DNA of 64,000 nucleotides, taken from the NCBI GenBank assembly GCA_963825525.1, contig CAWGTN010000001.1, forward strand, positions 32,001 through 96,000, given 5' to 3'. Positions 1 through 64,000 of the stretch are shown piece after piece. Below the pieces are notes generated by a model. That model ran no database searches and was not told the origin of the DNA. It worked only from the letters and a program-made list of their open reading frames with translations. The translations under genes and the position numbers were made by a program. Each line of letters begins with the position of its first letter. Within the stretch, counting starts at the first letter, position 1. The DNA comes from an uncultured Chloroflexia bacterium (GTDB lineage: Bacteria; Chloroflexota; Limnocylindria; QHBO01).

Positions 1-218
1 GCCAGGTCGTTGGGATCGGCGTACCCGGTCTGGGCCGGTTGCGGCGGCAGCAACGGTCGAGCGGTCGAGCCGCCGGCGCTGTCCTGGACCTCCCAGCCCA
101 TGGCCGCCAACTCGTCACGGAGCGCATCCGCCTCCTCCCAGCGCCGCTCGTCGCGCGCGGCTCGTCGCTTGGTGAGGAGCGCGCGGACTTCGGCGGGGGG
201 TTTGCCCTCACGGGACAT
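1..218 (-). CDS. Partial protein (runs off the window) whose N-terminus resembles the CysRS C-terminal anticodon-binding helical domain
   Basis: Manual translation from ATG at 218: MSREGKPPAEVRALLTKRRAARDERRWEEADALRDELAAMGWEVQDSAGGST..., matching the CysRS C-terminal pattern R..AR....ADxLRDEL...G..VxD...G.T; AGGAG upstream. Confidence 0.6.
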   Translation of the reverse strand, partial: MSREGKPPAEVRALLTKRRAARDERRWEEADALRDELAAMGWEVQDSAGGSTARPLLPPQPAQTGYADPNDL

Positions 219-367
219 CGGCAGAAGTACTCCTGGAAATGACCGAACGTACCGGGTCGTTCGAGATCACCGCAACCTTACTATCCGACCACGAGCCGCA
301 TCCACCGCACCTGCCCGGTGCGAACGGCCCGTTGCAGTGCCCCAATACGAGGGATGACATACCACCC

Positions 368-553
368 ATGATGACGAACGAGGTCGGAAAGCTGCTGACG
401 GCGGCCGAAGTCGCCGAAATGCTGCATCTCCACGTGAACACCGTGAAGCGCCTCGGGGATCGTGGGGAGCTCCCCTTCTTCCGCGTGTGCAAGCGTGGTG
501 ACCGTCGCTTCCGCTACGACGACGTGCTCGAGTTCCTCCACCGCAGCAAGTAG
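368..553 (+). CDS. Small excisionase-like / BldC-like helix-turn-helix DNA-binding protein (HTH_17 type)
   Basis: LLTAAEVAEMLHLHVNTVKRLGDRGELPFFRV...GDRRFRYDDV is a typical MerR-like HTH_17 sequence. Confidence 0.8.
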   Translation: MMTNEVGKLLTAAEVAEMLHLHVNTVKRLGDRGELPFFRVCKRGDRRFRYDDVLEFLHRSK

Positions 554-607
554 CGCCATATCTGCTCCCGGTTCGTCCGGGGCGTGCCCCTGCCAGGGGG
601 CTGTGCA

Positions 608-642
608 AACGACCGCCGAGGTGCCATTTCTCGGCGGTCGTT
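608..642 (+). terminator. Stem-loop downstream of the HTH gene
   Basis: AACGACCGCCGAG (608-620) / CTCGGCGGTCGTT (630-642), perfect 13-bp inverted repeat. Confidence 0.55.
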
Positions 643-668
643 CGCATGTGTCGCATAATCGACGGCCA

Positions 669-1835
669 ATGAACGACGAAACGAACGACCTCGAAGAGGC
701 GCGACAGCTCCTTGACGGTGGCGATCACGAGGCGGCCATCCGCCGAGCCGAGCCGCTCACCAGCCAGTCGAACGCGGACACGGCGGGTGATGCATGGCTC
801 GTCATCGGCATGGCCCGCTACCGCCTGGACGACGAACCGGGCGCGATGAGCGCGTGGCGCTCGGCCGCTGATGCGGGCGGAGCAAGCGCGTGGCTCGGCT
901 GGCGGAGCGTCGCCGAGCAGAACGTCCGCGACGGGGACCTGGAGGCGGCGATCACCGCGTACCGGGAGGCTGACCGGCGCGCCCCGGCCGCCGAGCGAGG
1001 ACCCATCGCCAATCGGATCGCCTGGCTCCTCAAGGAGACCGGCCACGATTTCGCCGCACGCCGGCAGTTCAACAAGGCTCGCGGCGCCTATGCGACCTAC
1101 GTCCCCCTGGTGACGTACGCCATCATCGGGATCTGCGTTGCGCTGTTCGGCATCGACGCCTTCCTGACGCAGGGCGCCACGCTGGGCGGGGGGTTCCTCG
1201 GTGGTCAGCCCGGACCGCTGGGCCAGGACAATCTCATCAACGGCTTCTACGTCGCGAGCGGTGAGTGGTGGCGGATCATCACCAGCGCGTTCTTCCACCT
1301 CGGCCCGATCCACCTGGCGTTCAACATGTACGTGCTCTACCTGTACGGCCAGCTGGCGGAGCGCATGTACGGGCGCATCGAATTCGCGGCGATCTACCTG
1401 CTGTGCGCCGCCGGCGGCAGCGTCCTCACCATCCTGGTCGAGCCGCAGCAGTTCGCGGCCGGGGCGTCCGGGGCCATCTTCGGCATCATCGGCCTGCTGT
1501 TCGTTGTCTCGCGTCGCCACCACGCGGTCCTCGGTCGTGAGGCTCGGTCGATGATGGCCGGCATCGGGACCTACCTGGTGTTCCTCCTGGTCTTCACCTT
1601 CCTGGTTCCGGGGATCAGCCTGACCGGACATCTCGGCGGGCTCATCGTCGGGGCGATCCTGGGGTTCCTCCTGCCGCCCACGGGCGTCGAGACCCTGAGC
1701 GGCATGTGGCGCACTCCCACCGGTGCGCGCCTCTCGGGCGCCATGCCGCCGCCATTGCGTGCCGCGGTCTACGGCAGCGTGGCCGGCCTGCTCGTCCTGG
1801 GCTCGTACGTGGCGGCGGGCCTGACCGTCGGTTGA
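669..1835 (+). CDS. Rhomboid family intramembrane serine protease with N-terminal TPR-like helical repeats
   Basis: WWRIITSAFFH, HLAFNM, GASGAIFG (catalytic Ser) and GHLGG (catalytic His); Ala/Trp-rich TPR-like N-terminus. Confidence 0.9.
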   Translation: MNDETNDLEEARQLLDGGDHEAAIRRAEPLTSQSNADTAGDAWLVIGMARYRLDDEPGAMSAWRSAADAGGASAWLGWRSVAEQNVRDGDLEAAITAYREADRRAPAAERGPIANRIAWLLKETGHDFAARRQFNKARGAYATYVPLVTYAIIGICVALFGIDAFLTQGATLGGGFLGGQPGPLGQDNLINGFYVASGEWWRIITSAFFHLGPIHLAFNMYVLYLYGQLAERMYGRIEFAAIYLLCAAGGSVLTILVEPQQFAAGASGAIFGIIGLLFVVSRRHHAVLGREARSMMAGIGTYLVFLLVFTFLVPGISLTGHLGGLIVGAILGFLLPPTGVETLSGMWRTPTGARLSGAMPPPLRAAVYGSVAGLLVLGSYVAAGLTVG

Positions 1836-1877
1836 CCGCCGGGACCGGCGCCCGTAGGATGCCGATCCCAACCGAAC

Positions 1878-2125
1878 AGCGGCATCGACCGGGACGAGTA
1901 CCCGATGACGACGGCCCACACGAGCGAGCCGGGATGGTGAGAGCCGGCATGGACCGCATCGAGGAATGGACCCGCGAGCCTCGCCACGAATCGCTCGACG
2001 CGAGCGACAAGCGGCGACGAACCGACCCACCGTTAGCCGGGTCGACAAGTGCGGACCATTCGGTCCGAACGAGTGTGGCACCGCGGAAAACGCCTCCGTC
2101 TCTCGAGATGGAGGCGTTCGTGTTG
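1878..2125 (+). promoter_or_regulatory. T-box riboswitch (Trp specifier) upstream of the trp operon
   Basis: Stem I motifs GACCGGGACGAGTA and AGCGAGCCGGGATGGTGAGAGCCGGC; specifier GAA-TGG-A (UGG at 1967-1969); T-box bulge TGGCACC at 2076-2082; terminator/sequestrator hairpin 2089-2118. Confidence 0.88.
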
Positions 2126-2145
2126 CTCAGCCAAGGATGGATCTC

Positions 2146-3192
2146 ATGTCGACAGCCAGCCCCGAGCTCAGCGAGCATCGCCCGGCCGTGAGCGCGGCGG
2201 TCGAGCTCGTCGCTGCGGGTGCCGTGCTGCCCGCGCCACTGGCCGAGGCGGCCATGGAAGAGCTCATGGCGGGCTCGGCTCCGCCCACCCAGGTCGCCGC
2301 GCTGCTCGCGATGCTCCGCGTGCGCGGCGAGACGCCGGAAGAGCTGGCGGCATTTGCACGTGTCATGCGCAGCCGAGCGGTCCGCGTCGATGCGCCCGAT
2401 GGATCGGTTGACCTCTGCGGCACCGGTGCCGACGGTGCGGGCACGTTCAACATCTCGACCCTTGCAGCCTTCGTCGTGGCCGGCGCGGGCGTCCCGGTCG
2501 CCAAGCACGGCAACCGTGCCGTCACGAGCCGATGCGGGTCAGCGGACTTCGTGGAGGCGCTGGGCATCCCGCTCGACCCGGGACCCGAGGCCACCGGCCG
2601 CCGCATTCGCCAGACGGGGTTCGGTTTCATCTTTGCGCCGGCGTACCACCCGGCGATGAAGCATGCCGCACCGATCCGACGAGAGCTGCCGATCCGCACC
2701 GCGTTCAACCTGCTCGGGCCGATCATCTCGCCGGCCGGGGTCCGCCGCCAGCTCCTTGGTGTCGCCGATGAACGCCTGCTGCCGCTCATGGCCGGTGCGT
2801 TGGCCCGACTCGACACCGACCGCGCGCTCGTCGTCCACTCCGGCGACGGCCTGGACGAGCTGTCGCTGGCCGGGCCGAATCGAGCCATGCTGGTCGAGGG
2901 GCGGATGGTCGGCGAGCTCTCCATCGATCCGGAGGAGCTCGGCCTGGCTCGCGCGCCGCGCAGCGCCTTTGCCGGTGGCGATGCGCAGCTCAACAGCGCC
3001 ATCGCGCTCAGCGTGCTCGGTGGCGAGCCGGGGGCCGCACGCGACGTCGTGGTGCTCAACGCCGGGGCCGCCCTGTTCGTGTCGGGCGCGGCGACCGACG
3101 TCGCCGAGGGGATTGCCATGGCAGCCGATGCCGTGGACTCGGGCGCCGCCGCCAACGTGGTCGAGGCATCGGCCCGTTTCGAGGACCACTGA
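2146..3192 (+). CDS. trpD: Anthranilate phosphoribosyltransferase
   Basis: [43 protein letters not shown] and GLDE motifs. Confidence 0.95.
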
Positions 3193-3196
3193 GCCG

Positions 3197-5863
3197 ATGC
3201 CCTCGACGGTTCTGAATGACCTTCTCATCGCGGCACGGCGACGATCTCGGGCTGACGCGCGCGTCACCCCCCTTTCCGAGCTGCGCCGCGATATCGCCCG
3301 CCTGCCGGCTGCGCGACGATTCGAGGCAGCGCTGCGGTACGACGACCGCGTGGCGCTGGTCGCCGAGGCGAAGCGGGCCTCGCCGTCAAGCGGCGAGTTC
3401 GCGGTGGCCCGTGGATCGGCGGCGATCGTGGAGCTCGCCCGGGGGTACGCGGCGGCCGGCGCCGCGGCGCTCTCGATCCTCACCGAGCCGACGCGGTTCG
3501 GTGGCAGCGACGACGACCTCGTGGCCGCCGCGCGCATCGGCCTGCCGGTGCTGCGCAAGGATTTCGTCGTCGATCGCTACGGCATCTGGCAGGCCCGCTG
3601 GCTCGGCGCGGACGCCGTGCTGCTCATCGTGCGGGCGCTTGGGCCGGACGAGCTCCGCTCGCTCATCGAGGAGGCCGGACGCGCCGGGGTCGACGCGCTG
3701 GTGGAGGTGCATGACGAGCGCGAGCTCGATACGGCGCTCGAGGCGGACGCGACGCTCATCGGCGTGAACGCGCGCAACCTCGAGACCCTGGCGGTGGACC
3801 TCGCCGCATCTCTGCCGCTGATCGCTCATGCGGCGGATGCGGGTGCGACGGTGGTGGCGGAGAGCGGGATGTCCTCGGCCGCGGACGTCGCCCAGGCCGG
3901 CGCCTGCGGGGCACATGCGGTGCTGATCGGGACCGCGCTGCTTCGTGAGCCGGACCCGGCGGCGGCCGCGGCAGGCATGGTGGCGGCGGCGCCGCAACGG
4001 AGACCGACGGCACGGCTGCCGTATCCCTCGCGGCCGGCGGTCAAGGCCTGCGGGCTGCGGGACCGCGCGTCGGTGCAGGCGGCCATCGCGGCGGATGCCG
4101 ATCTTGCCGGGTTCATCCTCGACCCCGCGTCCCCGCGCAGCGTCGACGTCGGGCGCGCGGCGGAGCTCATCGGCTCGATGCGCCGGCCGCGGCCCGTGCT
4201 CGTGTTCCGGGCTCCCACGCACCGGGAGGTCACGGACGCGGTTGAGGCGACGAAGGCGTCCGCCATTCAGCTCGCAGGGTTCGATGCACCGCCGGCGTGG
4301 CTCGGCGGGCTCGGCTCGACGGTCGACACCGTGATCGGCGTGCTCCACCAACCGGCCTCCGTGCGACAGGCCCTGCTGGCCGCCGAAGCATGGATCGCCG
4401 GCGGGGCGACCCACCTTCTGCTCGAGGGGGCCGCGCGCGGCGCCGGCGGGGGATCGGGCAGCGGCGCGCCGCGCGACATCGCGCGACGCCTCAACCGGAT
4501 CGTGCCGGTCGGAATCGCGGGGGGCCTGACACCGGCCACTGTCGCCGGAGCGGTGCGGGACGCCCGCCCGGCCCTCGTCGACGCGGCGAGCGGACTGGAG
4601 CGCGATGGCACATCGGATCCCCGGCGCATCGGTGCCTTCGTGCGCAATGCTCGCCGGGAGGCCGCCGGCGGTGACCGGGTCGATGTCACGGGCCGCTTCG
4701 GCCGCTTCGGGGGGCGCTTCGTGCCGGAGACGCTCATTCCTCCGCTGGAAAACCTTGAGGCTGCCTGGTCGGCCGCCGGCAGAGACCGTGGCTACCGCGA
4801 CGACCTCGAGCGCCTGTACCGCGACTTCGTCGGCCGTCCGACGCCGATCTTTGCGATTCCTCCAGACGCCCTGCGGGGGCGGGGCGGGCGTGGGGCGACG
4901 CTGTGGCTCAAGCGAGAGGACCTCGCCCACACCGGCGCCCACAAGATCAACAACGCGGTGGGACAGACCCTGCTGGCCCAGCGCATGGGGAAGCCGCGCA
5001 TCATCGCCGAGACCGGTGCCGGGCAGCATGGCGTTGCGACGGCCACCGCGTGCGCGCTGCTCGGCCTGAAGTGCGTCGTCTACATGGGCACCACCGACAT
5101 CGAGCGCCAGGCGCCGAACGTACGACGGATGGACCTGCTGGGCGCTGAGGTCCGGCCGGTGTCGACGGGCAACGGCACCCTGCGCGACGCTCTGAACGAG
5201 GCGCTGCGTGACTGGGTCGCCAACGTGGAGGACACGTTCTACGTTCTCGGCTCGGCTGCCGGCCCGCATCCCTACCCGGAGATGGTGGCCACGCTGCAGT
5301 CGGTCATCGGTCGCGAGAGTCGCGCCCAGATGCTCGAGGCCATCGGTCGCATGCCGGACGCGGTGGTGGCGTGCGTCGGTGGCGGCAGCAACGCCATCGG
5401 GATCATGCGGCCGTTCATCGATACCGCCACGCGGCTCATCGGGGTCGAGGCGGGAGGACGCGGTGACGGGCTGGGCGACAACGCGGCGTCGCTCGGCCTC
5501 GGAGCGCCGGGCGTGCTGCACGGTGCCTTCACCATGCTCACCCAGGACGCTGCCGGACAGGTGGTCGAGCCGCACTCGGTCAGCGCCGGACTCGACTATC
5601 CGGGCGTTGGGCCGCAGCTCGCCGCACTCGCCGAGTCCGGCCGCATGGAGGTGGCACGTGCCACGGACGCCGAGGCCCTCGCGGCCACGGGGTGGCTGGC
5701 TCGCACCTGCGGAATCATCCCGGCCCTCGAATCCGCGCACGCCCTGGCGGCGGCACTCCGCATGCTGCCGGAGCTCGACGGCGATGCCCACCTCCTCATC
5801 AACCTCTCCGGCCGGGGCGACAAGGACATGGGCATCCTGGACCACGAGCTTGCCACCACATGA
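3197..5863 (+). CDS. trpC/trpF/trpB: Triple fusion: indole-3-glycerol-phosphate synthase / phosphoribosylanthranilate isomerase / tryptophan synthase beta chain (888 aa)
   Basis: One uninterrupted frame containing TrpC motifs ([27 protein letters not shown]), TrpF motifs (VKACGL, SPRSVD, IAGGLTP, VDAASG) and TrpB motifs ([56 protein letters not shown]). Confidence 0.9.
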
Positions 5864-6681
5864 CCGGCGCCGGCCGCATTCGCGATGCGTTCGATGCCGC
5901 AGCCGCCGATGGGCGGACGGCGCTCGTCGCCTACCTGCTGTCGGGCTTTCCCAGCGAGGCCGATGCGGTCGCGGCCGCCGAGGCAGCGCTCGATGCGGGC
6001 GCCGACATCATTGAAGTCGGCGTCCCGTTCAGCGACCCACTGGCCGATGGGCCGACCATCGCGGACGCCGGCCGCGTCTCGCTTGCGGCCGGTGGAGGCC
6101 TTCCGTCGGCACGGCGGCTGGTCGCCGCCCTGCGCGACCGAGGCCATCGGCAGCCGATCATGGTGATGACGTATCTCAACCCGCTGCTGGCCGCCGGAGA
6201 GCACGAGACCCTCGACGGCCTGCGCGAAGCCGGGGCTGACGGGCTCATCGTTCCGGACCTGCCCGCCGGCGCAATGCCGCGGATGGAGCGATTGGCAGCC
6301 GACCTGGGCCTCGCGATGTCGTTCCTCGTGGCGCCGAACACCTCGGAACGGCGGATCGAGGCGGCGATCGCGGCGTCGACCGGCTTCGTGTACGTCGTGC
6401 CGTTGCTCGGCGTGACCGGTGCGCGTGACACGGTCGCGGCGGGTGCTTCGGAGCTCATCGGGACCGTTCGCCGGCAGGCGGACGGACGCGTCCCGGTGGC
6501 CGCCGGCTTCGGCCTGAGCACGGCGGCCCAGGTCGCGGACCTTGCACCGGTCGCCGACGGACTCATCATCGGCTCGGCACTGGTTGCCGCCCTGCGGGAC
6601 GGTGGCCCGGCGCGAATGGGGGACCTGGTGCGGGAGCTTGCCGCCGCCACGTCACCCGGACCGGGTCCTGTGCGATCCTGA
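5860..6681 (+). CDS. trpA: Tryptophan synthase alpha chain
   Basis: [38 protein letters not shown]; ATGA overlap with the upstream gene. Confidence 0.95.
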
Positions 6682-6685
6682 GCCC

Positions 6686-7438
6686 ATGTGCTTCGACCAT
6701 GACGCTCGACCACCACTCCCACCGATCCGCGGCTCGGCACTCGATGCCCGCGAGCTGACCCTCCACAGCCGGGACGGAACGGCCGTGAGCGCCTACGCCG
6801 CGCTCGCCGAGCCGTCTGCCGATCTCGGAATAGTCATCGTGCCGGACGTGCGCGGGCTGCACCCGTACTACGAGGAGCTGGCCCTTCGCTTTGCCGAGGC
6901 CGGGATCCACGCGATCGCCATCGACCTCTACGCGCGCACGGCCGGCGACGTCCCGCGCGGCCCGGAGTTCGTCCACGAGCCGCATGTCACGCGGCTGGAT
7001 CCGGCGCAGGTCAACGATGACGTCGCGGCGGCGTCCGCCTGGCTCGGCGGTCACGCCACCTCGATCTTCAGCATCGGCTTCTGCCTTGGTGGCCGGATCA
7101 GCCTGGTCCAGGCCAGCACCGGCCTGGGGCTGACGGGCGTCATCGGCCTGTATCCGTGGCCGGTCGGACCGCACCGCTCGGGAATTCCGGCGCCGGCCGA
7201 CCTTGCGCCGGAGTTCGCGTGCCCGGTGCTGGCCATCTACGGTGGGGCGGACACGGCCATCCCGCAGGAACAGCGAGCCGCATTCGACGAGGCGCTCGAC
7301 CGCGCGGGCGTGACCCATCGAAGCGTGACGTACGAAGGTGCGCCGCACTCGTTCTTCGACCGCCGCGCGGAGGAGCACGCCGATGCCAACGCCGCCGCCT
7401 GGGGCGAGATCCTCCAGTTCGTGGGAGCCGGCAGCTAG
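6686..7438 (+). CDS. Dienelactone hydrolase family protein
   Basis: PDVRGL, GFCLGG (nucleophile Cys), YGGAD, GAPHSFF. Confidence 0.9.
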   Translation: MCFDHDARPPLPPIRGSALDARELTLHSRDGTAVSAYAALAEPSADLGIVIVPDVRGLHPYYEELALRFAEAGIHAIAIDLYARTAGDVPRGPEFVHEPHVTRLDPAQVNDDVAAASAWLGGHATSIFSIGFCLGGRISLVQASTGLGLTGVIGLYPWPVGPHRSGIPAPADLAPEFACPVLAIYGGADTAIPQEQRAAFDEALDRAGVTHRSVTYEGAPHSFFDRRAEEHADANAAAWGEILQFVGAGS

Positions 7439-8319
7439 GCGCCGACCGGCGTGCGCTCCTGTGACGAGGGCCGTGCCTCGGCGGGGCGAATCGGCCGCAG
7501 GTAGAGCGCCAGCACGGCCACGACGTAGACGAGCCAGCTGATGAAGGTGACCCACTCCGGCGTGCTCGTGTACCCGACCAGGGCACGCAGGATGGAGCCG
7601 ATGACGCCCAGGGCGCCGGCATCGGGCTCATGCGGCAGGACGGCGCTGATGTCGAACGCCTGCGATGTCCCGACCGTGATCCAGCCGACCTCGACGAACT
7701 CGTGGACGGCGTGCGAGAGGAGCCCCGCGGCGATGAAGATCAGGGCGATCCCCGTCCAGCTGAAGAACGTGCGCAGGTTGATGACGCGCGCCCCGCGATA
7801 CAGCCCGTAGCCGATCGCGACGGCGATCAGGAGGCCGATGATCGCTCCGACCAGCGTGCTGCTCGCCTCCGAGCCCGCCGCGGTCGCCTGGCCCATGAGG
7901 AAGAGCGACGTCTCGATGCCTTCGCGGATGACCGCGGTGAAGGCCAGGATGCCGAGTCCGAATACGCCGCCCTCCATCAGCGCGCGATCCACCCCGGCCT
8001 GGAGCTGGCCCTTGATGTTCGCGGATGTTCGACGCATCCAGAACAGCATCCAGGTCACGACCGCCGCCGCGGTGAGCATGGCGAAGCCCTCGAAGATCTG
8101 CTCCGCCGGCGCTTCGAATCCGCCCACCGTGTTGAAGAGCAGGAGGCCGACGGCCACGCTCAGGACGATGGCGGCTCCTGCGCCCAGCCAGATCTTTCCG
8201 AAATGCCGTTGGTTTCCGGTCTTGGCGAGGTACGCCAGGATGATGCTGACGATGAGCGCCGCCTCGACGCCCTCACGGAGCCCGGTCAGCAGTCCGGTCG
8301 TCAAGAATCCGAAGTCCAA
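7435..8319 (-). CDS. FTR1/EfeU family high-affinity iron permease
   Basis: Two RExxE motifs (LREGVEA, IREGIET); multiple TM helices; TTG start with GAGAGGA RBS. Confidence 0.92.
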   Translation of the reverse strand: MDFGFLTTGLLTGLREGVEAALIVSIILAYLAKTGNQRHFGKIWLGAGAAIVLSVAVGLLLFNTVGGFEAPAEQIFEGFAMLTAAAVVTWMLFWMRRTSANIKGQLQAGVDRALMEGGVFGLGILAFTAVIREGIETSLFLMGQATAAGSEASSTLVGAIIGLLIAVAIGYGLYRGARVINLRTFFSWTGIALIFIAAGLLSHAVHEFVEVGWITVGTSQAFDISAVLPHEPDAGALGVIGSILRALVGYTSTPEWVTFISWLVYVVAVLALYLRPIRPAEARPSSQERTPVGA

Positions 8320-8349
8320 GGTCGTTTCCTCTCAGCGTGGGTGGTGAAC

Positions 8350-8369
8350 GCGAGTAAGGCTACCCTTAC
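8350..8369. promoter_or_regulatory. Putative DtxR/IdeR-like iron-regulator box
   Basis: GCGAGTAAGGCTACCCTTA matches 14/19 positions of TWAGGTWAGSCTWACCTWA; dyad GTAAGG-N4-CCTTAC; immediately upstream of the iron permease. Confidence 0.5.
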
Positions 8370-8474
8370 GTCATTCGTTCGTCAATCCGAATCACTGACG
8401 AACGGGTCGGGATTCGACGCGGCATGCGTCCGACTAGAATCAGGGCTCCCGACACCGACCTCCACGGAGACCAC

Positions 8475-9671
8475 ATGATCGATTTCTCACTGACCGATGC
8501 CCAGCGCGAAGTGCAGCGCACCGCGCGCGCCTTTGCCGAGCGGGAGATCCTCCCGCGCATCGGCGAGATGGATGCCACCGCGACGTATGACCGCTCCCTC
8601 TACGAGAAGATGGGATCGGAGGGCCTGCTGGGCCTGCCGATTCCGGAGCAGTACGGCGGGGCCGGCATGGACTACATCGCCTTCGCGCTGCTGTGCGAGG
8701 AGATGGAGCGTGCCGATACGGCCTTCCGCGTGATCCTCAGCGTGCACACCGGGCTGAACTCGCTGACCCTGCTCCAGTGGGGGAGCGAGGAGCAGAAGCA
8801 GCAGTACCTCGTCCCGCAGGCGCGCGGCGAGAAGATCGCCACCTTCGGGCTGACCGAGCCGGGCGTCGGATCGGACGCCGGCAATCTCGCCACCACCGCG
8901 CGCCGCGACGGTGATCGCTACATCCTCAACGGCAGCAAGATCTGGATCAGCCTGGCCGACACTGCGGACCACTTCCTGGTCTTCGCCAACGTCGATCGCA
9001 GCAAGGGCCACAAGGGCATCACCGCCTTCATCGTGGAGCGCTCGTTCCCCGGCTTCAGCTCCGAGTCGCTGCACGGCAAGCTCGGGGTCCGGGCCGGCAA
9101 CACCGGGATCCTGACCTTCAGCGACTGCGAGGTGCCGGCCGCCAACCGGGTCGGCGAGGAGGGCGAGGGCTTCACCATCGCCATGAGCGCCATCGACCAG
9201 GGCCGCTACACCGTGGCCGCCGGCTCGGTCGGGCTGGCGCAGGCGTGCCTCGACGCATCGGTCAAGTACGCGCACGAGCGCCAGGCGTTCGGCTCCGAGA
9301 TCGGGCAGCACCAGCTGGTGAAGCAGATGATCTCGAAGATGTACGCCGGCATCGAGTCCGGACGCCTCCTCGTCTTCAAGGCCGGCTGGAAGAAGAACGC
9401 CGGAGAGCGCAACACGCGCGAGACCGGCCTGGCGAAGTGGTACTGCACCGACCACGCGGTTGCGTCGGCGCTGGACGCGATCCAGATCCACGGCGCCTAC
9501 GGCTACAGCAACGAGTATCCGGTCGAGCGCTACCTGCGCAACAGCAAGGGCTCGGTGATCTACGAGGGAACGTCGCAGATCCACACCCTGATGCAGGCCG
9601 ATTACCTGCTCGGCTATCGCAAGGACAAGGCCCTGCGCATGCCGCAGCCCGCGTTCGAAGGCGAGATGTAG
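8475..9671 (+). CDS. Acyl-CoA dehydrogenase
   Basis: FGLTEPGVGSDA, NGSKIWIS, IQIHGAYGYSNEYPVERYLR, IYEGTSQI. Confidence 0.95.
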   Translation: MIDFSLTDAQREVQRTARAFAEREILPRIGEMDATATYDRSLYEKMGSEGLLGLPIPEQYGGAGMDYIAFALLCEEMERADTAFRVILSVHTGLNSLTLLQWGSEEQKQQYLVPQARGEKIATFGLTEPGVGSDAGNLATTARRDGDRYILNGSKIWISLADTADHFLVFANVDRSKGHKGITAFIVERSFPGFSSESLHGKLGVRAGNTGILTFSDCEVPAANRVGEEGEGFTIAMSAIDQGRYTVAAGSVGLAQACLDASVKYAHERQAFGSEIGQHQLVKQMISKMYAGIESGRLLVFKAGWKKNAGERNTRETGLAKWYCTDHAVASALDAIQIHGAYGYSNEYPVERYLRNSKGSVIYEGTSQIHTLMQADYLLGYRKDKALRMPQPAFEGEM

Positions 9672-9676
9672 ATCCG

Positions 9677-10225
9677 GTGAGCCGCACGATCGAGCTGATC
9701 GCCGGCCTGCTGCTGGTGGCCGTTGCCATCCTGCTGCTGGCCAGCGAGCCGTTGATCGACTTCGTTCGGGGACTCGGGGTGAGCGACGACGTGCTGCGCT
9801 GGTGGCCGGTGCTGCTCATCGGCATGTCGCTCTTCTTCCTGGTGCCCGGCTTCCTCGGCGGTCCGACGCGACGCCTGCGCGCCGGGATGGTCATTCCGGG
9901 AGCCATCCTGGCCGGCGTGGGCGGGGCGCTGCTCTACACCAGTCTCACCGACCGTTGGGGCGCATGGGCATACCTGTGGAGCGTCTTCCCGTTCAGCTTC
10001 GGCCTCGGGATGTACGCGGCCGGCTGGATCGCCGACGCGCCGGCCTTCAAGTGGATCGGCGCCGGGATCGCCGTCGGCGGCGTGGTGGCCTACCTCGTCT
10101 TCGCGACAGCCTTCGGAGGCGAGGCGTTCCGACTGGTCGCCGCCATCGGCATCCTGGCGTTGGGCCTCGCCCTGACGGTCGGCGGCCTCGCCGAGCGGCT
10201 CAGCCGGAAGTCGCCCACGTCCTAA
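9677..10225 (+). CDS. Multi-pass membrane protein of unknown function (LiaF/DUF5668-like)
   Basis: GTG start; about 6 hydrophobic segments; WWPVLLI and WGAWAYLW motifs. Confidence 0.65.
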   Translation: MSRTIELIAGLLLVAVAILLLASEPLIDFVRGLGVSDDVLRWWPVLLIGMSLFFLVPGFLGGPTRRLRAGMVIPGAILAGVGGALLYTSLTDRWGAWAYLWSVFPFSFGLGMYAAGWIADAPAFKWIGAGIAVGGVVAYLVFATAFGGEAFRLVAAIGILALGLALTVGGLAERLSRKSPTS

Positions 10226-12219
10226 CCGCTCGGCCTTCCTCGGCGCACGTGCTCGTCGAACCACGCCAGCAGCCGCTCCATGCGGTCGATGCGGCGATCC
10301 GGGCGGCCGGAGGTTCGCATGCCGTGGTGCTCCTCGGGATAGAGGATGAGCTCCACCTCGCGGCCGAGGACCTTGAGCGCGGTGAAGAATTGCTCGTTGT
10401 CCGACGCGGGACAGATCCGATCCTCTTCGGCCTGCAGCATGAGCAGCGGCGTCCGGACGCGGGCGGCGTTCCGAAGGGGCGACGACTGCCACAGCGCTCG
10501 CATGCCCTTGTCGGTCAGCGGATCCCCGAGGCCGGCCCGACGGTTGTAGTAGACGCCGAAGAACGAGTTCGCCCAGGTGCTGACCTGATTGGCGACGCCG
10601 TTCTCGGATGACGCGGCGGCAAAGCGATCCGTCACCCCGATCAGCCACTGGGTCAGGAACCCGCCGTACGACAACCCCATGACCGCCAGGCGGTCGGGGT
10701 CGGCGAGTCCTCGCGCCACGAGCGCGTCGACGGCCGCCATCGCATCCTCGGCATCGGCATCACCCCAGCTGGCCGAGAGCCCCCTGACCCACTCCGACCC
10801 GAACGTGGCCGAGCCGCGAATGTTCGGCATGAGGACCCGGTAGCCGGCGGCGCACAGGGCCAGGCCATCCATCGTGCCACCTGGCCCCCACGCGCCAGTC
10901 GGTCCGCCGTGGACGTGGAGGACGGTCGGCAGGCGGCGGCGGCCGGCGCCGGCGGGCGAGGCCAGCCAGGCGTGAATCGGCCCGGCCGGGCCATCGAGCT
11001 CGAGCTCGGTGAGCTCGACCGCCGGGAAGCGGCGCAGCCATCCGGATCCCTCGCGCGTCACCTGGCGCAGCCGCCCGGACTCGACAGCGTGGACGTCGGC
11101 CGCGCCACCGTCGACGGCGGCAGAGACGACGATCCGGCCGCGTGCAGCGGCGATCCCGGAGGCGGCAAGCGGCAATGTCGGGTCCACCAGCGGCTCCGTC
11201 AGCGCGTCCAGGGTGACGCGGAACGGGACGTTCCGTCCGCGCATGCCGATCATGACCGCCAGCGTCGCGTCGTCCAGCCAGACCGGCGCGAGGCTGCCCT
11301 CGGTCATCTGCAGGTCGCACCACGCCCACTCGCCGAGGGGACGATCGAGCTCGGCCGTCAACGAACGCGGTCGCCCGCTCGGAAGCTCCACGACCCACAG
11401 CTGGGGCGGGACGTCGTCCGGTGGGTCGTCGACGTCCGTGCCGATGAACGCCAGGTGCCGCCCATCGGGGGAGTAGCTCGGGTAGTCGGCATCGCCGGCC
11501 AGGCTGACGAGCTCGCGGATGCGCGGACGACGCGCCTCGGTCCCGACGCTCCACACCTGAATGCGCGGGGCGATCGTGGTGTCGGCGCCGCGATCGGCGC
11601 TGAACGCGATCCGTTCACCGTCCGGTGCCCAGGTCGGATTGAGGACGTCGAAGTCACCGCTCGTGAGCTGCCGCGGTCGGGCACCGTCCCGGGTGGCGAC
11701 CACCCACAGGTGCGCGCGTCGCGCCACGTGACCCGAATCGTCGTCACGAAAGTCCAGCCGGGTGAGGCGCCTCGCGATCGGCGTTCGGCCCTTCGGATCG
11801 TCGCCGATCACGAACCGCTGATCGCCAGCCGGGGCCACCAGGGCCAGCCGCCCTCCATCGGGGCTCCAGCGAGCCGCCGACGCTCCGTGCTTCAGCGATG
11901 TCAGCTGCCACGGCTCGCCACCGTCGAGTGGAAGGATCCATAGCTGTCCGGTGCCCGTCGCCCCGCCGGTGATCGGCGACCGCACGAACGCGATGAGGGT
12001 CCCGTCCGGCGAGATCTGCGGTGCGGTGTCGCGGACCGAGCCGCGGGTGAGCTGGCGCGACCGGCCTCCACGATACGGCCTCACCCAGAGGTGCGACTCG
12101 TACGAGCCACCGCGCACGCGCCGTAATACGTACACGATGGATTCGCCGTCCGGCGAGATCTCGAATGCCTCGAGGGCGATCTGGGCGCGAACGAGCGCGC
12201 TCGGCGTTGCTTTCGTCAT
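10222..12219 (-). CDS. S9 family peptidase (acylaminoacyl/dipeptidyl peptidase type) with PD40 beta-propeller
   Basis: SPDG repeats, VHGGP, GLSYGG (catalytic Ser), AEEDRIC (Asp), YPEEHH (His). Confidence 0.92.
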   Translation of the reverse strand: MTKATPSALVRAQIALEAFEISPDGESIVYVLRRVRGGSYESHLWVRPYRGGRSRQLTRGSVRDTAPQISPDGTLIAFVRSPITGGATGTGQLWILPLDGGEPWQLTSLKHGASAARWSPDGGRLALVAPAGDQRFVIGDDPKGRTPIARRLTRLDFRDDDSGHVARRAHLWVVATRDGARPRQLTSGDFDVLNPTWAPDGERIAFSADRGADTTIAPRIQVWSVGTEARRPRIRELVSLAGDADYPSYSPDGRHLAFIGTDVDDPPDDVPPQLWVVELPSGRPRSLTAELDRPLGEWAWCDLQMTEGSLAPVWLDDATLAVMIGMRGRNVPFRVTLDALTEPLVDPTLPLAASGIAAARGRIVVSAAVDGGAADVHAVESGRLRQVTREGSGWLRRFPAVELTELELDGPAGPIHAWLASPAGAGRRRLPTVLHVHGGPTGAWGPGGTMDGLALCAAGYRVLMPNIRGSATFGSEWVRGLSASWGDADAEDAMAAVDALVARGLADPDRLAVMGLSYGGFLTQWLIGVTDRFAAASSENGVANQVSTWANSFFGVYYNRRAGLGDPLTDKGMRALWQSSPLRNAARVRTPLLMLQAEEDRICPASDNEQFFTALKVLGREVELILYPEEHHGMRTSGRPDRRIDRMERLLAWFDEHVRRGRPSG

Positions 12220-12386
12220 GGTTGCCGAGTATGCCGAGCGCAGGATCGGGCGGTGATGCGGATTCCGCAGGAATGCCGGAAACGTTGACCGGATTCCGTG
12301 GGGTATGCCATCCTCGGCCGAACCAAAGCGGCTGTCCCGCCCCGGGCATCCAACTGCCGCTGTAGCGACTGGAGGTAGGTGGGACA

Positions 12387-14091
12387 GTGCGAACTCGTCG
12401 TTTCCTGGCCAGCATGACGGTCCTCGGCCTGGTCCTCGCCGCGTGCGGGACCTCGCAGGGGTCCCCAAGCGCTGGCGCATCGCAGCCAGATGGCGGGACG
12501 CCGTCCGACGGGGGAACCGCAACCGGTGGGACCGTGCGCATCGGTTGGGGAGGATCGCCCGACAGCCTGAATCCCGGCAATGGCGTGCTGGCCGAGTCCT
12601 ACACGCTCTATCCGCTCGATGTATGACGTGCCCATCGACATCACCTCGGACGGGGAGTACGTCCCGGAGCTGGCGACCTCGTGGGATGTCTCCGATGACG
12701 GCCTGACCTGGACGCTCGACATCGTCGACGGCGCCACCTTCCACGACGGCGAGCCGCTGACCGCCGAGGACGTGGCCTACTCGATTCAGCTCTACAAGGA
12801 CACCGAGGACTTCCCGTTCCTGCCGTCCTACGCGGCGTACTTCGAGACCATCGAGGCGCCGGACGCCAACACGGTGGTCCTCACCACCGCGGAGCCGCTC
12901 GGCAACTTCGAGGCGAACATGGTCTTCATGTACGTCATCCCGAAGCACATCTGGGAGACCGAGGACGACCCGGTCGCCTTCGACAACCTCGACATGATCG
13001 GATCGGGACCCTTCAAGGTGGCCGAGTACTCGCAGGGCGAGTTCGTCGAGCTCGAGACCAACACCGAGTACTGGCAGACGCCCGCCAACATCGACGGCGT
13101 GATCTTCCAGACGATTGACAATCCCGATGCGCGCGCCACCGCGCTGACCACCGGTGAGGTCGATGCCATCACCGAGTTCCCGGCGACCGCGGTGAGCACC
13201 CTGCAGAATGCCGAGAACGTCAACGTCCACATTGCCGATATCGGAGCGGGCGGTGCTTTCCGCGACGTGTTCTTCAACGTGGTTTCAGACGAGGACTGCC
13301 CCGCCGAGGACGGTGTGTGCTCGGGACATCCGGCGCTGAAGGACCTGGCCGTGCGCCAGGCGTTGGCGACCGCCACCGACAAGGAGCAGATCATCGACGT
13401 CGCGACGCTGGGGACGAGCTCAGCGGGCCTGTCGGTCGTGCCCCCGGGACTGGGCGACTTCTACGCCAGCGACGTGCAGGACTACGCCTACGACGTGGAC
13501 GCAGCGAACGCACTGCTCGACGACGCAGGCTACGAGGACTCCGACGGTGACGGCGTACGTGAGTGCCTGGCCGACCAGGACTGCGACGACCTCACGTTCC
13601 GGTTCAACTACGCCGATGACATCGACACGGCGCCGCGCGAAGCGGAGTTGCTGCAGGGCATGTGGGCCGACATCGGGGTTCAGATCGAGATCCAGGGATT
13701 GGATCCCGACACGCTCACCAGCGTGTGCTGCCCGACGTTCGACTATGACGTGATGCTGTGGGGCTGGGGCTCGGATCCGGACCCGGCCTTCCTCCTGGGC
13801 GTTGCCCTGTGCGGGGAGATCGACACGGGCTTCAGCGAGACCGGGTACTGCAATCCCGCGTTCGATGAGCTCTACGATCGGCAGGGCATCGAGACCGACC
13901 CGACGGCTCGGGTGGAGATGATCCACGAGATGCAGCAGATCCTGGTGGAAGATGTCCCGTACATCATTCCGTACTACCAGGTCTCGATCCAGGCATGGCG
14001 GACCGATACGTTCAGCGGCTGGCTGGACATCGACCCGACGCTGGGCCTGGAGGACGCGGCCAACCTGATCGCCCTGCGACCGGCCGAGTAG
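12387..14091 (+). CDS. Peptide ABC transporter substrate-binding lipoprotein (OppA/DppA family); +1 frameshift near 12619
   Basis: Signal peptide with lipobox LAAC in 12387-12626; SBP family 5 body (ELATSWDVSDDGLTWT, TFHDGEPLTAEDVAYS, GSGPF) in the adjacent frame. Confidence 0.88.
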
Positions 14092-14100
14092 GACCCACCG

Positions 14101-14140
14101 CAGCGCGGGGTCGGCGCTCGTGACGCTCGGCCCCGCGCTG
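14101..14140 (+). other. Intercistronic stem-loop after the substrate-binding protein gene (probable mRNA stabiliser or partial terminator)
   Basis: CAGCGCGGGGTCG ... CGGCCCCGCGCTG inverted repeat. Confidence 0.5.
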
Positions 14141-14181
14141 TCCAGCCCGATGCACTCCGATGCTTCGCGCAGGCCCAGCGC

Positions 14182-15189
14182 ATGAGTGGACGGGGCGGTT
14201 ACCTCCTGCGCAAGATCGGCTGGGCGCTGCTCACGATCTTCGTTGTCATCACCTTCAACTTCGTCCTGTTCCGTGTGCTGCCGGGTGACCCCGCGAAGTC
14301 CGGGCTGCGTGACCCGCGGCTGAATCCGGCGGCTGTCGAGGCGCTGCGCGAGCGATTCGGGCTCGACAAGCCGGTGTTCATCAATCTCGATGGCGGCAAC
14401 CCGTTCGACTCGCAGTACGTCGCGTACTTCGCAGCCCTGAGCCGCGGTGACCTGGGAACGAGCTACGCGTTTCGCGACAAGCCGGTGGGTGACCTCATCG
14501 GCCAGGCCCTGGGGAACACCCTGTGGCTGATCATTCCGTCGCAGTTCCTCGCCATCCTGTTCGGCGCCGGCCTCGGCCTTTTCGCGGCATGGCGGCGCGG
14601 CCGGCCGTTGGACGTGAGCGCGCTCACCTTCAGCCTGTTCATGTGGTCGCTGCCGACGTTCTTCCTGGGGATCATCCTGCTCGTCGCCGGCGCGAACTGG
14701 CTCGGGCTGCCCACCGCCGGGCGGATCACGATCGGCGCGGGGTTCGAATCGTTCTGGGACGTCGCCATCGACGTGGCCCGCCATCTGATCCTGCCGACGC
14801 TGACCCTCACCCTCGTCCTGCTGGGCGAGTACATGCTCATCATGCGCAGCAGCGTGCTCGACGTCTTCGGCGAGGACTACATCCTCACGGCGCGCGCCAA
14901 GGGCCTCTCCACCTACCGGATCATCCGCCACCACGCCCTGCGCAACGCGATCCTGCCGATGGTCACGCTCATCGCCCTCAACCTGGGCTTCACCGTCTCC
15001 GGGGCGATCCAGGTCGAGGCCGTCTACTCGTGGCCGGGCCTCGGGGCGCTGACGGTGAATGCCGTCGGCGACCGCGACTACCCGGTCCTCCAGGGCGCGT
15101 TCCTGCTGATCGCCGTGGCCGTCGTGCTGGCGAACCTGATCGCTGAGCTCGTCTATGGCTGGCTCGATCCCCGGGTGAGCGAGGGATGA
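14182..15189 (+). CDS. Peptide ABC transporter permease (OppB/DppB type)
   Basis: LPGDPA, GLDKP, GDLGTS, YILTARAKGL (EAA loop), RDYPVLQG, LDPRV. Confidence 0.93.
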   Translation: MSGRGGYLLRKIGWALLTIFVVITFNFVLFRVLPGDPAKSGLRDPRLNPAAVEALRERFGLDKPVFINLDGGNPFDSQYVAYFAALSRGDLGTSYAFRDKPVGDLIGQALGNTLWLIIPSQFLAILFGAGLGLFAAWRRGRPLDVSALTFSLFMWSLPTFFLGIILLVAGANWLGLPTAGRITIGAGFESFWDVAIDVARHLILPTLTLTLVLLGEYMLIMRSSVLDVFGEDYILTARAKGLSTYRIIRHHALRNAILPMVTLIALNLGFTVSGAIQVEAVYSWPGLGALTVNAVGDRDYPVLQGAFLLIAVAVVLANLIAELVYGWLDPRVSEG

Positions 15190-15193
15190 GCCG

Positions 15194-17137
15194 ATGAGCG
15201 TGCTGATCGAGGCGACGGCGCCAAAGGCCGTCGAGGCGCGTGCCTGGTGGCGCTCCTTCCTTCACCATCGGATGGGGATGATCGGGGCGGGCATGCTCGC
15301 CATCGCGCTCTTCGTCGCCGTGGCGGCACCGCTGCTCGCGCCGTACGACCCGTACGCGACGGTCCGCGTCAGCATCCTCGACATCTACCAGGCCCCATCG
15401 GGCCAGCACCTGCTCGGGACCGATGACGGCGGCAAGGACGTCTTCTCATCGCTGCTGTATGGAGCGCGGGTCTCGCTCATCGTCGGGTTTGCGGCGGCAG
15501 CGATCGCCCTGTTCATCGGCGGGCTGGTCGGCATCGTGGCGGGCTACCGCGGTGGCTGGGTCGGATCGCTCCTCATGCGGATCACCGACTTCTTCCTCGT
15601 CATCCCGGACCTGGCGCTCCAGATCGTGCTCGTGGCGATCATCGGCCCGTCGCTGGGCACGATCATCCTGGTCATCGGCGCCCTGGGCTGGACGACGACC
15701 GCGCGGCTGGTGCGATCGCAGGCGCTCACCGTGAGGGAGCGCAAGTACGTGATGCGGGCTCGCGCCATCGGCGCCGGTGATGCGCACATCCTGCGCCGGC
15801 ACATCCTGCCTGCGGTGCTGCCGCTGATGCTGGCGAACATGGTGCTGGTCATCAGCCTGGCGATCCTGTCGGAGTCGACGCTCGCATTCCTGGGCCTCGG
15901 GGACCCGACGGTCATCAGCTGGGGCCAGATGCTGAACTTCGCCTTCGGCCGTGGCGCCGTGACCGCGGGCGCATGGTGGGCCCTCCTTCCACCCGGATTC
16001 GCGATCGTGTGGGTCGTGCTCGGAACGACGCTCCTCGGCACGGCGCTGGAGGATGCGCTCAACCCGCGCCTGAAGCGACACCACCTCGAGACGCCCGGTG
16101 AGGACGTCGCGACCGATCGTGCGGTCCCGGCGCTCGACATCCCATCCGCCGGGGTAGCAGATGCTGGTCCCATCCTCCGCGTTCGGGACCTGTCGATCGA
16201 GTTCGACACGCCATCGGGTCCGCAGCGAGCGGTGGATGGGGTGAGCTTCGACCTCCTCCGGGGGCAGACCCTGGGTCTGGTGGGTGAGTCGGGCTGTGGC
16301 AAGACGACCACGGTGCTCGGCATCCTGCGCCTCCTGCCGCCGGGCGGTCGCGTGGTGTCAGGGAGCGTCTGGTTCGAGGGCGAGGACCTGCTGAGCCTGG
16401 ACGGCGGCGCGCTGCGCGCGTTCCGATGGACCCGCCTGTCGCTTGTCTTTCAGGGGGCGATGAACGCCCTCAACCCGGTGCGCACGGTGGGTGATCAGAT
16501 CGTCGAGGCGATCCGCCTGCACGACACCGAGATCAGCAAGGCGGAGGCGCTCGATCGCTGCGCCGACCTGCTCGAGCGCGTCGGGATCGGCCGCCGGCGA
16601 GCCGGCGAGTATCCGCACACCTACTCGGGTGGGATGCGCCAGCGCGCCATGATCGCCCTGGCGCTCGCCTGCGATCCCGACGTGATCGTGGCGGACGAGC
16701 CGACGACGGCGCTGGACGTGATGATCCAGGCCCAGATCCTCGAGCTCCTGAGCGGGATCGCGCGCGACTTCGGGACAGGGATCATCCTGGTGACTCATGA
16801 CCTCGGGGTCGTCGCCCAGGCATGCGACCGAGTCGTGGTCATGTACGGCGGCGGCGTTGCCGAGGAGAACGACGCGGCGACGTTGTTCCGCGACCCGCAG
16901 CATCCGTACACGCAGGAGCTGCTGCAGTCGTTCCCGGACCTCGCGCATCCCGATCGCCCGCTGCGCGGCATCCCCGGGTCACCACCGCGGCTGGACGACA
17001 TGCCCGTCGGCTGCCGCTTTGCTCCTCGATGTCCGCACGCCTTCGATCGGTGCCGGACCGAGCGTCCGCCTGAGTACGGCGTCACCGGCGGACGGGCAGC
17101 ATGCTTCCTGCTGGACCCGGAGGGGGAGCGCCCGTGA
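15194..17137 (+). CDS. Peptide ABC transporter permease / ATP-binding fusion (OppC-OppD type)
   Basis: Permease motifs HLLGTDDGGKD and LAFLGLG, followed by Walker A GESGCGKTT, SGGMRQR, ADEPTTALD and a C-terminal GCRFAPRC. Confidence 0.92.
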   Translation: MSVLIEATAPKAVEARAWWRSFLHHRMGMIGAGMLAIALFVAVAAPLLAPYDPYATVRVSILDIYQAPSGQHLLGTDDGGKDVFSSLLYGARVSLIVGFAAAAIALFIGGLVGIVAGYRGGWVGSLLMRITDFFLVIPDLALQIVLVAIIGPSLGTIILVIGALGWTTTARLVRSQALTVRERKYVMRARAIGAGDAHILRRHILPAVLPLMLANMVLVISLAILSESTLAFLGLGDPTVISWGQMLNFAFGRGAVTAGAWWALLPPGFAIVWVVLGTTLLGTALEDALNPRLKRHHLETPGEDVATDRAVPALDIPSAGVADAGPILRVRDLSIEFDTPSGPQRAVDGVSFDLLRGQTLGLVGESGCGKTTTVLGILRLLPPGGRVVSGSVWFEGEDLLSLDGGALRAFRWTRLSLVFQGAMNALNPVRTVGDQIVEAIRLHDTEISKAEALDRCADLLERVGIGRRRAGEYPHTYSGGMRQRAMIALALACDPDVIVADEPTTALDVMIQAQILELLSGIARDFGTGIILVTHDLGVVAQACDRVVVMYGGGVAEENDAATLFRDPQHPYTQELLQSFPDLAHPDRPLRGIPGSPPRLDDMPVGCRFAPRCPHAFDRCRTERPPEYGVTGGRAACFLLDPEGERP

Positions 17138-18153
17138 GCGAGCCGATCCAGCCCGAGCCGATCCTGCGCGTCGAGGGGCTGTTCAAGGAGTTCCCGGGCC
17201 GGACCACGTTCGGCGACTGGGTCCGGCGGCGCCCGGCGCCACCGGTGCGCGCGGTCGATGGGATCTCGTTCGAGCTCCGCGCCGGCGAGATCCTTGCGCT
17301 CGTCGGTGAGTCCGGCTGCGGAAAGACGACCACGGGCAACCTGCTCATGGGACTCCTGCCGCCGAGCGGTGGGCGAGTGATGCTCGATGGCGAGGAGGTC
17401 GGCGCGCTGTCAGGCCGTGGTCTGCGCCAGCTTCGACGCCGCGTGCAGATGGTCTTCCAGGACCCGTACGAGTCGCTGAACCCCCGCATGACGGTCGGTG
17501 ACATCGTCGCGGAGCCGTTGCGCGTCCACCGGGTGGCGACGTCCGACGACGACCTGCGGGCACGCGTCGCGACCGCCCTCACCTCGGCTGGCCTGGCGCC
17601 TGCCGACGCGTACCTCGCGCGCTACCCATTCGAGATGTCTGGCGGGCAGCGGCAGCGCGTCGTGATCGCTGCGGCCCTGGCACTTGAGCCATCCCTCCTT
17701 GTCGCCGATGAGCCGGTCAGCATGCTCGACGTCAGCATCCGCGCCGAGATCCTCAACCTGCTCTCCAGCCTGGCCCGAGATCACGGGATCGGGATCGTGA
17801 TGATCACCCACGACCTCTCGACCGTGGCCGCCTACGCCGATCGAATCGCGGTGATGTACCTGGGACGCATCGTCGAGCATGGCCCGACGCGCCAGGTCCT
17901 GTCGGATCCGCAGCACCCGTATGCGCGCGCACTGCTGTCGGTGGTCCCGGTGCCCGATCCCTCGCTCCGGCGGACGCCGGTCATCCTGAGCGGCGAGACG
18001 CCGGATCCCTCGCGGATTCCCTCGGGGTGTCGCTTCCATCCGCGCTGCCCGCTCGCCTTCGACCGATGTCCGCAGGTCGATCCTCGGCTCATCGACGTCG
18101 GGCCTGACCACCAGGCCGCCTGTCTCCTGCTGGGGGACGGCAGCGGTCGCTGA
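17134..18153 (+). CDS. Peptide ABC transporter ATP-binding protein (OppF type)
   Basis: GESGCGKTT, QMVFQDPY, MSGGQRQR, ADEPVSMLD, GCRFHPRC. Confidence 0.93.
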   Translation: MSEPIQPEPILRVEGLFKEFPGRTTFGDWVRRRPAPPVRAVDGISFELRAGEILALVGESGCGKTTTGNLLMGLLPPSGGRVMLDGEEVGALSGRGLRQLRRRVQMVFQDPYESLNPRMTVGDIVAEPLRVHRVATSDDDLRARVATALTSAGLAPADAYLARYPFEMSGGQRQRVVIAAALALEPSLLVADEPVSMLDVSIRAEILNLLSSLARDHGIGIVMITHDLSTVAAYADRIAVMYLGRIVEHGPTRQVLSDPQHPYARALLSVVPVPDPSLRRTPVILSGETPDPSRIPSGCRFHPRCPLAFDRCPQVDPRLIDVGPDHQAACLLLGDGSGR

Positions 18154-18173
18154 AGGCGGCGGCCGCTGGCGTT

Positions 18174-18716
18174 TCAGCTGGCGAGCAGGCTCGCGACGCT
18201 CACCAGCGCGACCATGACGGCGACGGCCAGCGATGGGCCGAAGCGAACCACCCGGGACCGCAGGCGGCTGACGATTGCCGCCACGATGGCTGCCAGCGTG
18301 GCGCCCGCCACGCCTCCGGCTGCCGCGGCAACGGCGTGGGCCAGGGTGGGTGAGGCACTGCCGATCTGGCGCTCACCGGCCGTCACCACGCCGAGGACGA
18401 CCACGACGAGCGCGCCGAACAGCCCGGCTCCGAGCGTCGCGGTACCCGCGCGCGCTGCCCCGACCTGGGTGGCGCCGGTGGCGGCGGCTCCGCCCGCGAG
18501 GAACGATGCGACGAGGAATGTTCCCGGTAGCGCCCCGTTGGCGTCCACCGGGGGCGCGGCGATGAACCACGTGAGCGCGATGATCGGTCCGGCCAGCATC
18601 CCGAGCGCTGCGACCCAGGTGAGTGGACGTGTCCAGTCCTCGGGGTCCTCCGGCGGCACGACGGCGCCGAGGCGCACGCTGACCGGGACGAGGTCGTCGT
18701 CCGGCGCTTCGCTCAT
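18174..18716 (-). CDS. Hypothetical membrane protein
   Basis: ATG overlapping the upstream stop; about 5 hydrophobic helices; acidic N-terminus PPEDPEDW. Confidence 0.6.
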   Translation of the reverse strand: MSEAPDDDLVPVSVRLGAVVPPEDPEDWTRPLTWVAALGMLAGPIIALTWFIAAPPVDANGALPGTFLVASFLAGGAAATGATQVGAARAGTATLGAGLFGALVVVVLGVVTAGERQIGSASPTLAHAVAAAAGGVAGATLAAIVAAIVSRLRSRVVRFGPSLAVAVMVALVSVASLLAS

Positions 18717-19984
18717 GCCGCCGAGCTGGCGCTCACCGCGTCCGATGAGGAGCTCAATCGCAGGCCAAGGATGCGGCCGCCGAGCTCCCCGACCTGGCGA
18801 CCGGCATCGGCAGCCAGCCCGAGATCGTCGGTGGCCAGCGCCAGGCGGGCGAGCGCGTCGAGCTCGGCGGTCGCCGTCGGCGTGTCGAGATCGTCATTCA
18901 TGGCGTCGATGAATCGCCGCCGGTGCTCGGCCACGAGGGGGTGGGAGGGCATGCCGTCCGGCGCATGACCCTTGGCGGCCAGCTCATCGGCCCGTTGCGT
19001 GGCCTGGCGCAGGAGCGAGGCGGCAGCCGCCGACGCCTCGAGGTCACCATCGGCGAATTCGACCTCGGAGCGGTAGTGATGTGAGACGAGGTAGTGGCGG
19101 ATCGTGTCCCCCGAATAGGTGCACAGGAGGTCGCGGACCAGCACCAGGTTGCCCAGCGACTTGCTCATCTTGTGGCCCTGGTAGCTCAGCATCCCGGCGT
19201 GGGTCCAGAACGCGACCGCCGGACGATCCCCGGTGGCGTGCTCCGACTGGGCCAGCTCCGATTCGTGGTGGGGAAAGAGGAGATCGCCACCGCCGCCGTG
19301 GATCTCGAATCGCGTCCCCAGGTAGGCCATGGCCATGGCGGAGCACTCGATGTGCCAGCCGGGCCGTCCCGGACCCCAGGGCGCCGGCCACGCCGGCTCG
19401 TCGGGCAGGGAGCGCTGCCAGAGCACGAAGTCGAGCGGTTCGCGCTTGCCGGGCATGTCCGGGTCGTTCCCGCGCTCGTTGGCGATCGGCAGCATGTCGG
19501 TCGGAGACAGCTTGGAGAGCTGCCCGTAGTCCGGGTCGGCCGCCACGTTGAAGTAGACGTTGCCATCGGCGACATAGGCGAGCTGCCTGTCAAGCAGGGA
19601 GCCGATGAGCTCGACCATCTGCGGAATGTGCTCGCTCGCCCGCGGGTAGTGATCGGGCGGCAGCCAGTTCAGCGCCGCCATCTCGGTCAGGAACGTCGTC
19701 ACGTGGCGATTCCCGAGCTCCAGGTAGTCCTCGCCCGTCTCGCGGGCCTTGCGCAGCATGTCGTCGTCGACGTCGGTGAGATTCTGGACGTAGGTCACGT
19801 CGTGCCCAAGAAACTCGAGATACCGATGGAGCACGTCGAAGCTCACGTAGGTGAAGGCGTGCCCGAGGTGGCCCGTGTCGTACGGGGTCACGCCACAGAC
19901 GTAGAGTCCTACCGAGTCGCGGTCGCCGATCGGCGCGAATGGATGAAGGCCGCCGCGCCGGGCGTCATGAAGTCGAAGGGTCAC
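18713..19984 (-). CDS. Cysteine--tRNA ligase family protein, MshC-like (no C-terminal anticodon-binding domain)
   Basis: YVCGVTPYDTGHLGHA (HIGH motif), NLTDVDD, GRPGWHIECSAM, DLLFPHHE, KMSKSLGN, MNDDLDT; protein ends after the DALR region. Confidence 0.85.
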   Translation of the reverse strand: MTLRLHDARRGGLHPFAPIGDRDSVGLYVCGVTPYDTGHLGHAFTYVSFDVLHRYLEFLGHDVTYVQNLTDVDDDMLRKARETGEDYLELGNRHVTTFLTEMAALNWLPPDHYPRASEHIPQMVELIGSLLDRQLAYVADGNVYFNVAADPDYGQLSKLSPTDMLPIANERGNDPDMPGKREPLDFVLWQRSLPDEPAWPAPWGPGRPGWHIECSAMAMAYLGTRFEIHGGGGDLLFPHHESELAQSEHATGDRPAVAFWTHAGMLSYQGHKMSKSLGNLVLVRDLLCTYSGDTIRHYLVSHHYRSEVEFADGDLEASAAAASLLRQATQRADELAAKGHAPDGMPSHPLVAEHRRRFIDAMNDDLDTPTATAELDALARLALATDDLGLAADAGRQVGELGGRILGLRLSSSSDAVSASSAA

Positions 19985-20100
19985 GCTGCGAATTCTAAAG
20001 CGGTTCGCAGAATTCGCCCGGGACGCTGGACCGGACCGATAGAATCGGCCGACAGGCGGGGGTCTGCTGCCGACCACATGAGCCGAATGGGAGCCCGATT

Positions 20101-20205
20101 TTGGAAGTGCTGCGCTGGCTACTCTTCTTTGCGATCGCGATGTTTCTGATGGTCGCCGGCATCTTCTTCGTGATGGGCAGGCCGCTGCCGCTGCCGCGAT
20201 TCTGA
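20101..20205 (+). CDS. Small single-TM protein, 34 aa (absent from the ORF track)
   Basis: TTG..TGA encodes MEVLRWLLFFAIAMFLMVAGIFFVMGRPLPLPRF; GGGAG 7 nt upstream; TAGAAT at about 20040. Confidence 0.55.
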   Translation: MEVLRWLLFFAIAMFLMVAGIFFVMGRPLPLPRF

Positions 20206-20209
20206 GGCG

Positions 20210-20656
20210 TCACCACAGCTCCGGCTTGGTGCTCATGAGGAAGCCGATGACGCCGATGACCCCTGCCATCCCGTAGGCAACCCATCGCTGGCGCCGCGCG
20301 CGTCGTGACCATGTCTCATTGTCCGCGTCGCTTCGCAGGCCGACCATGCGCCGCAGGTTGGGTCGGCTCACGAAGGCCGCGACGGCGAGATTGAGGGCGT
20401 ACAGGCCCAATGCGATGAGCAACCACGGTTGCGCCAGGAGCTCCGGTCCCAGAATCCACAGCATGGCGGCGCCGGTGATCGCCAGGCCGCCAGCGATGAT
20501 GATCGTGCCCGTGCCCTGGGCGGCCATCAGAAGGCGCGTCACCGGCCCGGCCGCTCCGTCTCCGCGCCGCAGCACGAACGGGAGCAGGACACTCGGCAGC
20601 AGCAGCGCGACGGCCAGCGCGATGTGCGTGACCAGAAGGATCGGGAACCAGTTCAT
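20210..20656 (-). CDS. Four-TM membrane protein (DUF2269-like)
   Basis: N-terminal THI, PWL motif, C-terminal FLMSTKP typical of this family. Confidence 0.75.
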   Translation of the reverse strand: MNWFPILLVTHIALAVALLLPSVLLPFVLRRGDGAAGPVTRLLMAAQGTGTIIIAGGLAITGAAMLWILGPELLAQPWLLIALGLYALNLAVAAFVSRPNLRRMVGLRSDADNETWSRRARRQRWVAYGMAGVIGVIGFLMSTKPELW

Positions 20657-20682
20657 GGTGATCCGATCCTAGCGCAGCGCGG

Positions 20683-21030
20683 TCAGCGACCCTTGGTGAA
20701 CCCCCGGTGGACCCCCAGCCGGCGCAGAAGCGTCGGGATGTTGATGGCCCATCCCACGCCCAGCGGACGCGGCGTGAAGATCTTCGGCGACTTCGGGTTC
20801 CAGTACGCGCTGCGCACGGACTCGATGGACGGCATGCGGAAGTCATACGGCACGAAGCCGAGCAGGCGTCCGTTCCAGGTGCGCTCGGCCTTGGGCTTTC
20901 GCATCTCCGTGTAAATGGCGCCCACCACCGCGCCGATGACGGCCATCTTGAGAAGTGATGTCAGGGCGTCGACCTCGTTGCGGGTGGCCTGCGCCTTTCG
21001 CGAGAGATCGTCACGTACGTTGTCGATCAT
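20683..21030 (-). CDS. DUF5808-like small membrane protein
   Basis: AYWNPKSPKIFTPRPLGVGWAIN motif; AGGAGG RBS. Confidence 0.75.
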   Translation of the reverse strand: MIDNVRDDLSRKAQATRNEVDALTSLLKMAVIGAVVGAIYTEMRKPKAERTWNGRLLGFVPYDFRMPSIESVRSAYWNPKSPKIFTPRPLGVGWAINIPTLLRRLGVHRGFTKGR

Positions 21031-21104
21031 GGGTCCTCCTTGGCGGTGCGTCACGCAAGCGCCGTGCCGGGCCCGCCTGCTGCGTAAACTCTAGCGCGCC
21101 ACCC

Positions 21105-22073
21105 ATGAGCACGCCCGAAGCCCTTCCTTTCCTGAGCGGCGACCGCATCCGCGAGGCCGTGCCGATGCCGGATCTGCTCGACGCGATCGAGGCGGCATAT
21201 CGCGACGTTGCCGCCGGCCGCGATCGTTCACCGCTTCGCGCTCACGTGGAGCTCGGCGATGGCTCACTGCTCCTCATGCCCGGCGTGCGGGCGGGCGGGG
21301 ATGGGGCGACGGTCAAGCTCGTCACCGTCATGCCCGGCAACGCCGAGCGGGGATTGCCGACGATCCACGCGCTCGTCGTCTGGTTCGACGCCAGCACGGG
21401 GCAGCCGCGGGCGCTGCTCGACGGGGCGGCCGTGACCGCCATGCGCACCGGTGCCGCCTCGGGCGTCGGCACGCGACTCCTGGCGCGGCCGGATGCCGAG
21501 ACACTGACCGTGATCGGGGCAGGGGTCCAGGCGGAGTGGCAGATCCGGGCCGTTCTCGCCGCTCGGCCCATCCGCCGGGTCCTCGTGGTGGGACGGGATG
21601 CCATCCGCCGCGACGCCTTCGCCGCCCGCATGGCCGATGCGCTGGGCCTTGACGTCACCGGAGCCGCCGATGCGGAGCACGCCGTCCGCCAGGCCGATGT
21701 CATCTGCTGCGCCACGACGTCCTCCGAGCCGGTCTTCGAGGCCGACTGGCTCACGCCCGGCGTGCACGTGAACGGGATCGGCGCGTTTCAGCTCTCCATG
21801 GTCGAGATTCCGCCCGAGGCCTTCGCTCGAGCGTCACTGGTGGCCATCGACTCTCGCGACGCCGCGATGGCCGAGGCGGGGGACGTGGTTGCCGCCATCG
21901 AGCGTGGATTCGTGGCGGCCGATGCGCTGGTGGAGATCGGGACCGTGGATGCCGCCTGGGCCGGTTCTCGCCCGGCCGACGCGATCACGATCTTCAAGTC
22001 GGTGGGCCTTGCCCTCCAGGACGTGGCCGCCGCGGAGCTCATCGTTCGGCGGCTCTCCCGGGATGAGCCCTAG
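21105..22073 (+). CDS. Ornithine cyclodeaminase / mu-crystallin family protein
   Basis: LLMPG, VKLVTVMPGN, TAMRTGAAS, GAGVQA, FKSVGLALQD. Confidence 0.92.
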   Translation: MSTPEALPFLSGDRIREAVPMPDLLDAIEAAYRDVAAGRDRSPLRAHVELGDGSLLLMPGVRAGGDGATVKLVTVMPGNAERGLPTIHALVVWFDASTGQPRALLDGAAVTAMRTGAASGVGTRLLARPDAETLTVIGAGVQAEWQIRAVLAARPIRRVLVVGRDAIRRDAFAARMADALGLDVTGAADAEHAVRQADVICCATTSSEPVFEADWLTPGVHVNGIGAFQLSMVEIPPEAFARASLVAIDSRDAAMAEAGDVVAAIERGFVAADALVEIGTVDAAWAGSRPADAITIFKSVGLALQDVAAAELIVRRLSRDEP

Positions 22074-23218
22074 CCGGCGGCTCGAAGTCCCGCCGGGAGT
22101 GTGGGGAGTGCCCGTTCGATCACGAATCGCGCGATGAGCGCGCGCATCACTGGTGAATAGCGGCGTGACGGCTGGCTGAAGGTCGCGGCTCGCGCTCGTT
22201 CATCGGCCATGCGCTCGAACCGGACGGCGGCGTGATCGGCCATGTCGCGAATGTCGACGACGGCCGTGGTGAGGGCTGGCGCACCGGCGGCCACCGACTC
22301 GATGGTTGAGCCGCCGGCGTCAGCCACTGACACGACGATCGGCTTCGGATTGGCCGGTGGTGGAGGTGGCGGAGCTGACAGGCCTGCCTGGCCACCGCCC
22401 GGCGCCGGGCCGACCGGCGTGGCCGGAGCGGGGGCCGGCGCCAACGTCGGTGCGGCGGTTGGGGCCGGGGTGGCGGGTGCCGGGGTCGCGGTCGGCGATC
22501 CGGGCGCCGGAGTCGAGCTGGGCGGAGGTGTGGGCGCGAGGGTCGGAGCCGGCGTGGGCACAGGTGTCGGAGCGGGCGTTGCGGGCGGCGGCGCTGCGGG
22601 CGGCGCGGCGCTGACGACCACGCCCGTGTAGTACGTCGCCAGGATCTGCGCCGCGCTCTTGCCGGCGAGGCCACACGTCTGCGTGCCCCACTGGAACATC
22701 TGCCAGCCATTGGCGTTGGCGCCACACGATTCGCCCGGGGCGCCGGCGTTGTAGTACGTGGCGAAAATCCGGCCGTTCCTGTGGGCGAGCGTGCCCCAGG
22801 TGGCGTCGACGGCCGACGCCATCGCGGGGTAGGTGGTGCGCGACGGGTCGTAGTGCTGGTCGCGGGTCGAGTCGAAGACGTCGAAGCAGTCGCCGGCGGT
22901 GTTGACGTAGCCGCGCCAATGGATCACCTGGTACCAGGCGTAGTTTTTGACGGCGAGCGCGCCGGATCGGATCGACTCGGTCGTCCATGAGCTGATCCAT
23001 TCGCGCGACAGGACGTTCTTCACATAGGTCCGGAAATCGACCGTGTCGACCGCGCCGGTCGTCGTGCGATAGACACGAATCGTCGCCGGCGGGACCGTCT
23101 CGGATGCGTACGTGCCGCACGGCCCGGCCGCAACGGCGGGTCGGGGACCGGCGGGCAGGGTCGCAAGACAGAGGAGGATCGCGGCGAGCAGGCTCGCCAC
23201 GCGGGGTGATCGCTGCAT
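22070..23218 (-). CDS. Secreted SpoIID/LytB-domain protein with Pro/Thr-rich linker
   Basis: Signal peptide; YVKNVLSREW...ESIRSGALAVKNYA; DSTRDQHY; AQILATYY; PTPAP low-complexity tract. Confidence 0.75.
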   Translation of the reverse strand: MQRSPRVASLLAAILLCLATLPAGPRPAVAAGPCGTYASETVPPATIRVYRTTTGAVDTVDFRTYVKNVLSREWISSWTTESIRSGALAVKNYAWYQVIHWRGYVNTAGDCFDVFDSTRDQHYDPSRTTYPAMASAVDATWGTLAHRNGRIFATYYNAGAPGESCGANANGWQMFQWGTQTCGLAGKSAAQILATYYTGVVVSAAPPAAPPPATPAPTPVPTPAPTLAPTPPPSSTPAPGSPTATPAPATPAPTAAPTLAPAPAPATPVGPAPGGGQAGLSAPPPPPPANPKPIVVSVADAGGSTIESVAAGAPALTTAVVDIRDMADHAAVRFERMADERARAATFSQPSRRYSPVMRALIARFVIERALPTLPAGLRAAG

Positions 23219-23282
23219 GGAGTCCGCACCCTATCGGCCTCCAAACCGCACCGCACCCGACCGAAAGTACCGCGGCCGCGGG

Positions 23283-24163
23283 TCAGTCGGCCCAGCGATG
23301 GACCCGTTCACGGACGGTGTCGAACCCGAGCTCGTCGCACAGCGCCACGAACTCGGCGCGCGGAACGCCATGCCATTCGAGCGAATCGAGGGTCGGCGTG
23401 CGAGAGATGTCGGCGTCGCGGTTCAGGATTGCCAGCCGCCGATACAGGAGCGCATCGGCCCGCTGCTGATCGAGCGTCGCGGCCAGCCGAGATGCATTCC
23501 GCAGAGGCACGTCCCAATCGAGCGCCGAGGGCGGGATGTCCTCGAGATGCTTCCAGCGCGCCAGCACCGCCGATGCGCTCTTGGCACCCCACCCCGGCAG
23601 GCCGGGGAAACCGTCGCTGCTGTCGCCGACGAGTGCGAGATAGTCGGGGATGCTGTCCGGCTCGACCCCGAACTTGCCGATGATGCCGGCTTCGTCGTAC
23701 GTGATCTGCCGCATCCGATCGCGGAGCACGATCCGGTCGCTGGCGACAGCTGCCCGAGGTCCTTGTCGACGGAGCAGATGACGATCTGTTCGATCCGCGG
23801 ATCGCTGCCGAACCGATCGATCGCGGCCGCGATGCCGTCATCGGCCTCGTCGGCGACCATCGGCCAGACGGCCATGCCCAGGGCTTCCAGCGCGCGCTCG
23901 GCGTCGCGGAACTGGGCCAGGAGATCGGGATCCATGCCGGCGCTCGATTTGTAGCCGGGGAAGAGGTCGTTGCGCCACGACTCGATGACGTAGTCAGTCG
24001 CCGCGCCGATGTGGGTGACGTCCGGCTCCCGGAGGAGCGACAGCATCGAGTCCACGATGCCCTGGACCGCGTTCACCGGACGCCCATCCGGCGCTCGGCG
24101 TGGTGGGCGGGAGTAGTAGGCGCGAAAGAGTTCGAACGTGGCATCGACGAGGTGGAGCTTCAT
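23283..24163 (-). CDS. Stand-alone 5'-3' exonuclease / flap endonuclease; frameshift near 23747
   Basis: LHLVDATFELFRAYY, EADDGIA and SVDKDL in one frame; DYLALVGDSSDGFPGLPGWGAKSA (H3TH) in another. Confidence 0.88.
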
Positions 24164-24187
24164 CGGGGTCGAGCATACACATGGGGC

Positions 24188-24215
24188 TTGACACGGTTCG
24201 GGCAGCGCGTATAGT
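24188..24215 (+). promoter_or_regulatory. Sigma70-type promoter of the ArsR-SRPBCC operon
   Basis: TTGACA (24188-24193), 16-nt spacer, TATAGT (24210-24215). Confidence 0.7.
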
Positions 24216-24222
24216 TCCGTTA

Positions 24223-24243
24223 GGTTATATAACCGAAAGGTGA
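24223..24243. promoter_or_regulatory. Probable ArsR autoregulatory operator
   Basis: Perfect palindrome GGTTATATAACC (24223-24234) overlapping AACCGAAAGGT, just downstream of the -10 element. Confidence 0.55.
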
Positions 24244-24248
24244 TCGAG

Positions 24249-24620
24249 ATGGGGAATGCGGACCAGCTCAGCGCGACCTTCGCCGCACTCGCCGATCCGA
24301 CGCGGCGCGCAATCCTCGCGCGTCTGGCGGTGGGCGAGGCATCGGTCAAGGAGCTGACGCTGCTGTCCGACATGACCCAGCCCGCGGTCTCGAAGCATCT
24401 CCGGGTGCTGGAGCGAGCGGGATTGATCGAGCAGGGGAGGCATGCGCAATGGCGACCACGCCGGTTGCGTGCCGATCCGCTCCGGGACGTGGCCGACTGG
24501 GTCGGCACGTATCGGCCGCACTGGGAGGAGCGCTTCGATCGGCTCGACGCCTTCCTCCGCGATCTCAATGAACGGCAGCAACCGCAGGAAGGAACCGACG
24601 ATGACCGCGACCAGGACTGA
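24249..24620 (+). CDS. ArsR/SmtB family transcriptional regulator
   Basis: FAALADPTRRAILARL, QPAVSKHLRVLERAGLI, WEERFDRLD. Confidence 0.92.
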   Translation: MGNADQLSATFAALADPTRRAILARLAVGEASVKELTLLSDMTQPAVSKHLRVLERAGLIEQGRHAQWRPRRLRADPLRDVADWVGTYRPHWEERFDRLDAFLRDLNERQQPQEGTDDDRDQD

Positions 24621-25101
24621 CCGAGGCAGCACCGACTCCACGACGATCTACTCGGAGAACGGTGACCTCACCTACGAGCGCATCTTCGCCGCGCCACGCG
24701 AGGCCGTGTGGAAGGCGAACACCGATGCCGAGCTCATTCCCCTGTGGTGGGGACCGCACGGAACGTCCACCACCGTCGCCGAGATGGACGTTCGTCCCGG
24801 TGGTGCGTGGCGCTTCGTGAGCAGCGGCCCGGATCGCGAGGACGTCGCGTTCTACGGCGAGTACCTCGAGGTGGTGCCGCCGGAGCGCATCAAGTGGACG
24901 TTCATGTTCGACGTCGAAGGTGTGGGTCCGCAGGGCGGGCCCGAGACGCTCACGCTGGAGGATCTGGGCGACGGGCGAACCCTGATGCGGGCCGTGTCGC
25001 ACATGGGATCCGAGGAGATCATCGAGCAGGCGCTGGCGACGGGCATGACGCAGGGCGCGATCGAGACGTGGGATCGGCTGGAGGCACTGTTGGCGGCTTA
25101 G
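24601..25101 (+). CDS. SRPBCC / AHSA1-like domain protein
   Basis: ERIFAAPREAVW, WWGP, MDVRPGGAWR, GEYLEVVPPERI, GMTQG...WDRL. Confidence 0.9.
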   Translation: MTATRTDRGSTDSTTIYSENGDLTYERIFAAPREAVWKANTDAELIPLWWGPHGTSTTVAEMDVRPGGAWRFVSSGPDREDVAFYGEYLEVVPPERIKWTFMFDVEGVGPQGGPETLTLEDLGDGRTLMRAVSHMGSEEIIEQALATGMTQGAIETWDRLEALLAA

Positions 25102-25123
25102 TTGAGCGAGCCTCAACCACGTT

Positions 25124-25147
25124 GACCGGGTCCGACCGGGCCCGGTC
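25124..25147 (+). terminator. Hairpin after the SRPBCC gene
   Basis: GACCGGGTCC-GACC-GGGCCCGGTC stem-loop. Confidence 0.4.
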
Positions 25148-25299
25148 GCTTGGTGAGCGGGAAATCGCGCAGTAAGCCGCTGGTAATCGACGGGGCGCAT
25201 GATCGGCGCAGCGGTGTGGGAAGCGTGCCCTGCGCCGCCGGCCCGGGTTATCCGGCCAGGGCCGGCGGCCCACGCCGCACCATCACGTGGGAGCCCGCC

Positions 25300-26065
25300 G
25301 TGCGATACGAGCTCATCGGACGCGGACTGCGGGCCTTGCGGCATCCGGCACGGCTTGCGCCAGGCAGGACGTCGCCGCAGCGCTGCGGAGCTGAGCCGCG
25401 CGGTGATCTCCGACCTCGAACACGGCCGGATCGAACACCATTCGTTGGCAGCGCTGGTGTCAGCGGCTCATGCGCTCGGGGCGACGCTTCGGATCGACCT
25501 CGGCATGCCGGGCGGTGATCTCCATCGGTTGCTGGATGCCGACCATGCGTGGCTCCAGGCCGAATGGGCAGGGCTGCTCGAGCGTTCCGGCTGGCTGGCC
25601 GAGGCGGAGCGCACGTTCAACCATTACGGCGAACGAGGCAGCATCGATCTGATCGCGTGGCACCCGCCGAGCCGAGTGCTGCTTGTTGTCGAGATCAAGA
25701 CCGTGATTGTCGACGTGCAGGATCTGCTCGCCGGCATCGATCGTAAGGTGCGCATCGGCGAGATCCTCGCTCGGCAGCACGGGCGGACCGTTTCAAGCGT
25801 CGTTCCGGCGCTGATCATTGCCGAAGGCTCGACGTCGCGGCGCCGCCTCCAGTCGCACGCGGCCCTGTTCCGTCGGTTCGCGCTGCGTGGACGTTCGGCT
25901 GTCGCCTGGCTGCGGGCTCCCGCTGCGGGCGTGGCGCCGACGGGGATCCTGTGCATGTCCAAATTGTCAGGTGCGCATCCTGGCGACCGTAGACGCGCTG
26001 GGCGTCAGCGAGTGCGGCTCCGCACTCGGGATCCACGCTCAGAGTCCGATGCTCGACGGGCATGA
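25300..26065 (+). CDS. XRE-type HTH fused to a PD-(D/E)XK nuclease-like domain; indels at 25342-25382
   Basis: GGGAG RBS plus GTG; reconstructed N-terminus MRYELIGRGLRALR(I)RHGLRQADVAAAAELSRAVISDLEHG (HTH_3); C-terminal E.TF.HYGERGSIDLIAW...LLVVEIKT (D...ExK). Confidence 0.75.
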
Positions 26066-26086
26066 CGGCGCCGATATCGCGCCTAG

Positions 26087-26213
26087 CGTCGCCAGGATGC
26101 GCAGGTGACGACAGAACGGCCGCTTGGCGCGGATACCGTCGCCAGGATGCGCAGGTGACGACAGACCGGCCGCTCAGGGCCGATACCGTCGCCGAGATGC
26201 GCAGGTGACGACA
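26087..26213 (+). repeat. Three 27-bp hairpin repeats at an exact 50-bp period
   Basis: CGTCGCCAGGATGCGCAGGTGACGACA at 26087 and 26137, and at 26187 with AG changed to GA; 23-nt interspacers related to each other; inverted copy at 25965-25987. Confidence 0.9.
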
Positions 26214-26222
26214 CGCGTCGCG

Positions 26223-27969
<1,747 letters not shown>

Positions 27970-28037
27970 GGGTTCCATCTTGGGGGCAGGGCCGATGTCC
28001 CCGCAACCGTGACGCCGCAACGTGGCAGGATTCGCCC

Positions 28038-30062
28038 ATGAGCGATGACTTCGATTTCGATGCCTACCTTCGTCTGCCTCGCCTCTCGGGCCTCGGCGCC
28101 TCACCCGACGGCCAACGCCTGGTCGTCAGCGTCGGGCGGCCGGCACCCGATGGCAAGAAGATGCACTCGTCCCTGTGGGAGCTGGATGCCAGCGGCGATG
28201 AGCGACCGCGCCGCCTGACTCGATCCGCACCGGGTGAGAGCGCGGCCACGTTCGCCCGTGACGGCTCGATCCTCTTCACCTCGAGCCGGCCGGATCCGGA
28301 TCGCGGGCCGGACGACGGAGCGGATGACGAAGAGATCTCCGGCCTGTGGCTGCTGCCGCCGAACGGTGGCGAGGCGCGCCTGCTGGCGGCGCCGTCGGGC
28401 GGCGTCGATGCGGTGGTCTCCGCTCGGGACGCCGATGTCGTGGTCTATGCAGCGTCGGTCTTCCCGGGAACCCGGGACGCGGCGAGCGACCTCGAGCGTC
28501 ACAAGGCACGGAAGAAGGCCGGTGTCGACGCGCTCCTGTTCGAGACCGTCCCGATCGGTCATTGGGACTCGTACCACGGACCACGGGAACGGCACCTGTT
28601 CGCTGCGCCGATGCCGGCGGGCGAGGATCGCATCGGCGACCCGAAGGACCTGACGCCGGACGCGGGCATCGCCCTCACCGAGCAGGGCTTCGACGTGACC
28701 CCGGACGGCGCCACGATCGTCACCGGGTGGGTGACGAGTGACGAGATCGGCCGGACCGACTTCGGGCTCATGGCGATCGATCGCGCGACAGGCGAGCATC
28801 GGCGGATCACGACCGAGGACAGCTGGTTCGACAGCCCGGCCTGCTCACCCGACGGCCGCTGGGTGGCCTGCGTGCGCTCGGACAAGGACGTTCCGGAGCG
28901 AGTCGGCGACGCCACGCTGTGGCTGATCGACCTGGCGACCGGGGACGGGCGCGATCTCACCCCCGACCTCGACCTCTGGCCGCAGCACCCTGTCTGGTCG
29001 GAGGACGGGACGGCCATCTGGTTCACCACCGATCGACAGGGCGCCGGTGCCGTGTTCCGCCACGACATCGGCTCCTCGACCACGACCCTCGTGGCCGACG
29101 ACGGCACCTTCACCGACCTGTCGGTCCATGCCGCCGGCGGGCCGGTGGCACTCAGCAATTCGTACGCGGATCCTCCCCATCCGGTTCGCCTTGGCGAAGA
29201 CGGCGCGAGCCAGCGCCTGCGCAGCTTCGCCGAACTCGATGCCGATGCCATCGCGAAGCTCCCGGGACGTGTGGAGCGCGTCCGCGCCGAGGCATCGGAC
29301 GGACAGGAGATCGGGTCGTGGCTGGTGCTGCCGCGCGACGCGTCCGCGGCGGCGCCGGTTCCGCTCGTGGTGTTCGTTCACGGCGGGCCGATCGGCAGCT
29401 GGAACGCGTGGACGTGGCGCTGGAACGCGCACCTGCTGGCGGCGAAGGGCTACGCGGTCCTGATGCCCGATCCCGCGATCTCCACCGGCTACGGCCACGC
29501 CTTCGTCCAGCGCGGCTGGGGCCGATGGGGCGCCGAGCCCTACACCGATGTCATGGCTGCCGTGGATGCCGCTCTGGAGCGGCCAGAGCTCGATACGGAG
29601 CGCACGGCTCTCATGGGTGGTTCGTTCGGCGGCTACATGGCGAACTGGGTGGCCGGCAACACCGACCGCTTCCGGGCCATCGTGACCCACGCCAGCCTGT
29701 GGGAGCTTCGCGGCTTCCATGGCACCACCGACTACGGCCCGGACTGGGAGCGGGAATTCGGCGATCCGTACACGGATCCGTCGCGCTACGAGGAATGGAG
29801 CCCCAGCCGGCTGCTTGCCAATATCCGCACCCCGATGCTGGTCATCCACGGCCAACGTGACCTGCGTGTACCCGTCAGCGAGGGACTGCGGCTATGGACC
29901 GACCTGCGGCGCCACAACGTTCCCGCGAGGTTCCTCTACTTCCCCGACGAGAATCACTGGATCCTCAAGCCGCAGAACGCGCGCCTCTGGTACGAGACCG
30001 TCTGGGCGTTCCTGGATGAGCACGTTCGTGGCGCCGAATGGCGCCGGCCGTCATTGCTGTGA
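28038..30062 (+). CDS. S9 family peptidase with beta-propeller
   Basis: VHGGP, GGSFGG (Ser), HGQRDLRV (Asp), FPDENHW (His). Confidence 0.92.
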
Positions 30063-30096
30063 CGATTGCGGCACGCCGAGTGCATGAGGAGGCGGC

Positions 30097-30195
30097 ATGT
30101 TTGGATTGATTCGCCGCTTCGTCGTTGGCTGGCTGCTCGTGAGGCTGCTTCGCCGATTCACCCAGGGCTCGTCTCGGACGAAACCCCGCCGCTAG
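30097..30195 (+). CDS. Small cationic amphipathic protein, 32 aa (absent from the ORF track)
   Basis: AGGAGG RBS, then ATG..TAG encoding MFGLIRRFVVGWLLVRLLRRFTQGSSRTKPRR. Confidence 0.55.
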   Translation: MFGLIRRFVVGWLLVRLLRRFTQGSSRTKPRR

Positions 30196-30212
30196 TCCCC
30201 CGGCAAGACCGG

Positions 30213-31164
30213 TCAGCGGGCGCGGGCGGCCTCGCGCTCGAGGATCTGCGCCCGCTTGGCCTCGAACCGCGACGCCTGGGCGTCGAGGTTGGTGAGGAAC
30301 GCGCGAAGCTCGGTGCGGCGCCGCTCGGCCGACGGGTCAATGCCCTCGAGTTCGAAGACGCCCCAATGCGCCAGGAGCGGCCAGACGACGTCGTCGTGAT
30401 GGACCCGCAGGTCGTAGATACCGGCCTTCGCCATCTGGGCGGCCTTGCGGGTGAAGTTCACCATCCCTGATCCGGGCATCTGGAAGTCCATGATCTCGTC
30501 CGCGATCGCATGCACGGCGGCGGACGGGATCGATCTTCATGGCCTCCGACAGCATGTCCCGATAGAAGACCATGTGAAGGTTTTCGTCGGATGCGATGCG
30601 GGTCATGATCCTGTCCGCCACCGGGTCGGACGAGTAGCGCCCCGTGTTGCGGTGGCTGATCCGCGTCGCCAGCTCCTGGAACGCCACGTAGGCCAGGCCG
30701 CGCAGGACGTTGCCACCATCATCGTGGTCATAGGCGGTCTGCAGCTGGTTCATGCGTCCGCGCTCCAGCGCAATCGGATCGATGTTGCGGGTCACCACGA
30801 GGTAGTCGCGCAGCACGATGGCATGGCGCCCTTCCTCGGCGGTCCATCGGTTCACCCAGTTGATCCACGGGCCGTCGCCGCGGCCGAACATTCGGTGGAT
30901 CTCGCGGTGATAGCTCGGCAGGTTGTCCTCGGTCAGGAGGTTGACCTCGAACGCGATCTGCGCCACGCCGCTGATGCGGGGCTGGTCCGGCGTCCAGGGA
31001 TCCTTGTCGAAATCACGGCCCATCGAATACGGGATGTAGTCGTGTGGGAACCACTCCTTGGCCATGCCGAGGTGGCGGTTCAGCAGCATCTCGGCCGCGG
31101 GCTCGAGCTCGGTCAGGAGGTCGCGGGGAGGCGTGAAGGAGGGGGTCTCGATCTGGGTCGTCAT
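30213..31164 (-). CDS. Acyl-ACP desaturase (DesA1-like diiron protein); +1 frameshift near 30527
   Basis: WFPHDYIP, NLLTEDNLPSY, WTAEEGRH, FQELATRISH, DENLH; C-terminus FQMPG...AGIYD in the next frame. Confidence 0.9.
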
Positions 31165-31265
31165 CGGGTGCTCCGGTAGCGGGAAGGCGCACCGCTGACC
31201 GACGCGCAGGAATGATACGTTTGAAGTTTATCGTCGCATGAATCGGGCCAACATGCGCGTCGGCC

Positions 31266-31685
31266 TCAGGTTCGTCGTTGATCCTCGCCGTGGATGCCGC
31301 GCCCCTCGAGCAGGCGGACGAGACCGTCGATGTCGTCGACCGTGACCGTGAGTGACTCCATTCGTCCACCAAGGACGTAGCGAGAGGGGACCCATTCCTC
31401 GAAGCACAGGCACACTCCGCCATGCGTGCTGGTGCCGAAGGTGAAGCCCCGATCGGCGCCGGACGCGTGCGGGCCGATCGCCCTCCAGAAGCGATAGGGC
31501 CCGGTGATCAGGTACCCGCTCACGTTTTCCATCGGCGTCTCGAGGCTGAACGGGCCGAATCGGGCCAGCAGGCGTCCGTCGGCGGTGATGGTGACCTGGG
31601 CTGCGCCCGGCTTGACGCCGAGGAGTCGGAGCGGCCACCGCCACGGATTGGCGAATCTCAGGGGAAAGGTCGCGTCCCCGCTCAT
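31266..31685 (-). CDS. Conserved hypothetical protein (PH-like fold possible)
   Basis: ATG 5 nt after the gdh stop; ARFGPF...TGPYRFWRAIG...FTFGT...LTVTVDD. Confidence 0.6.
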   Translation of the reverse strand: MSGDATFPLRFANPWRWPLRLLGVKPGAAQVTITADGRLLARFGPFSLETPMENVSGYLITGPYRFWRAIGPHASGADRGFTFGTSTHGGVCLCFEEWVPSRYVLGGRMESLTVTVDDIDGLVRLLEGRGIHGEDQRRT

Positions 31686-31690
31686 GACGG

Positions 31691-32950
31691 TCAGGGGTAG
31701 AGGCCGCGCAGGGTCGTGGCCTCGGCCACCCGACCCACCGCGACCATCATCGCCGCGGCGCGCAGGTCGACCTTCTGGGCTTCGGCCATCGCGCGGACCC
31801 CGGCCATCGCCTCGTCCATGATGCGATCGAGCTGTGCCGTGATCTCGTCCCGCGACCAGAAGAACGCCTGCATGTCCTGCACCCACTCGAAGTAGCCGAG
31901 CACCGTCCCGCCCGATGTGCAGATGATGTCCGGGATGACCGTCACGCCACGGTCGGCGAGGATCGCGTCGGCCGACGGGGTGACTCCGCCGTTCGCCACC
32001 TCGGCGATGAGTCGAGCGCGCACCGTCGGTGCGGTCACGTCGCTGACCTCGCCCTGCAGCCCGGCCAGGGCGATGACTGCGCAGTCGGTCGCAAAGAGAT
32101 CGGCCTTCGAAATCGGCTCTGTGTCAGCCAGCCCGCGGATCGTGTCGCGCTCACGCATCCAAAGCACGGCGGCGGCCACGTCGATCCCGGATGCGTTCAT
32201 GACACCCTCCGCGTCGTCGCCGATGGCCACGATCACGGCGCCCGCCGCGTGGAGCTCTTCAGCGAGGGTCATGCCAACGCGGCCGAACCCCTGGATGGCA
32301 ACCCGCGTCCCTTCCAGTGTGCCGTTGGCGGTGGCGATGCAGCGCAGCGCACCGCGAGCCGTGGCGCTCCGACGCCCGCGTGTGCCTCCCACCGACATCG
32401 GCTTGCCGATGACGGAGGCGGCGACAGTGTGACCGCGGTGCATCGAGAAGGTGTCCATCATCCATGCCATGGTCTGCGAGCCGGTATTGACGTCAGGCGA
32501 CGGAATGTCGCTGCTGGGTCCGAGCAGGGGGCCGATCTCGGTGGCGAAGCGTCGCGTGAGCCCCTGCCGCTCCTGCTCGCTGAGCCGCCGGGGGTTGACC
32601 CGCACCCCTCCCGCCGCCCCACCGAACGGGATGTGAACGAGCGCGGCCTTCCAGGTGTTGAGCATGGCCAGCGCGCGGACCTCGTCGAGATCGAGGTTCG
32701 GCACGTAGCGCACGCCGCCCGAGACGGGTCCGCGGTTCACGTTGTGGTGCACGCGATAGCCCGTGTAGACCATGACCCGGCCATCCTCGTGGGTGACCGG
32801 GAAGTTGACCGTCAGCTCCCGCTTCGGGACCCGCAGGACGCGATGCATCCCCTCGTCGAGGTGAAGCCGGTCGGCGGCCGCATCCAGCTCGGCCTGGGTC
32901 GTGGTCCAGATGTTGTCGGCGCGTGCCGCGCCTGGATTCGGGGACGCCAT
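31691..32950 (-). CDS. Glu/Leu/Phe/Val dehydrogenase paralog with degenerate active site
   Basis: Full-length GDH fold (GYRVHHN, DIPSPDVNT, QGFG, YFEWVQD) but GPVSGG and GGAAGG replace GPxKGG and GGAKGG. Confidence 0.88.
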   Translation of the reverse strand: MASPNPGAARADNIWTTTQAELDAAADRLHLDEGMHRVLRVPKRELTVNFPVTHEDGRVMVYTGYRVHHNVNRGPVSGGVRYVPNLDLDEVRALAMLNTWKAALVHIPFGGAAGGVRVNPRRLSEQERQGLTRRFATEIGPLLGPSSDIPSPDVNTGSQTMAWMMDTFSMHRGHTVAASVIGKPMSVGGTRGRRSATARGALRCIATANGTLEGTRVAIQGFGRVGMTLAEELHAAGAVIVAIGDDAEGVMNASGIDVAAAVLWMRERDTIRGLADTEPISKADLFATDCAVIALAGLQGEVSDVTAPTVRARLIAEVANGGVTPSADAILADRGVTVIPDIICTSGGTVLGYFEWVQDMQAFFWSRDEITAQLDRIMDEAMAGVRAMAEAQKVDLRAAAMMVAVGRVAEATTLRGLYP

Positions 32951-32995
32951 GGGCTCAGCCTAGCGCGAACCGCGGGCCGCGGAATGCCCGTCTCG

Positions 32996-34174
32996 TCAGA
33001 AGCCCTGGATGCCGGCGTACCACTTGCGCAACGTCACGTCGCCGATCTCGACCCAGGCGTCATTCATGGCCCAGGTCGCGTCCAGCCATTGCCGAGCCTC
33101 GTCGAGCTCCGCCGGCTCGAGAACCTGGTTCAGGAGCCATTCGAACTCGTCAACCGCGATCGGCCGATCGAACGCCTGTCCATCGTGATCGGTGATCTGC
33201 ATCGAGAAGCCGCTCGGCTCCCCGTTCGACTCTCCGAACGCCACGACCCTCTCCGCCTGTCGGGTCGGCTGGTCGACGCACGTCCAGCCGGCTTGGACCA
33301 CCCCGTCGGTGGCCGTGTGCGCTCGTTCACAGGCCATGCCGAGGGCGGTGAAGCGGCGGGCAAGCTCTGCGGCATCGCGAGTGGGAGGGCGGGCAAGCTG
33401 CGCTGACGCTGACGCCGTCGCCGATGGCATGGCCGTCGGGTCCGGAGACACGAGCTCGCCCAACCCAGGCGACGGACGACTGATCACCGATGCGAGGACG
33501 ATCACTCCGACCCCGATGCCGCCCACGATCAGCGCGGCGACCGGACGCCGACCACGCGCGACGTGCAACGCCGCGACGGCCGCGGACAGGATGGTCACCA
33601 GCAGAGCTCCCGCCACGAGCGGTGCGGACCACCCTGATGTGGGGCGGACAGGGGCCTCGGAAGCCGATGCCGACGCCCTTGGCGCGGGGGACCCCGTCGG
33701 GTCGGGCGCGATCGCGATCGGGCGGATGTCGCGGAGGTCGGCGAAATCGCTGCGGACCGCGATCGGATCGGTCAGCCCGATGAGCTGCTCGGCCTCCTGC
33801 CGGCTGTGGATGGGCGTCGGGCGCACGCACGGGCCTGACGCCAGGCTCCCGTCCCGCTGGGTCGAGACCACGAACGCGTAGGTTCCCGCCTCGATAGGCC
33901 GCGCCTGGAAGGTGATCCAGTCGTGCGTGATCGTGACGACTGGCGGGAGGTCGTCGCCCCGCAGGACAGCGTCCACCGTGAGCGTGAGCTCGACCACCTG
34001 CGTCGCATCGGCGGCATCTTCCAGCGTGCCGATGAAGATCGTCGCGTCCTCGGCATCGGGCGGCCCGCCCTGGAGAAGCGTCGACACCGAGGTGAGAACG
34101 CAGCTCGTGCCCACGCCGTGGGCCGGCAGCGCCAGCCATGCCACCAGAACTGCGATCCCCACCACCGTCCGCAT
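32996..34174 (-). CDS. Hypothetical exported/membrane protein
   Basis: Signal peptide, Cys-flanked N-terminal domain, two central TM helices, Pro/Ser/Ala linkers; TAGACT 6 nt upstream. Confidence 0.6.
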   Translation of the reverse strand: MRTVVGIAVLVAWLALPAHGVGTSCVLTSVSTLLQGGPPDAEDATIFIGTLEDAADATQVVELTLTVDAVLRGDDLPPVVTITHDWITFQARPIEAGTYAFVVSTQRDGSLASGPCVRPTPIHSRQEAEQLIGLTDPIAVRSDFADLRDIRPIAIAPDPTGSPAPRASASASEAPVRPTSGWSAPLVAGALLVTILSAAVAALHVARGRRPVAALIVGGIGVGVIVLASVISRPSPGLGELVSPDPTAMPSATASASAQLARPPTRDAAELARRFTALGMACERAHTATDGVVQAGWTCVDQPTRQAERVVAFGESNGEPSGFSMQITDHDGQAFDRPIAVDEFEWLLNQVLEPAELDEARQWLDATWAMNDAWVEIGDVTLRKWYAGIQGF

Positions 34175-34286
34175 CGCCAGAGTCTAGGTGGGGTGGCAAG
34201 ATATGCCCGTCCAATCCAGATCGTCGCGCCGGCTGCCTGCATATTTGCCGATCGGCGCGTCACCGCATCCCAGAGGAGGACCGCCG

Positions 34287-35225
34287 ATGGCGCCGCGCGT
34301 CATGACCGTCTCCGGACCGATTCCACCCGAGAAGCTCGGCTTCACGCTTCCCCACGAGCACACCGCCATCAGCCTGTGGCACATCGCCAACCGCTGGGAC
34401 TACTGGGAGCTCACGCCCGATGACGATCTGATCATCGGCGAGCTGAGCGACTTTCGACGGCGAGGGGGAGGCACCGTTGTCGACCTCACCCTGCCGGGGG
34501 TGGGCCGCGACCCGGACCGGCTGCGCCGCCTGGCGAGCGCCACCGGGCTGAATATCGTGATGGGGTCCGGATGGTATCGGGAGGCGTATTACCCCGCCGA
34601 GATGAACGTCGACCGGCGCAGCGTCGACGACCTGGCGGCGGAGATCATCGGCGAGTTCGAGAACGGCGTCGGGGGAAGCGGCATCCGGCCCGGGATCATC
34701 GGCGAGATCGGCACCGACAAGCCGTGGGTCAGCGCGCGGGAAGAACGCGTGCACCGGGCCGCCGCCCGGGCCTCGAAGGCGACCGGCATGGCGATCACCA
34801 CGCACGGCGTTCAGTCTGCCGTCGGGCTGGCGCAGCTGCGCATCTTCACCGAGGAGGGCGTCGATCCCTCGCGCGTCGTCATCGGCCATGCCGACTCGCA
34901 CCACGACCTCGACTTCTACCTCGAGGTGCTCGATGGCGGGGCAAACCTGCAGTTCGATTTCCTGGGCCACCGGTTCGCAGCCGAGGAGGCCCTCGAGCCG
35001 CGCCTGGTCGAGACGATCGTCGAGCTGCTGGAGCGGGGCTATGGGCCGCAGATCCTCCTCAGCCAGGACGTCTGCCACAACCGCCAGCTCAAGGTCAACG
35101 GCGGCTTCGGCTACGTGTACCTCCAGCAGCATTTCCTGCCGACGCTGCGCACGGCCGCGGTGGGGGAGGGCGAGATCCAGCAGATGACCTTCGAGAATCC
35201 CGCACGGATCCTCACGATTCCCTGA
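34287..35225 (+). CDS. Phosphotriesterase-family amidohydrolase
   Basis: TLPHEH, IIGEIG, ITTHG, IGHAD and LSQD metal ligands; ENPARIL; AGGAGG RBS. Confidence 0.92.
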   Translation: MAPRVMTVSGPIPPEKLGFTLPHEHTAISLWHIANRWDYWELTPDDDLIIGELSDFRRRGGGTVVDLTLPGVGRDPDRLRRLASATGLNIVMGSGWYREAYYPAEMNVDRRSVDDLAAEIIGEFENGVGGSGIRPGIIGEIGTDKPWVSAREERVHRAAARASKATGMAITTHGVQSAVGLAQLRIFTEEGVDPSRVVIGHADSHHDLDFYLEVLDGGANLQFDFLGHRFAAEEALEPRLVETIVELLERGYGPQILLSQDVCHNRQLKVNGGFGYVYLQQHFLPTLRTAAVGEGEIQQMTFENPARILTIP

Positions 35226-35253
35226 GGACGTTGGGTGCCAGTTGCATGGGCGT

Positions 35254-35430
35254 TCGATGTATGAGTCGAAATCGCGCGCAGGGCGGGTACTACGCGCTGA
35301 TGCTGCGATATATCGAGCGGCTGGGAGCGTGAAGCGCGCCGCGGCGTGCTCGTCACGTGTGCCGGCGCTCGATAGATCGCGGGAACCGCACGCGGCCCGG
35401 CCCTCCGGTGAACATCCCTCGAAATATCGC
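35254..35430. repeat. Intergenic palindromic repeat element (REP/BIME-like) with about 50-bp unit spacing
   Basis: GCGATATATCGAGCG (35305-35319) vs CGCTCGATAGATCGC (35366-35380), inverted with 1 mismatch; further copies CTCGAAATATCGC (35418-35430) and degenerate CGATGTATGAG (about 35255). Confidence 0.55.
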
Positions 35431-35474
35431 GCAGCCCCCGGGTTGTGGCATGTCACGCGTCCATACTTCGGCCC

Positions 35475-36503
35475 ATGCCGCCGTCACGCGACCCGATCAC
35501 CGATCTGAAGCGGATCGCCTTCCTGCTCGAGTCTGCCCAGGAGCCGAGCTACCGGGTCCGGGCGTTCCGCAGCGCTGCCGCCACCATGGCGCGCATCGGA
35601 GCCGATGAGCTCGCCGCTCGGGCAGCCGCAGGAACGCTACGTGAGCTGACGGGCGTCGGTGAAGTGACCGAGCGGACGATCCTCGAGAGCCTGCGCGGCG
35701 AGGAGCCGGTGTATCTGCGCCGGCTGGAGTCCACGGAGGGGAAGCCGATGGCCGAGGGCGCCGCCGCGCTCCTGGACGCCCTCCGTGGCGATTGCCACGT
35801 CCACACCGAGGCATCGGACGGAGGCGCAAGCATCCGGGAGATGGCCGAGGTGGCGATTGAGCTCGGGCACGCGTACGTGGTCATCACCGACCACTCCCCG
35901 CGGCTGACCGTCGCGAATGGGCTGTCGGCCGAGCGCCTTGAAGCGCAGCTCGACGAGATCCGCGAGCTCAACGCCGAGCTGGCACCGTTCCGGATCCTCA
36001 CCGGGATCGAGGTCGACATCAACGAGGACGGCTCACTCGACCAGGAACCCGAGCTGTTGATGCGACTCGACGTGGTCGTCGGCAGCATTCATTCGGCCCT
36101 GCGCTCCGAGTCACGCGCCATGACCGTTCGCATGGTGACGGCGCTCGCCAACCCCAACCTCGACATCCTTGGTCATTGCACCGGCCGGATGGTGACCGGC
36201 AAGCGGAAGCGCCCCGAGTCGGCGTTCGACGCGGAGATCGTGTTCGCCGCCGCCGACCGCTTCGACAAGGCGGTCGAGATCAACTCGCGTCCGGAGCGCC
36301 TCGATCCGCCGAAACGGCTCCTGCGGCTGGCGATCGAGGCCGGCTGCCGCGTCGCGATCGATTCGGACGCTCACGCCCCGGGACAGATGGCATGGCTGGT
36401 CAACGGCTGCGAGCGCGCGTTCCTGTGCGGCGTGACGCCGGCCATGATCGTCAATGCGCTGGCGGCGGACGACCTCGTGGCCTGGACGTCGGCCCATCGG
36501 TGA
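35475..36503 (+). CDS. PHP-domain hydrolase with N-terminal PolX-like helix-hairpin-helix
   Basis: YRVRAFRSAA...LTGVG; GDCHVHTEASDG, ITDHS, GIEVDI, LGHCTGR, IDSDAH. Confidence 0.9.
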   Translation: MPPSRDPITDLKRIAFLLESAQEPSYRVRAFRSAAATMARIGADELAARAAAGTLRELTGVGEVTERTILESLRGEEPVYLRRLESTEGKPMAEGAAALLDALRGDCHVHTEASDGGASIREMAEVAIELGHAYVVITDHSPRLTVANGLSAERLEAQLDEIRELNAELAPFRILTGIEVDINEDGSLDQEPELLMRLDVVVGSIHSALRSESRAMTVRMVTALANPNLDILGHCTGRMVTGKRKRPESAFDAEIVFAAADRFDKAVEINSRPERLDPPKRLLRLAIEAGCRVAIDSDAHAPGQMAWLVNGCERAFLCGVTPAMIVNALAADDLVAWTSAHR

Positions 36504-36581
36504 GGTGGCGGTTGGCGCAGGATCTGCACTCGGAAGGTCGGGCGCATACTGAAGGCCCACCCGCAAGGAGAATGATCTGCA

Positions 36582-36785
36582 ATGTCCGTCGCCAAGGTAA
36601 CCGAGCTTTCCTGCACCTCGAACGACAGCTTCGAGGACGCCGTCCGCCAGGGGATCGATCGCGCCAGCAAGACGCTGCGCGGCGTGAAGAGCGCATGGGT
36701 CAAGGAGCAGCGTGTGAACGTGGGCCGCGATGGGTCCGTCGAGTTCCAGGCCAACATCCTGGTGACCTTCATCCTCGAGGACTGA
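36582..36785 (+). CDS. Dodecin family flavin-binding protein
   Basis: MSVAKVTEL...SFEDAVRQGIDRASKTLRGVKSAWVKEQ...VTFILE; AAGGAG RBS. Confidence 0.92.
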   Translation: MSVAKVTELSCTSNDSFEDAVRQGIDRASKTLRGVKSAWVKEQRVNVGRDGSVEFQANILVTFILED

Positions 36786-36837
36786 CTCCGGGTAGCCGAT
36801 GCGGCCGGCGCGCGTTTCGCGCCGGCCGTGGTATCAC

Positions 36838-37803
36838 CTACGCCTCGGTCGACCCGTCGTCTGCCAGGCCGATGACGCCCTTGTCGCGCACGAACCGCGA
36901 GCGGTACGTCGGGTTGCTCACGCGCTGGCTCACCGTCTTGGCGTCGAGTGGCTTGCCGCTCCGTGGAACCTGGTAGCGACCGCGCTCGACGATGGCGGCG
37001 GCGAGATCCGCCGCTGGCATCGCCCCCCGCTCGCGGATCACCTCGATCATCTCGTCATGCAGGGCGACGCGGTCCGTGCTCGGCGCGGCGGTCGCACGTC
37101 GCGGTCCACGGGGCTTCTTTGTCGTCGCCTCCCCTGCCGATTCGTCGGCAGAGACAGCCTCGGCCTGGGCGGACGGGGACTCGGATTGCGGCTCGGGGGA
37201 GGCCGCTCGCTGCGGCTTGGTGCCGCCGGCGTCCGACTCGAGGGCGGCGATTCGCGCGTCGAGCGCCGCGACGCGCTCCAGCAGCGTGGGTCCATCCCCA
37301 CCGGATTCGGCCACATCGACGCCGCCGCGCGCCGCGTCGAGTCGCTCCTCGACCCACTGGCGAACCAGGTCGCCGGGTCGAGTACCGGCCTCGCCGGCAA
37401 GGTGCTTCAGCGTGCTGACCCGTCGAGGATCCAGCCGGATCGACATCGCTCCCTCGTCGGGCGGACGGTCGCCACCCGGACGCGGCTGATACGGCCGATC
37501 TGCGCCAGGACGCGGCTGAAACGGCCGATCCCCGCCGGGACGCGGCTGGTATGGCCGGTCGCCACCGGGACGCGCCTGGTATGGCCGATCCCCGCCGGGA
37601 CGCGGCTGGTATGGCCGATCCCCGCCGGGACGCGGCTGGTATGGCCGGTCGCCACCGGGACGCGGCTGATATGGCCGATCGCCACCGGGGCGGCCGCGCG
37701 GCTGCCAGTCGCCCCCGCGTTGCGGCGGTCGATCTGGACGGTCGTTTCGGTCGCGATCGGGTCGATCGGGACGGCGGTCTGGGCCGCGTCGGTTAAAGCT
37801 CAT
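36838..37803 (-). CDS. Hypothetical protein: repetitive RGG/PY N-terminus, ribbon-helix-helix-like domain, C-terminal winged-helix-like domain
   Basis: (GGDRPYQPRP)x7; MSIRLDPRRVSTLKHLAGEAGTRPGDLVRQWVEERL; LHDEMIEVIRERGAMPAADLAAAI...; TATCGT 8 nt upstream. Confidence 0.7.
   Translation of the reverse strand: MSFNRRGPDRRPDRPDRDRNDRPDRPPQRGGDWQPRGRPGGDRPYQPRPGGDRPYQPRPGGDRPYQPRPGGDRPYQARPGGDRPYQPRPGGDRPFQPRPGADRPYQPRPGGDRPPDEGAMSIRLDPRRVSTLKHLAGEAGTRPGDLVRQWVEERLDAARGGVDVAESGGDGPTLLERVAALDARIAALESDAGGTKPQRAASPEPQSESPSAQAEAVSADESAGEATTKKPRGPRRATAAPSTDRVALHDEMIEVIRERGAMPAADLAAAIVERGRYQVPRSGKPLDAKTVSQRVSNPTYRSRFVRDKGVIGLADDGSTEA
37465..37689 (-). repeat. Coding 30-bp tandem repeat, about 7.5 units
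   Basis: Plus-strand units resembling CCGCCGGGACGCGGCTGGTATGGCCGATC; encodes GGDRPYQPRP. Confidence 0.9.
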
Positions 37804-37849
37804 CGTGTCCCACGATAGCCCTTCAGCCTGTCGGTGGCTACCGACGCAC

Positions 37850-39577
37850 TCAGAACGAGCCCGATCCGCCGCCTCCACCCGAGCTGCCACCGCCGGAGAA
37901 TCCGCCACCACCGCTGGATGAGGACGACGAGGACGGTGGGGTCGATCCGACGCTCCCGAGGGCGTCGAACATGCCGCCGATGTCCGGGATGGCGGACCCC
38001 GAGAAGATGCTTCCGGAACCGTAGCTGACACCGCCGCCGAGGTCGGCGGCTGCCGCCGGGGACCATGACGATCCCGACGATGAGCCGATCCAGAACGGGT
38101 AGTAGGCGCCGGCCGGCGAACCCGTTGCGGCGCGTTGCTCCTCGAGTCCGCGCGCCAGCAGTGACGCGACCTCGTCATGGAGGCCCAGTGCCATTCCCCA
38201 CACCACCGCCTTGTCCGGCGTGTCGGCCAACGTCGCCACCTCCGGCTGCTCCGTCACCTCGCGCATGGACCGAGCCTGCTCCATGGTCTTCTGAAGGGTG
38301 CGCCGATATGCCTTCAGCATCGCGTCCACGTAGGCGCCCTGCGATGACCGCTTGCTCATCGCCCGCCCGAACGCGATGGTGCCCAGCCCTCCGAGGATCG
38401 TGGCACCTCCAGCCAGGACCGCGCCGCTCATCGGCACGATGAACCCGATGCCGATGATGACCGCGCCGGCCACGAGGATGAGGATCCCGGTCCGCGTGCC
38501 GCGGCTGATGGCCCTCGAGGGCAGCTCGGTGAACCAGCCCAGTCTCATGGCTTCCTTCTCGAGCACCTTCTCGATGCTGCCCATCTTCGAGTTGACCCGC
38601 CACAGACGCTCGCGGCTCAGGCGCGTTGACGTCCCTGCCAGAGTGCGGATCGCGTCCCACGCCTTGCGCTCGGGAAGAGCCAGGCGATCGTCGTCGTCCT
38701 GGGCGGCCATCACCTCGATGGCCGGATCAGTCAGTGGATCAGGGTCTGCGTCGCTCCGCGCCGACGAGACCTGGTCGAGATTGTGGAACGCGATGCGACC
38801 GCTTGCCGCGAGCTCGGCGAGGATCGTGTTGGTGGCGTGACCGGTGGCACGGCCGGCGCGAACCACCGTTGCGAGCGCCGGCGTCATCTCCGCAGGTGGT
38901 CCGGCCATCAGGATTGAAGGGGAGTCGGTGAGCTCTGGATCGTCTCCCTGGCGGCGCCATCTCCACCACGCGCTCCCGAGCGTCAGGACCAGGATGAGCG
39001 GCGACCCGATCAGGCCGACGGCCGCGTTGACGACGCGACCGACGGTCAACGGGATCGTGTCGGGAGCCATGCGCTCCTGGATGGCCTCGATCGTGTTGCG
39101 CGTTGCCGCGTCCAGGTCCCCATCGGCCGCGCGCGGCACGAACGTGCTGTCGATGAGGCCGGTCAAGGTGTCCTCGTCGACGTGCTGCCGGATGAACCCC
39201 GACCCGCCGTACAGGCTCACCTTGCCGTTGATGAGGTTCGGCTGGAGCCCGACCAGCAGCACCAGGCCGTCGTCGAAGCCGGACCGCCCGATGCCCCATT
39301 GGTCGATGAGGGCGGCTGCCTTCGCCAGGTTCTCGTCCTCGGTGATGCCCGGGTCCACCTGGATGTAGACCACGATCTCGGCCCCGGTCTCGGCCTCGAC
39401 CGCATCGATGCGCGCCTCGAGGTCCGCGACCGTCTCAGGTTCCAGCACGCCGGGCTCGTCATACACGCTGCGTTCCGGCACAGGGTCGGGGAACGGAGGG
39501 CCGGCGGCGGCCACGGTCGCGACGAACGCGACCACGAGCAGCGGGGCAGCAGCGAGCGCCCGGAGCCATGCGTGCAT
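37850..39577 (-). CDS. TPM-domain membrane protein with DUF2207-like C-terminal part
   Basis: Signal peptide, VYDEPGVL, WGIGRSGFDDGLVLLV (TPM); TM helices; Gly/Ser tail SSSSSSGGGGFSGGGSSGGGGGSGSF. Confidence 0.85.
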   Translation of the reverse strand: MHAWLRALAAAPLLVVAFVATVAAAGPPFPDPVPERSVYDEPGVLEPETVADLEARIDAVEAETGAEIVVYIQVDPGITEDENLAKAAALIDQWGIGRSGFDDGLVLLVGLQPNLINGKVSLYGGSGFIRQHVDEDTLTGLIDSTFVPRAADGDLDAATRNTIEAIQERMAPDTIPLTVGRVVNAAVGLIGSPLILVLTLGSAWWRWRRQGDDPELTDSPSILMAGPPAEMTPALATVVRAGRATGHATNTILAELAASGRIAFHNLDQVSSARSDADPDPLTDPAIEVMAAQDDDDRLALPERKAWDAIRTLAGTSTRLSRERLWRVNSKMGSIEKVLEKEAMRLGWFTELPSRAISRGTRTGILILVAGAVIIGIGFIVPMSGAVLAGGATILGGLGTIAFGRAMSKRSSQGAYVDAMLKAYRRTLQKTMEQARSMREVTEQPEVATLADTPDKAVVWGMALGLHDEVASLLARGLEEQRAATGSPAGAYYPFWIGSSSGSSWSPAAAADLGGGVSYGSGSIFSGSAIPDIGGMFDALGSVGSTPPSSSSSSSGGGGFSGGGSSGGGGGSGSF

Positions 39578-39730
39578 GACGCGCAGGATAGCCTGTGGCA
39601 TCCTTCTTGCGACAACCCACGTCGCAGCGGGCGGCCCTTCATTCCGCGCTGGCTTCTCCGCCATGCGCCCCCGCCCCCATCGGCACCGACATGCGTGCCG
39701 ATGCGCGAACCCTCCCTGGAGCACAATTCC

Positions 39731-40300
39731 GTGAATATTCGACTCGGGGCGCTCGCCGCCCTGCTCTTTGCTGCGGCCATCACGGCCGTGGCGACCGCCG
39801 GCGTCGCCGCCATGACGATCGTGGGCGATCCGCCGTCTCTTGCCCCGGTCTTCGACGGCTGGAGCGCGCGTGCCGAGGCCGGCACGCTCAGCGTGCCCGA
39901 CCCGGAGCGCGGCGAGGTGCTTGCCGGCACGCCGTCGCCATCGCCATCCGCGCCGGTTGCAACCTCAACCGTCGCGTCCCAACCGACCGAACCTCCCGCG
40001 CCACCGGCCACAGAGGTCACGGGGATCGGCAGCAACTACGCCGGCACAGCCGGCTGGATGGGCGAGGCCACCGTGGCCCTGCCCGGTGACCTGGGCGGGC
40101 GATACACCGGTGTCGTGAACGGTCACGTGACCGTCTGCGCCGATCGCTGCGTGCGCCTGCCCGTGGTCGACTGGTGCCAGTGCTACTGGGGCACGTCGGA
40201 CGAGCGCGTCGTGGACCTGTCGCACTCGGCGTGGGCGCTCGTCAGCGATGCGCCACTGGCCGAGGGGCTGATCGAGGTTCGCCTGGTGCTCGAGGGCTGA
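39731..40300 (+). CDS. Exported protein with C-terminal RlpA/expansin-like double-psi beta-barrel
   Basis: N-terminal TM; Pro/Thr linker; VTVC...VRLPVVDWCQC...RVVDLSHSAW...GLIEV. Confidence 0.6.
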   Translation: MNIRLGALAALLFAAAITAVATAGVAAMTIVGDPPSLAPVFDGWSARAEAGTLSVPDPERGEVLAGTPSPSPSAPVATSTVASQPTEPPAPPATEVTGIGSNYAGTAGWMGEATVALPGDLGGRYTGVVNGHVTVCADRCVRLPVVDWCQCYWGTSDERVVDLSHSAWALVSDAPLAEGLIEVRLVLEG

Positions 40301-40306
40301 TCCCGC

Positions 40307-40768
40307 TCAGGAGCAGGTGACGGTGATCGTGGTCGGCTCCACGTCCAGTCCCGGGATCGCCACCGACTGCTCGCTTGACTCCCCGCCGGGGATCTGGCGC
40401 GTGACGGTGCCCTGGGTTCGGATTCGCCGGCCGTCCGCGTCGAGGGCCACGAGCTGACACTTCGCCCTGCCGGGGTTCGTGCCCTCGTTGATGACCGTGT
40501 AGCTGATCGTGTAGCCCGGATCGGCCGGCTCGATCCCGACCACGGAGGCCGCGTACGGACCCACGCCCCGCAGTGACAGGCTGGCAGCGATCGCCAGTCC
40601 GACCACGGCCAGGACGATGGCCACCGCCACGGTCCCGTGATACTGGGACGCCGACGGCGCGGTCATGCCGGCGCGGTTGCAGAGCGGGCAGATCGACTCG
40701 TCGGGCCCGACCTCGCGGCCGCACTTGATGCAGCGCCGAGACTCCGCCGCGCCGTGGGTCTCCGTCAT
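40307..40768 (-). CDS. Zinc-ribbon single-TM membrane protein
   Basis: CIKCG...CPLC, one TM helix, Ig-like beta-rich C-terminus. Confidence 0.65.
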   Translation of the reverse strand: MTETHGAAESRRCIKCGREVGPDESICPLCNRAGMTAPSASQYHGTVAVAIVLAVVGLAIAASLSLRGVGPYAASVVGIEPADPGYTISYTVINEGTNPGRAKCQLVALDADGRRIRTQGTVTRQIPGGESSEQSVAIPGLDVEPTTITVTCS

Positions 40769-41406
40769 CCCCGCTTCGACTCCGTCAGCCTCTCGCCGGC
40801 GGGAATCCGCACGTTGAGCCAGTTATCGCGCGGAGCCAGCGGACACGACCACTTGGCATCGTGCACGCACGATGGGTGATAGGCGTAGTTGAAGTCGAGG
40901 ACCATCTCGTCGCCGTCGAGCCCCAGGTCGGCGCCCTTGGCGGAATCCCACAGGTAGCGTCCGCCGCCATACGTCTCGCCGCCGCTGGTGCCGTCACGGA
41001 ACGGGATGAAGATCCCGCCGGAGTACTCGTCGAGCCAGAAGACGCTCAGGCGGCAGGGCTCGCCGCCGACCGAGAAGCTCACCCAGCCGATGCGCACGAT
41101 CGGAATCTGCGGCCCATCTCCGGATCTCGGGACATCCAGCGCGGGCGCGTCCGGATCGGGCTCGAATCGTGCCCGGATGTCGAGCTCGGGGTCATATCGG
41201 TAGTAGGCCAGGCCAAGGAAGTTGCGCCGCGCGTCCTCCGGGATGGCAGATGAGGGATGCGTGCCGAAGAGGCGGTCACGGGCGCTTCGGAAGGCCACGG
41301 CGCGCATCGGGCCCCGGCGTGCATCCGCGCGCAGCGTGGCGTAGAGCTCGGCAACCTGCCGGCGCCAATCGGCCAGGGCAAGGTGGGGCGAGGTCGGGTG
41401 GGTCAT
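40765..41406 (-). CDS. DUF1684 domain protein
   Basis: FIPFRDGTSGGETYGGGRYL, LDFNYAYHPSC...WSCPLAP..N.L...IPAGE. Confidence 0.9.
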   Translation of the reverse strand: MTHPTSPHLALADWRRQVAELYATLRADARRGPMRAVAFRSARDRLFGTHPSSAIPEDARRNFLGLAYYRYDPELDIRARFEPDPDAPALDVPRSGDGPQIPIVRIGWVSFSVGGEPCRLSVFWLDEYSGGIFIPFRDGTSGGETYGGGRYLWDSAKGADLGLDGDEMVLDFNYAYHPSCVHDAKWSCPLAPRDNWLNVRIPAGERLTESKRG

Positions 41407-41429
41407 GGGTTCGACCATGATGCACGAGA

Positions 41430-41459
41430 CGGGGCGGACCGGCGAACCGGCCCGCCCCG
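41430..41459 (-). terminator. Hairpin downstream of the osmoprotectant transporter operon
   Basis: GGGGCGGACCGG-CGAA-CCGGCCCGCCCC (UUCG loop on the minus strand). Confidence 0.55.
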
Positions 41460-41485
41460 CGGGTTTGCTGCGACGAATCGGCGGC

Positions 41486-42428
41486 CTAGTTCAGGCCGTT
41501 GTCGCTCAGCCAGGACTCAGCCACGTCCTCGATCGACTCCTGGTCGACCGCGACTCGCACGCCGAGACTGGTGAGGGTCTCGGTGTCCATGGCCGCACTG
41601 ACCTCGTTGAGGATGTCGGCGAAGCCATCGGGCGCGGATGCCAGCCACTCGCTGCTGACGATCGGCGCGATGTTCTCGGACGGCTGCGTCTGCAGGTCGT
41701 CCTCGAGCACCACGAAGTTGAAGCGCTCGATGTCCGGCTGGGTGCTGCACAGCTCGGCGACGTCGACGACGCCGTCATTCAGGGCAGTGGCCACCGGGGC
41801 ATCGCAGGCACCGTAGGGATCGATCTCGAGATCGGCGAATGTGAATCCGTATTCCTCGAGTGCTCCCGAGCACAGGGCGTTGGTCTCGCACTCCGGCGGG
41901 AGGCCCCACACGAGGTCGCCCACGCCGGCCGCCTCGGCCAGCTCGCTCATCGTGCTCACGCCGAGCTCATCGGCGGTCTCCTGGCGGACGACGAAGGCGT
42001 TCTGGTCCTGGGCCGGTGCGTAGTCGAGCGCCGTGAGGCCGACCTCTTCCAGCGCCGTCTGCAGAGCCGCTGCCGTCTCCTCCGGGTCCCCGGACGCCTC
42101 GCCGCCGAGGAAGGTGACCAGGCTGCCGATGTACTCGGGCTGGAGGTCGAACTCGCCGGCCTCGAACGCCGGCTGGACCGTGTCCCGCGGCCCGATGTTC
42201 GAGCTTGCGCTCGACGGTGTAGCCGTTGGCCTCGAGGGCCTGGGCATAGATCTCGGCCATGAGCTGGGCTTCGTAGAAGCCGGCAGAGCCGATCGTGATC
42301 GACGCGCCCTCGCCTCCGGTGGCCGCTGCGCTCGCCGATGACGAGCTGCCGCCCTCACCCGGCGCGCAGGCGCTGAGAACCAGCGCCAGCATTGCCGCCC
42401 CGAGGGCTAGCTTGCGGTGTATCCGCAT
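41486..42428 (-). CDS. Glycine betaine/osmoprotectant ABC substrate-binding lipoprotein (OpuAC/OsmF type); +1 frameshift near 42200
   Basis: Lipobox LSAC, ITIGSAGFYEAQLMAEIYAQALE; then DLQPEYIGS, AQDQNAF, VLEDD in the next frame. Confidence 0.88.
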
Positions 42429-42568
42429 TGTGGGTATCTCCTCTTTGATTCGATCATGGGGTGCCGACAGCCGCACAGGGGGCATCCGGCGTGCCAAAGT
42501 GTAGAACACCCCGTGTGTCAGCCAGATGACGCCCCTCGGTGTACCTACGCCACCGGCAACGGAAAGGG

Positions 42569-43315
42569 TCAGATTGCGGCGGGCCCGGCGATCGGGATCG
42601 CGTCGTCGGCGCCGGTCGACGTGACCCGGAGGCCGGGCGAGGTTGCGCGCCGCTCGATGGCCGTGAAGGTCAGCTCGGTGGCGATCGAGAGGGCGGCAAC
42701 GATCAACGCTCCCGCAAAGACCTCCTGGTCGGCCTTCTGGGCGATGCCATCGATGATGTAGCGACCGAGTCCGCCGGTTGCCACCACGGCCCCGAGGGTC
42801 GCCGTGGCCACCACCTGCACGGCCGCCGTCCGAACCCCGACCAGGATCACCGGCAGACCCACCGGGATCTCGATACGCCACAGGACCTGGCTGTCGCGCA
42901 TCCCCATGCCACGCCCTGCCTCGACCAGCTGGTCATCGACCTCGCTGATGCCGATGAAGGTGTTCGTCAGGATGGGCGGGATGGCGAGCGCGAACAGGGC
43001 GACCATGGTCGCCACCTCGGAAGCGATCGAGCGCAGGCCGATGGACACGATGAAGCCCTGGAGCAGCATGGCCACGAGGGCCAGGATGGCCAGCGACGGG
43101 ATGGCGCGCCCGACGTTGGCCACGTTGATCGCCAGGTTCGCGAAGCGGCCGGTGTGCCCGATCCAGGCGCCGATCGGGAGCGCGACCAGCACGGCGAGCG
43201 CCAGCGGCACGACCGAGAGGACGAGATGCTCGCCGAGTCGGGTCGGGATGCCATCCGAGCCGGACCAGTTGGCCGGGTCAACCAGCCATCGGACAACGTC
43301 GCCGAAGAACTCCAT
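42569..43315 (-). CDS. Osmoprotectant ABC transporter permease
   Basis: GRAIPSLA, PPILTNT, EAGRGMGM, GGLGRYI. Confidence 0.92.
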   Translation of the reverse strand: MEFFGDVVRWLVDPANWSGSDGIPTRLGEHLVLSVVPLALAVLVALPIGAWIGHTGRFANLAINVANVGRAIPSLAILALVAMLLQGFIVSIGLRSIASEVATMVALFALAIPPILTNTFIGISEVDDQLVEAGRGMGMRDSQVLWRIEIPVGLPVILVGVRTAAVQVVATATLGAVVATGGLGRYIIDGIAQKADQEVFAGALIVAALSIATELTFTAIERRATSPGLRVTSTGADDAIPIAGPAAI

Positions 43316-43318
43316 GGA

Positions 43319-43966
43319 TCAGGTCCCGCCGCGTCGACGGGCCCATGGGGTGAGCGCCGTCTGAAGGGTCACGAACCCACGGTCGGCGATGATCGCGAGC
43401 AGGATGGCCCCGACCGAGCCGACCACCGTGGCGGTCAGGAAGAAGCGCCGATAGCCCACGTCCACGATGAGGTAGCCGAGCCCACCGAGGCCGATCAGGG
43501 CGGTCACCGTCACGAGCCCGATGACCGTCACCGTCGCGACTCGCAAGCCGCCGACGATGACCGGCAGGGCCACCGGAAGCTCGACGCGCCACAGGCGCTG
43601 CCACGGGGTGTAGCCGATGCCTCTTGCCGCCTCGATGACGTCGGGCGGCACGCCGTCGAGCCCGGCCAGGATGTTTCGCAGCAGGATGAGAATCGTGTAG
43701 CTCACCAGCGCAATCTCGGCGGTGAGCGGGTTCTGGATGCCGGTGAACGGCACCAGGATCGCAAAGAGGGCGAGGCTCGGGATCGAGTACAGGATTCCGC
43801 TGATGCCGATGACCGGGCCCTGGAGCCAGCGTTGCTGACGGATGATCAGGGCAAGCCCGAAGCTGATGGCGAACCCGATGATCACGGCCACCACGGTCAG
43901 CAGCACGTGTTCGAAGGTCCGGCGTCCGATCTCGTCCAGCTCACGCACGATCCACGCCCAGTCCAT
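43319..43966 (-). CDS. Osmoprotectant ABC transporter permease
   Basis: YSIPSLALF, EAARGIG, ELPVALPVI, GLGGLG. Confidence 0.92.
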   Translation of the reverse strand: MDWAWIVRELDEIGRRTFEHVLLTVVAVIIGFAISFGLALIIRQQRWLQGPVIGISGILYSIPSLALFAILVPFTGIQNPLTAEIALVSYTILILLRNILAGLDGVPPDVIEAARGIGYTPWQRLWRVELPVALPVIVGGLRVATVTVIGLVTVTALIGLGGLGYLIVDVGYRRFFLTATVVGSVGAILLAIIADRGFVTLQTALTPWARRRGGT

Positions 43967-45141
43967 CAGTCGCTCGCCTCACCCACCGGGTACAGCTTTC
44001 CATCCGCGGCCCGGACCGGCGCACGCAGCCGCTCGCCGATGGCGTCCACGCTGACGAGGCCAAGCACGCGGTCGTGGTCGTCCACCACGACGCCGAGCTG
44101 AACGCTGGAGCCGAGCATCGCCGACAGGGCGTCGCGGAGCGTGGACTCAGGCTGCACGGTCGGTGCGCCCGGTGTCGCCGCCTCCGGATTGATGGGTCCG
44201 CTGCCCTCCAGGTCCCCCTGGTCGATCCAGCCGAGCGGCCGGTCCTGATCGTCCACCAGCAGCGCGTAGTCCAGCTCGTCGGATCGGTCGAGGCGGGCTC
44301 GGATCGCGGCGCGGTCCTCGCCGGCCCGGACCGTCACGGCCTCGATGCGGTCGAGATCCCGCACCCGGCCCAACGAAAGCCGCTTGAGCCCGCGGTCGGC
44401 GCCCACGAATCGCTCGACGAACTCGGATGCCGGCCGCGCCAGGATCGCGGCCGGGGTGTCGTACTGGGCCAGGATCCCACCCTTCTGGAGGATCGCGATG
44501 CGGTCCGCCATCTTGATCGCCTCATCGACGTCATGGGTGACGAACACGATCGTCTTGCGCACCTGCTCCTGGAGCCGGAGGAACTCGTTCTGGAGTCGGT
44601 CGCGCCGGATCGGGTCGACCGCGCCGAATGGCTCATCCATGAGCATGACCGGGGGATCGGCGGCCAGGGCGCGCGCCACGCCGACGCGCTGGCGCTCACC
44701 GCCGGACAGCTCGCTCGGATAGCGATCGGCATACGAGCCGGGCTCGAGTCCGACAAGGCTGAGCAGCTCCGCCACGCGGTCACGGATGCGTGACGGCTTC
44801 CACTTCAGGAGCTTCGGCACAACGGCCACGTTGTCGCCGATGGTGAGGTGGGGGAACAGCCCGACCTGCTGGATGACGTAGCCGATGCGCCGCCGCAGCT
44901 CGACGACCGGCAGGCTCATGACGTCCTCGCCGTCGATCGTGATCCGTCCGCCGGTCGGCTCGATGAGGCGGTTCACCATCTTCATGCTCGTCGTCTTGCC
45001 ACATCCCGATGGGCCGACAAGGACGCAGATCTCGCCGGCCGGAATGGTGAGCGACAGATCGTCGACCGCGGGGCTCGTGCTGCCGGGGTAGCGCTTGGTG
45101 ACATGCTCGAAAGCGACGACGGCGCCGATGGCATCCTGCAT
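43966..45141 (-). CDS. Osmoprotectant ABC transporter ATP-binding protein with CBS-like C-terminus
   Basis: GPSGCGKTT, IGYVIQQVGLFPH, LSGGERQRVG, MDEPFGAVD, FVTHD. Confidence 0.93.
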   Translation of the reverse strand: MQDAIGAVVAFEHVTKRYPGSTSPAVDDLSLTIPAGEICVLVGPSGCGKTTSMKMVNRLIEPTGGRITIDGEDVMSLPVVELRRRIGYVIQQVGLFPHLTIGDNVAVVPKLLKWKPSRIRDRVAELLSLVGLEPGSYADRYPSELSGGERQRVGVARALAADPPVMLMDEPFGAVDPIRRDRLQNEFLRLQEQVRKTIVFVTHDVDEAIKMADRIAILQKGGILAQYDTPAAILARPASEFVERFVGADRGLKRLSLGRVRDLDRIEAVTVRAGEDRAAIRARLDRSDELDYALLVDDQDRPLGWIDQGDLEGSGPINPEAATPGAPTVQPESTLRDALSAMLGSSVQLGVVVDDHDRVLGLVSVDAIGERLRAPVRAADGKLYPVGEASD

Positions 45142-45201
45142 CGCGCCATGATAGGTGCCGACGACGGAGGCGACGCATGGTGGGCGATGGAGGTTGATGG
45201 C

Positions 45202-46428
45202 ATGACGGCAGAGGTCGGCACAGCTCCCGCTCAGGCCGCGCCGCGCACATTCGGGACGGGAGCGATTGCGCTCGGTGTCTCGATCGTGGCGGCCGCGCTC
45301 TATTTCATCACGGTCTCCGAGCGGGTCACCCTGGACAGCTTCGTCCCGCTGGCCGACAGCTTCCTCCACGGTCGCCTTCACATCACCGAGCCGATGCCCT
45401 GGCTCGAGCTCGTTCCTCGCGGGGACGGTGGGTGGTTCTCGCCCTTCCCGGCCATGCCCGCGGTAGTCCTGCTTCCGTTCGTCGCGTTGTTCGGGCCGGG
45501 GTTCGACCAGGGGATCGCCACGGCCCTCTTCGGCGGAGCGAACGCTGGCCTGGTGTGGCTGCTGCTGAGACGGATGAACGTGGCCGTGGCACCCGCCGGC
45601 TGGCTCACCGCGGCCTTTGCTCTCGGCAGCGTTCACTGGTGGGCCGCCGGCACGGGGACGGTCTGGCTCCACGCGCAGGTGGTGGCCGTGTTCTTCGCGC
45701 TCCTCGCCCTCAACCTGGCAGTCGCGCGACGATGGCCGCTTGTTGCGGGCCTGCTCCTCGGCTGCGCCGCCGCGTCCCGGTTGCCCATGGGCCTGACGCT
45801 GCCGGTCTACCTGGCGCTGTACCTGGGCATCGGTCGACAGATGGTCGGCGGCGACTCGGCCCGCATCGGTTGGCGCGACGCCGTGGCATTCCTGGGTGGC
45901 CTCGCCGTGCCGGCGCTGGTCGTCGCGTGGTACAACCTCGCGCGCTTCGGGTCGCCGTTCGAGTTCGGCTACGCGCTGATCCCCGGCGTCCTGGATGAGC
46001 CCTGGTACGCCAACGGGCTGCTCTCGATCGACTACGTCCCGCGTCATCTCCACCTGGTGTTCATGCGCGGCTTCGACTACGTGGACCAGGCGCCGTGGTT
46101 CCGTCCGAACTGGAATGGGACGTCGCTGCTGCTCACCACGCCCATCCTCCTCTGGGCGGTGAAGGCCAGGGCCAGCACGCCGATGCTGGTCGCCGCCTGG
46201 ACCGCGGTGGTGCTCGGGCTCGTCCCGGACTTCCTTCACGGAGCTCCGGGCTTCGCCCAGTTCGGGTATCGGTACATCCTCGACGTCCTGCCGGTGATGC
46301 TCCTCCTGCTCGGATGGGCGTTCCGCGACCGCATCTCCGTGCCTGCCCGCGTGGCCATCGCGATCGGCGTCGTGGCCAACGCGTACGGGGTGTGGGCGGT
46401 GACGGTCCTCGGGTTCGTCAGCTACTGA
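45202..46428 (+). CDS. Polytopic membrane protein, GT-C-fold glycosyltransferase-like
   Basis: About 10 TM helices; LADSFLHGRL, YNLARFGSPFEFGY, QFGYRYILD; GGAGG RBS. Confidence 0.6.
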   Translation: MTAEVGTAPAQAAPRTFGTGAIALGVSIVAAALYFITVSERVTLDSFVPLADSFLHGRLHITEPMPWLELVPRGDGGWFSPFPAMPAVVLLPFVALFGPGFDQGIATALFGGANAGLVWLLLRRMNVAVAPAGWLTAAFALGSVHWWAAGTGTVWLHAQVVAVFFALLALNLAVARRWPLVAGLLLGCAAASRLPMGLTLPVYLALYLGIGRQMVGGDSARIGWRDAVAFLGGLAVPALVVAWYNLARFGSPFEFGYALIPGVLDEPWYANGLLSIDYVPRHLHLVFMRGFDYVDQAPWFRPNWNGTSLLLTTPILLWAVKARASTPMLVAAWTAVVLGLVPDFLHGAPGFAQFGYRYILDVLPVMLLLLGWAFRDRISVPARVAIAIGVVANAYGVWAVTVLGFVSY

Positions 46429-47117
46429 TGCGATCCCTTCGCGCCTCGCCACCCATCCCGGAGCTGCTCGGCATCCTCGTGGTGGTCGCGCTCGCAATCG
46501 GCGTGAGCACGAACGCCACCGACCCGTTCGATCGCTGGGTGATCGGCATCGTGCGCAGCGACGCGCTGGCCGGCATCCTGTCGCCGCTGCGCTGGGTGAC
46601 CGAGCTGGGATCCACCGTCGGCATCACCACGGTTGCGATCGTGACCCTCGTGCTGGGCGTGGCCATCGGGCCATGGCGTCACGGGATTGCGGGTGCGGTC
46701 GTCATCGGCCTCGCCTCCATCGGGAACGCCGAGTTCAAGGCGTTCATGGCGCGCGCGCGCCCTGACGTGCTCGAGCCCGTCCTCATCGAGCGGGGATTCA
46801 GCTTCCCGTCGGGGCACTCGTCGCTGTCGATGACCGCCTACGGGATCCTGGGGGTCCTCATCTCGCGTTCGACGCTTCCGGCGCGCGCGCGGCAGGTGAT
46901 CCTGGTGCTCCTCGGCGCGGTGATCCTGCTGGTCGGCCTGTCCCGGGTGTGGCTCGGGGTGCACTACCCGACCGACGTCGTTGCCGGCTGGGCAGCCGGT
47001 ACGGTGATCGTCCTGCTCTACGCCCGATTCACCCGTTCGGTGTCGCTTGCGCCAATCGGGGAAGGGGTTGACGCGGATCCAGAAGCGCCACGATCCGATC
47101 CACCTGCCCCCGGCTGA
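46428..47117 (+). CDS. PAP2 family phosphatase
   Basis: KAFMARARP, SFPSGHS and SRVWLGVHYPTDV catalytic motifs. Confidence 0.92.
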   Translation: MRSLRASPPIPELLGILVVVALAIGVSTNATDPFDRWVIGIVRSDALAGILSPLRWVTELGSTVGITTVAIVTLVLGVAIGPWRHGIAGAVVIGLASIGNAEFKAFMARARPDVLEPVLIERGFSFPSGHSSLSMTAYGILGVLISRSTLPARARQVILVLLGAVILLVGLSRVWLGVHYPTDVVAGWAAGTVIVLLYARFTRSVSLAPIGEGVDADPEAPRSDPPAPG

Positions 47118-47595
47118 GGCGTGCGTCGCTCGAGACGATGCCGGCTATCCGGTCGAAGGACGACTCGACCACGAGGCCTATCGGCTCGCCGGGCTGCGCC
47201 ACGACGTCCATGTCGTTGGGTGGCGCAAGGATCGGGTCGACCGCCGCCGGCAATCCGGCGCGTTCGAGGTACAGGCTCAGGCGGCGGCCGGCGAGGCGAC
47301 CGGCGGTGATGGGTGCGGCGTCCCATGGCACCCAGGACTCGGTGGCGCGGTTCCACCCATACCAGTGCCCGTTGCGGCGGGTGAACTGTCCGCGGGTCCC
47401 TGCGGTCGTGATGGTCCACGTGCCGCCCGGTCCGACCACGATGCCATCGATCGGCTCGATGCCGCCGGGACCGAGGGAGCGGAACCAGTGGTAATCGTCG
47501 TCCAGGCGACGGCCGAGCGTGGCTGCGGCACGGTCGTTCGCGCCCATCCCAAGGATGCCCAGGCGCCGCGAACGCGAAGCCGGGTGGAGGATCAT
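47029..47595 (-). CDS. NERD-like protein with degenerate nuclease motif
   Basis: LDDDYHWF..., IDGIVVGPGGTWTI (compare IDHxVVGPxGVFVIETK); GAGAGGAGG RBS. Confidence 0.55.
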   Translation of the reverse strand: MILHPASRSRRLGILGMGANDRAAATLGRRLDDDYHWFRSLGPGGIEPIDGIVVGPGGTWTITTAGTRGQFTRRNGHWYGWNRATESWVPWDAAPITAGRLAGRRLSLYLERAGLPAAVDPILAPPNDMDVVAQPGEPIGLVVESSFDRIAGIVSSDARLSRGQVDRIVALLDPRQPLPRLAQATPNG

Positions 47596-47705
47596 GGCAG
47601 CGTCCAACCTCCTCTCGTGCGGGCATCGGATGGGCACGGTCGAGTGTACCGCGAGGCCCGGCGAAGCGACAGGGGGTGCGCCGCGGACACCGTATGATTC
47701 AGCTC

Positions 47706-48279
47706 ATGGCTGATTCGCACGCCTCGCTTGAGGAGGCCGTCCACACGCTGCTCGTCGAGATCGGGGAGGACCCGACCCGGGAGGGACTCGAACGCACGCC
47801 GGCGCGTGTTCGACGCATGTATGACGAGCTGACGGCGGGGTATCACGTCGACCCTGACGCGTTGATCAATGGCGCGCGTTTCACCGTCGACTATGACGAG
47901 ATGGTCGTGGTTCGCGACATCGAGTTCTTCAGCGCTGTGTGAACACCACCTGCTGCCGTTCATCGGGAAGGCGCACGTCGGGTACCTGCCGAAGGGCCAG
48001 GTCATCGGCCTGTCGAAGATCCCGCGCGTCGTCGACATGTACGCCAAGCGACTGCAGGTGCAGGAGCGACTGACGGTGCAGATCGCCGATTTCCTCATGG
48101 AGCGGCTGGAGCCCAAGGGCGTGGCGTGCGTGATCGAGGCGACCCATCTGTGCACGATGATGCGCGGCGTGAAGAAACAGGAGGCGACGATGGTCACTTC
48201 CAGCATGGTCGGAACGTTCCGTCGCGACGCCAGGACCCGGGCCGAGTTCATGGGGCTCATCGGCAAGGGCGGGGCCTGA
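47706..48279 (+). CDS. folE: GTP cyclohydrolase I; +1 frameshift near 47933
   Basis: [28 protein letters not shown], (S)[34 protein letters not shown]. Confidence 0.93.
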
Positions 48280-48282
48280 GCC

Positions 48283-48591
48283 GTGCCGTACGCAGACCCG
48301 CTGACCGATGCCGAGCTGGCGGCCGCCCTCGCGACATTGCCGGACTGGGAACGAGACGGGGCCTCGATCCGGCGCGCCATCCGGTGCGAGGGGTTCACGC
48401 AGGCCGTCGCCCTCGTCAACGCGGTGGCCGAGGCGGCCGAGCAGGCCGGCCACCACCCGGATATCGCGATCACGCGCTACCGGAACGTCACGTTCACCCT
48501 GACGACCCACGCGGCCGGCGCAGTCACCCGACGCGACGTCGAGCTGGCCGCCGAGATCGACCGGCTCGCCGGTAGAATCGGCCCGGCATGA
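48283..48591 (+). CDS. Pterin-4-alpha-carbinolamine dehydratase
   Basis: [24 protein letters not shown]. Confidence 0.9.
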
Positions 48592-48992
48592 CCGACACGC
48601 CGATCCGGATCCTCATTGCCAAGCCCGGTCTCGATGGCCACGATCGGGGGGCCAAGGTCCTCGCACGCGGCCTTCGCGACGAGGGCTTCGAGGTCATCTA
48701 CACCGGCCTGCGCCAGACACCGGAGATGATCGCGGATGCGGCGGAGCAGGAGGATGTCGACGTCGTCGGGCTCTCGATCCTGTCCGGCGCCCACATGGCC
48801 CTCCTGCCGCGCACCGTGGAGCTGCTCCGTGAGCGCGGGATGGACGAAGTCCTGGTGGCGGCCGGCGGCATCATCCCCGACGCGGACGTGACGAAGCTCA
48901 AAGCGGCAGGCGTGGCGGAGATCTTCGGGCCAGGAACCTCCATCGGACAGATCGCCCGGTACTTCCGCGAGCACGTCCGCCGCGAGGCGTGA
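48588..48992 (+). CDS. Acyl-CoA mutase small, cobalamin-binding subunit
   Basis: [13 protein letters not shown] (DxHxxG), [20 protein letters not shown]. Confidence 0.93.
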
Positions 48993-49906
48993 GCGAGCTG
49001 GTCTCCGAGCTGGCGTCGGGAGGCCGGCGCCCGCTGGCACGTTTGCTGACCCGGATCGAGAACGGCGACCCCGAGGTCCGTCCACTGCTGCCGGAGCTGT
49101 TCGCCGCGGGAGGTGGGGCGCACGTCATCGGCATCACCGGGCCGCCGGGAAGCGGCAAGTCCACCCTCGTCAACGCGCTGATCGGCGAATGGCGGCGCCG
49201 GGGCCGCCGGGTCGGGATCTTGGCGGTCGATCCCTCCTCGCCATACACGCGCGGCGCCATCCTGGGAGATCGAATCCGGATGATGGAGCACGCGGCCGAC
49301 CGCGACGTCTTCATGCGCTCCATGGCCGCACGCGGTGAGCTGGGCGGCCTGGCGGCAACCACCTGGATCGCCGCTGCGGCCCTGGATGCTGCGGGCTATG
49401 ACCCGGTCCTGATCGAGACGGTGGGTGCCGGGCAGTCCGAGGTGGAAGTCGCTCGTCTCGCCGAGACGACCGTCGTGGTCGAAGTGCCCGAGATGGGGGA
49501 CGAGGTCCAGGCCATCAAGGCGGGCCTGCTCGAGGTGGCCGACATCGTGGCCGTGAACAAGGGCGATCGTCCCGGCGCGGACCGTGCCGCTCGCCAGCTG
49601 CGAGCCATGATGTCAACCGCCGGCGGCCGGGTGGCACGCACGCCACCGGTGATCATGGTGACGACGGCCACGACCGGGGCGGGCGTCTCGGAGCTCGCCG
49701 ATGCCATCGAGGCGCATCGCACGAGTGCTCGGTCACCGGTGGCCGCCCGCGGTCGCGCGGCCAGCCAGGTCCGACGTGCTCTCGCCGACCTCGCGGCGCG
49801 CCGTGCGGAGGCGAGTCCGGCCTGGGAGGCGACCGTCCAGGCCGTGGCGGATCGCGAGCTCGACCCGCTGACTGCTGCCGAGCGCCTGCTCAACGGCGTA
49901 CCCTGA
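48989..49906 (+). CDS. meaB: Mutase-associated GTPase chaperone MeaB/ArgK
   Basis: [40 protein letters not shown]. Confidence 0.93.
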
Positions 49907-49910
49907 CCCG

Positions 49911-50834
49911 ATGGACTCACTGCTGCGAGACAACACGCCCGGACCGACGGTCCCGGTGGCACCGATCATCCTCGAAGCGCGTGCGGCACTGGCCGCCGCC
50001 ACGCCCGTCCTTCTCGGCGTGGCCGACGGTGAACCGCTCGAGCGCCGCTGGCCCTGGCGCGGCGACGATCACGGCTCGACCGATGTCCGCTACGGCTTCT
50101 ATCGATGTGCCGAGGCGCTGGATCGGGCGGGGATCGACGCCGAAGCAGCATTGGATGCCGCTGGAGTCGTGCGTCCGGCGTCCTCGAGGATCCTGGCTCG
50201 AGCCACCGTCGCTCGCTGGGAGCTGCACGGCGCGCTCGCGCCGCTGACCGATGACGACCTCGACCGCGACCCGGGGAACGGCGAGTGGACCCTCCGTCAG
50301 ACCCTCGCGCATCTCATCAACGTCCAGCGCGCGTACGCCAGCTACACGGCCTGGTGGCTCGGCCGGCGACACGACCCGGATTTCCCGGCAGAGGTGCCGG
50401 ACGGGATCGGCCCCGACTTCCCCGAAGAGGCGAGCGACGGTGAGGGGACGCTTGCCGCCATTCGTGCCCGCCTCGACGAGGCGATGGATGTCGCGGGCGG
50501 GCGACTCGGAGCCCTTGCCGACGAAGAGCTGCGGGCCAACGCCCGATGGTCGGGGTTCGGCGTCGACGTCGGGTTCCGACTCGGTCGCTGGGCATCGCAC
50601 CTTCGGGAGCACACCATCCAGGTCGACAAGACGCTCGTCATGCTCGACCGCCCGATCCGCGAGGTCGAACGCCTCGTGCGGCACATCCACGCCGCACACG
50701 GTCGCATGGAATCCGTCGTCTTCGCCCTGCTGCCCGAGGCCGTGGAGCCGGCCGGACCGCCCATCGCGGCCGCGGCGCGCGAGTTGACCGAGGCCGCCGG
50801 CGGGGCGAGATCGGCGGCGTCCAGGGGCGGCTGA
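49911..50834 (+). CDS. DinB family protein
   Basis: GEWTLRQTLAHL and WASHLREHTIQ DinB His motifs. Confidence 0.8.
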   Translation: MDSLLRDNTPGPTVPVAPIILEARAALAAATPVLLGVADGEPLERRWPWRGDDHGSTDVRYGFYRCAEALDRAGIDAEAALDAAGVVRPASSRILARATVARWELHGALAPLTDDDLDRDPGNGEWTLRQTLAHLINVQRAYASYTAWWLGRRHDPDFPAEVPDGIGPDFPEEASDGEGTLAAIRARLDEAMDVAGGRLGALADEELRANARWSGFGVDVGFRLGRWASHLREHTIQVDKTLVMLDRPIREVERLVRHIHAAHGRMESVVFALLPEAVEPAGPPIAAAARELTEAAGGARSAASRGG

Positions 50835-50875
50835 TGCAATCGAATCCAAACCCGCGCTGGTAGGCTCTCGTATCC

Positions 50876-51748
50876 ATGAACATTGAACGCATCTACGTCA
50901 TCGGCGCCGGGCTGATGGGTCACGGCATCGCGCAGGTCAGTGCCGCCGCGGGCAAGCAGGTCACCCTGGCGGACCGCACCGGCGAGCTGGCCGACAAGGG
51001 GAAGGATCGGATCGCAGCCAACCTGGCACGGCAGGTCGACAAGGGGAAGCTGGAGCGGTCAGCCGCCGACGAGATCCTGTCGCGGGTGACCAGTGCCGAG
51101 GGGACGGAGGGTGCCGCCGGCCACGGGATCGTGATCGAGGCCGTCTTCGAGGACGAGGCGGTGAAGCGACAGACCTGGGAAGGCCTCACCCGCAGCGCCG
51201 ATGCCGACGCGATCTTCGCCAGCAACACGAGCAGCATCAGCATCACCGGGCTCGCCACGGCGACCGATCGGGCGGCGAAGTTCATCGGCCTCCACTTCTT
51301 CAGCCCGGTGCCGGTGATGGGCCTGATCGAGATCATCCGCGGCCTCGAGACCGACGACGCGACCTACGCGGCGTGCAAGGCGTTCGCGGAAGAGCTCGGC
51401 AAGACGGTGATCGAGTCGAAGGATTACCCGGGCTTCCTCGTCAACCGCATGCTGGGCCCGTTCATCAACGAGGCGGTGTTCGCGCTGATGGAATCAACCG
51501 GCAGCGCCGAGGACATCGACACCGGTGCGAAGCTGGGGCTCAACCACCCGATGGGACCGCTCGAGCTGAGCGATTTCATCGGCAACGATGTGATGCTGAA
51601 CGTGATGGACGTCCTGTACCGGGGCTTCGGAGATCCCAAGTTCCGCGCCGCACCGCTCCTGCGCCAGATGGTCACGGCCGGACACCTCGGCCGAAAGACC
51701 GGTCGCGGGTTCTACCAGTACGACGAATCGGGCAAGAGGGCACGCTGA
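50876..51748 (+). CDS. 3-hydroxybutyryl-CoA dehydrogenase
   Basis: VIGAGLMGHGIAQ, IEAVFE, ASNTSSISI, GLHFFSPVP, HPMGPL, GRKTGRGFY. Confidence 0.93.
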   Translation: MNIERIYVIGAGLMGHGIAQVSAAAGKQVTLADRTGELADKGKDRIAANLARQVDKGKLERSAADEILSRVTSAEGTEGAAGHGIVIEAVFEDEAVKRQTWEGLTRSADADAIFASNTSSISITGLATATDRAAKFIGLHFFSPVPVMGLIEIIRGLETDDATYAACKAFAEELGKTVIESKDYPGFLVNRMLGPFINEAVFALMESTGSAEDIDTGAKLGLNHPMGPLELSDFIGNDVMLNVMDVLYRGFGDPKFRAAPLLRQMVTAGHLGRKTGRGFYQYDESGKRAR

Positions 51749-52932
51749 TGGCAGTCGAGGCCGCCCCGGCGCGCGACCCGCTCGCCCTCTCGGAGGAGGA
51801 GCGGAGCGTCCGCGACACGGTCCGGGACTGGGCGCAGCGCGAGGTGCTGCCCGGAGCAGCCGAACGGGACGAGCAGGAGCGTTACGACCGCTCGCTCTTC
51901 GAGCGTGCCGGGGAGCTCGGGCTGACCGGCCTCCCGTATCCCGAGGAGTACGGCGGCGCGGGGATGGGCAGCTTCGCCTGGGCACTCGCGGCCGAGGAGA
52001 TCGCCGCGGCCGATATGGCTCTGGCCGTCAGTCTCAGCGTTCACATCCTGAGCCAGCTGTGCATCGTTGCCAACGGCAGCGACGAGCAGAAGGAGCGCTT
52101 CCTGCCCCCGATGACTGCCGGACGCGAGCTCGGGGCCTTCGCTCTGACCGAGCCCGGGGCAGGGTCGGATGCGGCCGCGCTGTCGCTGTCGGCACTGCGC
52201 GACGGCGATGACTACCTGCTCACCGGCACCAAGATCTGGATCACGAACGCGGGTGAGGCGGCTCGCTACGTCGTCTTCGCTACCGTCGACCGCTCGAAGG
52301 GCAAGGCGGGGATCACCGCATTCGTCGTCGAGGCCGACACGCCGGGGTTCCGGCTGGGCTCGAAGGAGCGGAAGATGGGGATCCGCGGCACCAGCGCCTA
52401 CGAGATCGTATTCGAGGAAGCTCGGGTGCCCGCGGCCAACAGGCTGGGTGAGGAGGGCGAGGGGCTGAAGGTCGCGCTCTCGGCGCTCGGCGCGGGCAGG
52501 ATCAGCATCGCCGCGGCGTGCACCGGCCTGGCGCGCAACGCGCTCGAGCTCGCGACGCAGTACGCCATCCAACGCCGCCAGTTCGGCCGCGCCATCGCTG
52601 ACCAGGAGATGATCCAGGGGATGCTGGCCGAGATGGCGGTGAAGGTCGATGCGGCACGGCTGCTCACCTGGCGTGCGGCGCGCATGCGCGATGCCGGGCA
52701 ACCGATCAACTCACCCTCGAGCATGGCGAAGTGGTACGCCTCCGACGCGGCGATGGCGGTGGCCACCGACGCGGTGCAGATCTACGGTGGCGCCGGATAC
52801 TCCCGGGACAATCCCGTTGAACGCCTCATGCGCGACGCGAAGGGCGCGCAGATCTACGAGGGGACCAACCAGATCCATCGGCTGATCGTTGCCCAGCACA
52901 TGATCGAGAACGCCAGAAGGACCGACCGATGA
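51748..52932 (+). CDS. Acyl-CoA dehydrogenase (short/branched-chain type)
   Basis: FALTEPGAGSDA, GTKIWITN, KMGIRG, VQIYGGAGY, IYEGTNQI. Confidence 0.93.
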   Translation: MAVEAAPARDPLALSEEERSVRDTVRDWAQREVLPGAAERDEQERYDRSLFERAGELGLTGLPYPEEYGGAGMGSFAWALAAEEIAAADMALAVSLSVHILSQLCIVANGSDEQKERFLPPMTAGRELGAFALTEPGAGSDAAALSLSALRDGDDYLLTGTKIWITNAGEAARYVVFATVDRSKGKAGITAFVVEADTPGFRLGSKERKMGIRGTSAYEIVFEEARVPAANRLGEEGEGLKVALSALGAGRISIAAACTGLARNALELATQYAIQRRQFGRAIADQEMIQGMLAEMAVKVDAARLLTWRAARMRDAGQPINSPSSMAKWYASDAAMAVATDAVQIYGGAGYSRDNPVERLMRDAKGAQIYEGTNQIHRLIVAQHMIENARRTDR

Positions 52933-54866
52933 CCACCACCGCGGGCGACCAGAGCTCCCTCCCATCCGCCATCGAGCCGCTGCGGCTTCCACCCGAGGAG
53001 CGCGCATCAAGCGTTGTCGACCTCATCCACCGCGCGGTGGTCGAGCACGCATCGCGCGAAGCCCTGCGCTGGAAGCTGCCGCGCACCCGCCGGCAGGCGA
53101 GCGATGGCGTGGCCGAGGAGGATCACCAGGCGGAGTGGAGATCAACGACCTACGCGGAGACGTGGCGATGGATTCGCGACGTCGCCCTCGCCTTGCGCGA
53201 GCTCGGCGTTCGTCGCGGCGACCACGTCTGCATCGTGAGCCGCACCCGGCCGGCATGGCTGGTCGCCGATCTCGCCAGCATGTCGGTGGGTGCCGTGGTC
53301 TGCCCGATCTACCCCTCATCCGAGGCAAACCAGGCGGCCTTCATCATCAACAACGTCGGCGCCAAGCTCGTGTTCGTGGAGAACGCGCAGCAGGCGGCCA
53401 AGATCGAATCAATTCGCGCCGAATGCCCCACGATCGAGACGATTGTCGCCTTCGATGATCGAGCGAAGCTGTCCGACGGGGTCGTGAGCTTCGACGACAT
53501 GTTCGAGGATGCCGCCGAGCTGCGACCCGACGAGGAGGCCGAGTGGGATCGAGAGTGGCGTAGCCTCAGCCGCGACGACGTGGCCACGATCATCCACACC
53601 TCGGGCACCACGGCCAATCCGAAGGGCGCGATCCTGACCCACGGCAATCTGGTGTTCAACTACGAGGCGGTCACCCAGGTCATCGATTTCACGCCCGACG
53701 ATCTGTTCCTGTCGTGGTTGCCACTCAGCCACATCTACGAGCGTGTCGCCGGGATGGTGGTGCCGCTCGGCCGGGGCTGCGCCATCGCGTACGCCGAGCC
53801 GATCGTCGAGCGCCTTCCCGCCAACATGGCCGAAGTGCGCCCCACGGTCATGGTGGCCGTTCCGCGGCTCTACGAGCGCGTCTATGCGCGCGTCATCTCG
53901 GCGGTCGAGAGCGGACCACCCCTGCGGCAGCGCATCTTCCACTGGGCTGCTGGCCTCGGCAGCAAGAAGTACGCAAACCACCTGGCCGGTCGCCGAAACT
54001 CCCCGTGGCTCAGCCTCCAGCTCAAGGTCGCCGATCGGCTCGTGTACGAGAAGGTCCGGGCGCGGACAGGCGGACGCGTGCGCTACTTCGTCTCCGGATC
54101 GGCGCCGCTGGCGGGGGAGATCGGCGAGTTCTTCTACGGGCTGGGAATGCTGGTCCTCGAGGGGTACGGACTCACGGAGACGTCACCCTTCGTCTCGATC
54201 AACCGACCGGAGAGCTTCAAGTTCGGCACGGTCGGGCAGCCCGCCCCCGACACCGAGGTGAAGATCGATGCGGCGACCGGCGAGATCATGGTCCGCGGCC
54301 CGCAGATCATGCGCGGGTACCTCAACGCCCCGGAGGACACCGCGATGGCCATCGAGCCGGACGGGTGGTTCCATACCGGAGACATCGGCGAGCTGGACGA
54401 GGTCGGCCGCATCAGCATCACCGATCGGCTGAAGAACATCATCGTGCTCGGCAACGGGAAGAACGTCTCACCGGCGCCGATGGAGGCGGCCCTCTATACC
54501 TCTCCGCTGATCTCGCAGGCCGTGGTGCTCGGCGACCGGCAGAACTACACCGGCGTCATCATCGCCCCCGACTTCGAGGAGCTCGAGCGATGGGCGGCGG
54601 CGAACGGAATCACCGAGATGCCGCCCGACCAGCTGGTGGAACAGAAGGCAGTCCAGAAGCTGTACGACGGCGAGGTCAAGCGCACGCTGTCGCAGTTCGG
54701 CGCCCACGAGCGACCGCGGCGGACGGCACTCCTGCCGCGGCTCCTGTCCGAGGAGGAGGGTGAGCTGACGCCCTCGTTGAAGACGAAGAAGCGCGTGGTG
54801 GTCGAGAAGTGGGCCGACAAGGTTGCCCACCTGTTCGATGAGCGGGGCGGCGACCCGGGCTCCTGA
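52929..54866 (+). CDS. Long-chain fatty-acid--CoA ligase
   Basis: HTSGTTANPKG, LPLSHIYE, EGYGLTET, GWFHTGDIG, ELTPSLK. Confidence 0.93.
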   Translation: MTTTAGDQSSLPSAIEPLRLPPEERASSVVDLIHRAVVEHASREALRWKLPRTRRQASDGVAEEDHQAEWRSTTYAETWRWIRDVALALRELGVRRGDHVCIVSRTRPAWLVADLASMSVGAVVCPIYPSSEANQAAFIINNVGAKLVFVENAQQAAKIESIRAECPTIETIVAFDDRAKLSDGVVSFDDMFEDAAELRPDEEAEWDREWRSLSRDDVATIIHTSGTTANPKGAILTHGNLVFNYEAVTQVIDFTPDDLFLSWLPLSHIYERVAGMVVPLGRGCAIAYAEPIVERLPANMAEVRPTVMVAVPRLYERVYARVISAVESGPPLRQRIFHWAAGLGSKKYANHLAGRRNSPWLSLQLKVADRLVYEKVRARTGGRVRYFVSGSAPLAGEIGEFFYGLGMLVLEGYGLTETSPFVSINRPESFKFGTVGQPAPDTEVKIDAATGEIMVRGPQIMRGYLNAPEDTAMAIEPDGWFHTGDIGELDEVGRISITDRLKNIIVLGNGKNVSPAPMEAALYTSPLISQAVVLGDRQNYTGVIIAPDFEELERWAAANGITEMPPDQLVEQKAVQKLYDGEVKRTLSQFGAHERPRRTALLPRLLSEEEGELTPSLKTKKRVVVEKWADKVAHLFDERGGDPGS

Positions 54867-54940
54867 GGTCGAACGCCACCTCGTCGGTTGGTCTGCACCC
54901 CCGGCTGGCTGGAGCCGCCTCCCGGAGTACCATGGCTTCC

Positions 54941-56116
54941 ATGAACGACGTCTACATTCTGTCCGCCGCTCGCACGCCCATCGGCAAGTTCGGCGGCGCC
55001 CTGTCCACCACCCCGGCGACCGAACTGGGCGCGATCGCCATCCGTGCGGCTGTTGAGCGCAGCGGCGTGGCGCCCGAGCGCATCGATGAGACGATCATGG
55101 GCCAGGTGCTGCAGGCCGGCGCCGGCCAGGCTCCCGCTCGCCAGGCGGCACTCAAGGCGGGCCTGCCCGAGGGCGTGAGCGCGACGACCATCAACAAGGT
55201 GTGCGGCTCCGGCCTCAAGGCGGTGATGATGGGCGCCTCGGCCATCCGGGCAGGTGACGCCAGCATCATCGTTGCGGGCGGCATGGAGAGCATGAACATG
55301 GCGCCGTACCTCCTGCCCCAGGCGCGCACCGGGTACCGACTGGGAGACGGCAAGATCATCGACTCGACGGTCCACGACGGGCTGTGGTGCTCGACCTGCG
55401 ACGTCCATATGGGCCTGCACGCCGAGCGTGTGGCGGCTAAGCATGACGTGACGCGCGAGGCGCAGGATGACTTCGCGTTGAGGTCTCACCGCAACGCCAT
55501 CGCCGCCCAGGAAGCAGGTCGTTTCGACGACGAGATCGTCCCGGTCACCGTCCCCGGCAAGAAGGGGGACACCGTCGTCACGGCCGACGAGGGCCCGCGC
55601 GCCGACACCAGCCCCGAAGCGCTGGCCAGGTTGAAGCCGGCATTTCAGCCGGAGGGCGGCACCGTCACCGCCGGCAACGCTCCGGGCATCACTGACGGTG
55701 CGGCGGCACTCGTCATCGCCGGCGAGGATGCGCTGGATGGCGCACAGCCACTGGCGCGCGTCATCGGCTACGCCCAGGCCGACGTGGCACCGGAATGGCT
55801 GTTCGAGGCCCCGATCCAGGGCGTGCGCCGGCTCATCGAGCGGGTCGGCGGCAGCGTCGGAGACTTCGACCTCATCGAGATCAACGAGGCGTTCGCGGCC
55901 CAGGTCCTCGCCGATGGCAACGAGCTCGGATTCGACTGGGACCGCGTGAACGTCAACGGCGGAGCCATCGCCCTCGGCCATCCGATCGGCGCATCCGGGG
56001 CCCGCGTCCTGACGACCCTGATCCACGAGCTGCGGCGCCGCGGCGGCGGCAAGGGCCTCGCGACACTGTGCCTCGGCGGCGGGGGAGCGGTGGCCATGGC
56101 GATCGAGACGACCTAG
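54941..56116 (+). CDS. Acetyl-CoA C-acetyltransferase (thiolase)
   Basis: NKVCGSG, EINEAFA, ALGHPIGASG, LCLGGG. Confidence 0.95.
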   Translation: MNDVYILSAARTPIGKFGGALSTTPATELGAIAIRAAVERSGVAPERIDETIMGQVLQAGAGQAPARQAALKAGLPEGVSATTINKVCGSGLKAVMMGASAIRAGDASIIVAGGMESMNMAPYLLPQARTGYRLGDGKIIDSTVHDGLWCSTCDVHMGLHAERVAAKHDVTREAQDDFALRSHRNAIAAQEAGRFDDEIVPVTVPGKKGDTVVTADEGPRADTSPEALARLKPAFQPEGGTVTAGNAPGITDGAAALVIAGEDALDGAQPLARVIGYAQADVAPEWLFEAPIQGVRRLIERVGGSVGDFDLIEINEAFAAQVLADGNELGFDWDRVNVNGGAIALGHPIGASGARVLTTLIHELRRRGGGKGLATLCLGGGGAVAMAIETT

Positions 56117-56134
56117 CTCTTCCGAGGCCGACCG

Positions 56135-56875
56135 ATGCCCGACGCGGTCTTCGATGAGCCACGGCTTGCCGCGATCTACGACGCCCTTGATCCGGATCGC
56201 TCGGATCTCGACGCGTACGTCGCAATGATCGATGAGTTCGGCGCGCGCTCCGTTCTCGACCTCGGCTGCGGCACCGGTGTCTTCGCGCTCCAGCTTGCCG
56301 CGCGCGGCGCCGATGTCATCGGCGTGGATCCCGCGGGTGCATCGCTGGATGTGGCGCGCTCGAAGCCTCACGCCGATCGAGTCAGCTGGATCCACGGCGA
56401 TGCGTCCGCGATCCCGGCATCGACAGCGGTCGACGTCGTGACCATGACGGCCAACGTGGCGCAGGTCTTCCTGGCCGATGCGGAATGGCTGGCGACGTTG
56501 ACCGCGATCCGTGCCGCGCTCCGTCCCGGTGGCCGGCTCATCTTCGAGGCCCGCGACCCGGCGCGGCGTGCATGGGAGGAGTGGACCGAGGACGCCACGC
56601 GTTCCACCACCGAGATTCCGGGCGTCGGACGGGTGACCGACTGGGTGCAGGTGACCGACGTCGCCCGCGACGGCGAGCTCGTGACGTTCGAGTCACCGAA
56701 CCTCTTCGAGTCCGACGGCGTCGTTCTCACCTCGCGCTCCACGCTGAGATTCAGGACTCAGGCGGAGATCGAGGACTCTTTGCGCGCGGCCGGGTTCACT
56801 CTCGAGGAGGTTCGAGACGCCCCGGACCGACCGGGCAGGGAGATGGTCTTTGTCGCGAGACGCCCGCTGGCCTAG
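56135..56875 (+). CDS. Class I SAM-dependent methyltransferase
   Basis: VLDLGCGTG, GVDP, LRPGGRL. Confidence 0.9.
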   Translation: MPDAVFDEPRLAAIYDALDPDRSDLDAYVAMIDEFGARSVLDLGCGTGVFALQLAARGADVIGVDPAGASLDVARSKPHADRVSWIHGDASAIPASTAVDVVTMTANVAQVFLADAEWLATLTAIRAALRPGGRLIFEARDPARRAWEEWTEDATRSTTEIPGVGRVTDWVQVTDVARDGELVTFESPNLFESDGVVLTSRSTLRFRTQAEIEDSLRAAGFTLEEVRDAPDRPGREMVFVARRPLA

Positions 56876-59196
56876 CGGTCAAGCGCGATCAACGCCTCGT
56901 CCAGCGTGCCGGCAATGATCGCGGCCTCCTCGCGGCGGATGCAGAGCGGCGGCCGGATCTTCAGCACACTGCCGCGGCGCCCGGAGGTGCCGATGAGCAC
57001 CCCGCGCTCCGCCATCTCGTCCTTCACACGGCCCGCGAGGTCGGTGGCGGGCTCGCGGGTGGCGCGGTCCAGGACGAGCTCGACCCCGGTCATGAGGCCG
57101 CGACCGCGCACGTCACCGATCACCGGATGGCGCCCTGCGAGCGCTGACAGCTCCGCTCGCAGCCAGTCGCCCTCCGTCGTGGCGTTGCGGATCAGCCGCT
57201 CATCCTCCAGGACGTCGAGCACAGTCAGCGCGGCAGCACAGGCCACCGGGTTGCCTCCGAACGTGGAGAAGAAGGTGGTGTGGGCGCCGAAGCGGTCGAC
57301 GATGTCCGCGCGGGTGATGACGGCCGCGATCGGGTGCCCGTTGCCCATCGGCTTGCCCAGGGTGACGATATCGGGCGTCACGCCCCATCGAACATGGCCC
57401 CACATGCCGTCGCCGGTGCGGCCGTGGCCCGACTGGACTTCGTCTGCCACGTACAGGGCTCCGGCCTCCCGTGCCGCGCCGATGACGGCGGCAACCACTT
57501 CGGGCGCGGGGACGAAGATCCCATCCGACGTGAAGGTCGAGTCGAGGAAGAGCGCCGCCGGCCGCCGATTCCGACCCGCCAGCCGCGCGACGGCCCCAAC
57601 CACCTCGTCGAGGGCGACGGCGACCGGGTCAGGCGCATCGGCATATCGGCCGCGATAGGTGTCCGGCGCGGCGTAGGTCTCCACCCCGTCCGGCTGCTCG
57701 CCGCCCGGCCATTCGGAGGGGGAGAAGTCGGCGATCGCGGCCGTGACGCCGTGATAGCCCCACTCGGTGACCAGGCCCGCGTCGGCACCCGTCACCGTGG
57801 TGGCCAGCCGCCACGCGAGGTCGTTGGCCTCGGAGCCCGAGTTGACGAACATGACGGTGTCGAGCTCGTCGGGCAGGGTCTCGAGAATGCCCTCCGCCAG
57901 CTCGACGACGTTGTCGTGAAGGTACCGAGTGTTCGTGTTCAGGGTGGCGGCCTGTGCCCTGATGGCCTCCACCACGCGCGGGTGCGCGTGGCCGACCACC
58001 GGCACGTTGTTGTAGGCGTCCAGGTATCGCCGGCCATCGGCATCTTCCATCCAGACGCCGGCGCCGCGGACGAGGTGGAGCGGGCGCCGATAGCTCAGCG
58101 GCTCCAGTGCGCTCCCCAGCACGCGCCGACGCCGGGCGAGCAGCGCGCTCGAGTCGACGCGCCGTCGGATCGGGCTGCGAGCGATGGCGGCCAACCGCTG
58201 GCCAGCTTCGTCGAAGCCGATGGCCTCGAGCTGTTCGAGCAGCTCCCAGGCGGGCTCGGACCAGCCATGGATGTAGGCGTTGTCCGGGTACCGGCGCGTC
58301 CGGTCGGCACTGATGAGGATGGTCTGGGCCATGCGTCCGGCGAGCAGGTCGCCCATCAGCTCCGCCTCCTCCTGTTCGAGCGGCGTGATCGAGGCGTAGC
58401 CCCCCAGCAATGCCTCGGCCACCTCGAACAGGTCGGTTCGTCCGCGAACCAGGGACTGCAGCGTTGCCGGGATGTCGAGCACCAGCGCGGTGTGTGACAT
58501 GTCGCCGAAGTCGATGATGCCCGACACGCGGTGCGCATCATCGAGCAGCAGGTTGTCGAGCGTGAGGTCGTCATGGATGACCTGCGAACGCAGGCTCGGC
58601 AGCGCCGGGAGCACACGTTCGCCGACGCGGTCGATGACGCGCTCGAGGAGCCGGCGCCGCTCGCCGTTCTCGACGAGGTCGGCGTTGGGAAACAGGTCCG
58701 GGAGCCGCTGCTGGTCCCACGCGATCGATCGCCCGGCGGCCGGATGGAAGAACCCGCGCAGGGCGACGGCCACACGGGCCACGACCTCGCCGATGCCCTC
58801 GATGGTCGCGCGGTCGAGCCCGATCGGGTCGGCGTGACGGCCCGGCATGCGAGGGATGAGCCTGACGAGGTGCGCGCCGGAAGGGCTCTCGACCAGCTCG
58901 ATCGGTCGTCCCGCCAGTGATGGGCGGACGACGGGCACCGGCAGGCCGGCATCAACCGCCACGATGCGGTCGATGGCCGTCACCTCCATGTCGAGGACGG
59001 CCTGGTCCTCGGCGCTGTTCGCCACCTTGAGGATCCACGCGGTCTCGTCGGGCTCGTCGATCAGGAAGTTCTGATCGCGTTCGCTGACGAGCAGCCGAGC
59101 GGTCCCGGTCACGCCGTAGCGGGAAGCCGCGATCTCCGCGGCCTCCCGCGGCGTCAGCTGGGGTGGATCTGCCTCGAGTACATCGCCGATGGACAT
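56872..59196 (-). CDS. Phosphotransferase (APH/kinase-like) fused to a class III PLP aminotransferase
   Basis: SERDQNF, IHDDLTLDNLL, IIDFGD; YLDAYNNVPVVGH, NSGSEAND, ADEVQSG, TLGKPMGNG, LKIRPPL. Confidence 0.92.
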   Translation of the reverse strand: MSIGDVLEADPPQLTPREAAEIAASRYGVTGTARLLVSERDQNFLIDEPDETAWILKVANSAEDQAVLDMEVTAIDRIVAVDAGLPVPVVRPSLAGRPIELVESPSGAHLVRLIPRMPGRHADPIGLDRATIEGIGEVVARVAVALRGFFHPAAGRSIAWDQQRLPDLFPNADLVENGERRRLLERVIDRVGERVLPALPSLRSQVIHDDLTLDNLLLDDAHRVSGIIDFGDMSHTALVLDIPATLQSLVRGRTDLFEVAEALLGGYASITPLEQEEAELMGDLLAGRMAQTILISADRTRRYPDNAYIHGWSEPAWELLEQLEAIGFDEAGQRLAAIARSPIRRRVDSSALLARRRRVLGSALEPLSYRRPLHLVRGAGVWMEDADGRRYLDAYNNVPVVGHAHPRVVEAIRAQAATLNTNTRYLHDNVVELAEGILETLPDELDTVMFVNSGSEANDLAWRLATTVTGADAGLVTEWGYHGVTAAIADFSPSEWPGGEQPDGVETYAAPDTYRGRYADAPDPVAVALDEVVGAVARLAGRNRRPAALFLDSTFTSDGIFVPAPEVVAAVIGAAREAGALYVADEVQSGHGRTGDGMWGHVRWGVTPDIVTLGKPMGNGHPIAAVITRADIVDRFGAHTTFFSTFGGNPVACAAALTVLDVLEDERLIRNATTEGDWLRAELSALAGRHPVIGDVRGRGLMTGVELVLDRATREPATDLAGRVKDEMAERGVLIGTSGRRGSVLKIRPPLCIRREEAAIIAGTLDEALIALDR

Positions 59197-59377
59197 GCGC
59201 CGCTGATCGTAGCGTCGCGGGCGTTGAGCGCGTGTGCCCGACCGGCCGGTGGGTCGGCCCGCCCTGCGCTAGAATCGGCAACCGTCACCCCGTGGCCTGG
59301 CCTGCTTCCGCCCTCGAGTCGTGGCGTGCAGAGGCGCCGGAGCCACGACTGCATACAGGAGGCACTCAGCGCACCTG

Positions 59378-60646
59378 ATGGCCAGCCAGAACACGGTGGC
59401 GGAGGCTCCGAACATCTGGGCCGTCGCCCAGTCCCAGTTCGACCACGCCGCGGACAAGCTCGATCTCGACGACGGGATGCGACGCGTCCTGCGGGTCCCA
59501 CAGCGTGAGCTCACGGTGAACTTCCCGGTCACCATGGACGATGGCAGCGTCATGGTCTTCACCGGCCACCGCGTCCAGCACAACGTCAGTCGCGGTCCCG
59601 GCAAGGGCGGCATCCGCTATCACCAGGACGTCACCCTCGACGAGGTTCGGGCGCTGGCGATGTGGATGAGCTGGAAGTGCGCGTGCGTCAACATCCCGTA
59701 CGGCGGCGCTAAGGGCGGCGTGGTCGTCGACCCGAAGAAGCTGTCGATCCGCGAGGTCGAGGGCATGACCCGACGGTTCACGACCGAGATCAGCCCGCTC
59801 ATCGGTCCCGACCGCGACATCCCGGCGCCCGATGTGAACACCAACGCCCAGACCATGGCCTGGATGATGGACACCTACTCCATGCATCACGGCTACACGA
59901 TCGCCGGCGTCGTCACCGGCAAGCCGATCGCCATCGGCGGCTCGCTCGGGCGCAACGAGGCAACGGCGCGCGGCGCGGTCTTCACCCTGCTCCAGGCGTC
60001 GCAGGCGCTCAACCTGTCGGTTCACGGCTCACGCGTGGCCATCCAGGGCTACGGCAACGCCGGCAGCATTGCCGCCACCCTGCTGGCGGACGAAGGCGCG
60101 ACGATCGTTGCCGTCAGCGACTCGACCGGAGGCATCCACAACGCGGCTGGCCTCGACCCGGCGAAGGTGAGTGCCTGGAAGCGGGAGCACGGCACGGTCG
60201 TCGGGTTCCCGGGAACCGACGAGGTCAACAACCAGGAGATCCTCGAGGTCGACTGCGACATCCTGGTGCCGGCGGCGCTCGAGAACCAGATCACCCGCCA
60301 GAACGCACCGAGCATCAAGGCAAAGATCATCGCGGAAGCCGCCAACGGGCCGACCACCCCGGAGGCTGATCAGATCCTGTTCGAGCGCGGCGTGTTCCTG
60401 ATCCCCGACATCCTGTGCAACGCCGGCGGCGTGACGGTCTCCTACTTCGAGTGGGTGCAGGACATGCAGAGCTTCTTCTGGACCGAGGCGCGCATCAACG
60501 AGAGCCTGAAGGAGATCATGGACCGTGCGTTTGTATCGGTGTACGAGATGAGCCAGCGCCACGAGGTCGACATGCGCACCGCGGCATACATGGTGGCCGT
60601 GGCACGGGTCGCCGAAGCGACGACCCTGCGCGGGCTCTACCCCTAG
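59378..60646 (+). CDS. gdhA: Glutamate dehydrogenase (Glu/Leu/Phe/Val family), intact active site
   Basis: RGPGKGGIRY, MSWKC, GGAKGG, DIPAPD, QGYGNAG, EAANGP, NAGGVTVSYFEW. Confidence 0.93.
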   Translation: MASQNTVAEAPNIWAVAQSQFDHAADKLDLDDGMRRVLRVPQRELTVNFPVTMDDGSVMVFTGHRVQHNVSRGPGKGGIRYHQDVTLDEVRALAMWMSWKCACVNIPYGGAKGGVVVDPKKLSIREVEGMTRRFTTEISPLIGPDRDIPAPDVNTNAQTMAWMMDTYSMHHGYTIAGVVTGKPIAIGGSLGRNEATARGAVFTLLQASQALNLSVHGSRVAIQGYGNAGSIAATLLADEGATIVAVSDSTGGIHNAAGLDPAKVSAWKREHGTVVGFPGTDEVNNQEILEVDCDILVPAALENQITRQNAPSIKAKIIAEAANGPTTPEADQILFERGVFLIPDILCNAGGVTVSYFEWVQDMQSFFWTEARINESLKEIMDRAFVSVYEMSQRHEVDMRTAAYMVAVARVAEATTLRGLYP

Positions 60647-60725
60647 GACACCACCCGCCGATGCCGGCGTTGCGCACGAGCGCGGCGCCGGGCGACGCAT
60701 CGGCTGATCCGGCAAGGAGGCTCCG

Positions 60726-61331
60726 ATGCTCGACCACGAAGAGCGATTCCTGTTCCGCGAGGAGATCCACAACCTGGCGAACGCGCTGGCGGATCCCGGA
60801 CAGCTCGACAACGTCGAGGACCTGCTGGCCGAGGTCACGACCAGTCCGAGGTTCGACGCCGATGTGTTCACCCTGGAGCGTTCGCTGCAGGTGATGCTCG
60901 GCGGCCGCGCCGGTTCGACGCTGGTCGGGCTGCTGACGGTGGATCGCGGGGTGTTCGAGGAGCTGGGCGAGATGGGCCTGACGCCGGAGGTCCACGAGCG
61001 GCTCGTCAGTTGGCGTGCCCGATTCGGCCTGGTCATCGACAACGCCCTCAACTTCCTCAACAACCCCGACGGCATCCAGGGCCACAACTTCGGCACGCAG
61101 CTCATGCACACCGAGTCGGGGCTCACGCTCCAGGGCAGGCTCACGCTCGTCCGCTACAACAACGAGCCGCAGTTCTTCATCGCCGATGCCGATGTGCTGT
61201 TCAGCGTGGCGGCCGACATGCTCGAACGACTGGGTGAGCACCTCGAGCCCGAGATGATCGACGCCGACCTGATCACGCGGCTGCGCGAGGGCGTCGAGCT
61301 GGTCGAGCGCCGCACGAAGAGCCGCTCGTAG
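60726..61331 (+). CDS. Hypothetical protein
   Basis: AAGGAGG RBS; 201-aa globular-looking acidic ORF between gdh and the DRTGG gene. Confidence 0.75.
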   Translation: MLDHEERFLFREEIHNLANALADPGQLDNVEDLLAEVTTSPRFDADVFTLERSLQVMLGGRAGSTLVGLLTVDRGVFEELGEMGLTPEVHERLVSWRARFGLVIDNALNFLNNPDGIQGHNFGTQLMHTESGLTLQGRLTLVRYNNEPQFFIADADVLFSVAADMLERLGEHLEPEMIDADLITRLREGVELVERRTKSRS

Positions 61332-61341
61332 CCACGATCGG

Positions 61342-62436
61342 GTGACGGCCAAACGCGTCTTCCTGGCGGCGACCGGCCAGAATCGCGGCAAGACGACCAC
61401 CAGCCTCGGCCTGATCGCGGCCATCCGGCAGCGGGGACTCGAGCTGGGATTCATGAAGCCGGTCGGACAGCGCTACCTGGTGGTCGACGGGACGCGGGCC
61501 GACGAGGACGCGGTCCTGATCAAGGAGGTCTACGGCCTGCCCGACGCCCTCAACGACATGTCGCCGGTCACGCTGCCGCGGCGGTTCACCACCGACTTCA
61601 TCCTGGGGCGTGTCACCGACGATCTCGAGGCACAGGTACTCGGGGCGTACGAGCGGGTGGCGGACGGCAGGGACCTGGTGGTGATCGAGGGCACGGGGCA
61701 CGCCGGCGTCGGTGCCGTCATCCGGCTCTCGAACGCACGCGCCGCAGCCATGCTCGAGACACCGGTCATCATCGTCAGCGAGGGCGGCGTCGGCCGGCCG
61801 ATCGACGAGATCGTCCTCAACCGGGCGCTGTTCGCGGCGAACGGGGTGACGGTGCTCGGGGCGGTGGTGAACAAGGTCGACGTGGTCTCGCATCCGCAGC
61901 TGCCGGATGTCCTGCGTCGCGGCCTGGAGCTCCACGGCATCGAGCTGCTCGGATGCATCCCGTACTCCGAATTCCTGGCCAACCCATCGCTCGAGCTCAT
62001 CGTCACGCACCTCGACGGTGAGCTCCTCGCCGGTCGGGCGGAGGCGGGGCGCACGATCGGGCACGTGGCCATCGGCGCCATGCAGGCCGAGCACGCAGTC
62101 GAGCATCTCGAGGATCGGACGCTGCTCATCACGCCGGGCGATCGGGAAGACTTGATCGGGGCGGCACTGGTTGCCAACGCGACCCCACGAGGGGGCCTGC
62201 CGCTCGTCAGCGGGCTCGTCCTGACCGGCGGCTATCGGCCGTCGGATTCGACGATGGTGGCGCTCCGAGACGCGGACGTCTTCACGTACCTCGTGCCGAC
62301 CGATACCTATCGGACGGCGCAGGCGGTGGACGAGATCCTGGTGAAGACGCACGCCAGCGATCGGGAGAAGATCGCCACGATCATCGACCTGGTGGGCGGC
62401 GCGCTCGACGTGGATGCGCTCCTCGAGCGCCTGTAG
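61342..62436 (+). CDS. Stand-alone phosphotransacetylase N-terminal (AAA_26/BioD-like plus DRTGG) domain protein
   Basis: ATGQNRGKTT, FMKPVGQ, VIEGTGHAGVG, ITPGDREDL, LVLTGG; no catalytic PTA domain. Confidence 0.88.
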   Translation: MTAKRVFLAATGQNRGKTTTSLGLIAAIRQRGLELGFMKPVGQRYLVVDGTRADEDAVLIKEVYGLPDALNDMSPVTLPRRFTTDFILGRVTDDLEAQVLGAYERVADGRDLVVIEGTGHAGVGAVIRLSNARAAAMLETPVIIVSEGGVGRPIDEIVLNRALFAANGVTVLGAVVNKVDVVSHPQLPDVLRRGLELHGIELLGCIPYSEFLANPSLELIVTHLDGELLAGRAEAGRTIGHVAIGAMQAEHAVEHLEDRTLLITPGDREDLIGAALVANATPRGGLPLVSGLVLTGGYRPSDSTMVALRDADVFTYLVPTDTYRTAQAVDEILVKTHASDREKIATIIDLVGGALDVDALLERL

Positions 62437-62590
62437 CCACCACGACGGGAAGCACGAAGGGAGGCCGGACGTGGGCACCCGCCGGCCTCCCATTCACCTG
62501 CAACGACTCGCAGCCGTGGGAGGCCGGCGTCGCTGGTGACGCTTCGCATGATACGAGGCCACCCACGGACCGCACTAGTACCTTTGTCGC

Positions 62591-63445
62591 TCAGGCGACG
62601 TCCCACGCCAGCGGCATGTTGTCGGTCAGACGGGTCCGGCCGATGCCGACGGCGATCAGCGCCAGTGCCGGCCCCGAGACGCGCTGGAGCTCCGCCAGGG
62701 ATATGGCGTCAGCCACGCTCACGTAGTCGATGCGCGCCTTGGCCTCGCGCGACAACGCATCGGTCATCCGCCAGCGGAGCACCTCCGCCGATCGCTCGCC
62801 GGCGTCATACGCATCCTTGGCCGCGGTCAGTGCCGTGAACAGGCAGGTCGCCGCGTGCCGCTCCTCGATCCCGAGCTGGGCGTTGGCGCTCGACAGCGCC
62901 AATCCATCGGCCTCTCGAATGGTCGGACAGATCACGAGCTCGACGTTGAGGAAGAGGTCGCGCAGCATGCGGCGCACGATGACCACCTGCTGGGCGTGCC
63001 GCTGACCCATGTAAAGCCGAGCGGGTCCCACGAGGTTGACAAGCTTGAGCATCACCGTCGTCAGCCCGTCGAGGTGGCCCGGTCGCGAGGCCCCCTCCAG
63101 CTGTCGCGTCAGGCCCTCGACCGTCACCCGCGTCGTGTCGCTGGGCGGATACAGGGTGGCCACATCGGGGACGAACGCGATGTCGACGCCCGAGTGCTCC
63201 AGCAGGGCGAGGTCGCGAGCGGTGTCACGCTGGCCATGGGTGGCCTCGTCAAGCGAGCGGAAGGCACCCGGGTTGGTGAAGCTCGAGGCCACCACGCAGC
63301 CATTCTCCGAGCGAGCGCGGAGGACCAGGGAGAGCTGGCCGTCATGGAGCATGCCCATGGTAGGCACGAAGCCGACGCTGTCACCGGCCACCCGACGCTC
63401 GAGGATGGCGTCGCGGAGCTCGTCGGTGCGGTGGACGACGATCAC
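62591..63445 (-). CDS. panC: Pantoate--beta-alanine ligase homolog with atypical active-site motifs
   Basis: GFVPTMGMLHDG, LEGASRPGH, PTIREADGLALSS, IDYV, RLTDN; GTGA overlap with coaBC. Confidence 0.8.
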   Translation of the reverse strand: MIVVHRTDELRDAILERRVAGDSVGFVPTMGMLHDGQLSLVLRARSENGCVVASSFTNPGAFRSLDEATHGQRDTARDLALLEHSGVDIAFVPDVATLYPPSDTTRVTVEGLTRQLEGASRPGHLDGLTTVMLKLVNLVGPARLYMGQRHAQQVVIVRRMLRDLFLNVELVICPTIREADGLALSSANAQLGIEERHAATCLFTALTAAKDAYDAGERSAEVLRWRMTDALSREAKARIDYVSVADAISLAELQRVSGPALALIAVGIGRTRLTDNMPLAWDVA

Positions 63446-64000
63446 GAACGGCGGCGGCGACCGCCGGGGGCGGTCCCATCCGTCGAACGGCTGTTGCGGT
63501 AGCGATCGCCGATGAGATCCCACAGCCGCTCGGCCACCTGGCGCTTTGGCAGCATCGGCCAATCCGTCAGCGATCCCTCGGCGCCGAACACGGTGACCTT
63601 GTTCTCGTCGGAGCCGATGGCGTCGAACGGCCCGCCCACCACGTTGCCGACGATGAGGTCGAGCCCCTTGTCGCGCAGCTTGGCGGCGGCATTGACCTCC
63701 AGGTCCTGCGACTCGGCGGCAAAGCCGATGAGGAACGGGCGGATGTCGTCGGGCATCTCACCGACCTCGGCCACGATGTCGGGGTTCGGGACCAGCTCGA
63801 TCTGGAGGTTCTCGCCGGAGCGCTTGATCTTCCGCTGGCTGGCACGTGCCGGGGCGAAGTCGGCAACGGCCGCTGCCATGACCAGGATGTCGGCGTTCGT
63901 CGCTGCCCGAAGCACGGCCTCGCGCATCGTCTGGGCGGTGGTGGCGTCGATGACCGTGACACCGCGGGGCGGAGTGACCCCCATGGCACCGGCGATCAGC
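63442..64000 (-). CDS. coaBC: Phosphopantothenate--cysteine ligase part of CoaBC (partial; 5' end outside the window)
   Basis: MAAAVADF, KIKR, NPDI, IGFAAES, KLRDKGLDLIVGN, GSDENKV. Confidence 0.9.
   Translation of the reverse strand, partial: LIAGAMGVTPPRGVTVIDATTAQTMREAVLRAATNADILVMAAAVADFAPARASQRKIKRSGENLQIELVPNPDIVAEVGEMPDDIRPFLIGFAAESQDLEVNAAAKLRDKGLDLIVGNVVGGPFDAIGSDENKVTVFGAEGSLTDWPMLPKRQVAERLWDLIGDRYRNSRSTDGTAPGGRRRRS

What the first reader, a model, noticed from the sequence alone, without database searches (positions are those of the whole stretch)
25300..26213. HTH-PD-(D/E)XK nuclease gene coupled to a 50-bp-period hairpin repeat array with an antisense copy inside the gene
Seen: the gene encodes an XRE-type HTH followed by a restriction-endonuclease-like motif (ERGSIDLIAW...VVEIKT). 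Starting 22 nt after its stop are three 27-nt repeats (CGTCGCCAGGATGCGCAGGTGACGACA) at 26087, 26137 and 26187. Each can fold into a 7-bp stem (CGTCGCC/GGTGACG, one G-U) with a 10-nt loop. The 23-nt interspacers are related but not identical (GAACGGCCGCTTGGCGCGGATAC, GACCGGCCGCTCAGGGCCGATAC). The reverse complement of 25965-25987, inside the gene's 3' end, shares 16 contiguous nt (GTCGCCAGGATGCGCA) with the repeat. The unit sits between unrelated housekeeping genes with no transposase or cas gene. Inference: a self-contained nuclease-plus-repeat module. It could be a REP/RAYT-like selfish element whose nuclease recognises its own repeats, or a type III toxin-antitoxin-like system whose repeat RNA regulates or guides the protein. 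I do not recognise it as a described system.
Basis: partly seen in the sequence, partly recalled or inferred. Interest (0 to 1): 0.82.

Follow-up and report, generated by a model that had tools for sequence, protein, structure and literature searches.

The report
Nuclease gene with matching dispersed palindromes
A DNA-binding nuclease-like gene of a soil Chloroflexota bacterium carries, in its own last codons, one arm of a long palindromic repeat that is also scattered through the genome, which recalls the REP/RAYT repeat systems but with a different kind of enzyme.

Summary
There are three 27-nt repeats at 26087, 26137 and 26187 (period 50), and an inverted copy lies inside the gene's 3' end.

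The repeats are not a private array of this gene. The in-gene copy and the first downstream copy are the two arms of a ~150-nt imperfect palindrome. It encloses the stop codon, and its right arm is tandemly amplified.

The gene belongs to a ~250-aa family with an XRE HTH and a PD-(D/E)XK-like domain, found almost only in Candidatus Limnocylindria. This genome has three members. Each has its own arm sequence at the same codons, and each arm type recurs elsewhere as inverted pairs at fixed spacing: 6, at least 13 and at least 5 pairs.

The same inverted repeat appears in 36 of 70 family loci, against 1 in each control.

Two relatives in the same genus have the SRPBCC gene beside the mutase gene with no nuclease gene or array (empty sites). 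Four gene-less copies compared are absent at matching sites in another same-genus relative.

Arms are conserved as sequence motifs, with no compensatory pairing.

Best reading: a REPIN/RAYT-like partnership between a nuclease and its repeats, using a different enzyme class. That the protein acts on the repeats is inferred, not shown. A type III toxin-antitoxin reading is not supported.

The parts
25280..26218 (+). Whole segment present in the window but absent between the SRPBCC gene and the mutase gene in the closest relative searched. It contains the gene, the palindrome and the array.
   Evidence: blastn of the window against L093 (G004) aligns 24206-25279 and 26219-27399 only. L101 (G017) also has SRPBCC about 145 nt from the mutase stop.
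25185..25279 (+). Conserved upstream non-coding stretch. Its core is 25211-25243 and it contains a GC-rich hairpin. It stays behind at the empty sites.
   Evidence: It is present in G004, G017 and G014 upstream of the gene or of the empty site. The core occurs once in the own genome. No Rfam family matches it.
25300..26065 (+). Gene for an XRE-HTH plus PD-(D/E)XK-like protein. The intact form is about 253 aa. In this assembly the frame breaks between 25344 and about 25390.
   Evidence: Homologs: 318 hits, best 94% identity at 253 aa. Frames. HTH. Nuclease-like motif.
25963..26008 (+). Left arm of the palindrome, inside the coding sequence. It covers the codons for LSGAHPGDRRRAGRQ, a conserved C-terminal motif.
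   Evidence: Tail conservation is shown in A1.
26009..26086 (+). Interior of the palindrome. It holds the last codons, the stop codon (26063-26065) and 21 nt of 3' flank.
26087..26113 (+). Right arm, copy 1.
26114..26136 (+). Spacer 1. It is itself an inverted match to the codons that follow the left arm.
26137..26163 (+). Right arm, copy 2.
26164..26186 (+). Spacer 2.
26187..26213 (+). Right arm, copy 3, with 2 mismatches.

Best explanation
The region is the gene-linked copy of a REPIN/BIME-like dispersed palindromic element, joined to the gene of the protein that most likely recognises it.

SHOWN:
- The gene belongs to a ~250-aa family with an N-terminal XRE HTH, a PD-(D/E)XK-like core with invariant E..D..ExK, and a basic C-terminal tail. 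The family is found almost only in Candidatus Limnocylindria (Chloroflexota).
- In family members, the codons about 17 residues after a conserved Trp are repeated in inverted orientation about 120 nt downstream. The stop codon therefore lies inside a ~120-150-nt imperfect palindrome.
- The arm sequence differs between paralogs.
- Each arm type recurs in the same genome as gene-less inverted pairs at a fixed spacing, in intergenic DNA.
- These gene-less copies are present or absent between species of the same genus.
- Arms can be tandemly amplified with a 50-bp period, at the gene and at gene-less copies.
- Arms are conserved as bipartite sequence motifs, not as base pairs.
- The genes sit at conserved chromosomal places (next to mreB, dnaK or the mutase gene), although this one is absent from the same site in two close relatives.

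INFERRED:
- Each protein binds its own arm sequence as DNA, through the HTH and perhaps the basic tail.
- With its nuclease domain it cuts or processes these sites. This would spread or maintain the repeat population, as RAYT transposases are thought to do for REPINs.
- Because one arm is coding sequence of the protein itself, the master copy would be protected by selection on the protein, and gene and repeats would co-diverge.
For: 1. Three family genes lie in the own genome. Each has a downstream arm complementary to its own 3' codons, with unrelated sequences.

2. In 70 family loci (67 from other genomes plus 3 own), the best ungapped inverted match between the last 150 nt of the gene and the next 250 nt scores at least 16 in 36 loci. 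The reversed-only control reaches that in 1 locus and the complement-only control in 1. At a score of at least 18 the counts are 28 against 0 and 0.

3. Among the 33 high-scoring loci with an identifiable anchor, the left arm starts a median of 50 nt after the conserved Trp codon (IQR 45-57). Arm-to-arm spacing has a median of 122 nt.

4. Own-genome scans at up to 6 mismatches over 26 nt give 16 hits for the window type (control 1), 32 for paralog-1 type (control 0) and 7 for paralog-2 type (control 0). At up to 7 mismatches the hits form inverted pairs: 6 pairs at spacing 102-124, at least 13 pairs mostly at spacing 92, and at least 5 pairs at spacing 109.

5. The same pattern is seen in other genomes. 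Arms taken from a family gene recur elsewhere in that genome: G001 7 hits against 0 control, G003 3 against 0, and G002 14 against 0. G002 is an unpublished genome.

6. Counts within the genus (41 genomes) follow the cognate gene. Window-type arms: G000 13, G041 11, G014 3, all others 0-2. Paralog-1-type arms: G000 36, G007 23, all others 0-3. G007 holds the closest paralog-1 ortholog (67%). About half of G007's arms share a substitution (GCGCACC instead of GCGAACC) with the arm inside G007's own gene.

7. Presence/absence evidence. The gene and array are missing between SRPBCC and the mutase in G004 and G017. Four gene-less copies are absent at orthologous sites of G020. G020 also has no window-type or paralog-1-type arms and no close gene of those types. 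One paralog-1-type copy is shared at the same site by G000, G004 and G007.

8. The 50-bp tandem arms recur. There are 3 right arms beside the 57%-identical homolog at the mutase gene in G014 and 2 in G056. Gene-less copies in G041 have 1+3, 2+2 and 1+2 arms.

9. There is no compensatory change within elements. At variable arm positions, identity within an element versus between elements is 0.363 vs 0.398, 0.385 vs 0.451 and 0.381 vs 0.398.

10. Nuclease-like domain. E, D, E and K are invariant in 43 sequences. Weak hits to PD-(D/E)XK Pfam families are: HSDR_N_2 in 18 of 43 members, MmcB-like 12, YhcG_C 8, UPF0102 7, VRR_NUC 5 and NERD 5. The only PDB hit is a restriction endonuclease, 9wuf_A, E 0.003, aligned over the D...ExK region.

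11. Conserved synteny. Paralog-1-type genes lie directly upstream of mreB in 6 loci, and 4 loci lie next to dnaK.
Against: - No experiment or structure links the protein to the repeats. Adjacency and co-divergence are the only evidence.
- The nuclease fold rests on sub-threshold profile hits.
- G041 has 11 window-type arms but no window-type gene was found there. That genome is 78% complete.
- The genome holds a fourth family of similar long palindromes at 8 or more loci with no family gene. Such repeats therefore do not need this gene family.
- Only about half of the family loci pass the inverted-repeat threshold (36 of 70).
- No target-site duplication could be defined at the empty sites, because the intergenic DNA is too diverged.
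- The window's own copy of the gene is frameshifted in this assembly.
- The gene is flanked by its arms on the 3' side only. That fits no known transposon layout.
Confidence: 0.6

Rival explanations
1. The arms are operator sites of a DNA-binding regulator. Each HTH protein would control a small set of genes through paired sites in intergenic DNA, and control itself through the pair at its own 3' end. The nuclease-like domain would serve as a sensor or oligomerisation module, and the repeats would not be mobile.
For: The XRE HTH is the strongest domain signal. Arms are conserved as sequence motifs without compensatory pairing. Paired sites lie at fixed spacing in intergenic DNA next to promoters, for example upstream of an Hsp20 gene and between divergent genes. 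The genes are syntenic and look vertically inherited.
Against: The elements are insertions or deletions of the whole ~120-150-nt unit relative to same-genus genomes, including one between two genes only 19 nt apart in the relative. Interiors share short conserved central motifs, which suggests common descent of whole units. The tandem 50-bp amplification and clusters of arms are unusual for operators. The catalytic E..D..ExK residues are invariant. A regulatory site inside the 3' coding end is unusual.
Confidence: 0.15
2. The palindromes are ordinary MITE- or REP-like repeats moved by some other enzyme or by recombination. On this reading the link with the gene is one-sided. Either the elements prefer to sit at, or were once captured by, the 3' end of these genes, or the long hairpin serves as an mRNA 3' stabiliser or terminator, and the protein plays no part.
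For: The unit folds as one long hairpin (z -5.0). A fourth family of similar palindromes exists without any family gene. REP elements are known to act as 3' mRNA stabilisers (recalled, not checked in a paper here).
Against: Three paralogs in one genome each match a different dispersed family at the same codon position. The same holds in other genomes. Arms co-diverge with the gene between species. The left arm encodes a conserved protein motif, so it is not an insertion that merely extends the frame. Variable positions show no compensatory pairing, which argues against selection for an RNA stem.
Confidence: 0.15
3. The inverted arms flank an invertible DNA segment (an intragenic inverton). Flipping it would swap the protein's C-terminal tail, and the gene-less copies would be invertible intergenic switches.
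For: The geometry resembles invertons: 26-45-nt inverted repeats around about 100 bp, intergenic or overlapping a gene end.
Against: Nearly all intact family members end in a related basic tail in a single orientation. No tyrosine or serine recombinase was seen among the neighbours annotated. The tandem amplification of one arm is not explained.
Confidence: 0.05
4. A type III toxin-antitoxin-like system, in which the tandem repeats are transcribed and processed into RNAs that neutralise or guide the nuclease.
For: Three tandem repeats lie beside a nuclease-like gene. The repeats are complementary to the gene's own mRNA.
Against: Most family loci have one downstream arm, not an array. The same arms occur as gene-less inverted pairs and arrays far from any family gene. 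The protein has an HTH plus a PD-(D/E)XK-like domain, with no hit to ToxN- or AbiE-type families in PADLOC or Pfam. No promoter or terminator pattern was found.
Confidence: 0.03

Closest known systems
REPIN-RAYT systems: REP doublets and their REP-associated tyrosine transposases. I saw abstracts and search listings only, for PMC3116915, PMC3337134, PMC2817692 and bioRxiv 10.1101/2021.07.10.451892.
   Same: Short arms occur in inverted pairs with a spacer and are dispersed in extragenic DNA. Each gene copy has its own cognate repeat family next to it. The gene is low-copy, syntenic and apparently vertically inherited. The repeat populations differ between related genomes.
   Different: The protein is an XRE-HTH plus PD-(D/E)XK-like protein, not an HUH/Y1 transposase. 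The arms flank the gene on the 3' side only, and one arm lies inside the conserved coding sequence. Copy numbers are low (5 to about 15 pairs, not hundreds). Only one of the three arm types has a REP-like small hairpin.
BIMEs (bacterial interspersed mosaic elements): regularly spaced REPs in clusters. I saw the abstract of PMC2817692.
   Same: Arms are arranged in regular tandem sets of variable number. Here the unit is 50 bp, in 1+3, 2+2 and 1+2 arrangements.
   Different: In the arrays seen here, all copies on one side have the same orientation, rather than alternating throughout. The sequence and the host phylum are unrelated.
MITEs and their parent insertion sequences
   Same: Units of 120-150 bp with terminal inverted repeats, uniform length within a family, intergenic location, and presence/absence between related genomes.
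   Different: No parent element has both inverted repeats around a transposase gene. No target-site duplication could be defined. The linked protein is not a known transposase type.
Solitary restriction-endonuclease-like proteins and controller (C) proteins of restriction-modification systems
   Same: The HTH resembles C proteins and antitoxin HTHs (PDB profile hits to C.BclI, C.AhdI and HigA). The core resembles restriction endonuclease domains (9wuf_A and Upx).
   Different: No methyltransferase partner was seen beside the window gene. The long ~26-45-nt cognate sites occur in inverted pairs, one of them in the gene itself.

Membership tests
REPIN-RAYT system | The associated gene encodes an HUH/Y1 (IS200-like) transposase. 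| tested here: not met
   Pfam, NCBIfam and PADLOC scans of family members give only HTH hits and weak PD-(D/E)XK hits. No Y1_Tnp hit appeared.
REPIN-RAYT system | The repeats occur as inverted doublets with a spacer, dispersed in extragenic DNA. | tested here: met
   There are 6, at least 13 and at least 5 inverted pairs at spacings of 102-124, 92 and 109 nt. The four gene-less window-type pairs whose context was examined are intergenic.
REPIN-RAYT system | Each gene is flanked by its own cognate repeat type. | tested here: met
   Three paralogs match three arm types. Other genomes show the same. The arms lie on the 3' side only.
REPIN-RAYT system | Each repeat is a short imperfect palindrome (REP) with a conserved tetranucleotide (GTAG) beside it. 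The feature is recalled from memory. | tested here: inconclusive
   The window type has a 7-bp stem and an adjacent CTAG. The other two types show no clear internal palindrome.
MITE / insertion sequence | Terminal inverted repeats plus a target-site duplication. | tested here: inconclusive
   Inverted repeats are present. The flanks at empty sites are too diverged to read a duplication.
MITE / insertion sequence | An autonomous partner carries the same inverted repeats on both sides of a transposase gene. | tested here: not met
   No arm lies upstream of any of the three genes, at up to 7 mismatches.
PD-(D/E)XK nuclease superfamily | Catalytic motif (E)...D...(D/E)xK in the conserved core. | tested here: met
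   E35, D48, E63 and K65 are invariant in 43 sequences. The motif aligns to the D...ExK region of a restriction endonuclease, 9wuf_A.
PD-(D/E)XK nuclease superfamily | The alpha-beta-beta-beta-alpha-beta restriction-endonuclease-like fold. | not testable with these tools
Only sub-threshold Pfam hits to eight PD-(D/E)XK families are available.
XRE-family helix-turn-helix | An N-terminal HTH_3/HTH_31-type domain. | tested here: met
   PF13560 and PF01381 are precomputed for most homologs. Profile hits to HigA2, ClgR and SinR structures range from E 1e-8 to 1e-5. In the window copy only the second half of the domain is in frame.
Type III toxin-antitoxin (ToxIN-like) | A tandem repeat array transcribed beside a ToxN/AbiQ-type endoribonuclease gene. 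| tested here: not met
   No such family hit appeared. Arrays are not general, and they also occur without the gene.
Inverton (invertible DNA switch) | Both orientations are found, and a site-specific recombinase is present. | tested here: inconclusive
   Nearly all intact tails run in one orientation. The contigs laid on the region cannot show rare forms. Recombinase genes were not searched for genome-wide.

The most novel reading that the evidence does not exclude
These HTH-PD-(D/E)XK proteins are the dedicated enzymes of a second, independent class of within-genome replicators analogous to REPIN-RAYT. A restriction-endonuclease-fold protein would bind and cut long bipartite sites arranged as inverted pairs, and would copy or maintain them around the chromosome. 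Its recognition site would be written into the codons of its own C-terminal tail, so that enzyme and repeats are locked into co-evolution.
Probability: 0.4. Interest if true: 0.88.

Novelty: new variant of a known kind. Interest (0 to 1): 0.78.

Why it matters
REPIN-RAYT is, to my knowledge, the only described case in which a low-copy, vertically inherited nuclease or transposase gene lives with its own population of short palindromic repeats. A second case would show that this kind of partnership evolved more than once. Here it would be built on a different enzyme fold, in a poorly known soil phylum, with one repeat arm embedded in the enzyme's own coding sequence. It would also offer proteins that may recognise long (~26-45 nt), paralog-specific DNA sites, which is of practical interest.

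The case is easy to test. Three paralogs with three distinct cognate sites in one genome give built-in specificity controls.

My searches for prior descriptions found nothing. 'PDDEXK' with 'extragenic palindromic' gave 0 papers. 'XRE', 'restriction endonuclease-like', 'inverted repeats' and 'Chloroflexota' gave 0 papers holding three of the four terms. These searches cover open-access text only, and supplements were not seen.

Tried and rejected
Structure and prior notes. Structure prediction, the search of earlier findings and the protein-atlas search were closed or held nothing. The fold and any earlier notes are therefore untested.

Rfam. The region 24900-26400 gave only a chance-level hit (BTH_s1, 12.8 bits, E 3.4). 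The promoter and terminator scans found nothing.

Sequencing runs. 23 runs were listed and no RNA holder was listed. All runs laid were contigs. They broke at the array (ends at 26116/26117, resuming at 26137-26204) and showed no strand-changing joints. That is low power and is not evidence against inversion.

Other steps that led nowhere:
- A loose regular-expression scan for the hairpin (second half) was too permissive and I discarded it.
- A first gapped local-alignment scan for inverted repeats was penalised by the variable middle of the arms. I replaced it with the ungapped scan with controls.
- Neighbour clustering by stop-to-stop frames was noisy. I replaced it with targeted tblastn for MreB and DnaK.
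- The dif/Xer-like reading (a GGTGCGCAT match recalled from E. coli dif) was dropped. The arms are not palindromic around a shared central region, and the centres are not reverse complements of each other.
- The attC/integron reading was dropped, because the arms are long sequence motifs and no integrase was seen among the annotated neighbours.
- The comparison of the gene-less copy near C2:1928100 with relatives gave rearranged flanks, and I did not analyse it further.
- The stringent de novo scan for inverted pairs found only 14 pairs genome-wide. It misses most family members, which the motif scans find, so it serves only to show that such pairs are rare and to reveal a fourth family.
- Literature: searches returned only general MITE/REP papers.
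Full report
**What is in the window.** Tandem Repeats Finder reports one array at 26087-26213 (period 50, 2.5 copies, score 205). The 27-mer occurs three times with 0, 0 and 2 mismatches, against none expected. The gene's stop codon is at 26063-26065. Inside the gene's 3' end, 25963-25988 is an inverted copy of the repeat: 16 nt exact and 5 mismatches over 26 nt. The inverted similarity continues for about 45 nt, from 25964-26008 against 26117-26161. The 23-nt 'spacers' are therefore part of the repeated unit. Each 50-nt unit is an inverted copy of the codons for LSGAHPGDRRRAGRQ. The segment 25958-26118 folds as one long hairpin (-86.4 kcal/mol, z -5.0, 0 of 200 shuffles). The array alone is barely better than shuffles. 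The neighbours are an ArsR-type regulator, an AHSA1/SRPBCC protein and methylmalonyl-CoA mutase.

**State of the gene in this assembly.** Intact homologs are about 253 aa and begin MRYELIGRGLRALR.... In the window, residues 1-15 lie in one frame (25300-25344) and residues 16-249 in another (25346-26050), with a garbled stretch between. Contigs of related strains from public soil runs lack single bases at 25351, 25356, 25364, 25378 and 25383. The neighbouring mutase gene is also split near 26755-26759, where a relative has one 612-aa frame. The genome is a 2.58-Mb assembly in 4 contigs. I read these breaks as probable indel errors, but a real pseudogene is not excluded.

**The protein family.**
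- A word-indexed search found 318 homologs. Most are 240-290 aa with XRE-type HTH Pfam domains.
- A scan of one genome per species found 251 relatives. Nearly all are in MAGs labelled Candidatus Limnocylindria or Chloroflexota, often several per genome.
- In 41 genomes of the genus, 30 have at least one copy, with up to 6 matches in one genome.
- The part after the HTH has no Pfam family above threshold. E, D, E and K of an E..D..ExK motif are invariant in 43 sequences.
- Members give repeated weak hits to PD-(D/E)XK families: HSDR_N_2 in 18 of 43, MmcB-like 12, YhcG_C 8, UPF0102 7, VRR_NUC 5 and NERD 5.
- The only PDB hit of the domain profile is a restriction endonuclease, aligned over D...ExK (9wuf_A, E 0.003).
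- The fold itself could not be modelled.
- The C-terminal tail, including the codons that form the left arm, is conserved as protein (...TKLSxARxGDRRRAGRQRVR).

**The inverted arm is a family feature and differs between paralogs.** The own genome has two more family genes, at 47-48% identity. Each has, about 110 nt downstream of the same codons, a reverse-complement arm of its own, unrelated sequence. One of them has the whole 3'-end-plus-arm unit duplicated in tandem. In 70 loci, the best ungapped inverted match between the last 150 nt of the gene and the next 250 nt reaches a score of 16 in 36 loci, against 1 and 1 in two composition-preserving controls. It reaches 18 in 28 loci, against 0 and 0. 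The left arm starts a median of 50 nt after a conserved Trp codon (IQR 45-57), and the arms lie a median of 122 nt apart. Direct duplications of the 3' end are also frequent (score of at least 16 in 12 of 70).

**The arms are dispersed repeats.** The window-type arm occurs at five other places in the genome, always as an inverted pair 102-124 nt apart. Four of these pairs were examined and lie in intergenic DNA. The paralog-1 arm forms at least 13 pairs, mostly exactly 92 nt apart, plus clusters. The paralog-2 arm forms at least 5 pairs, 109 nt apart. Reversed-pattern controls gave 0-1 hits at up to 6 mismatches. Within a family the arms and a short central motif are conserved, while the rest of the interior has diverged. 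At variable arm positions the two arms of one element are no more complementary to each other than to the arms of other elements. The arms therefore behave as conserved bipartite sequence motifs, not as a selected stem. That points to recognition by a protein rather than to an RNA helix.

**The pattern holds in other genomes.** Arms taken from a family gene recur elsewhere in that gene's genome:
- G001: 7 hits against 0 control, including a second pair at the same 119-nt spacing.
- G002: 14 hits against 0 (unpublished genome).
- G003: 3 hits against 0.
- G056: a paralog-1-type pair at 92-nt spacing.

In the genus, window-type arms are frequent only in G000 (13), G041 (11) and G014 (3). Paralog-1-type arms are frequent only in G000 (36) and G007 (23). 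G007 holds the closest paralog-1 ortholog (67%). About half of its arms carry the same derived base as the arm inside its own gene. One exception stands: no window-type gene was found in G041, which is 78% complete.

**The 50-bp array is a property of the element.** The 57%-identical homolog beside the mutase gene in G014 has one left arm and three right arms at a 50-bp period. The 78%-identical homolog in G056 has two right arms. In G041, gene-less intergenic copies have 1+3, 2+2 and 1+2 arms at the same period. This resembles the regular REP clusters called BIMEs (abstract of PMC2817692).

**Gain and loss.** In the closest relative searched, G004 (mutase 96% and SRPBCC 92.5% identical), the window aligns up to 25279 and again from 26219. 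In between, G004 has 183 unrelated nt. G017 has SRPBCC about 145 nt from the mutase stop. The whole gene-plus-array segment is thus present or absent with sharp edges, and a conserved upstream stretch stays behind. Four gene-less copies are missing at well-conserved orthologous sites of G020: one window-type, two paralog-2-type and one paralog-1-type. One of them lies between two genes only 19 nt apart in G020. The paralog-1-type copy is shared at the same site with G004 and G007. The intergenic flanks are too diverged to read target-site duplications. On the other hand, family genes keep their chromosomal places across species: directly upstream of mreB in 6 loci and beside dnaK in 4.

**Interpretation.** The facts fit a partnership between a low-copy, largely vertically inherited gene and its own population of palindromic repeats. 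This is the logic described for REPINs and RAYT transposases (abstracts of PMC3116915 and PMC3337134, and of bioRxiv 10.1101/2021.07.10.451892). It differs in three ways: the enzyme class (XRE-HTH plus PD-(D/E)XK-like, not HUH), low copy numbers, and one arm that is part of the enzyme's conserved coding sequence. That the protein binds and cuts the arms is inferred from adjacency, paralog-specific matching and co-divergence. It is not shown.

**Rivals and caveat.** The rivals are a regulator with paired operators, unrelated MITE-like repeats or a 3' RNA hairpin, an invertible switch, and a type III toxin-antitoxin system. Each explains some features but fails on others; the details are under the rival explanations. 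One caveat applies to the main reading. The genome also holds a fourth family of similar palindromes with no family gene, so such repeats can exist without this protein family.

**Verdict.** The 'self-contained module' and toxin-antitoxin ideas are not supported. I found no description of such a system in the open literature searched. Supplements and subscription journals were not covered.

Noticed in passing
window 26223-28104 (- strand): The methylmalonyl-CoA mutase gene is split into two overlapping frames near 26755-26759. A same-genus relative has one 612-aa frame, and related contigs lack one base at 26759. Together with the broken HTH region, this suggests indel errors in the assembly.
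   Followed up: partly
window 37466-37726: A second tandem array (period 30/60/90) is coding sequence on the - strand. It encodes decapeptide repeats (RPGGDRPYQP) inside a 446-aa frame at 36838-38178. It is an ordinary repetitive protein, unrelated to the finding.
   Followed up: partly
window 25185-25279: A conserved non-coding stretch with a GC-rich hairpin lies upstream of the gene. It is kept at the empty sites in G004 and G017 and upstream of the homolog in G014. Some database homologs have it translated as a false N-terminal extension. It might be the terminator of the convergent mutase gene or the promoter/leader of the nuclease gene. It has no Rfam match.
   Followed up: partly
own genome, outside the window: G000:C2:1800333-1800444, 1996552-1996707, 2000953-2001104, 2004406-2004549 and at least 4 more sites: A fourth family of ~150-nt long palindromes has an arm core of CCGCCGGTGGGAGTATCGGCCACT, with a small hairpin in each arm. 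No HTH-nuclease family gene is linked to it, and its partner gene, if any, is unknown.
   Followed up: partly
own genome, outside the window: G000:C2:149400-149720: At the second paralog, the ~180-bp unit made of the gene's last codons plus the downstream arm is duplicated in tandem. Direct duplications of the 3' end were also seen in several other family loci (12 of 70 with a score of at least 16).
   Followed up: partly
own genome, outside the window: G000:C2:103160-105040 and 607700-608112: Two places hold clusters of arms. One is a ~2-kb stretch with elements of all three arm types. The other is a ~400-bp cluster of five paralog-1-type arms. These may be hot spots for insertion or amplification.
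   Followed up: no
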